A stretch of DNA of 62,569 nt, filler included, from Globobulimina sp. (lineage: Eukaryota), in the NCBI GenBank assembly GCA_003354225.1. It is 42 parts of 42 records of this genome, joined end to end, with 100 filler letters (N's around TTAATTAATTAA, not from the genome) between each part and the next. Parts side by side here need not be neighbours in the genome. Positions count along the whole stretch, not along the records: positions 55,215 to 56,605 come from PIVH01017435.1; 41 more parts are not named here. One strand, written 5' to 3'. The notes beneath the pieces were generated by a model that saw nothing but the letters and a program-made list of their open reading frames with translations, had not been told where the DNA came from and made no database searches. A program made the position numbers and the translations under genes. How positions within the stretch are numbered: position 1 is the stretch's first letter; the number at the start of each line of letters is the position of its first letter. Shown here piece by piece: positions 1 through 62,569 of the stretch.

Positions 1-109
1 GCAAGAACAATCATACACTTCGTCAGAATTTGATCGTGTTGCAGATGATATAACTCTTAATGTTGAGTCGCATGCATATCCACATTATAATATTAGTTGT
101 ATATCGTTT

Positions 110-1183
110 TTGAATATACAGAAATATGGGTACACAATCACAAAAAAAATCGACAGCACAATGTCTGGTTGTAATTATAAAGGAAAACTGGTGGATAATA
201 ATATCAATGATATTGAGATCAAAAAAATAGAAATTAAAAAAGACGACAAAAACATCAAAAAAGAGGCACACATTTTAAAATATTTATCGTTTTTAAACAA
301 ACCGCCAGCAAATAACATTTGTGATTTTATTGATTTTCTACAAACAGAAACCGATTTTTATTTAATTTCGTCCGCAGCTCCATCACAATCACAAACATTA
401 ACGACATTTATTGAGACCGCACATAAATATATTTTCCAACACAAATTAAAATTAAAAGCTTGGCGAATTTGTGTAAAATTTATATTTTGGCAAATTACAG
501 TTTTATTATATTGGATGCATAATAATATGAATGTAGTTCATTTAAATTTAAATACTGATAACATATTAATTGAAAACACTAAATTTATAACTTGTAAACC
601 GGATAAATCCGACACAGAAACGATTGTTATTGAAACAAAAGGATTAAATGTAAAATTAATTAATTTTAGCTTAGCAGAAATATTTTCCTTTGACGATAAA
701 CACTCGTTTCAATGTGCAAAAAAAAGTAATTCTAAATATAACTGTCCACAGCGATTCGATGGATATATATTTAATGCGATGAAATCCGATTGTTATTCAT
801 TAGGAATCGTATTATATGAGATGTTAATTGGTGATAAACCATATAAATATCCCCGCGAAACGGATGAGGGTTATCTTGCATTTCAAACACAAAATGTTGA
901 CAAATATCTGCAGAAGAATGGTTTATCGAAACTTGTGACTAAAATAACTGTTTCATTGCTTGAAGGATTAATTAATATCGATGAATATGAGCGGATGGAT
1001 ACGCATCAAATATTACATCATGAATGGTTTCAACATTACGCAAAAAGGTATAAAAGACGTATTCAACAAAAAAGCCAATCACAATATCACAGACATCAAC
1101 AACAAAGAAATAATTTATATCAAGGTTTACCATTTTATTCATTGCAAAAAAATAATTTAAATAAAAAATATTGTACATTATGA
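110..1183 (+). CDS. Protein kinase-like protein, probable pseudokinase
   Basis: Kinase subdomains are recognisable (DCYSLGIVLYEML, ILHHEWF), but the catalytic loop reads HLNL and DFG reads NFS. Confidence 0.8.
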   Translation: MNIQKYGYTITKKIDSTMSGCNYKGKLVDNNINDIEIKKIEIKKDDKNIKKEAHILKYLSFLNKPPANNICDFIDFLQTETDFYLISSAAPSQSQTLTTFIETAHKYIFQHKLKLKAWRICVKFIFWQITVLLYWMHNNMNVVHLNLNTDNILIENTKFITCKPDKSDTETIVIETKGLNVKLINFSLAEIFSFDDKHSFQCAKKSNSKYNCPQRFDGYIFNAMKSDCYSLGIVLYEMLIGDKPYKYPRETDEGYLAFQTQNVDKYLQKNGLSKLVTKITVSLLEGLINIDEYERMDTHQILHHEWFQHYAKRYKRRIQQKSQSQYHRHQQQRNNLYQGLPFYSLQKNNLNKKYCTL

Positions 1184-1393
1184 CTTGATTATTTTTTTAT
1201 TTTTATTTGTATTAATAGTTACAAGTGACACGTTTCTTTTGTCCGTGTATTAAAGAACATTTATGTGCTGTTAAAATATTACAAAATGTTCTAAATTAAA
1301 TTTATTCGTCTGTTGTTAATTTTTATTATATAATATACGGATAGCACACAATGAACTGAATGAAGAATTTAGATTTTGGAGACGCCTTTTATT

Positions 1394-1493
1394 NNNNNNN
1401 NNNNNNNNNNNNNNNNNNNNNNNNNNNNNNNNNNNNNTTAATTAATTAANNNNNNNNNNNNNNNNNNNNNNNNNNNNNNNNNNNNNNNNNNNN
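1394..1493. other. Artificial contig-joining spacer (first of 41; they recur every 1491-1493 bp up to 61079-61178)
   Basis: Identical 100-bp N-run/TTAATTAATTAA/N-run with stops in all six frames. Contig lengths fall monotonically from 1393 to 1391. Confidence 0.99.
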
Positions 1494-1670
1494 GACGTGG
1501 TCGACTACGTCGATGCCAAACGCGACATGATTCGGGCTGGGCGTCAGTTGCGCAGCGATTACAACCTGAAGCCCTCCCAGGAGCTTGCGTACATTGTCAA
1601 ACCGTCGTCTTCGGACATAGCGGACGCATTGAGCGTGGAACTCGCGGGAATCAACAATCTGCTCCGGGGA
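1494..1670 (+). CDS. valS: Bacterial fragment resembling the valyl-tRNA synthetase C-terminal (anticodon-binding) region, truncated at a chimeric junction
   Basis: GC-rich; AKRDMIRAGRQLRSDYNLKPSQEL resembles the ValRS IRxxRxxRxxxNxxP segment. Confidence 0.5.
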
Positions 1671-2250
1671 TCGGTTTTAAAGTAGTACTCCACCCAATTG
1701 CCGATACCGTCACCGTCGGCATCGGCATTGCCGTCTTTTACATTGGGATCCAGGTTATTGTCCGCCTCATAACCGTCGGGCATGCCGTCTCCGTCCGTAT
1801 CTGGGTTGCACGGATCGGTTTCACCCAGATTGCTTTCGAACACACCATTTTGATTGGTATCTTCCCTGCCGTCAATGAGGCCGTCATTGTCCGTGTCTGC
1901 GATATCGGGGTTCGTACAGGACGCCGCTTCAACCGTATTGAGGATGAGGTCCTGGTCGGTGTCAAGAGGGGTAATTTTCAGCAGCCCCCCTTTGACAACA
2001 GAAAACCCAGGATTCAATGTAACCCTATTGATTGCTCCCAGGGAGAGATCTCCGCTGGATGTAACCACGGTTGTCCCCTGGGATTGAATGGTGTCATACC
2101 CCGAATGGACTACCTGGGAATCTATGGTTCCATTCAGAGTCAGGTTTTCGGCAAAACCTGTGGTGTGAATGATCAGCACCGCTATAAAACCGTAAAATAT
2201 CGATTTGATTCTCAATGTCTTGGCCCCGTAAATAAGTTTGAGTTTCGGCA
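1670..2250 (-). CDS. Bacterial secreted protein with Ca-binding DxDxDG (thrombospondin type-3-like) repeats, partial
   Basis: Hydrophobic signal-like stretch, VTLNPGFSV beta motif, then DTDNDGLIDG, DTDGDGMPDGYE and DADGDGIGNWVEY repeats. GC is higher than the host. Confidence 0.75.
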
Positions 2251-2284
2251 AAACAGTATCTATTGTAAATTTTGGAAAACATCT

Positions 2285-2769
2285 CACATCGTACGGAATT
2301 TTTACAAATGTCACATCGTATAACAATATAAAGTTAACAAAATATCTCACATCGTATAAAACGTTAAATTTAAATATCACACATGTCTATCAAAAATTAC
2401 ATCGTTTGCAAATGTTATATATACTGATTAAAAATATCATGTTTTATAGGTACAAATAAATCAAAGAATAACTGTAATTAAATAATACATCATAGATCAC
2501 TGTATCATTTTAAGGAATATATATTCGAAATCCCTTTTAATGCAACTAACAATTTCAAAATCGATGCAATAATCGACGAATTCGTGAACCGAGACCACAC
2601 CCACAAATTCCAAATCTACAAAACGGTGTTTTTATTAAATAATACATCGTTTAAAAAAGAAATATGAAGGAAGAAGTATATAATAAATAAAGACACAAAT
2701 GTTACATCGTTACCGTTTTTAACAAATGTTACATCGTTTATCCATAGTAAACAAAATTAACGATGTAAC
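2285..2769. repeat. Dispersed (C/T)ACATCGT motif cluster
   Basis: Copies near 2285, 2312, 2348, 2398, 2643, 2703 and 2730, plus an inverted copy at 2759-2769. Confidence 0.8.
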
Positions 2770-2986
2770 TTTTAACGTATCATTAGTTATGAAACTGGGC
2801 CATCAATATAATAACTTTTTTAAAAAGTGCATGCAAGCCAGGATGTAATAGTAATTTATTGCTGCTAAAATGATTTTGTTCAGTTTNNNNNNNNNNNNNN
2901 NNNNNNNNNNNNNNNNNNNNNNNNNNNNNNTTAATTAATTAANNNNNNNNNNNNNNNNNNNNNNNNNNNNNNNNNNNNNNNNNNNN

Positions 2987-4024
2987 GCTGCATTGAATGT
3001 GTCACCAGCACCTAAAGTATCCACCACTTTGCTGTCATTTGCTGGATTATAAGACTTACAAAATATAATATTATCACAATTACTTAATTCAACACAATAA
3101 GCACCATAACAACCCCATGGTATTACAAATATTTTATCATTCAATACATCCAATTCATGTTTATATTTATTAACCATTTGTTTTAAATATCTTATTGGAT
3201 TATCATCATTGTAACCAATCTCTGTCAAATACTGGCGGCTTAATTTATAATTAAAGTATTGTTCCGATATAAACACAGTGCTTCATTAATATCACAATGT
3301 GTAACATTTCAATGTTTCTTTGTGTATCAGAACAATACCTTAAAAATATAATATCTGACAATAATATAACTTTATCAATAATATTTTTTGCTGCAGTCAA
3401 TGCCTCCGAACTGTTATCAGACAAATTTTCATAAAAATAGGCTGTCTCAAATTCCGTTGCCACTTTAATTTTGTTTTTATATTTGTCTTTAATAAATTCA
3501 ATCATTTTCGACATTTCTTTCAACCATTTCAACTCAAAAAAAACCAAATTAAATGTATCTGATAAATTTTCAGTCGATAATTTGTTGTTAATTTGATAGC
3601 AAAATTGTTCAAATGTTAATTGATATTTATATGTATTATGTGCAATAGTTCGTGAACCATTTTGTTTCGATATAAATATATATGATTTTGATACCTGATT
3701 GTTTTTATTATAGAAACATAAATCAAAATTGATATTTGGATATCTCTTTAAATCATTTATAATGAATAATGAGTTTTGTTTTGAAGATAATGTTCCCATA
3801 AAATGTATTTGTTTTGTATCATTGTTTAGTTTGGCATATTTGTTTTGCAATAATGTATAAACTACACATGAAGTGGATGCATCTCCACCACGTTGACTAT
3901 ATGCTGGTGCTATATTTATTAGAGTGTCCTCAATCGGATAATCCAATACATTGATTATAATATCCTCACAAGCTAATCCAACGAATAAGACCCCTTTATC
4001 ACAAGGACAAAGCAATCGTTTCAT
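2987..4024 (-). CDS. KHK: Ketohexokinase-like PfkB sugar kinase; intron 3239-3338; 3' truncated
   Basis: VGLACEDII..YPIED, RGGDAS and DTLGAGDTFNA motifs. Removing the GT-AG intron restores IIFLSRQY. Confidence 0.85.
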
Positions 4025-4260
4025 GCTGACACGATGCTGCGGACTGCAAGAGTCGAAATCCGATCACCAAAAAAACGTGAACTGGAGTTATATCTCCGAA
4101 CTCGTCGTTAATATTTTCTAAAAGCGTATTTAGTTTGCTTATAAATTGTCGATTCTCATCATAATGAGGCTAAATGAACATGTCAACATGACATGATATA
4201 AATGGTAGCCTCGTACATCTATCAATTCAGTAAAATATGCTAAATAAAGTACCTGAAAGT

Positions 4261-4357
4261 ACTTTTCGTGATAATTCTACTTTTCGTGAAATTTGCATAC
4301 AACTTGTATAGGAGATATACTTTTCGTGACAAATACTTTTCGTGAAATTTTCGTGAA
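4261..4357. repeat. Cluster of five (AC)TTTTCGTGA motifs
   Basis: Five direct copies within ~100 bp at the contig end. Confidence 0.8.
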
Positions 4358-4479
4358 TATCCAAGTGCTAGAATTTCAGNNNNNNNNNNNNNNNNNNNNN
4401 NNNNNNNNNNNNNNNNNNNNNNNTTAATTAATTAANNNNNNNNNNNNNNNNNNNNNNNNNNNNNNNNNNNNNNNNNNNN

Positions 4480-4553
4480 TTCTATAAATATATTAGTACA
4501 ACTAATATATATATTAGTACTAATATGCGTACCTCTTATCGGGAACACTACTG
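4480..4553. mobile_element. Terminus of a Tc1/mariner-like DNA transposon or MITE
   Basis: About 70 bp shared with 32866-32935, ending TCTTATCGGGAACACTACTG followed by TA (reverse strand TA|CAGTAGTG...). Confidence 0.75.
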
Positions 4554-5210
4554 TATCGGGTCAACGTTTATCGGTTCGACGGTTATTGGCCCAACAGTTG
4601 TTGCCGCACCATCTGAAGCATTTTGCCCAGCAACAATTCGCCTATTAAACAAGTGTAGTTGGAGCACCTTCGTAGATTCGCATTTCAAAATCTGTAACTT
4701 CCCCTTCCCATACATCACCTAATGATGTGTGGTTTGCAGCAAATACAGAATGAGATTGACTGCAAACATCAATATTACGTTCATTATTATGTTGAGTTGT
4801 TTCGAATACATCGTCACATATTTGAACATGTAAATGTTTACTTGTGTATTGAATGAAAACGTCATATTCCCTAAAATATCCATTGTCAGCAATGTATCTT
4901 GGATGGTATGTCGGATAATATATTGTGCAGTGAATACCATCTATGATTACACTAAATAATCCCCTAATTCCCCTTCGACACCCTAAATGCCAAACGTTAA
5001 TGAAGTTCATTGATGTAATGATAGACCCTGAATATATTCCAGTGTCTGGAACGAATTTGAATTTGATATCAATATTACAACTTATTTACAAGTTGGTGTA
5101 ATTTGTAATTTTCCAATTTCATAATCTTTGGAAACTCGAAAATCTGATTATAAATTGGATATAAATCAAATAGATATTGACAATAAAAAATAGAATGAAA
5201 TAATACTAAA

Positions 5211-5575
5211 CGTGAAGACATAAGACAATGATCATTTGATTTGATTTCCCATACAATATCGCAATCATCCATAATTGATCCAATACCTTCAACGTCGCCA
5301 ATTACATCTGAATCAGTTCCAACATGTCCATTTAAGTCGACTGGTTGTCCTCTCACCATTAATACATAGGATGGCATGTTCCATTGCCCAGCAACTCTTT
5401 CAATTTCTTGCTTTACTTGTCCTACACGGACAGTTCCATAATTATCAACATCAACACATATTGCTTCTTGTTGACCTGAGTTTGCATTTTTGATGACAAT
5501 GACAGCATCATTCAACTGAATGACTGATAACAATAATAATAATAACAATAACTTTGCTTTGTCTAAATATTTCAT
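5211..5575 (-). CDS. Signal peptide plus ubiquitin-like domain (probable first exon)
   Basis: Poly-Leu signal, then IVIKNANSG...VRVGQVKQEIERVAG...YVLMVRGQPV, matching the ubiquitin beta-grasp pattern. Confidence 0.5.
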
Positions 5576-6360
5576 GATATTGCTAACAAGCTTAATCAAT
5601 TGTAAAAGCAGTTTAGTTTGGTTGCGTCGGAGATTGTAGATTTCGTCGGAGATTGGTTGCTGCGAATATACGTAATTAAATTGTGTAAGCTCAGCAGCTG
5701 CATGGTTCGTGTCATTTTAAATTTCAATGGAAGGACTGCATATTACTTTAAGTCAGAGATTGCGAAGTTGAGAGAAATTTTGGTATGCAAAGTAAATATT
5801 TGTGGTTATGGATATGTGCTTGCCAGAGACATATTCACTAATTACATTTAAAAGAGATCCACACTTTGAGTTNNNNNNNNNNNNNNNNNNNNNNNNNNNN
5901 NNNNNNNNNNNNNNNNTTAATTAATTAANNNNNNNNNNNNNNNNNNNNNNNNNNNNNNNNNNNNNNNNNNNNAATGAAGCTATATTTCTTGCGTTTGTTC
6001 TGGGTTTGTTATAACTTTGTCTTGGCTTTGCCAATCTATACTTTCTCAGTACTTTGATTCAGATGGATTATCCTCGCACACCAGGCCGATGGTGATACTC
6101 TAAATTGAACGATATATTTCTCTTTTTAGCAGTATCATCGTAAACCAAAGTAATAGAATTTGAAGGAGTGAGTGGATTTAGTGGATTATCCAATGGTTTA
6201 AGTTGCTCGTATTTCATTGAAAATGTCTACGAAAAAATTTTACAAACTGCACAATATAATATAATAAAAAAAAAATATTAATAGAAATTAAAACTGCACA
6301 AAAAAATGTAATACTAATACTAGCTTACAAAAAAATCCCCACATTTAAGAATCAAGTCAA

Positions 6361-7365
6361 TTAAGCATTAGCTCCATAAGTAACAACATCATGATTTCCA
6401 GTTGAAAGTAATGTATATTCATGTCCTTTCTTCATATTTCTTAATCTCGATAAACAACCAATAAATGCTAACACCACAACAAATAACAATGCAACAAATA
6501 AATAGGTAAATGTAGATTGCTGCGAATTAGTATTCTTATCTACAGATACAGCAACGGCGGCGGTTTCTGGGCCTGCGGGTGGATCTAACTCCTCCTTAGG
6601 ACCTGCGGGTGGACCTTTTGGCCCTGCGGGACCATCTTGGTTCAAATCCTGTTTTTTTTGCAAACCCTCTTTTTGTTTTTCCTTTTTTTTTAAAAACCAT
6701 TTCTGTTCATCATCTTCAAATATTTCGGGTGCACACCAACCAGATTCAGCATCGGCTAATAATGACTCATCATAAAATGTACCAATATCATATACGACTC
6801 CCCAATCTTCGAATTCCCATAACATTCGCGGTGTGATCTCAAATTTTGACGTTATGGACCATTTTTTGGTGGCTAAAAAATCAAAACGATATGCTTCGTC
6901 CAATTCGATCGTACCGCATTCATCGTATCCCTCGCCACATTCTGCGGTGTATGCGTCTGGATATTCGTGTAAATCATCGGCAGAGATGGTGTTATAACCA
7001 TGACACGTCGCCCACATCGCCCGTATATACGCCACGAATGAGTGTAACGGCATAAATATAGGATCGTCGGGAGAATAGCCGGTGGCCATGGCACATAAAT
7101 CGCATTGCGCAAAAAACCAATGAACATGTTGATGGAATAAAACAATGCCACCTTTGAATGGTATAAATTCTTCTCGTGTCATACACTCAGCAATTTCCGG
7201 CGCGGTCGGCAATAATATTGTTGGCTCAACAGCTCGTTTTAAACAACAGCCAATGGCAAAATCCTCCGTTTCCGCACATAAATTCTGTTCAATGATGGGC
7301 CACTTTTCAACAGTCCATAAACCACCATCGACACATTGGTCATGTTCAGGATTACCGTCACCGCC
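6361..7365 (-). CDS. Tyrosinase-family (type-3 copper) protein with C-terminal TM anchor; 5' truncated
   Basis: CuB-like FHQHVH and SPDDPIFMPLHSFV, a Gly/Pro linker, and TM helix FTYLFVALLFVVVLAFIGCL. Confidence 0.75.
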   Translation of the reverse strand, partial: GGDGNPEHDQCVDGGLWTVEKWPIIEQNLCAETEDFAIGCCLKRAVEPTILLPTAPEIAECMTREEFIPFKGGIVLFHQHVHWFFAQCDLCAMATGYSPDDPIFMPLHSFVAYIRAMWATCHGYNTISADDLHEYPDAYTAECGEGYDECGTIELDEAYRFDFLATKKWSITSKFEITPRMLWEFEDWGVVYDIGTFYDESLLADAESGWCAPEIFEDDEQKWFLKKKEKQKEGLQKKQDLNQDGPAGPKGPPAGPKEELDPPAGPETAAVAVSVDKNTNSQQSTFTYLFVALLFVVVLAFIGCLSRLRNMKKGHEYTLLSTGNHDVVTYGANA

Positions 7366-7465
7366 NNNNNNNNNNNNNNNNNNNNNNNNNNNNNNNNNNN
7401 NNNNNNNNNTTAATTAATTAANNNNNNNNNNNNNNNNNNNNNNNNNNNNNNNNNNNNNNNNNNNN

Positions 7466-8858
7466 ATCATGATTTTGACACCATCTGCAGGCACAGCTGC
7501 ACTTGTAGAAGATCTGTTAGCACAACGATGGAACAATGCGGAAAAACGACCAAGATGCAAAACAGTGGATTCTGCTCAAGGTCAGGAATATCCATGCGTA
7601 ATCTTTCTCATGGTACGTTGTGCAAGTATGGATCATTTGGCAAAATTTTGGTCTATGTAGGTACGCGTGGATGGAAATACAGAACGTCCAGAATTCGAAC
7701 GACATTACCCCAATTACGATCATGAGATAATTCCTATTTACACCAAAGTTTGGTTCACCGGATTTTTACAAAGTCCAAATCGTATCAATGTGGCTACGAG
7801 CCGACATCAACAAGCATTGATTGTTCTTGGTGATCCTTTAACAGGTGATCTCAGTAAGCCTTTGTATCAACTCAGTCGATTGGCATTGGCAAATCATGCT
7901 TTGTTTGAAGACGGTGTCGCAGCATGGATCAGAATATCAGAACACAATCGTAACTTCTGGTACAACAAGGAACATCAAATGAAACCATTGATAAACATCC
8001 GAGCTGAATCAATAGCAAAATTGGGAGAACATCGACCATTGCCAATGTGTAAAACAGATGCACTTGAGAAATGGATGTACGAAGATTCCAAATTCCCTGA
8101 AGCAGACCGTGAAGAGATACAATTACCACAACAACGACAATTGAAATTGATTACAAGAGAATCAACGGCAGGTAATGTTTTGGGTCTCAACATGATTTTT
8201 TCAGACAACAATTACACCAATTGTGAAATACGTGGGTCATGTGATACTGATCCTGAAGCATCTGACCATTTCTATCGGGAAAACTTGTCAGCAGCCTATG
8301 ATGCTAATCCCAGAGACAGAGAAGGTGAAGAACAAGGTGGTGTATTACCAGATGACGTAGGTTATGTTGATGAAAGTGAGATGACAGTGTGGAAAGCAAA
8401 TCAGGTAATCACGGGTGGTCCATTCCTTCCAGTTGCTGAGACAGAATTGGCAACAAAAGCAATGATGTCGGAAGCAATACAAGCTGTTACAAGTCTGGTA
8501 GGAAGAGAGGTTATGGAAGCCACACTCAAGGAAAGAAAAGAGAAGGCTGGAACTAGCGGATTAGGCAAGGTAATGAACCAAATTCAAGCAGAACAAGTCA
8601 GGTCAGTTGCAATGGAAATCGATGAAGATGAACCAGTGGAGTCACCAAACATGGCCTATGATCCCACACAATGGTTGGAAACATACGATTTGGTTGCACC
8701 AAATTTGACATTGCCACAAACATTTGATGACGTGATGGCAACAGGTAGACATGTCCTACAAGTAAACTGGCATGGATTTACAGTAGAACAAATCCTTCAA
8801 TTGAAACTTCCCAAGTACATGGATGTACATCTCAAAAGTGATGCTGGAACGGAAGATC
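7466..8858 (+). pseudogene. Upf1/DNA2-like SF1 helicase C-terminal (AAA_12) domain with a long C-terminal extension; in-frame TAG at 7658-7660
   Basis: ILTP, TVDSAQGQE and NRINVATSR motifs. Collinear with 56149-56605, where this codon is TAT. Confidence 0.8.
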
Positions 8859-8958
8859 NNNNNNNNNNNNNNNNNNNNNNNNNNNNNNNNNNNNNNNNNN
8901 NNTTAATTAATTAANNNNNNNNNNNNNNNNNNNNNNNNNNNNNNNNNNNNNNNNNNNN

Positions 8959-9068
8959 GCCAGAACACACTCCAGACACCACACAAAAGTGCAGACAGAA
9001 CACACGCGACACAAAAGCAGACAGAACACACCCCACACACCACACAAAAGAGCAGACAGAACACACAC
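8959..9068. repeat. Degenerate CA-rich tandem repeat (CAGACAGAACACAC...CACAAAAG), probably intronic
   Basis: About four units; on the minus strand the array begins at a GT donor after KWK. Confidence 0.75.
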
Positions 9069-9472
9069 CTTTTCCATTTTTCCAAATCACTGCTGTCGTC
9101 ATACCAGGCTCGAAACTTTGAAAAAATGTCCATTTCCCATTGGAACATTTTTGACCATATATCTAAATGATTGGCGTTATTTATTATTATGCTTTCTTCT
9201 GAGTTGATGTCCATATATTGAGCAGCCATACGGGCATTGCGTACATAATAAATGATTGAAAATGAGATTCCTGATTTGCCCCATGATGGATTATAATCAT
9301 ATGCATGCTGTGAATTTAATAATGATTGAATCGCTGTGTTATCATATAATTGTTGTGCTACTTCACTAAAGGGTGGCGACACAAATTCCAGAATATCTTC
9401 GTCTCGATCGCATAATACATCAAATACACAGATCATCAGTATAATTGCGGACAGAGACAAGAACGCAGCCAT
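9069..9472 (-). CDS. Secreted hypothetical protein, first exon
   Basis: ATG and a hydrophobic signal peptide; ends at a GT donor. Confidence 0.55.
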
Positions 9473-9644
9473 TGTTGTCTACACTAACAGTATTATTTAA
9501 AACTTTTCCCTCGATATCCGACCATTGCTGCAAAACAATGTTGCCGTTATATCTGTATATCAATTGATCACAGCATATTTAGTATTTAATTTATACGTCT
9601 ATATATAAACAATACGTATATATAATATAGAAAACAAACAACAA

Positions 9645-10143
9645 ATGACGCCAACATCAACATTATCTGTCAGTGCATTCATTTGTTATTTTGGGTATAA
9701 TTTTTTTGATCAACATTGTCACAAAGATGCATATCAAACAATACAAACATCAGAAACATTCGTTGATATACATAACAATGAATGGAGTGCGTCACAAGTA
9801 TTATTTGTCAAAGCATTTATAGCTGCATTGACCAGTGGTTTAGGCGGCTTTCCCTTATATTTAGTAGGCGAACTACCTGTGCATGTGATGGGTTTTTGTA
9901 TTATATTTGCAGCGGGATTGATGAGTGGATGTTCAGTTATTTTATTCAACGAAGCTTTGCAGTTCGAAGCATCATTATTTTATGTCTCTATGTATGCCAT
10001 CATTGGTATGCTGGCTATCCATTTAATATCACATCTTGTGAGTGATATTGACGATTTTGAGTTTGCGGGATTGAAAGGACAATCTGCGTCAAAAGCATTT
10101 ATTATCGTATTGTCTATGGGACTGCATTCCATCGGCGAAGGAG
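9645..10143 (+). CDS. ZIP-family (ZupT/ZIP11-like) metal transporter, 5' exon
   Basis: ALTSGLGG, FAAGLM and MGLHSIGEG motifs with TM helices. Confidence 0.85.
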
Positions 10144-11207
10144 TTAAGTTATTTGATATTATCCTTACACACTGACTGACACATCATTAGACATTGTGCA
10201 TTTAAGTGAAAAGAAAGTAAAATCACTAATTGAGTTGATTTTATCCGTCTACAATCAATATTTAACAGACTAAACGAATAAATACTGAATTATGTCACCG
10301 TATTTATATGTAAAAGGACATAATAAACAATTACTTACATATTTTGTAGCANNNNNNNNNNNNNNNNNNNNNNNNNNNNNNNNNNNNNNNNNNNNTTAAT
10401 TAATTAANNNNNNNNNNNNNNNNNNNNNNNNNNNNNNNNNNNNNNNNNNNNGCAAACCACAGAGTAAAACGATATCAAATGTACATGGTATCTATGAAAC
10501 TAGTACTTGTAGCAATATAAAATAATTTATTAACGAATGCGTTATGTTTGCATATGCTTCTGTTAAATGCATTTATATATTGGGAATAGTCAATAGTATA
10601 TGATCACATTCCCAGGTTCTTACATCCAAATTGATATTAAGAACATGAGAAAAGCTGAAATATTAGCTGGGGCTGGCGGCAGTGCAGGATGCGAGTTTGA
10701 CCATTTTCATATGTGGACCAGCACTGAATGTGTCGCATCGCATTACACTGTGGATGGTGATTCAGGAAATGCTCTATTTGTACCGGATGAATGTCCCCGA
10801 TATCGACAATGATATTGCGGTTACACCTATGGTGAAGCTTTCAGACATTGTCAAGATCAGCTTCCCTCATTACGCTTACTTTCCCTGTAGATTGGTTTGG
10901 AAGGATTGGTTTTGAGATTTTGTATAATGGTTTGGATTTTTTTTATTTTAAACGCGTATAATTTGGCGTTTGTATGGGTTTGTATGAGTTTGTATGAGTT
11001 TGTATAAGGGTGTATTTTATTTTAATCTCAAAACTGAACCCTCTGAACCAATCTACAGGGAAAGTATGTACCATGGCAGTTTGGTTAACGTTTTTACATT
11101 TTATGTTTGTTTTATGCTTGTTTTTGCGTTTTATACATTAAGGAAATTGCAGCGGGAGCAGCTGATTACAGAGTACATTTATTTTCGTTTGCAAATATAA
11201 AAATTAT

Positions 11208-11760
11208 TTATAGAAGTTGAAACACTTCAATGTCATTTATATTTGTTTGATAAACACCACCACTCTGATAATGACCGCTTTGCGGAAATGGATGGAATGT
11301 TGATGGATCGTTTGCACGAACAGTATTTTCTTTTCCATTTATCCAAACATCAGTCCCACATCCCCACATACAATAATTTGAAGTTGTATCGTTACCTACA
11401 AACTGCATTGCGTAGATTGCTTTTTCTGATTTAATATTTGCAATTGCCGGACTGTAATTTTTGGATGATCTGATTGAAAATAAAAAAGCTTTCTCATCTT
11501 TTGTGAATTGTGATGAAGTATTCCATCCAGAACTGGTATAACCACCAAATACATTATTATTCGAATTATGTATAATAACCATCAAATTACCAATATCATA
11601 ACATTTATCGCCAAAAGCTATTGAATTAATTCCATCAGTCTGACCTCGATATATTAAATTCCATTGTTTATTTCCTAAATCTTTACCATTGCTTGACAAC
11701 AAGGATACAAATGTCGCAATTTCTGTTGATGTTAATATTGATGATGTAATTCTCTCTGAA
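11208..11760 (-). CDS. TLDc-domain protein, last exon
   Basis: WNLIYRGQTDG, NVFGGYTS, DEKAFLFS and DIEVF. Confidence 0.9.
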
Positions 11761-12071
11761 TATTAGTAAACATACACACAAATATTGCTCGTATTATTAA
11801 TCAAACAAAACAGAAAAAATAATTAACTTGTCTGTGTTTTTTGTNNNNNNNNNNNNNNNNNNNNNNNNNNNNNNNNNNNNNNNNNNNNTTAATTAATTAA
11901 NNNNNNNNNNNNNNNNNNNNNNNNNNNNNNNNNNNNNNNNNNNNCCTAGTATTCGATGACCTAGGTCAACTTCGAATGCTAGGTTCAAAACCACTCTAGC
12001 TAACCAAAAACTTTTCTAATCGTTGAAATGAAACGAAACGAAACTAAGCCAAAAAAGTTAAATGATTATAT

Positions 12072-13097
12072 TTAATATTGACAAGCTAACGAAGAATTTA
12101 TTATCATTTGATAAACACAGGTTGCAATTTGCTTTGCTTGAACAATGTGTGGTGTTATAGCTGATTTATCGCAAAACCATTCAACATTAAATACAGTTTG
12201 TCCACCTTGACATGGTTCACCGTTCGTATATGTAAATTGCCACACACCAACACCCGGAATATAGTTTGCTTCATTATATCCATCCTCCCAAATTGCTAAA
12301 TATTGCTTGCAATCAAAATTCAATCCATCAAAATTCAATCCATCAAAAATATATGCCATTACCAGCGCATTATCTCCACATTTAGCCTCATTTGCGCATG
12401 GCGTATACATAAAATATAAAGATTCCATATCAGCATCTGCTGCAGATAACAATTGTCCTTTTATTGAGGTCATGTTGAATGTATGATTACCACTTTCCGA
12501 TTTAAATACACATTCATGCACAGGAATTGAAGTTGTCGTGGTAGTATAATCAGGACAGGCAAAATATGATAGTACAGTGATCTCATACATACATTTATCA
12601 TGATTGTTCAAATAAGCCGGAAGCGAGGCAAATGGGGTTGTTTTATTGCATATAAACATAAATCTGGTTTTATACGGATATATTCTCCCGTATTCTTGAT
12701 AACATTCCTCTCCATTATCAAATTCAATAAATATTCCACCATTTGGATCTGAATTGTTTAATACATTCATTCTCGCTGGGTCAGATTGCCATCCTGCCAG
12801 CAATAATCTACATGCTCCATTCGTCCATTGTTGTGCACATCCAATACCAGGGTTTTGCTGCGTGCATATATACCCTGTTAAATTGCGACAAACTGAAAAA
12901 TAATATGTTAAATCTGGATTTGTTGCATCTGTTGTATTAAGTGTTCCCATGTTATACAGTCCTGTTAAATCATATGTTACATTTGTTTCATACGGGGTAA
13001 TTAACGTAAATTTACATGGAGCATCCTGCGATTTTATTGTCAATATTTTAAACAAAATTAATATTGTTAATAAGTGGGACATGGAGGATTCGAACAT
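12072..13097 (-). CDS. Secreted protein with two mannose-6-phosphate-receptor homology (MRH) domains
   Basis: Signal peptide, YDLTGL..YYFSVC, FDNGEEC..FIC..CMYEI..FACP, then a second repeat. No TM helix. Confidence 0.8.
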   Translation of the reverse strand: MFESSMSHLLTILILFKILTIKSQDAPCKFTLITPYETNVTYDLTGLYNMGTLNTTDATNPDLTYYFSVCRNLTGYICTQQNPGIGCAQQWTNGACRLLLAGWQSDPARMNVLNNSDPNGGIFIEFDNGEECYQEYGRIYPYKTRFMFICNKTTPFASLPAYLNNHDKCMYEITVLSYFACPDYTTTTTSIPVHECVFKSESGNHTFNMTSIKGQLLSAADADMESLYFMYTPCANEAKCGDNALVMAYIFDGLNFDGLNFDCKQYLAIWEDGYNEANYIPGVGVWQFTYTNGEPCQGGQTVFNVEWFCDKSAITPHIVQAKQIATCVYQMIINSSLACQY

Positions 13098-13517
13098 GAC
13101 GAAAGTTAATGTGACATTTGAAAACTTGGATTTTAAAACACTACAAAATATTTATATTAATTGTCAGAATAGTAAGCATATTCAAATTCAGCTGCAGTGG
13201 ACACAGTGGTGGAGCCAGCAACATTGAGCAACAAATTATATTTAATTGTTACGGGCGGATTGTTGCTGCCGTTAATTGTGGCTTTGTTGGGCGTATTGTT
13301 GGCCGTTACAGGTGTATTGAGCTCAGTGAATATGTTTNNNNNNNNNNNNNNNNNNNNNNNNNNNNNNNNNNNNNNNNNNNNTTAATTAATTAANNNNNNN
13401 NNNNNNNNNNNNNNNNNNNNNNNNNNNNNNNNNNNNNTATACTATTTAAATTTTAAATATATTTAGCAATTTAAATAGAAAAAAACTCATTATTGACTCA
13501 AATATCATAGCAATTAA

Positions 13518-13940
13518 TTAACTTATTTCAAGGGCAGTCAGTATTTTACGCGTAGTCTCAATAACAAATCTTCGAGCCGAATATTCAGTCTTAGTAGTAT
13601 CAGACCTTTTAACAATCTTCCTATAAAATCTATGCGTATTACCATGTTTAAAATCGATATTTACTATAACTCTATTATGCTCATTTACGAACATCCTATA
13701 ATATATCTTAACATTACTACATGAATATATCATATTTTTATCATTTGGCTTAATGTATTCAGTTAATTTATATTTCTTTTTACAATACTCCTCAAACGAT
13801 GGCATGTATGAATACAACAATTTCGAAATATTTCTGTTATTATTTACATGCGATCGTTTTGGTGCATACTTCTTATAAGCACGCTCCTGTTGTGTTAATT
13901 CGTAGTTGATTACTTCGGTGTTATTACAAAAAGAAACCAT
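13518..13940 (-). CDS. Hypothetical protein (virus-like contig)
   Basis: Complete intronless 140-aa ORF with TAAATATG start context. Confidence 0.6.
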   Translation of the reverse strand: MVSFCNNTEVINYELTQQERAYKKYAPKRSHVNNNRNISKLLYSYMPSFEEYCKKKYKLTEYIKPNDKNMIYSCSNVKIYYRMFVNEHNRVIVNIDFKHGNTHRFYRKIVKRSDTTKTEYSARRFVIETTRKILTALEIS

Positions 13941-13981
13941 ATTTATTTTAATAATTTTGCATAATAAATTTTAATTATTTT

Positions 13982-14482
13982 TCATATACTCATGTGCATT
14001 ATCTCATTATTGATATTATTATCTCTCAATTCATATATATACTTATAATCTACGAGGCTTTTTGTCAATTTGTGTATTTGACCTTTACTTAGATATATTT
14101 TGTGTTTTATTAAATTATCAATGGTTTGAGCTTTGTTCTTATAATTCATTTTATTCAAGAACAGATATGATATGTATTTTAAATTATTATTTGAACATCT
14201 CTCATAAATTGCTCTATCAAACTTGTTAGTTAAAAACCCTTCAACTTTACTTATTATATATTTCTCTTTTGTGTTATCAATTAAAAACCAACTCAAATCA
14301 TTATCGTCTATCTTATAATCATCAATGAACATCTTCTTAATTAATAAATCTTTAGCTTTTATGTAATAAAAACCTCTATTCTTATAAATAGTCCTATATA
14401 TATTTAAATGCTTTGACGATCTATCATGCGCTTTTTGCGATTTTACACGTTTATCACACATTTTACAATGATACATATTCAT
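13982..14482 (-). CDS. Hypothetical protein with N-terminal C2H2 (jaz/matrin-like) zinc finger (virus-like contig)
   Basis: YHCKMCDK...HDRSSKH; complete ORF ending 41 bp from the next start. Confidence 0.65.
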   Translation of the reverse strand: MNMYHCKMCDKRVKSQKAHDRSSKHLNIYRTIYKNRGFYYIKAKDLLIKKMFIDDYKIDDNDLSWFLIDNTKEKYIISKVEGFLTNKFDRAIYERCSNNNLKYISYLFLNKMNYKNKAQTIDNLIKHKIYLSKGQIHKLTKSLVDYKYIYELRDNNINNEIMHMSI

Positions 14483-14618
14483 TTTTAGTATATTCTTTAG
14501 TATATATTATATAACTATTTTGTAACACGTAATTACAAAATAAATATTTATAATTGACTCAATCAGCGTAGCTATTCTCGTCAAATGCCGATTGACTTGA
14601 TTTGTCCTATAATATAAT

Positions 14619-14819
14619 TTATTTTCTTATATACGTAGTTGTTGTTGTCGTATTCGTGTTTGATGCGTTAAAATTAGCCCCAAATATTTTGTCAAAATGC
14701 TTAAACGGATCTTTTGCATCATACCCAAATATATCCGGAAAATCAGCAAATGGATCTTTTGCATCTTGTTTAATTTGTTTAATTTGCTTAGTTATTTTAT
14801 TTGCTGACTTGTTAGGCAT
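14619..14819 (-). CDS. Small hypothetical protein with an internal DAKDPF duplication
   Basis: 66-aa ORF co-oriented with the two ORFs downstream. Confidence 0.45.
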   Translation of the reverse strand: MPNKSANKITKQIKQIKQDAKDPFADFPDIFGYDAKDPFKHFDKIFGANFNASNTNTTTTTTYIRK

Positions 14820-14930
14820 TATATTATATANNNNNNNNNNNNNNNNNNNNNNNNNNNNNNNNNNNNNNNNNNNNTTAATTAATTAANNNNNNNNNNNNNN
14901 NNNNNNNNNNNNNNNNNNNNNNNNNNNNNN

Positions 14931-16323
14931 GCATTCAATTTCCTCCTCTTCCTATTCGGCGCTCCTTTAACTTTCCCTTTCCCTTTGCCTTTGCCATCAC
15001 TCTCCAATTTCCTTTTTTTCGTATTACCACTCTCATTCTTACCACTTTTAATGGTAACATTGCCGTCCATATCCACATCCTCCTCATCCTCATCATCGCT
15101 GATCGTCCACGCAACGTCCTCCTCCCCCTCGTCATCACTGTCCTTATCAAACAATGAACTCTTCTCTTGTTTCTCCGGCAATTCATACTCTTTATTCGCT
15201 AGATCTTCGCCTATGTTTTTCTCCAATTTCTGAAACAACGCATCATTCTCAGACTCATCCCCTTCCAAATCAGACAAAACATCCTCATCTCCATCATCCA
15301 CCAAATCATAGTCATTTAAGTTCGCCTCATCCTCATCATCACTCATAAACTCATCGAAATCGCCCAATGCCTCCAACTGTCCCCTCCGCTTATTACTTTT
15401 CAACCGTTTGCTTAATATCTTATCTGTTATCAATGATTTCGAGGCATCATCGCCAGTCTGCAACGATTTGCTATCCCGGATATTATGCTGTTCCTTATAC
15501 TCTGTCATAAATGTATTATAATACTCATCGCCCATCAGATCACCCAACATTTCCATTTCCTCGCTGTTGATACTTACTTTATCCATATACATCTCCTTCA
15601 ATTTGAGCTTAGCTTCATCGGTAATCTCGTCGGCGCGCAACTTCTTCCGCTTCGACTTGACATTGCCAGCCGAATCGTGCCCGAACAAATTGCCTAATTT
15701 CTCCATCATGGATTTCTCCGCTTGCTTTTTCCTCCATTTCGCCAGCTGTTGCAGGTGCCGCTTCTCTGCATATTCTGCGCAGGCTTGGCCCTCAGCCACG
15801 AGCTGTGTGGATATGCCAAATTCGATGAAGGTGGCGGGGTACACGGTGGCGGTGCGAGTGGTGCCCGTCCATTCCATCAAGACGTACGAATAGTTTTTGT
15901 CTTTTTGCTTGGGTTTGCCCAACCAATCCCGACGCACATTTTCTTCTTTGTCGCTCGCTTTGGCGGCTTCTTCGAAATGGAACCACCATTCCCGACCGCC
16001 TTGGAGGTATCGCCGCTCATTTTCATCTTCTTCCAAACCGAACTTTACTAAATATGTTTTTGTTGTGGTTTGTATGTAAGAACTTTATGGATTATGGCGC
16101 GAGGATGCTATGAAGAGATGAGATGCATACATTTTGCAATTAATTCTTCGCGTTTTTTGGCATTTAATGATTTGTCGTATTGTACGCGTTCTAATTTAGT
16201 TTGGAGGTCATCTTCGCGAATGGCTTTAATTTTCGATTTGGGGAATCGTGGACCTTTGGAGCCTACAAAATGACCGATATAGGCTCGATTGCAAGCCAAT
16301 GATTTCTTGAATAATGAGCATTT
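14931..16323 (-). CDS. Acidic nuclear protein, possibly TFIIF alpha subunit (RAP74/Tfg1)-like; partial with a probable intron
   Basis: SYVLM...VYPA.FIEF...EYAEKR pattern followed by a long Asp/Glu tract and basic NLS. Confidence 0.45.
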
Positions 16324-16423
16324 NNNNNNNNNNNNNNNNNNNNNNNNNNNNNNNNNNNNNNNNNNNNTTAATTAATTAANNNNNNNNNNNNNNNNNNNNN
16401 NNNNNNNNNNNNNNNNNNNNNNN

Positions 16424-17668
16424 ATCGGCGACATTCGTCCGCAATAAATTAATATTATCGATGCAATTATACTTTTGCAGCTCGCCGGTGCCGTTTCTTA
16501 TGTTATTCGAACGATTCAATAATGAGCATCCCGCACAAAACCCGCCAACGTCGTTATTAATTCTCTTATATTTAAATATCAAATTTTTAACCGTTTTTGT
16601 ATAATTTTTGCAGGCGTTTTCATTGCACGGTTTGATGTGAAATTTATCATAAATATCGCTGTTATTTTGATGTTGTGCACAATTGTAATTATCTTTCATT
16701 CTCTTAAAATGTTTAATAAAACCACATAATGTCAACCATGGACCGCCCGTGCACTCATTACGTGGGCAAATCCATTCATATTTGACTTTATTCGCTGAAA
16801 TACCATTTGTATCAATGTTGCACGTACTGCACGTTACGTTGCAATGTATTAATTGATTTGTATCATAATCAGTTTGTATGTAATTCGTGCAATTTATTTT
16901 ATAACACTTTGCCGCAACTTTTTGATTTGGTTGCTCAATATTTTCAGACTCAAAGTTTTTATTTTCAGAGTCACAAACTTCGGAGTCGCAGACTTCAGGT
17001 TTGCGCACTATAATTTTGCCCGCGATTTTAAGCCGGCAAATTTTACAAATTAAGTCACAGTCTTTGTGCGGAATCTCGCTATTTTCTGTCAAGAAAGACA
17101 ACGAAAACCGACGTTTACATATATTGCATTTATATTTGTTTAATTGGTTGCCATTACAACGCTGATTGTTTACTGTATTATTATTTGTGTTATTTATTAT
17201 TATTTGTTTATTATTAACAATGTTTTTATTTTGTTTATTTTTATTTAAATCAACAATTAAATCAGAAATTAATACATCAGCCGATGAAGCACTTGAATCT
17301 GATTCATATGAATGTAAATCTAATGCTTTCTTTTTCTTTCTCGCTGTATAAATATCTCCAGTTACTTCAACATCGTTTTTTCTTTTTCTCTTCAATCCAC
17401 GGCTTGATTTACGATCTAATGTCAATATCGTATCTATATTTGTGCCGTCTTTATTGTTTTGTAATAAAATGTTACTAAAATCTATTTCATCCACTTTGTC
17501 ACGCTCAAATTGTATACATTTACTATTTAAGGGCGGTTTAATAGGACGCCGTCGATTTTTATTCTGGATCTCATCCTTTGTGTTTAATGTCTCTTCTTTT
17601 GATGGCGAAGTGCCTTTTTTTTTGTTTACGATTCTTATCATCAATAAATGGCTCAAACTTCGCGGCAC
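16424..17668 (-). CDS. Intronless Cys-rich, multi-zinc-finger hypothetical protein; 3' truncated
   Basis: CNIC..CKIC, CSTC, CPRNEC..FIKH and CAGC. Confidence 0.55.
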
Positions 17669-17979
17669 ATTTTTTGCGGAACAGAATTGTGGAGTTTTTG
17701 CTATGTTTTATGGAACAGGTTTTTGAATTGCGGAAACGCAAAGCGGATAGCTCCGCAAAATGCTTTTTCGAGTTAGTTTGACGAAGAAAATAAAATAAAT
17801 TAAATAAAACATGTTTNNNNNNNNNNNNNNNNNNNNNNNNNNNNNNNNNNNNNNNNNNNNTTAATTAATTAANNNNNNNNNNNNNNNNNNNNNNNNNNNN
17901 NNNNNNNNNNNNNNNNGTTACATATTATTATTATTATTCTGTACTGTATGCATTGCTTAATTATAAACAAAAAACAAAG

Positions 17980-18812
17980 AGGAATGCCGGACAAATCGCA
18001 GCGTCAAACTGTTATGTTTTCAGCGACATTCCCTGATCCAATCCAGCAGCTCGCCAAGAATTTCCTGAAGGAATTCGTCTTTGTCAAAGTGTCAAACTTG
18101 GCGTCTTCGGCGGGCCCGGTTACGCAGATTGTGAAATGGGTGCAGGAATCGCAGAAACGAGAGACTTTAATTAAAGACATTGCTGAAACTGCTGGCAAAA
18201 TCATTGGTATTTACTTTGTTTTTCGTGCGTTTGTTGAGTATAAGGAGCATTGCATAACGTTTGCGAGTCATAATGTTGCATGATTTTGTTTGTTTGTTGA
18301 TATATATTTTGTTTGTTTGCGTTTTGTGTGTTTATATTTTGATTGAATACAGTTTTTTGTGGTCGACGTCAAATTGCAGATTCGACCTGTAATCATTTGA
18401 AAGAAAAAGGAATCTCTGCCGGATGCCTGCATGGTATGTCATGTACTCTTATTTGTGAATGCAATTTTATTTGTGGCAATGTGTGGAAACAGGCCATATG
18501 GGTCAACGTTGCAGAGAGGAAACAATATTGAAGTTCAAGGATGATAAGTTTAGAATATTGTGCGCGACATCAGTGGCAGCGCGCGGATTGGATTTCCCAT
18601 CCATTGAGAAAGTGATTAATTTTGATATGCCAGTATCTATACAAAATTATACGCATAGGATTGGTAGAACGGGAAGGATTGGAAGCAATGGTATTGCCAT
18701 ATCATATTTTAACCGTACGTCGAGGAGTATTGCTGGTGCATTGGCGCAGTATTTAACATCAAATAATCAAAAACTACCGCGATGGTTAAATGAAATGTCA
18801 TGGAAAAGATAG
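17980..18812 (+). CDS. DEAD-box RNA helicase, DDX3/Ded1/Vasa-like, C-terminal half; introns 18207-18352 and 18434-18492
   Basis: RQTVMFSATFP, ATSVAARGLD and HRIGRTGR; splicing restores IVFC and LHG. Confidence 0.9.
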
Positions 18813-19409
18813 TACGGATTGAAAAAGTAAATTGATATAAATTATAAAATGATTTTTTTTTGTTTACAGTTATAAATCAGAGGTTGGCATTGTAACTGTT
18901 GTGTGTTTAGGTCTTAATGATGTTTATCGTTAGGGTATGTACACACAAAAGTTACAAATCCCCGTTCGATCTTGACGTACATAAACCCCTACTTTTAAGT
19001 CGAGGTTCAGGTGGATCAATTGAATGCTTTGGATGAGGAGGAGCAAAAGAAAAATTATGCCAATAAGAAAAAGAAATTGAAAGGGAAAGATAAGGGTAAT
19101 AAAGGAAATAAAGGTAAAACACTTATTGATAAAATTCAGGAAAAAAAGAAGAAGTCCAATAGAGTTTTCCTATTTGACCTTGATTTTGCTCATGATCAAC
19201 GTTTTTTAATCATTTGTGAATTGTTAGAGAAAAAGCTTAAGTTTCTTTTCGTCTAATTGTTTGTTATAATAAAGTACGATATTTAGTTACAGTTTCTAAT
19301 CGTGACACANNNNNNNNNNNNNNNNNNNNNNNNNNNNNNNNNNNNNNNNNNNNTTAATTAATTAANNNNNNNNNNNNNNNNNNNNNNNNNNNNNNNNNNN
19401 NNNNNNNNN

Positions 19410-19671
19410 ATGTTTGATACAGATGATGCTTCCAAGAAACAATCTGCTCAGACAGCTCAAGATCTTGAAAACAATGACGAATATAATACCTCATTTAATA
19501 CGGCCTCATAAATGCAATGTTTGTTCAGAAAGGTTCAAACACAAAAAACAATTATATTCACATACACAAACTCATATTGGAGTGAAACCATTTCAATGTC
19601 GCATTTGTTATAAAGCATTCGTTGGTAAACATAGTCTGGCTGTTCATCGAGCATCATATCATGGAACATGA
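19410..19671 (+). CDS. C2H2 zinc-finger protein, 3' end
   Basis: Two C2H2 fingers with an HIGVKPF linker. Confidence 0.85.
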
Positions 19672-19733
19672 TTGTTTATTGAGTGTATACTTTTTCTAAA
19701 ATAAAGTGTAAAGTTTACTTCTAAAAACCTGCC

Positions 19734-20802
19734 ATGGCATACACTTACAGTTGGAGAAATTGCCAATACGCAGCGCTAATAATGGTCTTCATAGTTGTAC
19801 TGAATCAATTATTTTTAATGAACAATAACTACATCGTCAACAATGAAGCATATTTAGCATCGAACACAATCAAAACCAAACCACAGCTGGATTTTGTATA
19901 CAATAAACACAAAAATGATTTCATCCACTTGAATGGACTGAAATTAACCACAAAAATGATAAATGCAGAAACAAACAAAACCGTCATATGCGACCCAATC
20001 AAATACAACTACATCAAACTCTTATTAGCAGATCTAAAACAATTCAATCGCAAAGCTGACCGCAGTCCAGTAACCAGTCAACAAATCGATGCATTCTTTC
20101 TCAAAAAAGATGTGATTCGTTGGTACTGGCTGCGAAGAGCACGGATCCAAATTATAAACGGAAACATGTACACCAATAACATTGAAATCGGCAAAGACGA
20201 TGAAGAGGGCTACAGAACGGGAGCTATATTATATCTACAACGAATCTGCAAATTATATAACCACTACATCCCAGACACAGACTTTTTATGGCATTATCAT
20301 GACAAGAAAGGTTCAATGAAAAACTTAGCTGAATATGACTGGCGAAATGCATCCAGAGTACCAATTTTTGTCAGTGACTTTAACGAAGCATCATTACCGA
20401 AGACACGAACGTTATATTTCATCCCCAGAGGCTATTTAAAGTATAAATACTTTGCAGATATCGCAGAGAGAGAAGGTGGAGAAGACATATCACAGTTATA
20501 CTGTGCTAAAAACATACGGAGAATTAAAGATTATTTGGAATATCTTGAAATTAAGCAGCATGACACAAGCTTACTGCAATGGGACAATAAACGGATAAAC
20601 AAAGCAGTGTTCAGAGGGTATTTGAACAATGGATTTTCCAGGAAACATTTTTTCAGTGTGTTAAATTTATCAGATATTGGCAGTGTGGCGGCTGACTATT
20701 TTGATGCAGCGTTTACTACGGAATGGGCAAATACAGCGGATGCGCATAAGAAGGAGATTTATAGCGATCGGGATAAGTTTCATGTGAACAAAGCAAATGA
20801 GT
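19734..20802 (+). CDS. Type II membrane glycosyltransferase, GT90/CAP10 (KDELC/POGLUT-like); 3' truncated
   Basis: N-terminal TM, IPDTDF..HYHD and WDNKRINKAVFRG. Confidence 0.7.
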
Positions 20803-21253
20803 NNNNNNNNNNNNNNNNNNNNNNNNNNNNNNNNNNNNNNNNNNNNTTAATTAATTAANNNNNNNNNNNNNNNNNNNNNNNNNNNNNNNNNNNNNNNNNN
20901 NNCTTGTTATTACTATATTATTCTATTAGAAAAAGTAAGATGAAATAGATGTTGAAATTTAATTAAAATTGTAATCTAATGTCAAACCAAAACTCTATTG
21001 TTGGAGCAATTAGGTGACAACATCTGATTGGTGCACATGTCTAATGGGTGACTTTGTCGAGGGCTAGAGACATTCACCTGGTAAATTAATCTTGACTCAA
21101 TAATATTGTGGATTATAAGATTCAAGATATGCATAGCAAATTTGTCTGGTAAGTTGGCACTCACCAGCTTATACAGAATGAATAAAACTTACAGACTATC
21201 CAGGAGGGATGGAAGCTGCTGTAGTAAAGCTTCAAAGTAAAGCTGGTTTTGCT

Positions 21254-21440
21254 GCCTTAAAAGGTGGTATTTATGATCACCATTCATCAGATTATTTGGG
21301 AATTTGGAAACTATGTGAAATTATTTAGAAAAACATTAGATGACAATAATTTAAACCATATTAAAATAGTTGTCGCGGATAATGGTATGGCTAATATAAA
21401 TACTTTTGTATCTCAAATAAACAGTGACAAAGCATTTGCC
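21254..21440 (+). pseudogene. GALC: Galactocerebrosidase (GH59) relic with a frameshifting deletion
   Basis: DYLGIW in one frame abuts NYVKLFRKTLD...IKIVVADN in another; GALC has DYIGIWNE..NYIK.LRK.L...KIIASDN. Confidence 0.65.
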
Positions 21441-21516
21441 CGGATACATAATAGTGGTAGGAATTAATAAACATTGAAATGCACCCATAAAACGCACAAT
21501 AGTACGAATTATAATA

Positions 21517-21709
21517 AGTCTTTGTCGTTTATGAGTGAGAGTCAGAGCCGAGCTGAGCAGAGTAGAGTCTAGTGATCGAGTGCCATGGGTTTGGTTAATA
21601 GTAAAAAAAACCATGCCAACTCGGCTCGACTCGATCACTAAAATCATGTCGACTACACTCTGACTCTACTCTGCTCGACTCCGACTTTCACTCATAAACG
21701 ACAAAGACT
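21517..21709. mobile_element. 193-bp foldback MITE with TA target-site duplication
   Basis: Perfect terminal inverted repeat AGTCTTTGTCGTTTATGAGTGA, imperfect internal symmetry, TA at 21515-16 and 21710-11. Confidence 0.9.
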
Positions 21710-22395
21710 TAGTTTCAATTGGCATTTATATCTTCCATAAAATTATGAGGATCACTCTGTTTCCCAGCAGCAACAATGGAGCCATCTGGCATTTGGATCA
21801 TAACTACTTCCATTGCAGGCGCCGATGGTTGTTGTGGTTGGAATTCTCCACTTCCTTCTATAGCATATGTATTACTTTTCATCTCTCTTAATGGCACCTA
21901 TAGCCTCGAAGGAATGGATCAAACGACCTCCTCTCGGATTATTGCGGTTTATTTATTTTTGTATTTATAAAAATACTAATCCAATCAAAACAATTTGAAT
22001 ATAATTCGGAAAACCATAAGACCTCCATTTATGAAAAAGAAACGTATTATTCAATGCAAGGAACATTTGACACGAAAACAAATTCCGTATGGCGAATATT
22101 TCCATTTAGATGAGGCTGATAAACATCTGTCTGGACATTGATTTTAAAAATAAAACATTAGTTTGCAAGAACCAGAAATGGCACCATTTTACAGAATTTA
22201 TACACTGGAAATGATGAATATTATATAGCTATAATCATGTTTTTTTATTTTATTTTATTTATTTTCATTTATGAGCAAAGCAATGGTAATATTATNNNNN
22301 NNNNNNNNNNNNNNNNNNNNNNNNNNNNNNNNNNNNNNNTTAATTAATTAANNNNNNNNNNNNNNNNNNNNNNNNNNNNNNNNNNNNNNNNNNNN

Positions 22396-22676
22396 TGCAT
22401 TGCGACATTTTGGATACACCCGAACATTTTTATGAAAACGATTTATTCATCAAAGGATATTTGCGAGTTCGAGAATATTTAAATATTGATAAAAGAATCG
22501 AAATTATAAACTCAAGATTCGATTTGTTACATGAATTATTTGAAATTGTCATGTCGCAGCAAGAGACATCCCACGCTTCGAAATTAGAATGGATTGTTAT
22601 ATGGTTAATTGTTGTGGAAATATTTTTAGGTCTCATTGAGCTCTTTACTCAATATGTAATTATAGGGCATGAGTAA
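22396..22676 (+). CDS. RMD1/RMND1 (DUF155) family, C-terminus
   Basis: LDTPE..YE, EYLNIDKRIEIINSR and KLEWIVIWLIVVEI. Confidence 0.9.
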
Positions 22677-22735
22677 TTTTTAAATTTTAAATATTTTTGC
22701 AACCTCTCACATCGAAGTTAATTGTCTATATAGTA

Positions 22736-23689
22736 TTAATATTGATGTCTGTTCAGATCTGATTGATTGATATCGATATATCTCTCATAACACTTTTTCA
22801 TCAAATCAAAGCCGGCCAGTGTTCCGGCACCAGATATATTTCTAAATATGTTTACAACGCATCCTTTATACAATGATTTGGGGCCTTCACTCTTTACAAT
22901 TTGTTTAAAACAATCAATACTTCCGTTATACTTAATTATTTCCGTACTTCTCATCATCATTCTTCTCCGTATCGTATCCATTGGGTACACAACAATTCCC
23001 GCAAATGTGGTAATAGCGAAACCCAACATAAATGACATAAAAAAATGTGATGATTTATCAATATCAGCAAACAGCATTGGTTTGCTTGTATCGTACACTC
23101 CAAAATAAATTCCGCGGTAAACCATTATGGTCCAACACGACATTATAAATCCTCGATAAAAGCCAACAAATCCATCACTTTTATATGTTTGTTTATAAAC
23201 ATCCCATAAACCGTTAAATTGTCTTTTTTGCTGCGTTGAATGTGAAATAATATCATTTGCTAATCGAGTGCGTGTATAATCCAATGAATAGACCATTGTT
23301 AAAGAAAGAACGCCGGCAAAACCACCGCTTAATGTGTTTTTAGACAGCTTCATAAATGATGAGTCATTGGGGGAAATATTAAAGTTCTGTTTTATTCGTT
23401 CTTTGAACATAAAATTAAGTGCCTGACTCGGTAAATATCGCAAACAATTCGCTAAGTTGCCTCTCCAAAACGACAACACTCCTTCTTCGAATAACACACG
23501 TTTTGTACAATCAAATGATGATTTATAAGCATGGGCTAATCGCTTTGATTTGATCATTTCATTTTGATTCTGTATCAATAATTTAATTCTCTCCACTGGA
23601 GCTGCTGCAGTCTTTGCACTAATCGCTGCAATACCGCTCAATACAAAGTTCTCCAACGCACTCAAATTCTGCTCGTTTCCGTTGGGCAT
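22736..23689 (-). CDS. ANT: Mitochondrial ADP/ATP carrier, complete and intronless
   Basis: KTAAAPVERIKLLIQNQ, FWRGNLANCLRY and the RRRMMM signature. Confidence 0.95.
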   Translation of the reverse strand: MPNGNEQNLSALENFVLSGIAAISAKTAAAPVERIKLLIQNQNEMIKSKRLAHAYKSSFDCTKRVLFEEGVLSFWRGNLANCLRYLPSQALNFMFKERIKQNFNISPNDSSFMKLSKNTLSGGFAGVLSLTMVYSLDYTRTRLANDIISHSTQQKRQFNGLWDVYKQTYKSDGFVGFYRGFIMSCWTIMVYRGIYFGVYDTSKPMLFADIDKSSHFFMSFMLGFAITTFAGIVVYPMDTIRRRMMMRSTEIIKYNGSIDCFKQIVKSEGPKSLYKGCVVNIFRNISGAGTLAGFDLMKKCYERYIDINQSDLNRHQY

Positions 23690-23887
23690 TTTCACGTTAA
23701 TAGGTCAAAAAGCTTAAATAAATCTTTTTGTTCTGAAATAAATCCGACAATTTAAAAGTGTTTGATGTCAAAATTCTATCACAAACANNNNNNNNNNNNN
23801 NNNNNNNNNNNNNNNNNNNNNNNNNNNNNNNTTAATTAATTAANNNNNNNNNNNNNNNNNNNNNNNNNNNNNNNNNNNNNNNNNNNN

Positions 23888-24173
23888 GATTTGATGACAA
23901 TAAGTCGGATAAATAATAATTTGAAGATATAAATGTCAATTCTAATGATTCGAAATTGCTTAAGCGATCACACTGTGGGAATTCTAACATAATTCGTACA
24001 TCATGTAAATGTATAATATTATCATTGTTTTGAAGTTCTCGCAATAACGTCAATTCTGTCAGTATTTGTCTGGTTCTTCCGATAGAATGCTCAAACACAG
24101 AATCAAATCTTTTCTCATGTTCTGTATATATTACTTTAGTTCTGATCTTTTGGAATTGCTTGTTTCTTGCCAT
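23888..24173 (-). CDS. Divergent MAPK-like kinase N-lobe; truncated
   Basis: RQILTELTLLREL...NIIHLHDV; no Gly-rich loop visible. Confidence 0.5.
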
Positions 24174-24228
24174 TAATATTACACTGCAAACGAAAAACTC
24201 GAAAAACTAGAAATCAACGCATTTGATC

Positions 24229-25083
24229 ATGGCAAACTATTATTTATTCAGCGGTTGCGTTGTCTTCTTTTGCATTTGTCTGTCAATATACCGATACCAA
24301 CGTTATGCAACAAATGAAATTAGCAGTAATGTATTTATTGGGACAAAATGTGACTACTCTTCATACAAAAAGGACAATGCACCAAATAAATGTGGCAGAA
24401 TATTAATTGACGACTTCATTACAGATAACGAAGTAACTCAACTAAGAGATATCTTAGAAATTGCTTATTATCATTCATCGGGAGGAGGTATTGGCGGACC
24501 AACTATTTTTGATTTAATATCCGGTGCATTATCCTCAGGGACCGAATTCATTGATGGTTATAGGAAAACGCAATTTGAATATAAACAGCATAAAGAGTCA
24601 CATAAATATTTCAACAAAAATCATCTAACTGTTTTACGAGAGATTATGAATAAAATTGAACCTAAAATAAGATTTTATTTTTCTGTTCCTCAAAATAAAA
24701 AATTGTACATTACTCCGCCTACATTTTTTTCAAAAATATTTGCAAATCGCATACCAAAACAATTAAATGATGAATATTTCCATTACCATAATGATACTGT
24801 TGCCTATGAAAATTTTTGTTATACAGTGTTGATATATTTATCTGATTATGGCAAAAACAAAGATTTCCAAGGCGGAGTATTTGACTTTAAAAATGGACAA
24901 ACTGTGACACCACAAAAAGGGAAATTATTATTAATGTCATCTGGAGGCGAAAATGAACACAGAGTTATAAATGTAACGCAAGGCATACGAGAGGCGTTTA
25001 TCATGGCGTGGACGCTCGATGCAACAAAAAAAGCTGGCAAGTCTGACTTATTTTTGTCGGAAAAGGACCACTTCTTTCATTAA
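24229..25083 (+). CDS. OGFOD3: 2OG-Fe(II) oxygenase, OGFOD3-like
   Basis: N-terminal TM, GGPTIFDLISGALSSG, YFHYHND, DFQGG and ENEHRV..VTQG.R. Confidence 0.85.
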   Translation: MANYYLFSGCVVFFCICLSIYRYQRYATNEISSNVFIGTKCDYSSYKKDNAPNKCGRILIDDFITDNEVTQLRDILEIAYYHSSGGGIGGPTIFDLISGALSSGTEFIDGYRKTQFEYKQHKESHKYFNKNHLTVLREIMNKIEPKIRFYFSVPQNKKLYITPPTFFSKIFANRIPKQLNDEYFHYHNDTVAYENFCYTVLIYLSDYGKNKDFQGGVFDFKNGQTVTPQKGKLLLMSSGGENEHRVINVTQGIREAFIMAWTLDATKKAGKSDLFLSEKDHFFH

Positions 25084-25379
25084 AAACACTACATTTTTCA
25101 GTTCATCCCGCCATGTTCTAGCCTTACTCAAATCATTTAATTAAGAAAGTTTTCGATTATGATTATTGTCCCAGCAACGGTCAACATTCCTAATTTAACA
25201 TGTTTCTGAAATTGGCGATTTAAATCTTTTACAACAGGATTCATTTTGTTTTTACTCTCCAATGTTTTAACAAATGTAGNNNNNNNNNNNNNNNNNNNNN
25301 NNNNNNNNNNNNNNNNNNNNNNNTTAATTAATTAANNNNNNNNNNNNNNNNNNNNNNNNNNNNNNNNNNNNNNNNNNNN

Positions 25380-26509
25380 TGTCGGTGATTGGGACTGTGT
25401 CTGTGATGTATATCTGTTATACATTATATATCTGTCATTTTTTTGAAGTCTGATTTTTTTCTTTTTGGCCCTTTTTTTAGCGCGAAATGTAGACGTCGAC
25501 ACATGCACAGTTTCAGTATCAGGCATTGATATATTCCGCAATGGTATGGATGGTGTCGGTGTGTATGAGTTTGTGGTGGTACTCGAAAAGGATTTGGATC
25601 GTTGCGTTCTAAATATCTCATTCACCGAATTGAGATTAATTTGTTGCGACTCTGAATGTAAATGTTTACTACATTTTGTGCGCGATCCTATGCTGTGCCC
25701 TCTCCCTCGATATTTATAGCTTGGTTTCTCGCTTTGGTCCAGATGCCGGGTTGGATTGCTATGGTTTCTTGGTCGTTTTGGCTGTTTTTTGAAGCGTTTT
25801 TTATTCTTTTTATGCCGCATTCGTTTGGAGACTGTAATGGCGGACACGGACTGAGGCTTTGCTTTTGGTTTTTGTTTTTTTTTTATTTTCTTTGATGAGG
25901 AGGTAATGGTTTCGAGTGATAGCGTTGCGAATGGTTTTTTATTCTTGAATAGTTTCCTTTTCTTGGATGGTTTGGATTGTTTGTTCTCTTTTATATGGCG
26001 AAGATTGTGAGGTTTGAATGTAGCAATATTCTCCGTGGAATTAATAGAAGTTCGTTCAAGAGAGTTTCGTTTCTCTCGATTGGCGATAAATTCCGTTTTT
26101 CTTTTTTGTTTGGCACTGATTTCTTCATTCTCGATCTGGCACAATTTTGCTGATGATAATCGAGGACCGGATTGCGATCTTTTGCGAAACGCAGGAAATG
26201 GTTTGTTGTTAATTCGATTGCTGTGATATTTGTGGTTTTCATTTATATTTTTGTATACTTTGAGAATTAATTTGTCATTAACTTTGTTATATATTGCTGT
26301 TTTTTTGACATTCTTTCGTGTTGTTTTGTTTTGTTCTTTCGAGATTTCCTTTCGTCGACACTTAATTTTGTTGCAGTTAGGCGAATTGAGGAAATATAGA
26401 ATTTCTTTCGTGTTAACTGGGATGGCGAGGTAGTATTGGAAATGTTGCAAAGACCAGTATTCGATTGAGAGAGCGTTAATGAGTTTCGTTTGGTATTTTT
26501 AGCAAACAT
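25380..26509 (-). CDS. Lys/Arg/Ser-rich hypothetical protein; 5' structure uncertain
   Basis: Long basic low-complexity ORF; the ATG at 26509 is in a different frame (intron or frameshift). Confidence 0.45.
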
Positions 26510-27484
26510 GCTTTAATATATTAAGCTAGCAAAAAGAAGCAGAAAACTCGCCTTAAATAATAATTTGTTCGTGCATGCAGTCCACACTGATTTCATTATA
26601 TTTTTAATTCTGTCCATCGAAATCATGAGTTCACGCAAGAACAAACCGTCAAAACCCAAACACAACAAACGAAACAAGACTGGCGAGAACAAAGAAGAGA
26701 ATGACAACAATGACAACGCCAACGAACAGCGCACAACAATCACGTTCAAATTCCCGGGGCGGTGGGCCACCNNNNNNNNNNNNNNNNNNNNNNNNNNNNN
26801 NNNNNNNNNNNNNNNTTAATTAATTAANNNNNNNNNNNNNNNNNNNNNNNNNNNNNNNNNNNNNNNNNNNNTTATTAAAATGCTCATTATCTCCTGGTTC
26901 ATTGATAGAATAATCTAAATCTGTATATGTATATATTTGTGTGTAATATTTCAGATGCAAACTGAACAATAATGTCTAACAAAAAACAAAACTTGCGATA
27001 CATTCTAATTGCTCATCAAAATAATTATCCGTCTCCATATCATCCATATCATTCCCCGAGGGGTCAGGCGTTGCCAATGGTGGCCCCGTAGTTAACCATA
27101 CGCTCGTTCTTCGGGATTGGGTCTCCAAAGCAAACATTCTGTCTGCCATTTGAGCTGTGGTTGGTTTGTTTGTTTATGTATTTGTATTATTTGTGGATGA
27201 TAAAAATATGTTGTTAACTGTTGTTTAATTGGATTTCCAATGACATGCAATCTTGGCGCGATCGGCCTAATTCCAATTCCATGCGTTCTAACTCCATTTT
27301 CAAACTTTCTAACTCCATTTGCATTTTTTGCATCGCTTTGTGTTTTTCATATTTGTATAGAAACGAAAATTGTTTACGTATCCACTTAACGTGGAAGCCT
27401 TTTCTTTCTGTTCGAAGCCTTTTGTTTCTGTATAATATTATATGCAAATTTGATACACATTACATATTACATAATACAACAAAA

Positions 27485-27913
27485 TTACTTAACAAATAAT
27501 TTGCCGCCACCAAAAAGAAACATAACACCAACAAATTGTGATTCTCCAACAGTATCACAGAATGATGCTAATATTTCTTTTTTATTTCCTACGATAACGC
27601 CACGAATAAATTCGCTTGCTCTTGGCTCTCTTTTTAAGAAAGCTTGCCAATTTGCTATAATGTTGTTGTGGTTTGCCCACTTTATGCCAATCTTTTTAAG
27701 AGTTTGCGACATATTTCTCAATTGGTTTTTCGATTTGGTTTTACTTTTATCCAAAAGAGATTTCAAATCCAATGAGTCGATAAACTCATCAATATCTTTA
27801 TCATCATCTGCCTCACAAATTGTTGGAATTATATGTGCAAACCATACCGCTCTCTTTTCAGCGGCTGATTGTTCATTTTCATTTTGTGGGTTTGCTTTTT
27901 TTTCTGTTGCCAT
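27485..27913 (-). CDS. Hypothetical protein, probable first exon
   Basis: ATG-initiated ORF with protein-like composition. Confidence 0.5.
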   Translation of the reverse strand: MATEKKANPQNENEQSAAEKRAVWFAHIIPTICEADDDKDIDEFIDSLDLKSLLDKSKTKSKNQLRNMSQTLKKIGIKWANHNNIIANWQAFLKREPRASEFIRGVIVGNKKEILASFCDTVGESQFVGVMFLFGGGKLFVK

Positions 27914-28056
27914 GATGATGTTGTATCACTTTTTTGTCGATCAAAAACTTAAGCTCTACTCAGTTGTATGTCAACAGACGTCTCTCAAGTCTGCTAAAAT
28001 CACCTGTAAATGCTATGTGCCGATTACAGTTCAATGCACCAAGTTCTTTCCATATG

Positions 28057-28263
28057 TCATGACATCCAATATATTATTTTTAGATCCTAGTCATGACATC
28101 CAATACATTATTTTTAGATCCTTGTCATGATGTCCAATATATTATTTTTAGATCCTAGTCATGATGTCCAACATATTATTTTTAGATCCTAGTCATGATG
28201 TCCAATATATTATTTCTAGATCCTAGTCATGATGTCCAATATATTATTTTTAGATCCTAGTCA
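28057..28263. repeat. 34-bp tandem repeat (TCATGAYRTCCAATATATTATTTTTAGATCCTAG), six or more copies
   Basis: Copies start at 28057, 28091, 28125, 28159, 28193 and 28227, with no spacers. Confidence 0.95.
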
Positions 28264-29855
28264 NNNNNNNNNNNNNNNNNNNNNNNNNNNNNNNNNNNNN
28301 NNNNNNNTTAATTAATTAANNNNNNNNNNNNNNNNNNNNNNNNNNNNNNNNNNNNNNNNNNNNGCAGTGTATGGCATATAGCAAATTCATGTATATATTG
28401 ACAGATATTTATGCGTTGTTATTCCAACGAAAGGCAATTTTCAATCAATGGCAGATTAAAATGAAACCGCTGTTGCAATATATATATAAATTAGCATTTA
28501 TTTTTTATAAATTTAATGTCGGCAAATTACAGTATGACATGGATGAAAATAAAAAGAAAAATATTTGTTTTACAAAGCTGTTTAAAAGGTTTTTGATTCA
28601 TGCATTGAAAAATAAGTCATTTAAATTGAATGATATTATGAAGAAATTGGTGTATAAACAGCCGTTTATTTCGTATTTGTATCAAGAAGAGGAGTTTATG
28701 ACGGATGTGTTTTTTAGAAATATTGAGTTGAACAGTATACAACAAACGAAATTAGCAAAGAAGTTACAAACTTGTAATGTTTATTTTAATCATAATAATA
28801 ATGATGGTGGCGAATTTAAACCAAAATATAAGGAATTTATAAGGAAAACACTTGGAATTTGTAACCAATCCCATCACTCCTTGTTAATGGATGCTCCATT
28901 GTAATGAACCAATATTGTATGCACTGTCTGATTCTACATATTGTATTTGACATTTTATACAATATCTGTGAATAGAATGTGGTGCGCAATTTGAATTGGT
29001 TTGAGTGATTGACAGGATTTCTTAAATTAGACAAAAACGTCAAAAGTCGATGACTAGTTTTTTTCTTAAATTTTAAAAAACGGTGACTTATCCGTAGTGG
29101 TCCGATCATTTTAGAAATATAAAATTAAACAATGATATGTCTATTTTAGTTTAATTGCACTAAATAAAAGAGACATTATAAATATGCGATATAGAGAATC
29201 GATAGATGTATAATTATAGACTATAATGTAATATTAATTAAATATTAATTAAATATTATAGTGATCAATCATATGCTTTCATATATTGTGTTTCATCATT
29301 AATTGTGTTCTCAGTAAATGGGTTTTGTGAATTAAATATAGTTTCTTCATTAATTTGTATGATACGATGTTGATCATCGATATCTTGATAGTCTATTTTT
29401 TGATATCCCTCTGCATCTGTTCTAGCACATTTATATAAATAAATTCCATCAAATAACAAATATATTTGAAATATGATAATAACAACATCAGTACATCCAT
29501 TGACTGCAGAATTTAGATATGATTCTCGCCAGAAATCTTTGAATCCAATAAATAAAGTCACAAAACGTACGATTCCAGCTGAAAAACATGAAATTATAAT
29601 CAATAATGAGCCTATTTTCGGTTTCAGCCAAAATAACATCATAAAACTTCCAATAAATGTAAAGAAACAAAAAAAATATCCTGAAACAACTTATTAATAA
29701 TTACAACACATCCAAAATTAAAATGTTAATTTCAATTATATAATGCATTAATTTCNNNNNNNNNNNNNNNNNNNNNNNNNNNNNNNNNNNNNNNNNNNNT
29801 TAATTAATTAANNNNNNNNNNNNNNNNNNNNNNNNNNNNNNNNNNNNNNNNNNNN

Positions 29856-31247
29856 ACTTTACTATTTACAATTAGATTATTAAAAGTCGATGAATATTGA
29901 AAACGTGACTCATCATTAAACTGACCCCATTCATAAAAATGTCGATAAAAACCAATGGCATCATTCTCTTCTTGCAACATAAAATGTAATGATTGCAACT
30001 GGTATTCATGCAATTTGACATTTAATCCATGCTTAAAACTCGCATTGTTGTTCAATGCATTAATTTTATATTTATATCGACATGAAAAATCTAATAAACT
30101 CACCATTGAATAAACGTGTTTGCTTTTTTTATATTTATCCTGTATTTTGACCGCATTCGTGATATTATCTAATAATGCTTTTGAAGCACCAAACAATGCC
30201 ATTGTATATGGAATATCCACCGGAAATGATCTAAGTGCAGTATTACTGCGAACTAATTCTATTTCGCATTCCATAATAAATGTGCCTGGCTCTCCGATGG
30301 AGAGTTTTCTTTTTGCATTACGTTCAATGTGAGCTTCCCAGTTAGGATCATTCATATTTTCTCCTGTCAAAATCCGCGATAGTCTCTCTTTTTCTGCCAC
30401 AACCAGTTCATGACATTTCTGACGATAATTATGCTCTTCCTGTTCGGTACCTGGAATCCGTTGCGTTTGTTTTAATTTTGTGCAAATAAATGAGTCACAA
30501 TTTGAATCTGCATTTGCTAATTCATCAATACAATCTGTGTATAACTTGTTAACTCTTCTTTTATCTTTCAAGTGGGAGAAACGAGGCATGTTTATGAGTT
30601 TAATGTGTTTGCTTTCAATACTCATACGTAAGTCAAACAAGTCTGTGATTGAGCAATGTTTTACCTGTGAATATTCAATTTTTAATATGCCAATTAATTT
30701 TCTTTTCCAATTTAAATTCCGATCATTAATATTGATTTTATTTATATTGGGATGGATTTCATTGCAATTCTCCATCTGGCATTTATTGAAATGGTTAGGT
30801 TTGAAAACTCGGAATGAAAATGCAATTTTAACATAACTGATGAATTTGAACTATTTGATTGTGCGCTCGAGTTAGTATTATGATTATGGCTCGAATTGTT
30901 TGTGTTGCTCGAATTGTTTGTATTGTGTTGATTATTTTGAATGTTATCAAAGTTAATATTAAGTTTTCTCCGTTTATTTCTTGGCGAACTGTCATGAGTG
31001 TCTTCATCATCTCTCTCATCTAGTTTTCTTTTGCCATTTGTATGATTGCAATTATTATTATCCAGTATTTCAATATCATTGTCATCATCATTTTCAATTT
31101 TTTTGTTATTATTACGAATAAATGGTACCGGTGGTGGTGATGGAGTATTACCACCAAAATGTAAATTAATGGCTTTGTCGATATTTAAATCTGCTTTTAA
31201 TAAATAACCAAGTAATACAACATCCGGTGTATCACAAATTATTGAAT
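29856..31247 (-). CDS. SNF2-family (Rad5/HLTF/SHPRH-like) ATPase N-terminal part with UBA-like motif; probable intron near 30776-30836
   Basis: GLNVKLHEYQLQSLHFMLQEE (Q motif) and upstream LLKADLNIDKAINLHF. Confidence 0.65.
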
Positions 31248-31347
31248 NNNNNNNNNNNNNNNNNNNNNNNNNNNNNNNNNNNNNNNNNNNNTTAATTAAT
31301 TAANNNNNNNNNNNNNNNNNNNNNNNNNNNNNNNNNNNNNNNNNNNN

Positions 31348-32250
31348 ATTATGAATTCGATGGTGAATAAGTTGGTGGAGTCGACGGAGAAATTGATGGG
31401 TACATTGGGCAAGAAACAGTATCAACGCATTGCGATTGTGATTGATCGAAGATGGCGGATATTAGATAGGAAACATTGTTTGTATAATAAGTTGCGATCA
31501 GTGCATACGACGGAAGTGTATGACCATCAAATTATTAATAAGGATACATTTGATTATAAAGAGTATGAGAATGATAATGGATTGACGCATGATACGGGCT
31601 TTCAAGAATGTGATGAGAGTGTCAATGATGATGACGATGATGGTGGGCATGGATTGTTTACTAAATCGGCAAGTATTGATTTTAAAAATAAGTTATATTC
31701 GAGGTATATTAATGAGGAGCAAATTAGTGCTGACACAATGTATGTGTATCAACCAAAGACACCGCATAAATCGAGGAAGTTGAATGAATTTGGTGGCAGT
31801 TTTTGTCATGAAACATTAATGTATTTAACTAAACAGTGTATTTTGCCGAGGAAGAAGTTAACTATGCTACAATATAAAAATGATGCAAAACATAGACATA
31901 AATTTATGTATGATGAGGATGAGGAGGATGAATTTGCAGGTTTCTGTCATTTAAGTGGTGACTGTGCAGATGGATATATGTTTAATTTATCAGTACATGT
32001 TTATAATCCGTATCCAAATAATATTTGGTATAAATATAAATTAAAATGGTATTTATTCACTCAATCTGCGTCAATCAGAGTGCATCAGAATGACTTCAAT
32101 TCGTTTTGGTTTAAATATTTTGTTGATGCGGAAAAAGATATACATACATTAAATGAAAGTGAATTAAAAAAATATTTTAAATTTGATTTATTTGAAGCGG
32201 ATATTGGATTTAAAAGATGGTATCATGCCATTAAACGCACTATAAACTGA
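31348..32250 (+). CDS. Hypothetical protein, 3' part
   Basis: About 300 open codons in AT-rich DNA. Confidence 0.6.
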   Translation: MMNSMVNKLVESTEKLMGTLGKKQYQRIAIVIDRRWRILDRKHCLYNKLRSVHTTEVYDHQIINKDTFDYKEYENDNGLTHDTGFQECDESVNDDDDDGGHGLFTKSASIDFKNKLYSRYINEEQISADTMYVYQPKTPHKSRKLNEFGGSFCHETLMYLTKQCILPRKKLTMLQYKNDAKHRHKFMYDEDEEDEFAGFCHLSGDCADGYMFNLSVHVYNPYPNNIWYKYKLKWYLFTQSASIRVHQNDFNSFWFKYFVDAEKDIHTLNESELKKYFKFDLFEADIGFKRWYHAIKRTIN

Positions 32251-32839
32251 TAACATTGTTCTTTTTTCTATGTATTTGTCAAGATATTTTCTGATTGATC
32301 TAAAAAATAATTCATTCTTCGATACTTCACTAACTTGCAAAATGTATGGTATAAAACTATCAATTTATAAATTACAAAACACATAAAATTACAAAACAAC
32401 ATACATCAAATATGAATTATATATCAACAAATGATATCAAAATTGTATTGATATTTTATCATACTCTATAAATGACGATGATATCATTGAAAACCTTGGC
32501 CGTACCTTTAATAGATAGGGACTAAATGCACGTTTAAGTTTTGAATATTCAAAATTTGCTTTTGTGAACGGAATATTAATTTCCATTCCTTTCAAAAGAA
32601 TTTGATCTTGTATTGAACAGATTTCTTTATATAATGACAATAAATATTTTGAATCAACATCAATTAATTTTGGTTTTGTATTATGATCCCATTTACAATA
32701 CGATATTTTGCGTAAATTTTTCCATAATTTTTTTTTGCANNNNNNNNNNNNNNNNNNNNNNNNNNNNNNNNNNNNNNNNNNNNTTAATTAATTAANNNNN
32801 NNNNNNNNNNNNNNNNNNNNNNNNNNNNNNNNNNNNNNN

Positions 32840-32935
32840 TTAGACCTTTACAGGTCCACCATTTAGTAAATATATTAGTTACAGCTAATATATATTAGCT
32901 ACTCATATGCGTATATCTTATCGGGAACACTACTG
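32840..32935. mobile_element. Second copy of the Tc1-like terminus seen at 4480-4553
   Basis: Shared TCTTATCGGGAACACTACTG|TA end. Confidence 0.75.
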
Positions 32936-33083
32936 TATATATATATTATTAGAGGAAACAAATCCAAAACTACATATAGTTTATCCCTATGTTTCTAAAT
33001 GAACTCAACTTTTTTTTATGAGTAGCTGGATATATCAAGATATGAATAATCATATTTGTTTTGTTGTATTGTATAAATCTAAC

Positions 33084-33535
33084 TATATCCGTATATAGAA
33101 ATTTTGATCATATCTATGATATGATCACATGACTACAAATATCTGTACATAGAAATTTTGATCATATCTATATATATATGATTACATGACTACATATATC
33201 CGTACATAGAAATTTTGATCATATATATATATATATGATATGATCACATGACTACATATATGTGTACACAGAAATTTTGATCATATCTATATATATGATC
33301 ACATGACTACATATATCCGTACTATGTCATATTTACACGCAAAATATGTGTTTGATCATATTATGATCATATATCATGATCATATTGGTCATATCATGGT
33401 CATATTGGTCATATCATGGTCATATTGATCATATCATGGTCATATTGATCATGATAAAAGAAAAGTTGGTACAGTAATATTTGGTCATATCAATATTTTG
33501 GTCATAGCGTCTTCATCTTATCCGATACATCACTG
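33084..33535. repeat. Tandem arrays (~50-bp GTACATAGAAATTTTGATCATAT... units, then 20-bp CATATTGGTCATATCATGGT units) ending in a related TIR (TCTTATCCGATACATCACTG|TA)
   Basis: Repeats are directly visible; the terminus resembles 4534-4553. Confidence 0.8.
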
Positions 33536-33896
33536 TATTAGTAAATGGTATTAGTAAATGGTTATTGTCATGAATTTGAAATGTATTTTATTAGTAACGA
33601 TATCACAAGTAATTGCTTTATCCCCTAGAGGAATCTAACGAAGTGATTCAATCTAGGGTTTATAAGAGATTTCTCAATTCTAAATTAATTTTTGAAACTC
33701 CCAACCACGAAGTTCGGTGTTTTATTTAGTCACGTACGTACGTACACCAATTATGCTTTGAGTGTGTCACTAAAAAGTTTTTCACTTAAATTTTTTTTTA
33801 CCCCCTATTCATCGATTTCACCCCCCTCTATTTTCCCGAGAATTTTCCCGAATTTTCCACCAGTCGAACTTTTCGCGAACAAAGTGTAGTAAATCT

Positions 33897-34105
33897 TTTT
33901 CATGGATTATTCTCATTTTTCATGGAGAATCTCCAAAATATTATGATTTTCGATGGATTAGTGTCATTTTCATGGATTATTGTCATTTTCATGGATTATT
34001 GTCATTTTCATGTATTATTCTCAGTTTTGATCGATAATTCTCATTTTCATGGATTATTATCATTTTTCATGGATTATTTCCATTTTCATGGATTATTCTC
34101 ATTTT
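33897..34105. repeat. 20-bp tandem repeat (TTTTCATGGATTATTGTCAT), about ten degenerate copies
   Basis: Direct inspection. Confidence 0.9.
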
Positions 34106-34332
34106 GATATAAAATATTTCCAAAAAGAAAAAAATTCCTCTAGGGTTTTAGGGGCTTGTCCCCTCCTAGGTTGTTTTTAAGCAGTTTCCATACATAATAC
34201 GATATTATTCAACTTATTTGAGTATTCCATTNNNNNNNNNNNNNNNNNNNNNNNNNNNNNNNNNNNNNNNNNNNNTTAATTAATTAANNNNNNNNNNNNN
34301 NNNNNNNNNNNNNNNNNNNNNNNNNNNNNNNG

Positions 34333-35493
34333 GCACAACGTTATCATGGAATAGCGGTAGAGGGACCTACCATTCAAGCAATAAGTGCAGTGCCTGTGCC
34401 ACAACTAAGTTTAATCCAGTCAAGCAATAGACAGTATGGTACAAGTCAACCACCAGCAGCGAAAATTATTTATGGTGGTATGGAATATATATCACAAGAA
34501 CTAGCAAATCAACAGGCACAACAATATGCCAATCAAATGATAGCAAAGGCAAACCAAACACCTGGGGGGTCAAAACCAGTACCATCAGTAACTGAGTTAG
34601 ACCCACAGACTGGACAGCCTAAAATACAAATCTTAAGATTTGGAATGGATGATGTGTCTGATGATTCAATAGATGAGTCAACAAGTGATTATGACTGTCT
34701 GATGCCGTATACTCAAATGACTGAGGACCAATTAGCACAATATAAGAAATGGTCAAAATGCCAACTCAGAAAGACAAATGAGTACGCCTGTAACGGAACA
34801 TTAGTACCAATATGCACCAAAGAAATCGTACCTAAAATCGCTGGGTTTGTTAATGATGGTACAGGAGAAACATTGGAATTCGAGTTAGATATGGACATGT
34901 TTGAAGAGACTACAACAAAACAACAACAGAGACATGTAAAAGAACGGTGTGAAGCCCATACACGACCTCAAAGTAGTAACATTACTATTAAAAACGGCCA
35001 TCTTACAATCAATGAACCAAGAGAGACAACAATGACTGACGCCGATTTTAATCACTTGTGTAGAAACGTTGTTATTGAAACATATGACACGCCCTGTAAT
35101 GAACAATTAGAGGACACAACTATTGGAGTAATGAAGAGTAATGTATGTGCGGCTCCATCAGTGAAATCGAAAGTGACTCGAAAAACCAACAATAAAACTG
35201 CCAAAAGTGACAAATCTCCTGTAAGACCCAAATATGTGAAAACTCTGCAATCGAAAACTTCCAATCAAAGCTTAAGAAATAACGCCCCTAAAGTATTAAC
35301 AATTGGAAGTGACGCTCCAAACAATTCTTCTGTAAATGACGCTCCAAGATTCGACGCCCCAACATTCGACGCCCCAACATTTGACGCTCCAACAATCGAC
35401 GCTCCAAAATTTGACGCTCCAACATTCAAGCTCCTAAAATCGACGCTCCAAAAACAAAACAATCTTTTCGACATATGCCAATTGAAGAAATGA
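34333..35493 (+). CDS. Intronless hypothetical ORF with (F)DAPT pentapeptide repeats; stop overlaps the next ATG (ATGA, 35490-35493)
   Basis: 15-bp repeats at 35311-35450; a second ORF, 35490-35723, runs off the contig. Confidence 0.6.
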   Translation, partial: AQRYHGIAVEGPTIQAISAVPVPQLSLIQSSNRQYGTSQPPAAKIIYGGMEYISQELANQQAQQYANQMIAKANQTPGGSKPVPSVTELDPQTGQPKIQILRFGMDDVSDDSIDESTSDYDCLMPYTQMTEDQLAQYKKWSKCQLRKTNEYACNGTLVPICTKEIVPKIAGFVNDGTGETLEFELDMDMFEETTTKQQQRHVKERCEAHTRPQSSNITIKNGHLTINEPRETTMTDADFNHLCRNVVIETYDTPCNEQLEDTTIGVMKSNVCAAPSVKSKVTRKTNNKTAKSDKSPVRPKYVKTLQSKTSNQSLRNNAPKVLTIGSDAPNNSSVNDAPRFDAPTFDAPTFDAPTIDAPKFDAPTFKLLKSTLQKQNNLFDICQLKK

Positions 35494-35823
35494 GTTGTAA
35501 ACAGTACCGGAGTTTTTGCTGGTTGATTGGGAAGAGATACAAACATAGGAAAATAACAATAGCACCAGTTCAACGCGAAAACGAAACCAGAAAAGAGGTT
35601 GAAACCTATTGGTTTGGTTCTGTATTTGTAAAGATTTTCGAACGTTCTCCCTTGTGTGACATTTCAACAAATGTCGAACGAATGCGAAAAATTCTACATG
35701 CGGCTTCAGTTCTTTTATCAAAANNNNNNNNNNNNNNNNNNNNNNNNNNNNNNNNNNNNNNNNNNNNTTAATTAATTAANNNNNNNNNNNNNNNNNNNNN
35801 NNNNNNNNNNNNNNNNNNNNNNN

Positions 35824-36211
35824 TCTCTTTTTGTACATTAAACGTTTCCAATGTATGACAAAAATAAAAGTTACATTCTGCTTCTTTGGCTTCATCAGGA
35901 TCCCAAATAAATAAAATATCTGACTCTTCATATTTTTCAATCATTTCACGAAATGGTTGAAACGCACACATTTTGCCTTTAAATTTTATTTCTTCGATAA
36001 TATCTTCTTTTTTTAAGGTACGGAAAGGTACAACATCCAATAAACCATCTCCTGTTTTAAACCCATATCCTTGCAATTCTTTATCACCTAAATATAAACA
36101 CGAATAGCCTGGATGTTTATCAATTTTTTCTTCTTTTTCTGCTTCTTTCTTTGATTTTGTTTTGCTTTTGCCTTTGCCTTTGCCTTTACCTTTGCTTTTG
36201 CTTTTTGACAT
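35824..36211 (-). CDS. WDR63: Axonemal inner-arm dynein intermediate chain IC140/WDR63, N-terminus
   Basis: HPG..LYL...PFRTLKKEDIIEEI...FQP....Y...ILFIWD...NFY matches the WDR63 N-terminal pattern. Confidence 0.75.
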
Positions 36212-37316
36212 TATTTAATTTCTAGCCATAACTCAAAAACTCTTACTTATCGTTTTATATTGAAACGTTTTTATTTTTTCGGATTTAAAAGTTATATCTA
36301 TAGATTTACTCGATTTGGGATGGAAAAATGCAAAGATATTAATAATTAATTAATTAATTATAAAGTTATTTCATCATATTTCGATTAAACAAAACATGCA
36401 GGATCTTTTTGTTGTAAATTTTTGATAGCATTTGTTGTTGTTACTGTTTGATTATAATCACAGCAAAAATAACCAGTATGTGCTTCTGTTGTATCGTTTA
36501 CTGGGTGAGCCCATGCAAAATAATCAGGTTTCTTATTCTCAACATCTTTTTTTTATATTTTATTATGGATCATTACAAAATTGAAAATATAGCCCACAAA
36601 CCAGTGCTAGTATTAAAATTAACACATTCTTTAATATCCATATGACACGCTCCAACAACATAATTATTAAAAAATCCACAATTACACGTATTAGTATCTG
36701 TTGGTAATTCTTGAAACAATAAAAACACGGCATGACTCCCAGCGCCTTCTGAACTGTTATTACATAATTTATATTTTCAGCATGCATGGATCACATAACA
36801 TGCTGCATATATCACACAACTAATACCTGTCATAATGAGGTGTAGTCGGTCCGGTTGTTCCATTTGCAGAGGCTGTACCACTATGATATGTTATTTGTTA
36901 TTAAAATCATTACTCATTATAAAGTATAACAGAAAACATAACTAATATTTCCATTGCCAATCATAAAAGCCATAACAAACATGGATTTTAGTCCAACATT
37001 CACCAATCATATCATATTGATCTTTGCATTCATCACTGCCTACGTTTTGTTCAATATCTTTGAATTGTTGCTTTATTAAACGACTTGCTGATGTCGAATA
37101 TAATATCAGTGATAACGTACATAACAATAAGAGACACATTGTCAAATTACTAGTTGTCAGACACTTGATTGTTTTGTAAGTAAGTAAGTTTGACTGAACA
37201 TGATCAATTCAACTCNNNNNNNNNNNNNNNNNNNNNNNNNNNNNNNNNNNNNNNNNNNNTTAATTAATTAANNNNNNNNNNNNNNNNNNNNNNNNNNNNN
37301 NNNNNNNNNNNNNNNA

Positions 37317-38707
37317 TTACATACCGATCACAAGAATCTCCAGGAACTATTTAAGGCGGCTCGCGGCTTCAAAACAGGTAAGTTATACCGTTGGAGCGTT
37401 AGATTGCAGGAATTTGATTTCACTGCAAAATACATTCCCGGCTATGCCAATATTGTGGCAGACTACCTATCGCGTAATGGTTTGTTTGATGATAAAAATA
37501 TGTATAAATTACGTAATGATTTGACATTGAATACCTTTGATATATTTGCAATGTACACAAATGAATTATGCTCGCAAGTAATTGCAGGCACTGATAATAA
37601 TGACATGGTATTTACTGAGAATGAATTGGATCATCTTAATCAACGACGGCATACTGTTATAAATAAAATTAATTTGAGTCTCATGCATAATCTTCGTCCA
37701 TTTAAATCGCAAATTGACAGAAACATTTTGAATAAAACTGATTATAACGACTTTAATTTTCGTCACGAACGTAATACAAATACTAATAATCTTCAATACG
37801 ATAATACCGATTGCCATAATTGCCATGATTCAATGAATTTAGATGGCTCATTTGCAGCATGTAATTTGCATATTGATAATGCAATGGATGTTGACAATGA
37901 CTATAATGACGACTTACCCCTCATGGGGGTGGAAATATACTCTTTAGACTGTGTTGAGCGACGAGCCCATGGTCCGGAAGGACAGAAAGATAAAAGTGTG
38001 TGTAGTAAAGTAGAATTATCAGAAACAAAAACCTTTTCGCTAAACACACAAAACAAGAACAAAAATAATAAAAATACAAATAAAATCACACAAAAACAAG
38101 CAGCTTCATATAATAAAATAATTCAAAGTAAGCGTCGGCGATCTAAGCGTTTAATCGCCAAACAACCACACAATCTGCAACCAAATATAAATAACGCCAA
38201 ATTAATCCCTTTCCCTTCAATTCCAACCTTTTTAAATCATCAACAACGCGCGAATTATGAGCAAATGTTATCAAATACAAAAAAAATAAATAACGAAATT
38301 CTATCTTATAAACCAAATAATCCCTTTTTTAATATTGATAGTATCGATCCAATTCCTTCGGTAATCTTAGATCGATACTATGTCAATGACATAACAAATA
38401 AATTAATTGAATATAAACAAAGATCCGATACTTTCATCCATCCCATAATAGATCACTTAGAAACAGATAATACCAATTTATTAATAAACTTATCCGATGA
38501 TTATAAACGTAATTTTTTATTGGGCCGCTTTTCAATGAAAAACGGCATATTGCATATACTCCATAATAATAAACATAAAATCCTTATTCCTCCGTTTTTG
38601 CGTCGCTCCATTTTGCATAATAGCCATGATATAATACATAATGGCCAGAATAAAATGTATCAAATAATATCCAATAGATACTGGTGGCCAAAAATGAGAA
38701 ACCATAT
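37317..38707 (+). mobile_element. Ty3/Gypsy LTR retrotransposon pol: RNase H end, long insert, integrase zinc-binding start
   Basis: HTDHKNL, RW..RLQEFDF..KYIPG..N.VADYLSR and ILHNSHD..HNG...YWWPKM. Confidence 0.92.
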
Positions 38708-38807
38708 NNNNNNNNNNNNNNNNNNNNNNNNNNNNNNNNNNNNNNNNNNNNTTAATTAATTAANNNNNNNNNNNNNNNNNNNNNNNNNNNNNNNNNNNNN
38801 NNNNNNN

Positions 38808-39036
38808 ATGGCACATTTGACGGCCATATGGCGGCTTTGACCGGTCAAATGGCACATTTAACGGCCATATGGCGGCTTTGACCGGTCAAATGGCAAATTT
38901 GACGGCCATATGGCGGCTTTGACCGGTCAAATGGCACATTTGACGGCCATATGGCGGCTTTGACCGGTCAAATGGCATATTTGACGGCCATATGGCGGCT
39001 TTGACCGGTCAAATGGCAAATGTGACGGCCCCTATG
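38808..39036. repeat. 41-bp GC-rich tandem repeat built from 20+21-bp subunits; five copies plus a partial
   Basis: ATGGCACATTTGACGGCCATATGGCGGCTTTGACCGGTCAA at 38808, 38849, 38890, 38931 and 38972. Confidence 0.95.
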
Positions 39037-39520
39037 GCAGACCAGGCACAGACGGAATTTTTGACAATGGAGGGTATTCTTTCGAACGGATTTTCTTAAG
39101 AAGAATATCTCCAAGTTGTCTATATAATGGTATGGGGGAATCCGAGTTTAACATTTTACGTCCTTTCTATAATACCTATGTTCAATAATTTAAATTATAA
39201 GGTTTACTTGTAAAGTTGTCAAGACAAATTAATGGTATTGGAGAATTAAATATTTTTTCAATCAATAATAAATTCATTTTATGTGACTGTAAGTTAGGCA
39301 AAATAGATACGTTACTTCAATGTTCATGGTATTTATAAAGGCCTAGACGTAGGCGGACGACAATTCTTGCACAGAGACGTATTAAAAAGGGGGGAAATCA
39401 GCTTCTGCGGCTCGCCTGAAGGGTGGGTATAATAAATATGGGCAATGATATCGCTTGTTTCTATCAATATATGAACATATAATATATACATGAAATTGGT
39501 GATTATGGAGGGTTACTTGA

Positions 39521-40168
39521 ATGTTCAGAAATGTCTTAGTTATAGCTATTGTTCTTATTCCCTTGGCGATAAGTAGTTGCTTTGCTAAAGATAATTATAT
39601 TGAACTTGGTTCGACTGATGGTATGCAAAGTTCATACCAAGATGCGAAAATAGGAGCCATATATAAAAGTTCCAGTATAGATACAATATTACTGCATGAT
39701 AAAATGAGTGAATATGAGTATCTTTCGTCGTCGAAGTACGATTTCTGTATTCATAAATCAGATGATACCAATAGATTTGTTTTAGTTGTCGAGAAACGTA
39801 AAACCGAACCAATAACAGAGTATAATAAATTCGGCTATGTCAACGTTCTATACGAATTTAAGTTAAATGAGTTAGTGAGTTGTTATCACTATGATGCTGG
39901 GCAACATCCGGATTATTGGCGTGCAAGAAGTTCATTTGTAGAATTGGAACGAAATGAAGATAAGGTCTTTTTACTAGTATATTCCAATATGTATGAATTC
40001 GAATTTGCACTTTCTACATATATAAGATTCCCATATAATGAAGATGGTAATTATGATGGTCTCAAAAGGTATATGAATGTTAAAACTAAGATAGATATTA
40101 CTGATACTGAGATACTGGATTATTTTTTAGAAATAAATTTGGAGTATTTAGATTTACTTATTGACTGA
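39521..40168 (+). CDS. Prokaryotic-style exported hypothetical protein, possibly a lipoprotein
   Basis: GGAGGG Shine-Dalgarno-like site at 39507-39512; signal peptide ending LAISSC. Confidence 0.65.
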   Translation: MFRNVLVIAIVLIPLAISSCFAKDNYIELGSTDGMQSSYQDAKIGAIYKSSSIDTILLHDKMSEYEYLSSSKYDFCIHKSDDTNRFVLVVEKRKTEPITEYNKFGYVNVLYEFKLNELVSCYHYDAGQHPDYWRARSSFVELERNEDKVFLLVYSNMYEFEFALSTYIRFPYNEDGNYDGLKRYMNVKTKIDITDTEILDYFLEINLEYLDLLID

Positions 40169-40299
40169 AAATGTAGGTCAATGTACTACGAGATGAAACN
40201 NNNNNNNNNNNNNNNNNNNNNNNNNNNNNNNNNNNNNNNNNNNTTAATTAATTAANNNNNNNNNNNNNNNNNNNNNNNNNNNNNNNNNNNNNNNNNNNN

Positions 40300-40813
40300 T
40301 CTGAAAGGGTATCTTTTTCGATCTCAATAGATTTTGTATTCGTGTTTGTGCCGCTTGTTGATGACAATGGGTACTTAGCGATGATATCAATATTAACATT
40401 TTATTTGATTTTATACATTGACGCAATGTATTTCGATCAACCATATCTATGATAACATCATCCATTCCAATAAAGGCAATGTCATAGTTTTCGTTTAAAC
40501 TTTGTGCACTATGTTTTTCTTCATATGCATGTTGTTGTTGTTGTTGTTTATAATTATTTGGTGGTGATATGAAGTTAGCAGTTATTGTTGAATCTAAATA
40601 TGGATTGGAAGTGGAACTTGAGGTGTTAAAATTTATATGTTTATTTGTGGTAATTTTTGCTTTTTGTTTGTTGTTTGACTGAGAGGCATTAATACCATGC
40701 ATACGTTGCGTATGAGGACATACTTTACATTTGCCGACGCTCCATTTTGATTTATTCTCAACGTAATTTGTGCATTTACAACCCATCTGAGTACATTTAG
40801 TGGTAATTGACAT
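40300..40813 (-). CDS. Protein with an N-terminal Cys/His Zn-binding motif and a SH3BGR/glutaredoxin-like domain; truncated
   Basis: C..GCKC..Y...CKVCPH...H and LILISSLS....QTRIQNLLRSKKIPF. Confidence 0.55.
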
Positions 40814-40878
40814 TTTTGGAGTGAAAAAATGTTAAAACAAAGTTGTTTGTTTTTAATCTAACTTTAAGCAGTGCAACA

Positions 40879-41691
40879 ATGGGGTCTTTGCCTCTGTTAA
40901 TTAGTGAGAACCTGGCCTTCCTGACAGCAGCAGCACTCCCCATTTTAGCATACTTATCATATAAAATCTTCCCGTATATTCAGCCTCTATTCTTACAATT
41001 ACAACGAACAAACCATCATGGCGGTGAATTAGTGGCCAAAGTATTGAAAGCACACAACGTGAAGTATCTATTTACGCTGGTCGGTGGTCATATATCTCCA
41101 ATCCTAGTGGCAGCAAAACAAGAAGGCATCCAAGTCATTGACGTTAGAAGTGAATGTACCACCGTATTTGCAGCGGATGCAGTCCCACGTTTGTCTGGCA
41201 CTCCTGGCGTTGCTGTAGGTATGTCGCACAGTATTACTTTTATCATCTAATATCAATATGTATTATAATATGTACAGTCACAGCAGGGCCTGGCGTAACA
41301 AATACAATCACAGCCATGAAAAATGCTCAAATGGCACAATCACCATTGGTACTTATTGGTGGTGCCGCAGCAACATTGTTAAAAGGACGCGGATCATTAC
41401 AAGACGTCGAACAAATTGATGTCTTGCGTTCCATTGTTAAATATCATGCGTCAGTACGTAATGTACGTGAAATTGTGCCTATTTTAAAAAGAGCATTTTA
41501 TGAATGTATGAATGGAGTACCTGGCCCTGTATTCATTGAGATACCCATTGATTGCTTATATTGTATCAGTGAAATAGCGGCTGCTATGGGACTCGCACAA
41601 TGTATAAAGAAGAAATTGATTCAAACCGACAGTGATCGCTATAAAAAGGTTATTGTTCCATTCGAATATTTGAATAAAGATATTTCTCATA
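40879..41691 (+). CDS. ILVBL: TPP-dependent 2-hydroxyacyl-CoA lyase 2 / acetolactate synthase-like; intron 41219-41277; truncated
   Basis: N-terminal [31 protein letters not shown] and [10 protein letters not shown]. Confidence 0.92.
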
Positions 41692-41810
41692 NNNNNNNNN
41701 NNNNNNNNNNNNNNNNNNNNNNNNNNNNNNNNNNNTTAATTAATTAANNNNNNNNNNNNNNNNNNNNNNNNNNNNNNNNNNNNNNNNNNNNATGACATAT
41801 GAAGCATTCT

Positions 41811-42413
41811 GGTCCCCATGCGCCAGCGTGGGAACCCATAACAAACTGTTACTGGTTACTGGTCTCTGGATGCTGGTTAAAAAGGTATTCTATCAGTTTT
41901 ATTAATAATGACAGAGCGAGGTGATTCCATTTACCAGCGACCAGAAACCAGTATACATTACTATCTGTTATCATTACCATATTACTTTATCAACAGAAAA
42001 CACGTCTGCATGAATAAATCATAACGGCTGGCTGGAACAATTCACTTGCAGGGTCTTCCCTTGTGGCAATGTTGTTGACTTAAGGATGGCTTTCATTCAT
42101 TAAATTTTCCCTTGTCGGGCTTTTGTTTTAACGCAAAGTACGCAGAGAACGCAAAGGCACGCAAAGGGATACTGTATTTCAAAAAAATATATTTTTCTTC
42201 TTTGCGATTCTCTGCGCTCTTTGCGGCTTTGCGTTTAAATTTATTCTGAATTTTCCAATGAATATTTCTTAAGTCAACAGCATTGTCCCTGGTGGTTGCC
42301 CGGGTCGTTCTGCCTTGACGATTGTTTATGCGAAATAATTCTCTCATCAGGATAACCACCAGGGCGAACACACGGGTTTGCAGAAAACGGGCAACCACAA
42401 GGGATGCCCCTAC
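41811..42413. repeat. Bacterial intergenic region with several REP-like and inverted short-repeat elements
   Basis: Hairpin 41811-41836; CTGG-7mer arms 41846-41878 and 41933-41953; CGCAAAG-9mer arms 42128-42167 and 42199-42238; GGGCAACCAC..GCCCCTAC 42388-42413. Confidence 0.8.
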
Positions 42414-42559
42414 ATCATTAAATTATGGAATGGTGAATATCACACCATTCCATCTGTTAGAAAAATTGTCGTAAATATTGAAAAATTCTGTAAAAAGAGA
42501 TATTGAATGGTTAAATATACCGTAAAATTATTCTTCATCAACAGGATTCAACTTTTCCC

Positions 42560-43171
42560 ATGAAAAAAGCCATTTACATTCTTACTGTCTTTGTTGCCCT
42601 TTTTCTGGGCTATCGACTCTTTTTTTCGTCACCCCATGTGACAAACTCCATTCCGGCAGGGGGAACCATTATATGTTTCGGGGACAGCCTGACATATGGG
42701 ATCGGTGCTGAGAATGGCATGGATTATCCGTCACAGCTTTCGAGAATGATTTCGCAGGAAATTATTAATGCCGGTATCCCGGGAGATACAACCGGGCAGG
42801 CGTTGGACAGGCTTGAAGAGGATGTTCTTTCAAATGACCCCCGGATTGTTCTGCTTTCATTAGGGGGCAATGATCTTAAAAACAAAGTCCCCAGAGACGT
42901 TGCATTTCAAAACCTGAAAACGATTATCGAGAAAATTCAATCTCAGGGAGCCCTGGTTGTCATCGGCGGGATTGATGTCCCATTATGGGGCAGAGGGTTT
43001 GGGAAAGAGTATGAACGACTGGCTAAAGAGACCGGTGCTGTTTTAATACCCAACATTTTCAAAGGCATCATGGGGCGTCGGAATCTCATGAGTGACCCTA
43101 TTCATCCCAATGGTGAAGGATATACCAAAATGGCCGAATTGTTTTATGATGCAATCAAACCATACCTGTGA
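42560..43171 (+). CDS. Bacterial GDSL/SGNH arylesterase (TesA-like)
   Basis: FGDSLT, NAGIPGDTT, LGGND and DPIHPN blocks; N-terminal anchor. Confidence 0.93.
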   Translation: MKKAIYILTVFVALFLGYRLFFSSPHVTNSIPAGGTIICFGDSLTYGIGAENGMDYPSQLSRMISQEIINAGIPGDTTGQALDRLEEDVLSNDPRIVLLSLGGNDLKNKVPRDVAFQNLKTIIEKIQSQGALVVIGGIDVPLWGRGFGKEYERLAKETGAVLIPNIFKGIMGRRNLMSDPIHPNGEGYTKMAELFYDAIKPYL

Positions 43172-43283
43172 AAATATAATGATNNNNNNNNNNNNNNNNN
43201 NNNNNNNNNNNNNNNNNNNNNNNNNNNTTAATTAATTAANNNNNNNNNNNNNNNNNNNNNNNNNNNNNNNNNNNNNNNNNNNN

Positions 43284-43877
43284 CAGAATATATTATGGGA
43301 TGAGGATGGAAAGAAATGGAGAGACTATGATATTGAAAATGGAAAACAAATCAATGACAACATTACAGAGACGATATCATCATACATTCCATTGTGGTTA
43401 TTGCCATATAATCGGAGCTGCGGTGTTCAAGTATTGACAGCTTTGAATAACAGCGGCTTAATATTTGGTGGCGGCGTCTCAACAACGAATGTGAATGACA
43501 GCCAACAATGGGATTATCCAAATGCTTGGTATTACAAAACTGCGTTTCTTAATTTAATACATAATATCTATTCATTTTGATGTAGGCCTCCAATGCAATG
43601 GATTATGGCCAAAGCAGCCGAGAGATACAATGACACTCAAATCGGTAAGTATTTGTTGCAAAACATTACCCAAACATATATCAATGCGGTTTTTATTGGA
43701 TTTAATGTGTCGCATTACATGCATGAAAAATATAATGTGCTCCATATTGGGCAATCGGGAAACGGCGGATTTTATGAACCACAAAAAGGCTTTGGATGGT
43801 CGAATGGCGCTGCTTTGTCTTTTTTGTATCAGTATGGAAATGTTTTAAAGGCTCCAAAGATATCAAATCATTATTAA
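43284..43877 (+). CDS. Trehalase (GH37) C-terminus; intron 43529-43585
   Basis: QQWDYPNAW|PPMQW, MHEKYNV and QKGFGWSNG. Confidence 0.9.
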
Positions 43878-44519
43878 TGTTTATTTACCATTCGGACTGA
43901 TTTATGATGATAGTTTTTTTTGATTGTTTGAAAAGTTTTTTTTGTCGTCAATGCATTAGAAAAACGTTCAGAGAGAAAGCCATTGCTTGAAAAGAAGAAG
44001 AATTGTATTCGCGTTGTCGTTATATAGCAACCATAAATCATTATGGCTTCCCAATCATTTATTGATAATGATAAAAATGATAAAATCATTAAATGAAACT
44101 GCCAATTACGCAAATTTGAACTCAAACAAACACCACAAATATTACAAATGCTTTGGATATATACGGATATTAAATATAACAAAAGTGTTTTGTTGCTGTC
44201 AAGATAGAATCACGAAAACAGAAAGACTACAAACTGGGAGTGAGTAAAGGCGGACAGAGGTTGATGTATAAAGGGACAGTGTTGGAGAATTATTTGACAT
44301 TAAATTGTCTGACTATGGCATTGTGGAGCAATATACTTTGCAGATTGTTTAATTCTCTTTTTCTTCTTTTGTTTCTGTTTGATTTCCTTCATACATAACA
44401 TCCGTGCGTATGATATATTTTGTGCCTTAATTAGATATTTTGAGTGTAATTTTTATTTTTATGTTGATTTCTTAAGAAAAACTGCGAGAAAAAGCGAATA
44501 TTAAAAAGCGAAAAATAAT

Positions 44520-44675
44520 TTGCAATATCTCAACATATTAAAAAGCGAATATTATTGGTGGATGAACCAATCAAATAAACAGATTGTGAGCATTAATGGA
44601 CATGCTTTGAATTTATATCACATTCAATCGAATTCGCCTCGACCCGAAGGATACATTCACGATGAAAATGTGATT
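44520..44675 (+). CDS. Second trehalase (GH37) fragment, central region
   Basis: LKSEYYWWM...LNLY...PRPEGY. Confidence 0.7.
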
Positions 44676-44834
44676 NNNNNNNNNNNNNNNNNNNNNNNNN
44701 NNNNNNNNNNNNNNNNNNNTTAATTAATTAANNNNNNNNNNNNNNNNNNNNNNNNNNNNNNNNNNNNNNNNNNNNTGTATTTCAAGCAACACAAAAAATG
44801 TAGAACTGCTCACTGACATCTTTATTAAATACAC

Positions 44835-45992
44835 CTTTATCAATGCCAAATCCTGCAGCATTTGTGAATAAGTCAACGCATTGCCAGTATCCGGATACAT
44901 TGTATGTCGATTAAACCCATACAATTTAACAATTTCGCCATTGATTGTAATTCGCGTTGTTCTCGAATCAATTCCAAAGGCACGAATACCGAATCTTACA
45001 TCAATCGCATCGACGACTGCATTGTCCATAATATAATTCACTTGTAATCGATGTAAATTTGGCGAGTTTAAACTCCATAATTTAAAAACTGGCACTTTTA
45101 CTCGAGGAATAACAATCCATTGCACTCCGTTGGATGAGGAGCCTTCCGTTTGCTGCGATGTTTGGTTATTTCCATCAAATTCAAAAACAAAATCAACTTT
45201 GTCAGTCGATGTAAATGGATACAAAAAAGTTATGTTTACATCAATTTCACCATCGGAATAATTCGCTTTATTTGGAAACACTTCAATGCGATGTAACGCA
45301 TTGTTGCCATACGAATTTGGTGTATTTAGGGTATGAACCAATACGTTTCTGTTTATACCGCCGTAATGATAAAAATCACCTCCTGTATATGTCGGAGAAT
45401 AATATGAATTGTATCGGTTGTCGGCCACTACAAATAGTTCATGTGTGCTCGCTGATATATTCATCATTTTCTGTGTGATATGGAATGAAAATGCTTGGTA
45501 TCCGCCAGCTCGATGGTCGCCAACATACATTCCATCAAAATACAATTGGCAGTAAAAGGCGCACGCTGCGAAATAAAGCAATATATCTTGGCCTGGTTTG
45601 CTATCAAAGGTGGTTCGATAAAATGATGTGCCGCGTGGACCATTTATGCCTGGCATTTTTACATCGAAAGCAGATGGCACATAGCTTATATTTGGTGTTA
45701 ATGCGTCGAATGAGGAAGGATCAATGGTTTGATTTAAATTAAATTGACTTCCGCCATATCCATAATTCCAATTTCCATCCAGTACTTGAACTGTTCGCGT
45801 TGGATAATGTGGGAAGAATGGAACGGTGGTTGGCCAATCTGCTGTTACTTGTTTGTCACCATTTGGTGCAATACGCAATGTCGGTGCTCCTTCAATGTAA
45901 TATGAAGCATGGATGTTAGGAGTACAGTGTTTGGCATTAGTTAGCATCCAGAACAAGGATACCAATATTAACATGCATGGTTTACGCATCAT
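44835..45992 (-). CDS. Secreted GH2 glycoside hydrolase (beta-glucuronidase-like), first exon
   Basis: LDGNWNY, DFYHYGGINRNV, LWSLNSPNLH, RFGIR and LYGFNRH. Confidence 0.9.
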
Positions 45993-46267
45993 AACTTCAG
46001 GAACTCAAACTTAAAGTTTTTTTTTTTATGTAAATTGACTCCTGCTAACTAACTTTTTTCTAAGTACTAATACTTAAATACTCAAAAAGCACTTAGTCAA
46101 TTGCATGCTGGGAGCGTGGATTAATTAAAAGTACTCATGCCACTCCTCCCCTGACTAGATTATAAAANNNNNNNNNNNNNNNNNNNNNNNNNNNNNNNNN
46201 NNNNNNNNNNNTTAATTAATTAANNNNNNNNNNNNNNNNNNNNNNNNNNNNNNNNNNNNNNNNNNNN

Positions 46268-47659
46268 TATGCACTGAGCCGTCATTCTTCCGCCTATAAA
46301 CGACTGGGTTCATGCTTAACATTCCATTATATTTATAGAAATATTCGAGAGGATAAAGTATTGGTTTCCAGATTTATCCTGGATATTTTAACTAATTTAA
46401 TTGAATCAATCGGTGTCGCACAACATGATATATCTGGGATTGATACCATACAAGAAACAAGAAAATGTATTAAACATTACGGGGATATTATTGTTAACGA
46501 AAAACATGGATTTCATAAAATGTTAAATAAAATCGATAAACAGCGGAAAGGAGGAGATCATTGCAAAGATTTGTCTGCTTTTATTGAATGGTTATTTGAG
46601 AATTTAGGGAGAATTGAAGAGCCATTAAGACGAACTTGTATGTTATTGATAGAGTCTTTAGCCCCACTCTCAAGAACGATAAATAAAAGAAATAAAACAG
46701 TGGCTGGGAATGTAAGTAATTGGTTTGCTGAAATTATTGGACGAAGGAAATTGCAATATATTGTGTCTGTGTTTGAAGGTGGTCGATTATTTGATGGCTA
46801 TAATCGCAAATCGATACTACAGTCAACTCCGCCTTTACCGGGAAGTAAAGGCTACGCCAAGGTTGCAGGCAAATTGTCAAAAGTTGAGTGCTTACAAAAC
46901 TTCAAGCGATGGGCACAGGATTTATCAACATCGCTGGATGCTTATTATTGGATGATAAAAAATAAAATTATTGATAATAACAACGAAAAGGAAGTCACTA
47001 AATTATTCAAGCAAAAAGGTTTTAATTCCAATTTATTTGAGGCATGTAAACATTTCTTAACATCATTAAAATTATTAAATAAAGTATCTTTTGTTGGCGC
47101 TGTTACACTGAAAAACGATTTAAATAAATTACGATGTGATACTACCATTCGATTCTACAGATTTATCGGTTGCATGTTAAGAAATGATTTAGTAAAAGTT
47201 ATTGAAGCTTTAATGAAATATCAGTTGTTTTATCAGTTATTGTTTGAAAGTTTAGTGGTTCCCGATGTTGTTGGATTTGTTAAGGTTAATCCAATTCGGG
47301 TTAAGGAGTTACAAAATCAATCACTGAAAGAAGTAATTAGCGCTATTTGTAATTATTCAAAAAATGAAAAATTCAAAATATTTGTTATTAAAATATGCAA
47401 CCAATATATGACTGGTAAAGTATCCTCACATTCTGATATCGATGCTTCTGCTGCAACAATGACACGCCATTTATCCATTAAATCAGAGGATTGGACATCA
47501 AATAAATTCTTTCAATTTCCAGGTAAAGCATTGATGTTTCTTCGTGGATTGGACATCTTGGCGAGGATAAGGGCGAAAACAAACAACTTATTACAATTGG
47601 CATTGGATGCGGATTCAAATAATAAACAATGTCATATAGTGTCCTCAAATATGGCTGAC
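46268..47659 (+). CDS. PRKDC: DNA-dependent protein kinase catalytic subunit, internal HEAT region
   Basis: HSSAYKRLGSCLTFHYIYRNIREDKVLVSRF matches DNA-PKcs [31 protein letters not shown]. Confidence 0.85.
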
Positions 47660-47896
47660 NNNNNNNNNNNNNNNNNNNNNNNNNNNNNNNNNNNNNNNNN
47701 NNNTTAATTAATTAANNNNNNNNNNNNNNNNNNNNNNNNNNNNNNNNNNNNNNNNNNNNGGCAGTGCTGTGAATGCCTGCCAGCGGTGTTGATTCTGATC
47801 TTGATCAGTTTGTGGTTTGCAAAATAACTTTAAAGCACTTTGAGGTCTTACATGGCAGTCATCACAGACTTCATCGTTATGTTAAAAATATAATTT

Positions 47897-48165
47897 ATGA
47901 TTGCTCCAGTTATTACATTTTTTGAGAAATTAATTACTGAATTTACATGGCAACGATTAGTGTTTATTCTCATTATCACTTTCATGGCAGGCGGTAGTTT
48001 TATTATCTACGAAACATATACTGGCAATTTTCGTCTTAACAAGATAGAGCGTTCTGCAAAGCTTCTTAATGATTTGGAAGATCTTTCTCAGAAAACTCGC
48101 GATTCTGGGAATGCAACAACAAGCAAAATCCTCAAAGGCCTTACTGATGATTTGGATTTTTTCCT
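47897..48165 (+). CDS. Prokaryotic-style membrane protein N-terminus, truncated at a probable chimeric junction
   Basis: One TM helix followed by a helical segment; sequence character changes abruptly near 48165. Confidence 0.45.
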
Positions 48166-48300
48166 ACTATTAGTGGACTTTTTCAGGGACAAATAACGCA
48201 CAAAATGACATGTCACTTACCCCCGGGTTAAAATTCCCAGTTGTGAATTCTTTAGGCACAAATAACGCACAAAATACGCACTCCGGGCAGCACCACGGAC

Positions 48301-48525
48301 ACACGAGGCCAAGCACATACAATAAAACACGCCGCTGATTTAATTTGCACAACAACTAACAGTTTATCTGAGATTGAAATCTCAGGGCCGGATGCTACTT
48401 TGGGCGAGCGCGGCGAATTAGATTGTCGTCGTGCAAGAAAAGCATTTGATTTTTGTCCGCAAACAGATTTAAAAGAAGGACTGGAGTTATATTATGAGTG
48501 GATCAAACAGTTTTATACCATTTAA
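48301..48525 (+). CDS. NAD-dependent epimerase/dehydratase C-terminus (not in the ORF track)
   Basis: TRGQAHTIKHAADLI...RGELDCRRARKAFDFCPQTDLKEGLELYYEWI; overlaps the downstream start. Confidence 0.75.
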   Translation, partial: TRGQAHTIKHAADLICTTTNSLSEIEISGPDATLGERGELDCRRARKAFDFCPQTDLKEGLELYYEWIKQFYTI

Positions 48526-49150
48526 CGGTGTAATTCGACAGAACGAAAGCCTCCGCTGGGAGCTTCAAGATGTAATATCAGAAGTAATGCTGTCCGGCGA
48601 TTTGCTTAACGGTTATAAAAAAGCAATGTTTGAAGATCAGGTTGCTTGTCGTGTTGGCCGTGAATATGCCATATGTGTCAACAGTGGCACAAACGCCATC
48701 CACTATATATTTGATTGGCTATCTACACAAAACCTCGAACCACAAATATCAGATTGGAAAACAACACCATCAATCGCAGTACCAAACTATTCTTTCCGCA
48801 CAACAGACAATGTTATAGCTAACCGCGGACAGCCCAGATATATCGACGTTGATTCGCAAAGCGGGTTAATGGACTTAAAAAGCGAAACGTTTCAAGGTAA
48901 GCTGGACATCATTATGTATGTTAATCTGTTTGGGAACATGCTAAACTATGAGGAATTAGTTACTGTTACAAACTTGTTTAGCGATAACAAAGACGCTGTA
49001 ATAATCGAAGATGCTGCACAAAGCTTTGGAGCAAAATGGAAGGGACAACATAGCGGAAGCTTTGGTGACTTTAGCATATTCAGCTTTGATCCTACAAAAA
49101 ACTTCGGTAGCTCTACTGGTGGAGGAGGTATGATACTAACTGATAACCAC
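48494..49150 (+). CDS. DegT/DnrJ/EryC1/StrS PLP-dependent sugar aminotransferase; truncated
   Basis: VNSGTNAI, IEDAAQSFG and FSFDPTKN; GGAG upstream of the start. Confidence 0.93.
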
Positions 49151-49484
49151 NNNNNNNNNNNNNNNNNNNNNNNNNNNNNNNNNNNNNNNNNNNNTTAATT
49201 AATTAANNNNNNNNNNNNNNNNNNNNNNNNNNNNNNNNNNNNNNNNNNNNTTGTGACATTGCACGAGATGCACAAAGTGGATATTGTTCATTTTATATGG
49301 TGTCATGCACAAAGGATTATGGCAGAGCCTGTCTATCATATCATGTATTTGCAAATAATCAAGATATGGATGACATATTGAAATGGAGTTTGAAACAAAT
49401 ACAAACTGTTAAACAATTAGTGACTGCTTTTAACACCTTACAATGGGGCAATATCCATACAAATCTACAGTCCTTGTGCACACA

Positions 49485-50641
49485 TTATTGATTTGTAAAT
49501 TCCATTTTATACGGCCAAGGCACTTTGAGCTTCCATTTTTTATCTTTTCTATCCTGAATGAGCTGTTGTAACTGTTGCCTATCAGATTTCGTTTCTTTTT
49601 CCGTTTGTTTATCAACCTCCAGATTATCAGTATTAATCCATTTTTGTTTATTTGCATGTTGTACAATATGCTCTAACACTTTCGGATCCATGTCATCCAA
49701 ATCAATCCTAGTCAAGTCAATGGTTTTTTGATAGTCTCTCGGCAATGACATCCTTTGATAATTACCTTTTACACCTTTAGCATCGCGAAATATTTGACCT
49801 ATGGATTGCTGTTCAATGCCAAAACAATCATCCAATTGAACTGAACTCGTTCCAATACGATGAATGTCCTCACCATTCACCTTCGTATTATTGTTTGACA
49901 ATATAGTTTTATACTGATTGATTAATGCCATTTGAACATGCCATGCTAAATCAAGATCATACTCATTAAAAAATGAAATGACTCTGCCATTATGCTTACG
50001 TGTGCTCGTTCCACCTCTTCCAGTCCGACCACAACGATGTAAATAATCGGTTGCGTGGTTCGGGAATTCACAATTTATCACAATATCAACATTCTTAAAG
50101 TCCACACCGCGATTTGCAAAATCACTTGTTACCAATAAATGAATATTATTCGCAATCTCCGAATATTCGACATTTTCATTTTTAGTCACCTCAGAGTCAG
50201 ACACTGGAGCTTTGTTTATCTCCTCATTGATCGCAATGTTTTTCTTAACAACACCCTCATCCGCTTGATTGCTTTGCGGTTCTCCAGCTTCAAAGTCTTG
50301 CAATCTCTGTTTTCTTTCCTCTCGATGCAACTGACTGTGAATACAACGGGTGTTAACCCATCCATTCTCTAACAAGAATTTGTAACATTGTCGAGTAAAT
50401 TTTTTCGTATTTACAAATATCAAAATATGTAATTGTTTTTGCTTATTTTCCCATTCATTCAGTTCCGCATTTTTCTGCTTCTTACTCCTCCTTTTCCTTT
50501 TTTTATGCTTTCCCTTTTCTGCTCTGAGCTCACTGTCATTGTTTTCCTGCAGAATGTCCTCATCTGCTTCAAACATAATTTTATACAAATGATCTCTGGC
50601 CAATCCAATCAAAACTTGATGCAAAATGTCTAATTCCATGC
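49485..50641 (-). CDS. DEAD-box RNA helicase C-terminal domain (organellar/DDX28-like)
   Basis: ILIFVNT, TSDFANRGVD and DYLHRCGRTGR. Confidence 0.85.
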
Positions 50642-50741
50642 NNNNNNNNNNNNNNNNNNNNNNNNNNNNNNNNNNNNNNNNNNNNTTAATTAATTAANNN
50701 NNNNNNNNNNNNNNNNNNNNNNNNNNNNNNNNNNNNNNNNN

Positions 50742-51798
50742 ACATCACCACAAATGGAATTGACAACAGTTATCGAAGCTACTTCGTACCAATCCCATGC
50801 GTCTTTCAATAAAATATTTAACATTCCGGCTCTAAATGTTGTTTTATATAAATCCTCTTTGTTAATACAAACAGAACTAACTTTATCTCGATACAATTCT
50901 TTTTGTAAGTGATTCAGCACAAGCGTTGTTTTAGTTATTTCATATTCTGCATTTTGTGCATATGTCGAATCCACACATTGTTGTAGTTTGTGATAAATAT
51001 TTCGATTATATTTCATGAATATGACATATCCAATGTATAATACAAATAATGTCAATGATTCAAACCATTCGATTTTTTGTGGGGAAACTGGTATAAAAAA
51101 TATTGATAATACTGATAAAGCAAATGCATAATAACTGCAATCTCGAGCTAGTGGCCACCACGTTAATTCCAATGGTTTTGGTGCAGAAAAGGCACAAACA
51201 CCAATTACAAATAACACATTAAACACAGCTGAACCAACAATAGCAGCAAAGCCAACATCCGTTTCTTGAAATGTACCAATAAAAGATGTAAATAATTCTG
51301 GTGCTGATCCACCTAAACATATTATCAACAAATTATTTATTTGTTTTAATATATAAATACGTATATACCTGCGGCCATTAATGTAGCTCCAGCGACATCG
51401 TTTGATATTTTTAATTTCAATGTTATTGTTTCTAATGAAGGTACAAAAAATTCGTCACAAATGATTGCTAATGCAATAAACATATATAATGTGCCAAGAA
51501 AACAAAATACGGCAAGCCAGCCGGGATCTGCAGCTTTCCCAAAACATTCTTTTTCCGATGATAATAAATTCCGATTATGATTACTTTTGGTACATAATGA
51601 GACTGATTTGCTGTGCGTTTGATATGTTGTGTAGATACACGGTAATATGATGAATGCAAATATAACAATTGATGTTCCAATGTATTTAAAATTGCTTTTG
51701 CTGATAAGTTTTTTTTTGAATGTTGATGGTAATGGCATCGAATAATATTCTGACAGCTTGGTAGCCCATCCATGCTTTCTTGATCTGTCAGATTGCAT
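50742..51798 (-). CDS. K+-dependent Na+/Ca2+ exchanger (NCKX/SLC24); intron 51313-51368; truncated
   Basis: [42 protein letters not shown] and WWPLARD. Confidence 0.95.
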
Positions 51799-52961
51799 CT
51801 TTCTGTCAAACACAGCAGTTTTGCTGCAGTTTGTTGATATTATTGCTAGATAACTTCAAAAAACGTTTTGTGATAATGGAAATGTTCAATGGCTATGATA
51901 ATAATAATAATTAATAAATAATAGTAACACATTATTAGAGTAATTAAATAATAATGGATGTCAACAGAATAAAACACACTTGTAATGCAATAAAAATAAT
52001 ACGAAATAAGAAAGTTAAACGTGTTGCTACGTAGCTGCGTTATAGAAAATCATAATTTATGATCATAGTTAAAAATCATTATGTGACATATATACAAAAA
52101 GTGAGACGTCTCACAAAAGAATTACTTTTGATNNNNNNNNNNNNNNNNNNNNNNNNNNNNNNNNNNNNNNNNNNNNTTAATTAATTAANNNNNNNNNNNN
52201 NNNNNNNNNNNNNNNNNNNNNNNNNNNNNNNNTCATACGGTGGATTTATTTTTATCATACATTGGATGTGTTTTATATGCATTGGAGTCTTTTATTACAC
52301 ATTATTACATTGATCCTTTTTCCGATGGTGAAAATTATAACGTATTGAATTATATTATAAATTTATAATGAATAAATATATCGATTATTGGTTATTAAAT
52401 TATTCCGCATCAAGTATACGCGCGATTGTATAATACACCCAAAACGTATCATATTTACAGATTGCATCAGAATATATGCAACAAAAATATCCATATTCCA
52501 CATGATTCTGTACCTCGAACAAGAAAGAAAAGAGAAATTATTAACAGAATTATATAAAATGGCTGCTACCAAACGTACTATTTTAAGCAAGCAAAGTGGT
52601 GAGATACAAGCAACATTATCAAAAACAGAAACAATTCATGAAAGGTGTAGTTTAACACTGCAAAATGAAATATATTAAACAAGTAAAACAGCACATTGTT
52701 AATGCATCGAAACAAGACATCAATGTTTATTATAATCCATATCCAAAAATAAAATCAACAAAATAAATGCGTATAATTTTATCAAGCGATATTTGCGGTG
52801 ATATTAACATAACAGAAAATCTAATATAATAATATAAACATTATAAAATGTATACGTATGGTATTGTTAAAACCATTTTATGCATTACCAAAAACACCGT
52901 TTGTTTTGTTTGTTTTCTGTGTGTTTGCCATAAAATTCACCAACTGCTAAAATAAAATGTA

Positions 52962-53103
52962 CAAAGTATAAAAAAAAACAGCTGTTGGTAAACAAGTATA
53001 TATAAAAAAATCAGGTGTTGGTAAACAAGTATAAAAAAAAAATCTGCTGTTGGTAAACAAATATAAAAAAATTAAAATTGCATGGTAAGCAAATATAAAA
53101 AAT
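52962..53103. repeat. ~32-bp degenerate tandem repeat (TGTTGGTAAACAAGTATAAAAA), about four copies
   Basis: Direct inspection. Confidence 0.8.
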
Positions 53104-53300
53104 AATTTAACAGTGTGTAAACAAACAGTACAACAAGATTTTCAGAATAGCATGACAACAATTTTAAGTAATAAAAAACTTTTTAGTGGAAAGTGAGTTT
53201 TGAAAATGTGATAAACAACAAAGTTTTGTTCTTTTTGTGTTGTGTTTACTTATTTTTATAGTGAATAACTTGTAAGGTATATTGTTTTGGAGTCAATGTA

Positions 53301-53609
53301 TTGTATCAATGTGGTAATGGTTCAGATAGAAATGTATATTTACCACAACCAAATGAAACATTAGAAAAGGAAACAATTATTGATATTAAATGTGGCAGAC
53401 ATCATAATATTGTTAAAACAGCGGATAACAAATATTATTTATGGGGATTAAATTTATATAATCAATGTTTATCTGTTCGTGATGCCAATCCGCCAAAATA
53501 TATTAAGAAACCCTTATTATTTAATTCAAATTATTTTGATACATATGAAGAAATACTTGAAATGTATCCTGGATTAAATGAAACACGAATAATAATTTGT
53601 AAAATTTAA
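53301..53609 (+). CDS. RCC1-repeat protein, 3' exon
   Basis: IIDIKCGRHHNIV...YYLWGLNLYNQC. Confidence 0.75.
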   Translation: MYQCGNGSDRNVYLPQPNETLEKETIIDIKCGRHHNIVKTADNKYYLWGLNLYNQCLSVRDANPPKYIKKPLLFNSNYFDTYEEILEMYPGLNETRIIICKI

Positions 53610-54279
53610 ATAATAAAGCCAAANNNNNNNNNNNNNNNNNNNNNNNNNNNNNNNNNNNNNNNNNNNNTTAATTAATTAANNNNNNNNNNNNNNNNNNNNN
53701 NNNNNNNNNNNNNNNNNNNNNNNGCTTTGCGAAATGTCTAATTTTGTTGATTATTTGAATTATGATTATGTATAAAATACAACCGCTGCTCAGCTGCACT
53801 TGAATAATGCGAAATATTTAGGTCCATTTGAAACTTAGAGGCCTTTGTGATTGTTTTGTTTCCATTTTGTATGAAGATAAGGATTTAAATACATGTATTC
53901 CTCAGGTGATTGAATAAAATATAGAATTTATTTATTATTGATCAATAATAACAGGTGCTGTGCAGGGAATATATCTTAAAGAGCGGAGAGAAAAATATAA
54001 GACGTTGCAGTTGATCTGCAGTTGTTTGGTTGTTATCTTTTCGCAATTATGTACAGTTGTTTTTATTTATTATCTCGCAGTTAATCACAAATGTATTGAC
54101 TGTCTCAGTGCTTATAAGTTTATACAAAATATATAAAATACATTACATACATTAAATATTGAGATGACATAAGAGCGCGAAGAATAAAGTGCCGTCATTC
54201 TTCAAGTTTGGACAAGGTATGTTTCAGTAAAATTATTATAATTAAAGTATATTAATATCTATATATTTACAATTTTAAA

Positions 54280-55114
54280 TTATCGTGGCACAGAAAACAC
54301 TTTGTAGCTTAATTGTGATTGATCCATTAACACATATGAAGTGTCTGATGGTTTATCAGTGCTTTCAAGCACAGGCGAACCGCATTCAGCATCATAACAT
54401 ACAGCTTCTTGATCCAATAACGTAGCATTGCCACCATTGCCATCTACAAATGCTTCCTCTGCCGAACTTTTTGGATGTTTGCATGAGTTTTTCATTTTGA
54501 GTAATAATGCAATGAATGATATGATAATGACACCAATGATAACTGTGACGAATGGGCCTTGGGATAGTCTCTGGGGTTCATGTGATACTAACATTGGATT
54601 ATACTCTTCCAGCATAACATCATAATCCGATCGCATATAATTGTGATTGCTTGGTATTTCCACGGTGAATACGTCAATATCCGCCATTGTATCACCAATA
54701 TTTTCAATACGAATATCATATTCATAATCACCATCTGCATAGACTGCATTTGGTGCCGTTATATCCATGATTTGTGATATTTGAGATGCAATACGTTTTG
54801 GAACACCAGCAATGGACATCATTTGTTGAATAATATCGGATTCGACTCCAACTGGTTCAAATAATTTTTTTGCCGTTGAATCTGTCATAATCGCTTCCAT
54901 TTGTTCCTCAATGGGGTGTGAAGCCAGTGAAGGATGGGGCGCCCTTTGTATATTAATGGTGTGTGGATGCGGTTCTGTAATGGCAGTGGGTTCAGTGATG
55001 GCAATGGGGTCTGTGATGGCAATGGGGTCTGTGATGGCAATGGGGTCTGTGATGGCAATGGGTTCTGTGATGGCAATGGGTTCAGTGATGGCAATGGGTT
55101 CAGTGATGGCAATG
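54280..55114 (-). CDS. Type I membrane protein with (IAITE/DP)n stalk repeats; 5' truncated
   Basis: The 54280-54900 frame stays open to the contig end through 18-bp repeats; TM FVTVIIGVIIISFIALLL. Confidence 0.75.
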
Positions 55115-55215
55115 NNNNNNNNNNNNNNNNNNNNNNNNNNNNNNNNNNNNNNNNNNNNTTAATTAATTAANNNNNNNNNNNNNNNNNNNNNNNNNNNNNN
55201 NNNNNNNNNNNNNNT

Positions 55216-56605
55216 GATGCTTGGGGACTGCCACTACCTTATGCACGAGTAGAACGTATGTCAATTAATTATTACATGTTCAAAGATCTTGGAGGTGCAC
55301 CGGAAGTGATGACAACCCGAGCAGCGTACTATAACGTTTGGGCACAAGTTGAAGAAATTACCGATCTTTTGGCTGTAGAGAATGATTCTACTTCTCGGTT
55401 CAATTTGAGACAGAAACAGAAGAAGTTAGTAGTCAAAGCCAAAGAAGATTTGACTACATTGTATGAAGAAGTTGTGAAGTCATGTAAATTCAACCTTATC
55501 ATCATGACATTCAAACAAGGTGAAGCCTATCTGGGTAAGTTCAAAGTGGATCTGCACATTACTACATTATTAGCAGATGAAGCATCATATGCTACTGACA
55601 CCGACACATTCATTGCCTGCCGATTACTAGCTGATAAAGTCGCTCGACAAGTAGTGCTATGTGGTGATCCGATGCAATTGGATCCCGTAGTACAAGCTCA
55701 TGCTGCATCTGGACGATTACAAGCAATCAGTACACAAGCAAGATTACAAGCACCCGGTTCCATTTTGAAAAAGGTGATCTTTCCATATACTGTCGAATCT
55801 GCTATTGACAAATTACAAGTTCCAGAGGCTAACATCAAGCCTACAATTTTGACACAGATGTTGACCAAGACATTCAGACAATCAGCCTTGATGGGTAATT
55901 TTACATCAGAAGCATTTTACAAAGGTAAGGTTAAAACGGGTTTGACAGAAGAACAACAGAAAGTTAAAGATTGGGCTGGTTGGCGTTTACCTTGGGGCAC
56001 TGAAGGTTTTTCTCTGGCTTACTTGGCAGTACGTGGAACCGAGGAAAGTATTGATGGTGAAAGTCGAATCAATATGAATCAAATCCGACAAAGTGTTGTA
56101 TTGGTTTGGTACATCGGAGAAGTAATGAAAGCCTTTGAATTGGACCATATTATGATTTTGACACCATATGCAGGTACAGCAGCAATAGTTGAAGACATGT
56201 TAGCACAGAGATGGAATAATGCAGATAAACGACCTCGGTGTAAAACAGTAGATTCTGCTCAAGGTCAAGAATATCCATGTGTCATTCTTTTGACAGTCCG
56301 CTGTGCTAGTATGGATCATTTGGCAAAGTTTTGGTCTATGTATGCACGAACAGATCAAGGTACGACACTTAATTCTCATTACCCAAATTATGAACATTCA
56401 GCCATACAACTTTACACCAAGGTTTGGTTTACCGGTTTCTTGCAAAGTCCTAATCGTATCAATGTAGCAACGAGTCGACACCAACAAGCATTGATTATAC
56501 TCGGTGATCCCTTGACAGGTGATCTCAGTAGACCTTTGTATTTACTTAGTCGTTTTGCATTGGCCAATCATACTTTGTTTGAAAATGGTGTTGCCGCTTG
56601 GATCA
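55216..56605 (+). CDS. Upf1/DNA2-like SF1 helicase (AAA_11/AAA_12), intronless; open at both ends
   Basis: LADEAS, LCGDPMQLDP, LTKTFRQ, ILTPY, TVDSAQGQE and NRINVATSR. Confidence 0.9.
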
Positions 56606-56705
56606 NNNNNNNNNNNNNNNNNNNNNNNNNNNNNNNNNNNNNNNNNNNNTTAATTAATTAANNNNNNNNNNNNNNNNNNNNNNNNNNNNNNNNNNNNNNN
56701 NNNNN

Positions 56706-58092
56706 GAGAAAAACACCAACAAAGATGATGCAAACTGATGATTTTCCACTGCCAGATACGCCAACATCTCTCACTTCATCATATAACGCAGACGTATCAT
56801 ATAACCAAGACACACAGAAAAACATGGTTGAGAGCACAAATAAAATTAAATATAACCCATTAGATGACTCCATAGAATCGTTTGTTTCGTATCGGGTATC
56901 TCCTACTCAGCATAATAAAAATAATAAGAGCATTTTTGTAGATTTTGCAGACATTGACGGAATGATTGAGAAAAAGATGAGTGAAAATCAACACGAAAAT
57001 GATACTCATTTAATCCAAAAATGGTTAGAAGACAGAAAAAGATGGGATGTCATTCAACGAAAATATGAACAAAAACTGCTGAAACAAGAATTAAAATATC
57101 AAAATGAAATAAAAAATCTGACTCAGCACATTGAATCCAAGCAAAATAAGCAAATTATTAAAATGGACGCTGACTATCACGAATTGTCTGAAAATAATCG
57201 TATATTAAATACAAAATACCAAGATTTGCAAGAATCATTTGATGAAAAACAAAATGAGATTCGAAGTTTAAAAGAAAAATTAGATGAAAAAGGTGAAATT
57301 ATTAATATATTACAGACAGAAAATAAAAATCCCGGAATTCGAAATGAAGAAATTTCAGAATATAAGCTCGAAAATGAGAGACTAAAACATTTGGAACTAA
57401 CCTCCCAAAATATGGTAGAAAGATTATTAAAAAGATTGGAGCAACAAATTCATTCTTCTGAAAAGATACAAAAACAATTAAATTTAAAAGAAGAAGAACA
57501 CGAAAAAGAAATTATGAAATTGGAACAAATCAATGCCAAATTACAAAAACATTTAACTGTTTTCAATGCGCCGCAGCCACCATTCTCGCGATCGAGGTGT
57601 TCCTCTCAGTCATCTTTGTTTACATTAAACACTGTTATGACAATGGACAAACCCAAAGACTTAAACTTAGATTCAAAGCAAAGACAATCTGTGCATATAG
57701 ATACTGAGAAAGATAATGAATTTGCAAAACAAAGCGAATTAAATGAGAGATTAATAGCAGATATTAATCGATTTGAGATCATGGTGAATGACGAGAAAGA
57801 TATGATAAATAATTTACAAATAACAATAGGCCAACAAAGAAATAGTATATCCATTTTAGAAAAATCAAATTCCGACATTTCATCGGAATTAATCGAACAA
57901 CGCGCATTAAGACAAGAGTTTGAAAAAGAAGTTGAAGATTTACAATTTGATAATAAACAATTAAGAAAGAAATTAATTTCCTTCAAAAAACATATGGAAG
58001 AAACAGTGGATGGCAGATTTGAACATTGTCCGCGTCCCGCTTCTGCCAACAATGCAATACGGCGACCGGGCGAAGTCATTGGCAATTTTTGA
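56706..58092 (+). CDS. Long coiled-coil protein, partial
   Basis: E/K/Q/L-rich heptad pattern over about 300 aa. Confidence 0.7.
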
Positions 58093-58196
58093 ATTTNNNN
58101 NNNNNNNNNNNNNNNNNNNNNNNNNNNNNNNNNNNNNNNNTTAATTAATTAANNNNNNNNNNNNNNNNNNNNNNNNNNNNNNNNNNNNNNNNNNNN

Positions 58197-58643
58197 TTAT
58201 ATGAATATAGCCATTATCGTCAGTTGCAATGCAAGCACAAATGTCAGTGTACGTTGTAGATTCGGCGTTTGCTGTTTTAATGAATTCCTTAGTTTGCATA
58301 TTAACGCTTACTATGGATTGAGTTCCATCCATATTACCATATAAATAGAGCTTTTTGCAGTTTTGCGAATCAAAATCTTGTAATATTATTTTATGATTTC
58401 CAATATCAAACTTATCAGGATATGGCACAAATTCTTTCCAATATTGGCAGTCCAGATTGTATTTGTAAATCCCTGGTACTTTCTCATTTGCGCATTTAGA
58501 TTCGAGCGACTGAATGCGGTCCGTGTTGCTAACACAAATTCATCAGTGTTAAATGAGGCAACAGAACCTGAATATATATGCTTTGGAATATTATTCAGTT
58601 TTATCCAGGGAGCAAATGGATTTTTTTTAGTTTTTTGCGCCAT
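58197..58643 (-). pseudogene. Kelch/beta-propeller protein with a frameshift near 58490
   Basis: The ATG frame switches to PGIYKYNLDCQYWKEFVPYP...KLYLYG with no obvious intron. Confidence 0.55.
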
Positions 58644-58699
58644 TGTTTCTATTGTTTCTATTGTTTTTTCGTAGACAGTGAACCATAATTTTCAAAGAA

Positions 58700-59587
58700 A
58701 TGAAGAATAGAGAAGGATATCTACGACCTATTGAAGAACCCAACAATATTAATCATAACAGCACAACAGCAACATGTTGTGGGGTGATGGGCATTGTCTG
58801 CGTATATGCTTGCATTGCAACTGTAGGTTTGACATTTTTGATCATGGACAGAATACAATCAGGAAAAATTTATTATTTTTACCATAATAATTACTCCCGT
58901 CATTATACATATGTCAATAAAATTGAATGCGGCCATGCGTCAATCAGAGTGCATTGTTCTCATACATTTGGATCTGATCAATATCACCATGATATTTTCT
59001 ATGTTTTGAATACGACCAAATTTGACAGATACAAAGTAAATGAAGTATACAAAGACGCGCAAGATGAGGCCACAATATATATCATTTGCACTTACATTGG
59101 CTGTTTATGCCCGTATGTCATATTGCCATTTTTATGGTTATTGAAACCTGATAGAGATGCAAAACAGTGTCACATTGCAACCAAGCATAAATGTGTAACG
59201 TTATTTCTTTTGAGTATGGTTGCGTCGATTGTTGCTGTTGTGTTTGGTGTTAAATTAAGTAATGAACAGAACTGTAGCGATGGCTTACAGCAATATATTG
59301 AATTGCAAATAGGAATAAGTGATTGGAACGAGTCTTATGAATGGACACAAGATCCACATACGGAATATGGAGCCACATTGATATTTATGATGGTAAATTG
59401 TGGCATAACATTAATATTTACCATGTTATCCGCCAACTGTGTTCTACGTCCTTCTAAGAAACGAAATGCTAAAATACGGGCTTATTCACATTTTATAGAA
59501 GGAGTGGAAGAAGCTATAAGTTCCAAAAGATATGGATCGGCAAAACTGGCAAAATATAGCGTCAACCTATATTCTGAAGGTGTTTGA
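58700..59587 (+). CDS. Four-TM membrane protein of unknown function
   Basis: Complete ORF with four hydrophobic helices. Confidence 0.7.
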   Translation: MKNREGYLRPIEEPNNINHNSTTATCCGVMGIVCVYACIATVGLTFLIMDRIQSGKIYYFYHNNYSRHYTYVNKIECGHASIRVHCSHTFGSDQYHHDIFYVLNTTKFDRYKVNEVYKDAQDEATIYIICTYIGCLCPYVILPFLWLLKPDRDAKQCHIATKHKCVTLFLLSMVASIVAVVFGVKLSNEQNCSDGLQQYIELQIGISDWNESYEWTQDPHTEYGATLIFMMVNCGITLIFTMLSANCVLRPSKKRNAKIRAYSHFIEGVEEAISSKRYGSAKLAKYSVNLYSEGV

Positions 59588-59687
59588 NNNNNNNNNNNNN
59601 NNNNNNNNNNNNNNNNNNNNNNNNNNNNNNNTTAATTAATTAANNNNNNNNNNNNNNNNNNNNNNNNNNNNNNNNNNNNNNNNNNNN

Positions 59688-61078
59688 CCACTCCCGCACC
59701 GGGCCAGAATGACGAAAACGAAGAAGACGAAGAAGGCTCCTCTCAAGAAAATGAATGCGAATCTGATTCGCATGAAAACTCATTGGATGAGTCCAGCGAC
59801 GAAGAGGAAGAACAAAAAACCCAATCAAACGGCAAACAATCCAAAGACGACGAATACGAACAAGAACCCAAAGCATTTCCAAAAACGGCCAAATTAAAAA
59901 AAAAGAAGAAATCAACCAAAAAAAAGAAAAACCATCGCAGTGGAAAGAAATATCCCGATCGAGAAGGTACCGATACGGACGAAGACGAAGACGAGAAAGA
60001 CTTAGCCGAATGGCGCAAATATTGGACAAAAAAAGAATTGTACGGCAGATATATACCAATCAAAGAGTTAGGCCGCGGTTCATATGGCGTTGTATTCGAA
60101 GGTTAATTTCAGTTTGAAACTAGACATCTATTTTTTTTTCAGTTTCAAACTAAACCAAAAAATGTGTTTTCAGTTTGAAACTGATTTTTTATTCCAGTTT
60201 GAAACTGATATGATCCGATTTGTTGTGATGTATTTGCAGGTAAATCGACATGGAGCAATAAAGCAATTGGGATAACATCCGGCGTCAAAGTGGGGATCAA
60301 AAAGGTTCGCCGCGTATTTAACACAGACACCGATGCAAAGCGATTGTTGCGAGAGTTGAAAATATTGCGTACGCTGAGAGGCCATCAAAGCGTGGTGAAA
60401 TTATACGACATATTGCCGCCTATTCATCCCCGCGATTTCAAAACGTTGACCATCGTGTTTGAGTATGTCGACGCTGACATGAGCAAAATATTCAAAACCA
60501 ATCAATATTTCTCGTTTAGTATACTTTCTATCCCCTTTTTCCTCACGTTTTTCCATGCAGTGCAAAACCGAGTGATTGCATACTGCGAATATGCGCGTTG
60601 TATTCACCTGAATTAACTCTAAAACCACAGATCGTTGCATGTGCAGTACATGCTATATCATATGGTGTTGGGTGTAAATTACATGCACGGCGCCGGCATC
60701 GTACACAGAGACTTGAAGGTACAGTGTTACTTACATTCATTTGTATTGCTTACATCCATTACTGTCATATCCAACAAATACCAGCCGGCCAACGTGTTGA
60801 TTAACGCAGATTGTTCCATTAAAATCTGCGATTTTGGATTGGCGCGCGGTTTCAGCGAGGATTTGAACGAAAAGAAGGAGAGAAAGAACAAAAAGAAGAA
60901 GGGCATCCAACGTGGCTTGACCACGCATGTCGTGACGCGATGGTATCGGGCGCCGGAAGTGATATTATTGCAGCAAAAGAAGGAATATTTGCAAGCCATC
61001 GACATGTTGAGTGTTGGCTGCATATTTGCCGAATTGTTGCAAATGCACAAGGAAAATTGCGCCACGCTCTCGAAACGC
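59688..61078 (+). CDS. Atypical MAP kinase (TTH activation motif); introns 60102-60239, 60514-60630 and 60719-60784; partial
   Basis: [32 protein letters not shown] and [14 protein letters not shown]. Confidence 0.92.
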
Positions 61079-61178
61079 NNNNNNNNNNNNNNNNNNNNNN
61101 NNNNNNNNNNNNNNNNNNNNNNTTAATTAATTAANNNNNNNNNNNNNNNNNNNNNNNNNNNNNNNNNNNNNNNNNNNN

Positions 61179-62569
61179 TTTAAAGAGTCCTTTCCCTTTG
61201 TTGGTCTCTCCTTTTTTTCGTGTTTAATGATTCCATATAATCTTTGCATGTCTTCCTGTTGCGTTTTTAAAATGATATTGTTATTTAATAAATAGTCTCT
61301 CACCGCATATAAATGTCCCCTCATTGCTGACCATCCTATTTTGGAGCATGCATGCTTCCACATTATAAAATCTATTATTTGTTGTTCGTTACATATTAAT
61401 GGGTTCAAATTGTATAATTTGCAGAATAATTCGTAATGTTTCTGGGTCCCATTGTATTGTTTGACTGTTTGCTTTGCATTTCTTCCTTTGAACTTTGTTT
61501 CTGCCAAATCTGATATTATTGCTTTTGATATCCATCTTAGATTCGTCTCTTTTCTTAAATTTGTCTTTCTTTTCATCTTAGTGTGGTTTTTTCAAAATAA
61601 AGTTAGTTCAAAAAGTCAAAAACTGTTTTTTCAATGGCACTTTCGTTCAAGCTTAGAACTGTCATTATGTATTTTGTGTTGCATTGTTTGCTGATGTTAT
61701 TAGTCGAAATTCCGTCGATATTATATGTGTTGTTTCATGGTTTTATTAAAACGTATATTCGCCATCGAATAAATTCAGAAAATGAGTTGCAAGCAATCTG
61801 TGGATTTATTTCGTACAATGATTTATTTATTAAATATGATTTATGCTCAAACAATGACATTATGTCAATTAAAATGTCATTTGTGTTGATTCTTACAATG
61901 ATGAATCTGATTAGAATTTCTATTACTTTTCCATTTGGGATAAAGCATTTGGTCTTTGCACATCCATTTATTTTTGCAATTGCATATTTTAGAGTCGTTA
62001 TTGCTTCGTATCATTCGTTTTCGAGTATTTTTATACATATTCCATGCCTCCTGCGCGTATACGAGAGCTTCATCGCTTTTGTCCACCAAATCGTATGTCA
62101 ATTTGTTTAAAATAGTCCAATCTCCTCTCGATAGCCCATCTGCGTAAATGTTTGCCTTCGTTGATAGCCAATTCACCCATTCATAGTAGTTTGAGTGCAT
62201 TAATTCTTTGCAGATTCCCCTGACTAAAACCTGTAGATCTTTCCTCTCAAAACATGACTTTTTCTTAATCAGTATATGTTCGACGGCTTTGTTGTCGACT
62301 TTTATTAAAATCGCCTTGTTGCTCCATGCTTTGCTTTGCAATCTATTAATTATGTAAACTGCGCAGAGTTCTTTCCAAACTATGTCTGGTTCGTTCTCTG
62401 TGTCCCATCCAATTATATCTTGGTATCTTACCATAAAACAGATTCCTCCGCTTTTCTTTTCTAGACCACCCATACCGAATTTTCCAGACGCGTCCGTTTC
62501 AGCGACTATATCTCCTTTGTCTTTTGCGTCAAGTAGCCATCCCCAGGATATTTTCTTCCTGTTTCTGTC
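61179..62569 (-). mobile_element. DIRS-order (Ngaro-like) retrotransposon: RNase H (62569-61877) then tyrosine-recombinase N-terminus (61576-61179)
   Basis: TDASG..GMGG, KELCAV, VDNKAV and NIYADGLSR; then TVKQY...Y..FC....P......FI, a SAM-like YR domain. Confidence 0.85.

What the first reader, a model, noticed from the sequence alone, without database searches (positions are those of the whole stretch)
55216..56605. Multi-copy, intronless Upf1/DNA2-like helicase family: candidate undescribed helicase-encoding mobile or viral element
Seen: the same SF1 helicase region occurs on two unrelated contigs (56149-56605 and 7466 to about 7930). The copies are nearly identical in protein but differ at many third codon positions (ggc/ggt, gat/gac, caa/cag, aga/cgg). 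Both contigs are coding end to end, lack introns and are less AT-rich than the host genes. They share oddities absent from cellular Upf1/Sen1: TFRQ for QYRM, NVATSRH for NVAxTRA, SAQG for xFQG, and a ~35-aa insert between motifs V and VI. The other copy continues >300 aa past the helicase. Established: Helitrons carry Pif1-type rather than Upf1-type helicases, while Upf1-like SF1 helicases occur in nidoviruses and in a few eukaryotic immune proteins such as ZNFX1. Inference: hitting one ~450-bp segment twice among 42 size-sorted contigs implies high copy number, as expected for a selfish element or a massive expansion.
Basis: partly seen in the sequence, partly recalled or inferred. Interest (0 to 1): 0.8.

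Follow-up and report, generated by a model that had tools for sequence, protein, structure and literature searches.

The report
Multi-copy divergent Upf1-like helicase family
Two short contigs carry old but still protein-constrained copies of an unusual Upf1-type helicase that exists in many variants in this foraminifer-like genome; whether it is an expanded host gene family or the helicase of an unknown mobile element or virus cannot be settled without the flanking DNA.

Summary
Contig 55215-56605 (copy A, 463 codons, open end to end) and contig 7466-8858 (copy B, 464 codons, one in-frame TAG) overlap over about 456 nt. They are 79.5% identical in DNA and 82% in protein; 60 of 93 differences are at third codon positions, and dN/dS is about 0.10 with dS about 1.1.

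The protein is a catalytically intact-looking Upf1-like SF1B helicase (Pfam AAA_11/AAA_12; fold closest to Senataxin and Upf1).

It is multi-copy. One public run gave 94 contig pieces at 80% identity or more, with up to 11 distinct contigs at one site. Their best-supported differences are mostly synonymous, and the length changes are multiples of three.

It is not an orthologue of UPF1, MOV10 or SMUBP2. Only one of 1.84 billion representative proteins matches below E 1e-30.

No mobile-element or viral hallmark was found, but both contigs are coding to their ends, so flanks could not be examined. GC3 and codon usage are host-like.

My reading: an expanded lineage-specific cellular helicase family (about 0.5), against a helicase gene of an uncharacterised mobile element or endogenous virus (about 0.3).

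The parts
55216..56604 (+). Copy A: open frame of 463 codons, cut at both contig ends. It encodes the helicase from after motif Ia to just past motif VI.
   Evidence: ORF listing. Pfam AAA_12 2.2e-23 and AAA_11 8.2e-07. PDB sequence hits to Upf1/NAM7 at 4.7e-14. AlphaFold model mean pLDDT 81.9. Foldseek top hits Senataxin and Upf1, TMq 0.54-0.57.
55300..55482 (+). Two long predicted helices (residues 29-54 and 58-89), read as the stalk or 1C-like accessory element of Upf1-like helicases.
   Evidence: Secondary structure of the model, block pLDDT 74-97. Calling it 'stalk/1C' is my inference from the known Upf1 architecture.
55567..55587 (+). Motif II region LLADEAS. The DE is kept; the usual Q after DEAx is Y here.
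   Evidence: Alignment to Upf1, where LLADEASYA faces VLIDESTQA. Coordinates.
55660..55686 (+). Motif III, CGDPMQLDP (GDxxQL).
   Evidence: Alignment to Upf1. Coordinates.
55870..55881 (+). Motif IV variant TFRQ, in place of Upf1 QYRM.
   Evidence: Alignment to Upf1. Coordinates.
56245..56271 (+). Motif V variant TVDSAQGQE (SAQG where Upf1 has AFQG).
   Evidence: Alignment to Upf1. Q349, G350 and E352 are invariant in the family alignment. Coordinates.
56308..56430 (+). Family-specific insert of about 37-41 aa between motifs V and VI. It contains the conserved YPxY[DE]H..I core and varies in length between copies.
   Evidence: Query 365-405 faces 4 residues of Upf1. The alignment gap recurs in nearly all of 51 relatives. 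Y389, P390, H394 and I397 are invariant in A, B, P0003 and P0011. There is a 3-codon indel between A and B. One contig has 75 letters in place of 66 here.
56455..56481 (+). Motif VI variant RINVATSRH; the arginine of the usual TRA is kept.
   Evidence: Alignment to Upf1. R414, N416, V417, A418, S420, R421 and H422 are invariant in the family alignment.
7466..8857 (+). Copy B: 464 codons in one frame, cut at both contig ends. It covers motif V to motif VI and then a 309-codon C-terminal tail.
   Evidence: ORF listing. Pfam AAA_12 1.1e-11. 82% identity to A.
7658..7660 (+). Single in-frame TAG in copy B, where A has TAT. It could be a nonsense mutation, a sequencing error or read-through; this is unresolved.
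   Evidence: It is not an intron: the frames on both sides are the same, and none of the GT..AG spans I counted by eye around it has a length that is a multiple of three.
7931..7990 (+). Short conserved extension after the helicase core (RISEHNRNFWYNKEHQMKPL).
   Evidence: Aligned with P0003 up to about residue 178 of B and visible in P0011. A loose end of a contig at 56601 continues copy A-like sequence into the same tail (table 7).
7991..8857 (+). Acid-rich C-terminal tail with no recognisable domain. It is not conserved with P0003.
   Evidence: No Pfam hit at E up to 5. No usable hit in the protein atlas. No significant alignment to the P0003 tail. Open frame in 0 of 20000 shuffles.

Best explanation
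Copies A and B are two members of a large, old, lineage-restricted family of Upf1-like superfamily-1B helicases, encoded in a foraminifer-like eukaryotic genome.

Shown:
- Each copy keeps the residues needed for an ATP-driven translocase: DE of motif II, GDxxQL, the R of motif IV, QGxE of motif V and the R of motif VI. The Walker A motif is seen in relative P0004.
- Each copy also has a family-specific insert of about 37 aa on the second RecA domain, a short conserved C-terminal extension, and then a fast-evolving acidic tail.
- The copies diverged long ago (dS about 1) but have stayed under strong purifying selection and in frame.

Inferred: they are most likely separately maintained cellular paralogues, that is a lineage-specific gene-family expansion. 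By analogy with other expanded or fast-evolving Upf1-like helicases (MOV10/Armitage/SDE3, ZNFX1), the most plausible role is RNA or nucleic-acid surveillance and silencing. The variable insert and tail would then serve as partner or target surfaces.
For: - Helicase identity and fold.
- Intact motifs. Walker A (GPPGTGKS) is in P0004, which is 69% identical to A residues 1-65.
- Old, constrained copies: dN 0.109, dS 1.08, codon-position differences 20/13/60 over 151 codons.
- Many further variants in one run: 94 pieces laid (8 at 99% or more, 12 at 95-99%, 14 at 90-95%, 60 under 90%), with 10 and 11 distinct contigs carrying the other letter at sites 55247 and 56502.
- Variants are protein-constrained: of the 40 variant sites printed (262 more were not shown), 28 are at third positions, 27 are synonymous, 13 are not, and none makes a stop.
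- Frame is preserved: the three joints skip or replace 198, 201 and 66-for-75 letters, all multiples of three, and the only single-base indels come in compensating pairs 3-5 nt apart.
- Divergence is skewed to old copies that are nonetheless intact. Copies decaying neutrally at about 20% divergence would not look like this (my inference).
- Host-like composition: GC3 is 0.31 and 0.32 against 0.21-0.38 for most ORFs. Codon-usage correlation with pooled host ORFs is 0.63 and 0.68, against 0.57-0.89 for host ORFs left out one at a time and -0.14 to 0.41 for contigs that look foreign.
- Family members occur in another assembly (P0003, P0004, from NCBI contigs) and in a metagenome (P0011).
- No mobile or viral domain and no close viral relative.
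Against: - No flanking DNA could be seen. Both contigs are coding to their ends, so introns elsewhere in the gene, neighbouring genes, synteny, termini and target-site duplications are all unknown.
- Drawing the same 456-nt segment twice in 42 contigs argues for a copy number in the tens to hundreds. That is high for an ordinary gene family.
- dN/dS well below 1 among intact copies is also what repeated insertions from a diverse, actively replicating element or virus would give.
- Codon-usage correlation (0.63-0.68) is at the low end of the host range, and a retroelement pol fragment in the same window scores 0.72. Composition therefore cannot tell a host gene from a resident element.
- Copy B carries a premature stop.
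- No control gene was laid on the run, so a genome-wide excess of variants (polyploidy, or several strains in the sample) is not excluded.
- The functional analogy to MOV10 or ZNFX1 is untested. In the tree the family does not group with MOV10.
Confidence: 0.5

Rival explanations
1. The helicase is one gene of an uncharacterised mobile element or endogenous (possibly large DNA) virus that has inserted many times. Several lineages have been active over a long period, and the helicase serves the element's own replication or transposition.
For: - Multi-copy, with a continuum of divergence from over 99% to under 80% identity.
- The same segment was sampled twice among 42 contigs, and no other contig pair is related.
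- The sequence is an orphan: only 1 of 1,835,955,588 representatives is below E 1e-30 and 18 are below 1e-10. It lies outside the UPF1, MOV10 and SMUBP2 clades on a long stem.
- It has a long, fast-evolving acidic tail with no known domain.
- One copy has a premature stop.
- The best viral fold match is a giant-virus SDE3-like helicase, TMq 0.52.
- Purifying selection between copies is expected if each insertion came from a replicating lineage.
Against: - No transposase, RT, Rep, polymerase or capsid domain was found in any sequence seen.
- IMG/VR, phage and metagenome scans gave only generic SF1B helicases at 27% identity or less.
- Cellular helicases fit the fold better than nidovirus or alpha-like viral ones (TMq 0.54-0.57 against 0.36-0.44). 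Pfam Viral_helicase1 scores 18 bits, below its 21-bit cut-off.
- Most variants are old (60 of 94 pieces under 90%) yet show no net frameshifts or stops in what was printed. That is unusual for dead insertions.
- GC3 is host-like.
Confidence: 0.3
2. The many variants are not paralogues of one genome. They would be alleles or orthologues from several strains, nuclei or related species (or a co-sampled different eukaryote) in a mixed sample, so the true copy number per genome would be low.
For: - The assembly is visibly mixed. Several contigs have non-host codon usage (r -0.14 to 0.41) and bacterial-type domains such as DegT and GDSL.
- No single-copy control was laid on the run, so the background level of variants is unknown.
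Against: - A and B sit in one assembly at dS about 1.08, far beyond allelic divergence.
- 10-11 distinct contigs at single sites, spread from over 99% to under 90% identity, would need many co-sampled species.
- None of the other 40 contigs in the window has a diverged twin.
- A and B have similar codon usage, and it is host-like.
Confidence: 0.1
3. The copies are decaying pseudogenes or an assembly artefact with no function.
For: - One in-frame stop in copy B.
- Both contigs are fragments.
Against: - dN/dS is about 0.10.
- 27 of the 40 printed variant sites are synonymous.
- Length changes preserve the frame.
- Frames of 463 and 464 codons are open in an AT-rich sequence; 0 of 20000 shuffles of the tail stay open.
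- All catalytic motifs are kept.
- The structural model is confident.
Confidence: 0.03

Closest known systems
UPF1/NAM7 (nonsense-mediated decay helicase) and the Upf1-like SF1B group (Pfam AAA_11 + AAA_12, DNA2/NAM7 type)
   Same: - Best sequence match in the PDB: single sequence 4.7e-14, family profile 9.9e-23.
- Same two-RecA fold with helical accessory elements, Foldseek TMq 0.54-0.57.
- Motifs II, III, V and VI are recognisable.
   Different: - Only about 20-30% identity.
- TFRQ for QYRM, SAQG for AFQG, TSRH for LTRA, Y for Q after motif II, and an insert of about 37 aa between motifs V and VI.
- It lies outside the starred UPF1 clade.
- The CH zinc domain could not be checked because the N-terminus is not in the contig.
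- It is multi-copy, whereas UPF1 is normally a single-copy gene (general knowledge, not tested here).
MOV10 / MOV10L1 / Armitage / SDE3 (RNA-silencing and retroelement-restricting helicases)
   Same: - 19 of the 50 best full-length hits scanned carry the MOV-10 beta-barrel domain.
- E-values to them are as good as to UPF1.
- The best viral fold match is annotated SDE3-like.
- A family with a surveillance or defence role is the functional analogy I favour (inference).
   Different: - The family falls outside the MOV10 clade, which is starred at 99.
- The N-terminal MOV10 domains cannot be checked.
- The V-VI insert is absent from these hits.
Senataxin/Sen1, IGHMBP2/SMUBP2, Aquarius, ZNFX1, DNA2
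   Same: - Same fold: Senataxin is the top Foldseek hit at 7.8e-19, ZNFX1 has TMq 0.51, and DNA2 and Aquarius are also listed.
- Profile hits range from 1.2e-14 down to 7.8e-06.
   Different: - They are weaker than UPF1 by sequence.
- None of their accessory domains is seen.
- Sequences of these families were not in my tree, except for two SMUBP2-type hits.
Viral SF1 helicases (nidovirus nsp13/ZBD helicase, alpha-like Viral_helicase1) and Helitron Pif1-type helicases
   Same: SF1 RecA-RecA core. Nidovirus and closterovirus helicases are found by fold, and SARS-CoV-2 nsp13 is in the PDB list.
   Different: - Lower structural fit (TMq 0.36-0.44).
- Pfam Viral_helicase1 is below its cut-off, 18 against 21 bits.
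- No Pif1 or Rep signal was found.
- That Helitrons use Pif1-type helicases is general knowledge, not tested here.
P0003, P0004, P0011 (unnamed predicted proteins) and, more loosely, P0043, P0001 and P0002
   Same: - P0003 (43% identity) and P0011 (31%) share the insert core YPxY[DE]H, NVA[TI]SRH and the WVRY..WY extension.
- P0004 (69% over 65 aa) supplies the Walker A end.
- P0043 has VDASQGSE and NVMTSRH.
- P0001 and P0002 have VDSAQGKE and NVAVSRQQ in tandemly repeated units.
   Different: - All of them are fragments or unnamed, and their genomic context could not be fetched.
- P0043, P0001 and P0002 lack the insert and are only distantly related.

Membership tests
Upf1-like SF1B helicases (Pfam AAA_11/AAA_12, DNA2/NAM7 type) | Significant match to the family's sequence models | tested here: met
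   AAA_12 83.3 bits and AAA_11 29.5 bits, both above the 27-bit cut-off. The profile against PDB Upf1 gives 9.9e-23.
Upf1-like SF1B helicases (Pfam AAA_11/AAA_12, DNA2/NAM7 type) | Catalytic motifs II, III, V and VI with their key residues | tested here: met
   DE, GDxxQL, QGxE and the motif VI arginine are present and aligned to Upf1. They are invariant in the family alignment where it is covered.
Upf1-like SF1B helicases (Pfam AAA_11/AAA_12, DNA2/NAM7 type) | Walker A (motif I) | tested here: inconclusive
   Copy A starts after motif Ia, so motif I is not in the window. The relative P0004 has GPPGTGKS upstream of the part that is 69% identical to A.
Upf1-like SF1B helicases (Pfam AAA_11/AAA_12, DNA2/NAM7 type) | Two RecA-like domains with Upf1-type accessory helices (fold) | tested here: met
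   Model pLDDT 81.9. Foldseek probability 1.00 and TMq 0.54-0.57 to Upf1 and Senataxin.
UPF1 orthologue (NMD factor) | Placement inside the UPF1 clade | tested here: not met
   The UPF1-labelled rows form a clade starred at 98 that excludes the family. win_A + P0003 (99*) sit on a stem of 1.38.
UPF1 orthologue (NMD factor) | N-terminal CH zinc-knuckle domain (PF09416) | not testable with these tools
   The N-terminus lies outside the contig, and no assembly is held.
MOV10/Armitage/SDE3 | Placement inside the MOV10 clade | tested here: not met
   The MOV10 clade (24 rows, 99*) excludes the family.
MOV10/Armitage/SDE3 | MOV-10 beta-barrel and helical N-terminal domains | not testable with these tools
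   The N-terminus is absent from the contig.
Helitron/Helentron | HUH Rep domain fused to a Pif1-type helicase | tested here: not met
   No Rep or PIF1 Pfam match in A, B, P0003, P0004 or P0011. The helicase is Upf1-type. The N-terminal part of the protein remains unseen.
Viral SF1 helicase (alpha-like or nidovirus) | Match to Viral_helicase1 above cut-off, or closest fold among viral helicases | tested here: not met
   PF01443 scores 18 bits against a 21-bit cut-off. Nidovirus helicases reach TMq 0.36-0.44 against 0.54-0.57 for cellular Upf1-like helicases.
Transposable element or endogenous virus (generic) | High copy number of related sequences in one genome | tested here: met
   Two copies in 42 contigs. 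Up to 11 distinct contigs at one site and 94 pieces in run X1. No single-copy control was run.
Transposable element or endogenous virus (generic) | Element-specific genes (transposase, RT, integrase, Rep, polymerase, capsid) linked to the helicase | tested here: inconclusive
   None is present in the 2.8 kb seen or in the three relatives. No flank is available.
Transposable element or endogenous virus (generic) | Defined termini, target-site duplications, insertion polymorphism | not testable with these tools
   Both contigs are coding to both ends and no assembly is held.

The most novel reading that the evidence does not exclude
The helicase is the signature gene of a so far undescribed class of eukaryotic selfish DNA in foraminifera. 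This would be a mobile element or recurrently endogenised virus built around a Upf1-type rather than Pif1-type SF1B helicase, with many co-existing lineages. Each insertion would be recent enough to remain intact, and the rest of the element would lie beyond the contig ends.
Probability: 0.25. Interest if true: 0.8.

Novelty: new variant of a known kind. Interest (0 to 1): 0.42.

Why it matters
Upf1-like helicases are usually single-copy or low-copy housekeeping or surveillance enzymes. Here the family has ten or more diverged, selection-maintained copies, its own insert and tail, and almost no relatives in public protein space.

If the copies are host genes, this points to a lineage-specific nucleic-acid surveillance or defence system in a very poorly studied eukaryotic group. 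If they belong to an element, it would be a new helicase-based mobile element or virus.

The family also gives a concrete marker (the motif V-VI insert and the NVATSRH motif) for mining foraminiferal and other rhizarian genomes.

Tried and rejected
- Whole-genome search: no genome is held for this window.
- Word-indexed protein search at near length found nothing. At longer lengths it found only P0001 and P0002, distant tandem-unit helicases.
- Phage records (tblastn) and IMG/VR with the single sequence gave no match.
- IMG/VR with the family alignment gave 4 loci at 22-26% identity, two of them giant-virus MAGs. JGI metagenome contigs gave 79 loci at 27% identity or less. All are generic SF1B helicases and none has the family features, so I did not use them further.
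- Protein atlas: no usable hit for B's tail, and only generic DNA2/NAM7-type clusters for A.
- Pfam at E up to 5 on B's tail and on A's first 110 residues found nothing.
- Sequencing runs: no RNA holder was listed, so nothing can be said on expression.
- Runs X2 and X3, from the same sample as X1, gave no laid contig. The tool warns that this is no proof of absence, and I could not lay a host control, so I draw nothing from it.
- Bins 55310-55403 had no cover in X1. I draw no conclusion from that either.
- The summed word depth was not used as a copy number, as the tool instructs.
- An intron as the explanation for the TAG in copy B is rejected. The frame is the same on both sides, and no GT..AG span I counted around it is a multiple of three (by eye).
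- An alternative genetic code is rejected. Most contigs have long frames under the standard code, and allowing TAG lengthens only a few.
- Literature: four full-text searches (listings and abstracts only, no paper read) returned nothing on a multi-copy Upf1-like helicase in foraminifera or on a Upf1-type helicase as a transposon gene. This is a weak negative.
Full report
**What the window is.** The window is 42 contigs of 1391-1393 nt, joined by runs of N around a ttaattaattaa spacer. No whole assembly is held for it. Everything below therefore rests on these contigs, public protein and contig collections, and one public sequencing run.

**The observation.**
- Copy A (55216-56604, + strand) is a single open frame of 463 codons that runs off both contig ends.
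- Copy B (7466-8857, + strand) is a single frame of 464 codons. It is broken only by a TAG at 7658-7660, where A has TAT.
- A 56149-56604 aligns with B 7466-7930. Protein identity is 82% over 155 residues (E 8e-93), with one 3-residue indel.
- Over 151 aligned codons the DNA identity is 79.5%, with 20, 13 and 60 differences at codon positions 1, 2 and 3.
- The Nei-Gojobori estimates are dN 0.109 and dS 1.08, a ratio of 0.10.
- In an all-against-all comparison of the 42 contigs, this is the only strong pair.
In the HMMER alignment to yeast Upf1, TFRQ faces QYRM, VDSAQGQE faces VDAFQGRE and RINVATSRH faces RLNVGLTRA.
- Residues 365-405 of A face only four residues of Upf1, so the insert is about 37 aa.
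- The same alignment break, at roughly 364-406, recurs in nearly all of the 51 relatives I compared.
- B continues for 309 codons past the helicase. None of 20000 shuffles of that stretch stays open.

**What the protein is.**
- Pfam gives AAA_12 (2.2e-23) and AAA_11 (8.2e-07), the two halves of the DNA2/NAM7 or Upf1-like SF1B helicases.
- Against solved structures, the single sequence hits Upf1/NAM7 best (4.7e-14).
- A four-member family profile gives Upf1 at 9.9e-23, Sen1 at 1.2e-14, SMUBP2 at 5.3e-13, Aquarius at 1.4e-11, ZNFX1 at 8.1e-11 and DNA2 at 7.8e-06.
- An AlphaFold model of A, built on a 34-row alignment, has mean pLDDT 81.9.
- Foldseek puts Senataxin and Upf1 first (TMq 0.54-0.57). 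ZNFX1 scores 0.51 and SARS-CoV-2 nsp13 scores 0.38.
- Among predicted viral structures, the best match is a giant-virus protein annotated as SDE3-like helicase (TMq 0.52). Nidovirus and alpha-like helicases reach 0.36-0.44.
- The catalytic residues of motifs II, III, V and VI are kept.
- Motif I is not in the window. The relative P0004 is 69% identical to A's first 65 residues and carries GPPGTGKS upstream.
- This looks like a working 5'-3' SF1B translocase. That is an inference from the motifs and fold, not a test.

**How isolated the family is.**
- An exhaustive HMMER search of 1,835,955,588 representative proteins gave 892 hits at E up to 0.001, 18 at up to 1e-10 and one at up to 1e-30.
- The single strong hit is P0003 (357 aa, 43% identity). 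It shares the insert core YPxY[DE]H, the motif NVATSRH and a short extension WVRY..WY after the helicase.
- P0011 (31% identity, from a metagenome) shares these features more loosely.
- P0003 and P0004 come from short NCBI contigs, without names.
- I scanned 50 of the 103 listed hits of 600 aa or more (147 hits considered). Of these 50, 19 carry the MOV-10 beta-barrel, 3 carry UPF1-specific domains, 2 carry the SMUBP2 1B domain, and 26 carry only generic helicase domains.
- I built a quick maximum-likelihood tree of 52 rows: A, P0003, P0011 and 49 of those 50 hits. P0041 was left out as a double helicase, and copy B as too short.
- In that tree A + P0003 are joined at 99* on a stem of 1.38. 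They group loosely with the long branches P0011 and P0043 (84), and they lie outside the starred MOV10 (99), UPF1 (98) and SMUBP2 (99) clades.
- Named Sen1, Aquarius, ZNFX1, HELZ and DNA2 sequences could not be fetched and are not in the tree.

**Copy number.**
- One public run (X1) holds 55% of copy A's sampled words.
- At 80% identity or more, 94 of its contig pieces lie on the 1389 nt: 8 at 99% or more, 12 at 95-99%, 14 at 90-95% and 60 under 90%.
- At single sites, 10 contigs (55247) and 11 contigs (56502) carry a letter different from A.
- The loose ends printed in table 7 of that call read as more diverged homologous sequence. One of them continues A-like sequence into the tail seen in B.
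- Of the 40 variant sites printed (262 more were not shown), 28 are at third codon positions, 27 are synonymous, 13 are not, and none creates a stop.
- The three joints skip or replace 198, 201 and 66-for-75 letters, all multiples of three. The only single-base indels come in compensating pairs a few bases apart.
- Together these show at least about ten distinct, mostly old, frame-preserving variants.
- Drawing the same 456-nt segment twice in 42 contigs suggests tens to hundreds of family contigs in the assembly. This is my rough inference, because the assembly size is unknown.
- No single-copy control could be laid.

**Whose gene it is.**
- The ADP/ATP carrier on contig 22396-23787 is 66-73% identical to proteins of the foraminifera Bolivina argentea and Nonionella stella, and about 58% identical to animal carriers.
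- Other contigs carry DNA-PKcs, a kinase, a Na/Ca exchanger and a retroelement integrase domain.
- GC3 of A and B (0.31 and 0.32) is like that of these genes (0.21-0.38). The higher total G+C comes from codon positions 1 and 2 and from being fully coding.
- Codon-usage correlation with pooled host ORFs is 0.63 for A and 0.68 for B. Host ORFs left out one at a time give 0.57-0.89.
- Four contigs that look foreign give -0.14 to 0.41: 1494-2886, 14931-16323, the GDSL contig and the DegT contig.
- The retroelement pol fragment gives 0.72.
- The helicases therefore look resident in the foraminifer-like genome. Composition cannot separate a host gene from a resident element.
- Lack of introns is not distinctive either, since the DNA-PKcs fragment is also open end to end.

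**Mobile or viral?**
- I found no element-type domain in A, in B's tail or in P0003, P0004 and P0011.
- There is no close relative in phage records, IMG/VR or JGI metagenome contigs. The best there are generic SF1B helicases at 27% identity or less.
- B's tail has no atlas hit. It is conserved with P0003 for only about 24 residues past the helicase.
- Both contigs are coding to their ends. Termini, target-site duplications and neighbouring genes are simply unseen.

**Weighing the readings.**
- Copies at about 20% divergence that still have open frames, dN/dS about 0.1 and in-frame indels have not been drifting as dead insertions.
- Two readings fit this. Either each copy is a maintained gene, or each is a recent insertion from one of many long-lived active lineages.
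- The divergence spectrum is skewed to old variants, and GC3 is host-like. I favour a lineage-specific expansion of a cellular helicase (about 0.5) over a helicase of an unknown element or endogenous virus (about 0.3).
- The mixed-sample explanation gets about 0.1, and pseudogenes or artefact about 0.03.
- A surveillance or silencing role is an analogy to MOV10/Armitage/SDE3 and ZNFX1, not a result.

**Novelty.** This is a new, strongly divergent subfamily of a known helicase kind, with an unusual copy number. Four full-text literature searches returned nothing on such a family (listings and abstracts only, no paper read), which is a weak negative.

Noticed in passing
1494-2886, 14931-16323, 41792-43183, 47760-49150: These contigs have higher GC3 (0.38-0.54) and codon usage unlike the foraminifer-like contigs (r -0.14 to 0.41). 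Two carry bacterial-type domains, GDSL lipase and DegT/DnrJ aminotransferase. The assembly probably mixes organisms, or else contains horizontally acquired genes.
   Followed up: partly
37316-38707: This frame of 463 codons is open end to end and ends in an integrase zinc-binding (H2C2) domain. It is a fragment of an LTR-retroelement pol gene with host-like codon usage.
   Followed up: partly
46268-47659: This is a fragment of the DNA-PK catalytic subunit (CC1/2 region, 4.3e-34), 464 codons open end to end. It shows that long intron-free coding stretches are normal for cellular genes in this assembly.
   Followed up: partly
22739-23704 (- strand): An apparently complete, intron-free ADP/ATP carrier gene. 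Its closest relatives are from the foraminifera Bolivina argentea and Nonionella stella (66-73% identity). This is the only evidence used here for the host lineage.
   Followed up: yes
54971-55114: An 18-nt unit (GGTTCTGTGATGGCAATG) is repeated 8 times at 94% identity, up to the contig end. It lies inside the 277-codon frame on the minus strand (54283-55113), so it would encode a hexapeptide repeat.
   Followed up: no
38808-39038 and 28056-28263: Two tandem arrays sit at contig ends: a 41-nt unit in 5.6 copies at 95%, and a 34-nt unit in 6.1 copies at 94%. They are probably where the assembly broke.
   Followed up: no
16424-17816 and 56706-58096: Two further contigs are almost entirely one open frame (428 and 461 codons). 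They have host-like codon usage (r 0.81 and 0.87) and no Pfam family at E up to 1e-5, so they are orphan coding sequences.
   Followed up: no
P0001 and P0002 (proteins): These long unnamed proteins (2294 and 1875 aa) are built of two or more near-identical tandem units. Each unit holds a helicase with VDSAQGKE and NVAVSRQQ, the same kind of motif V and VI variants as here. They could be read-through of a tandem multi-copy helicase array in another organism.
   Followed up: no
P0006 (protein): This Upf1-like helicase has a WW domain (1.2e-09) inserted between motifs V and VI, the same position as this family's insert. That loop seems to tolerate insertions.
   Followed up: no
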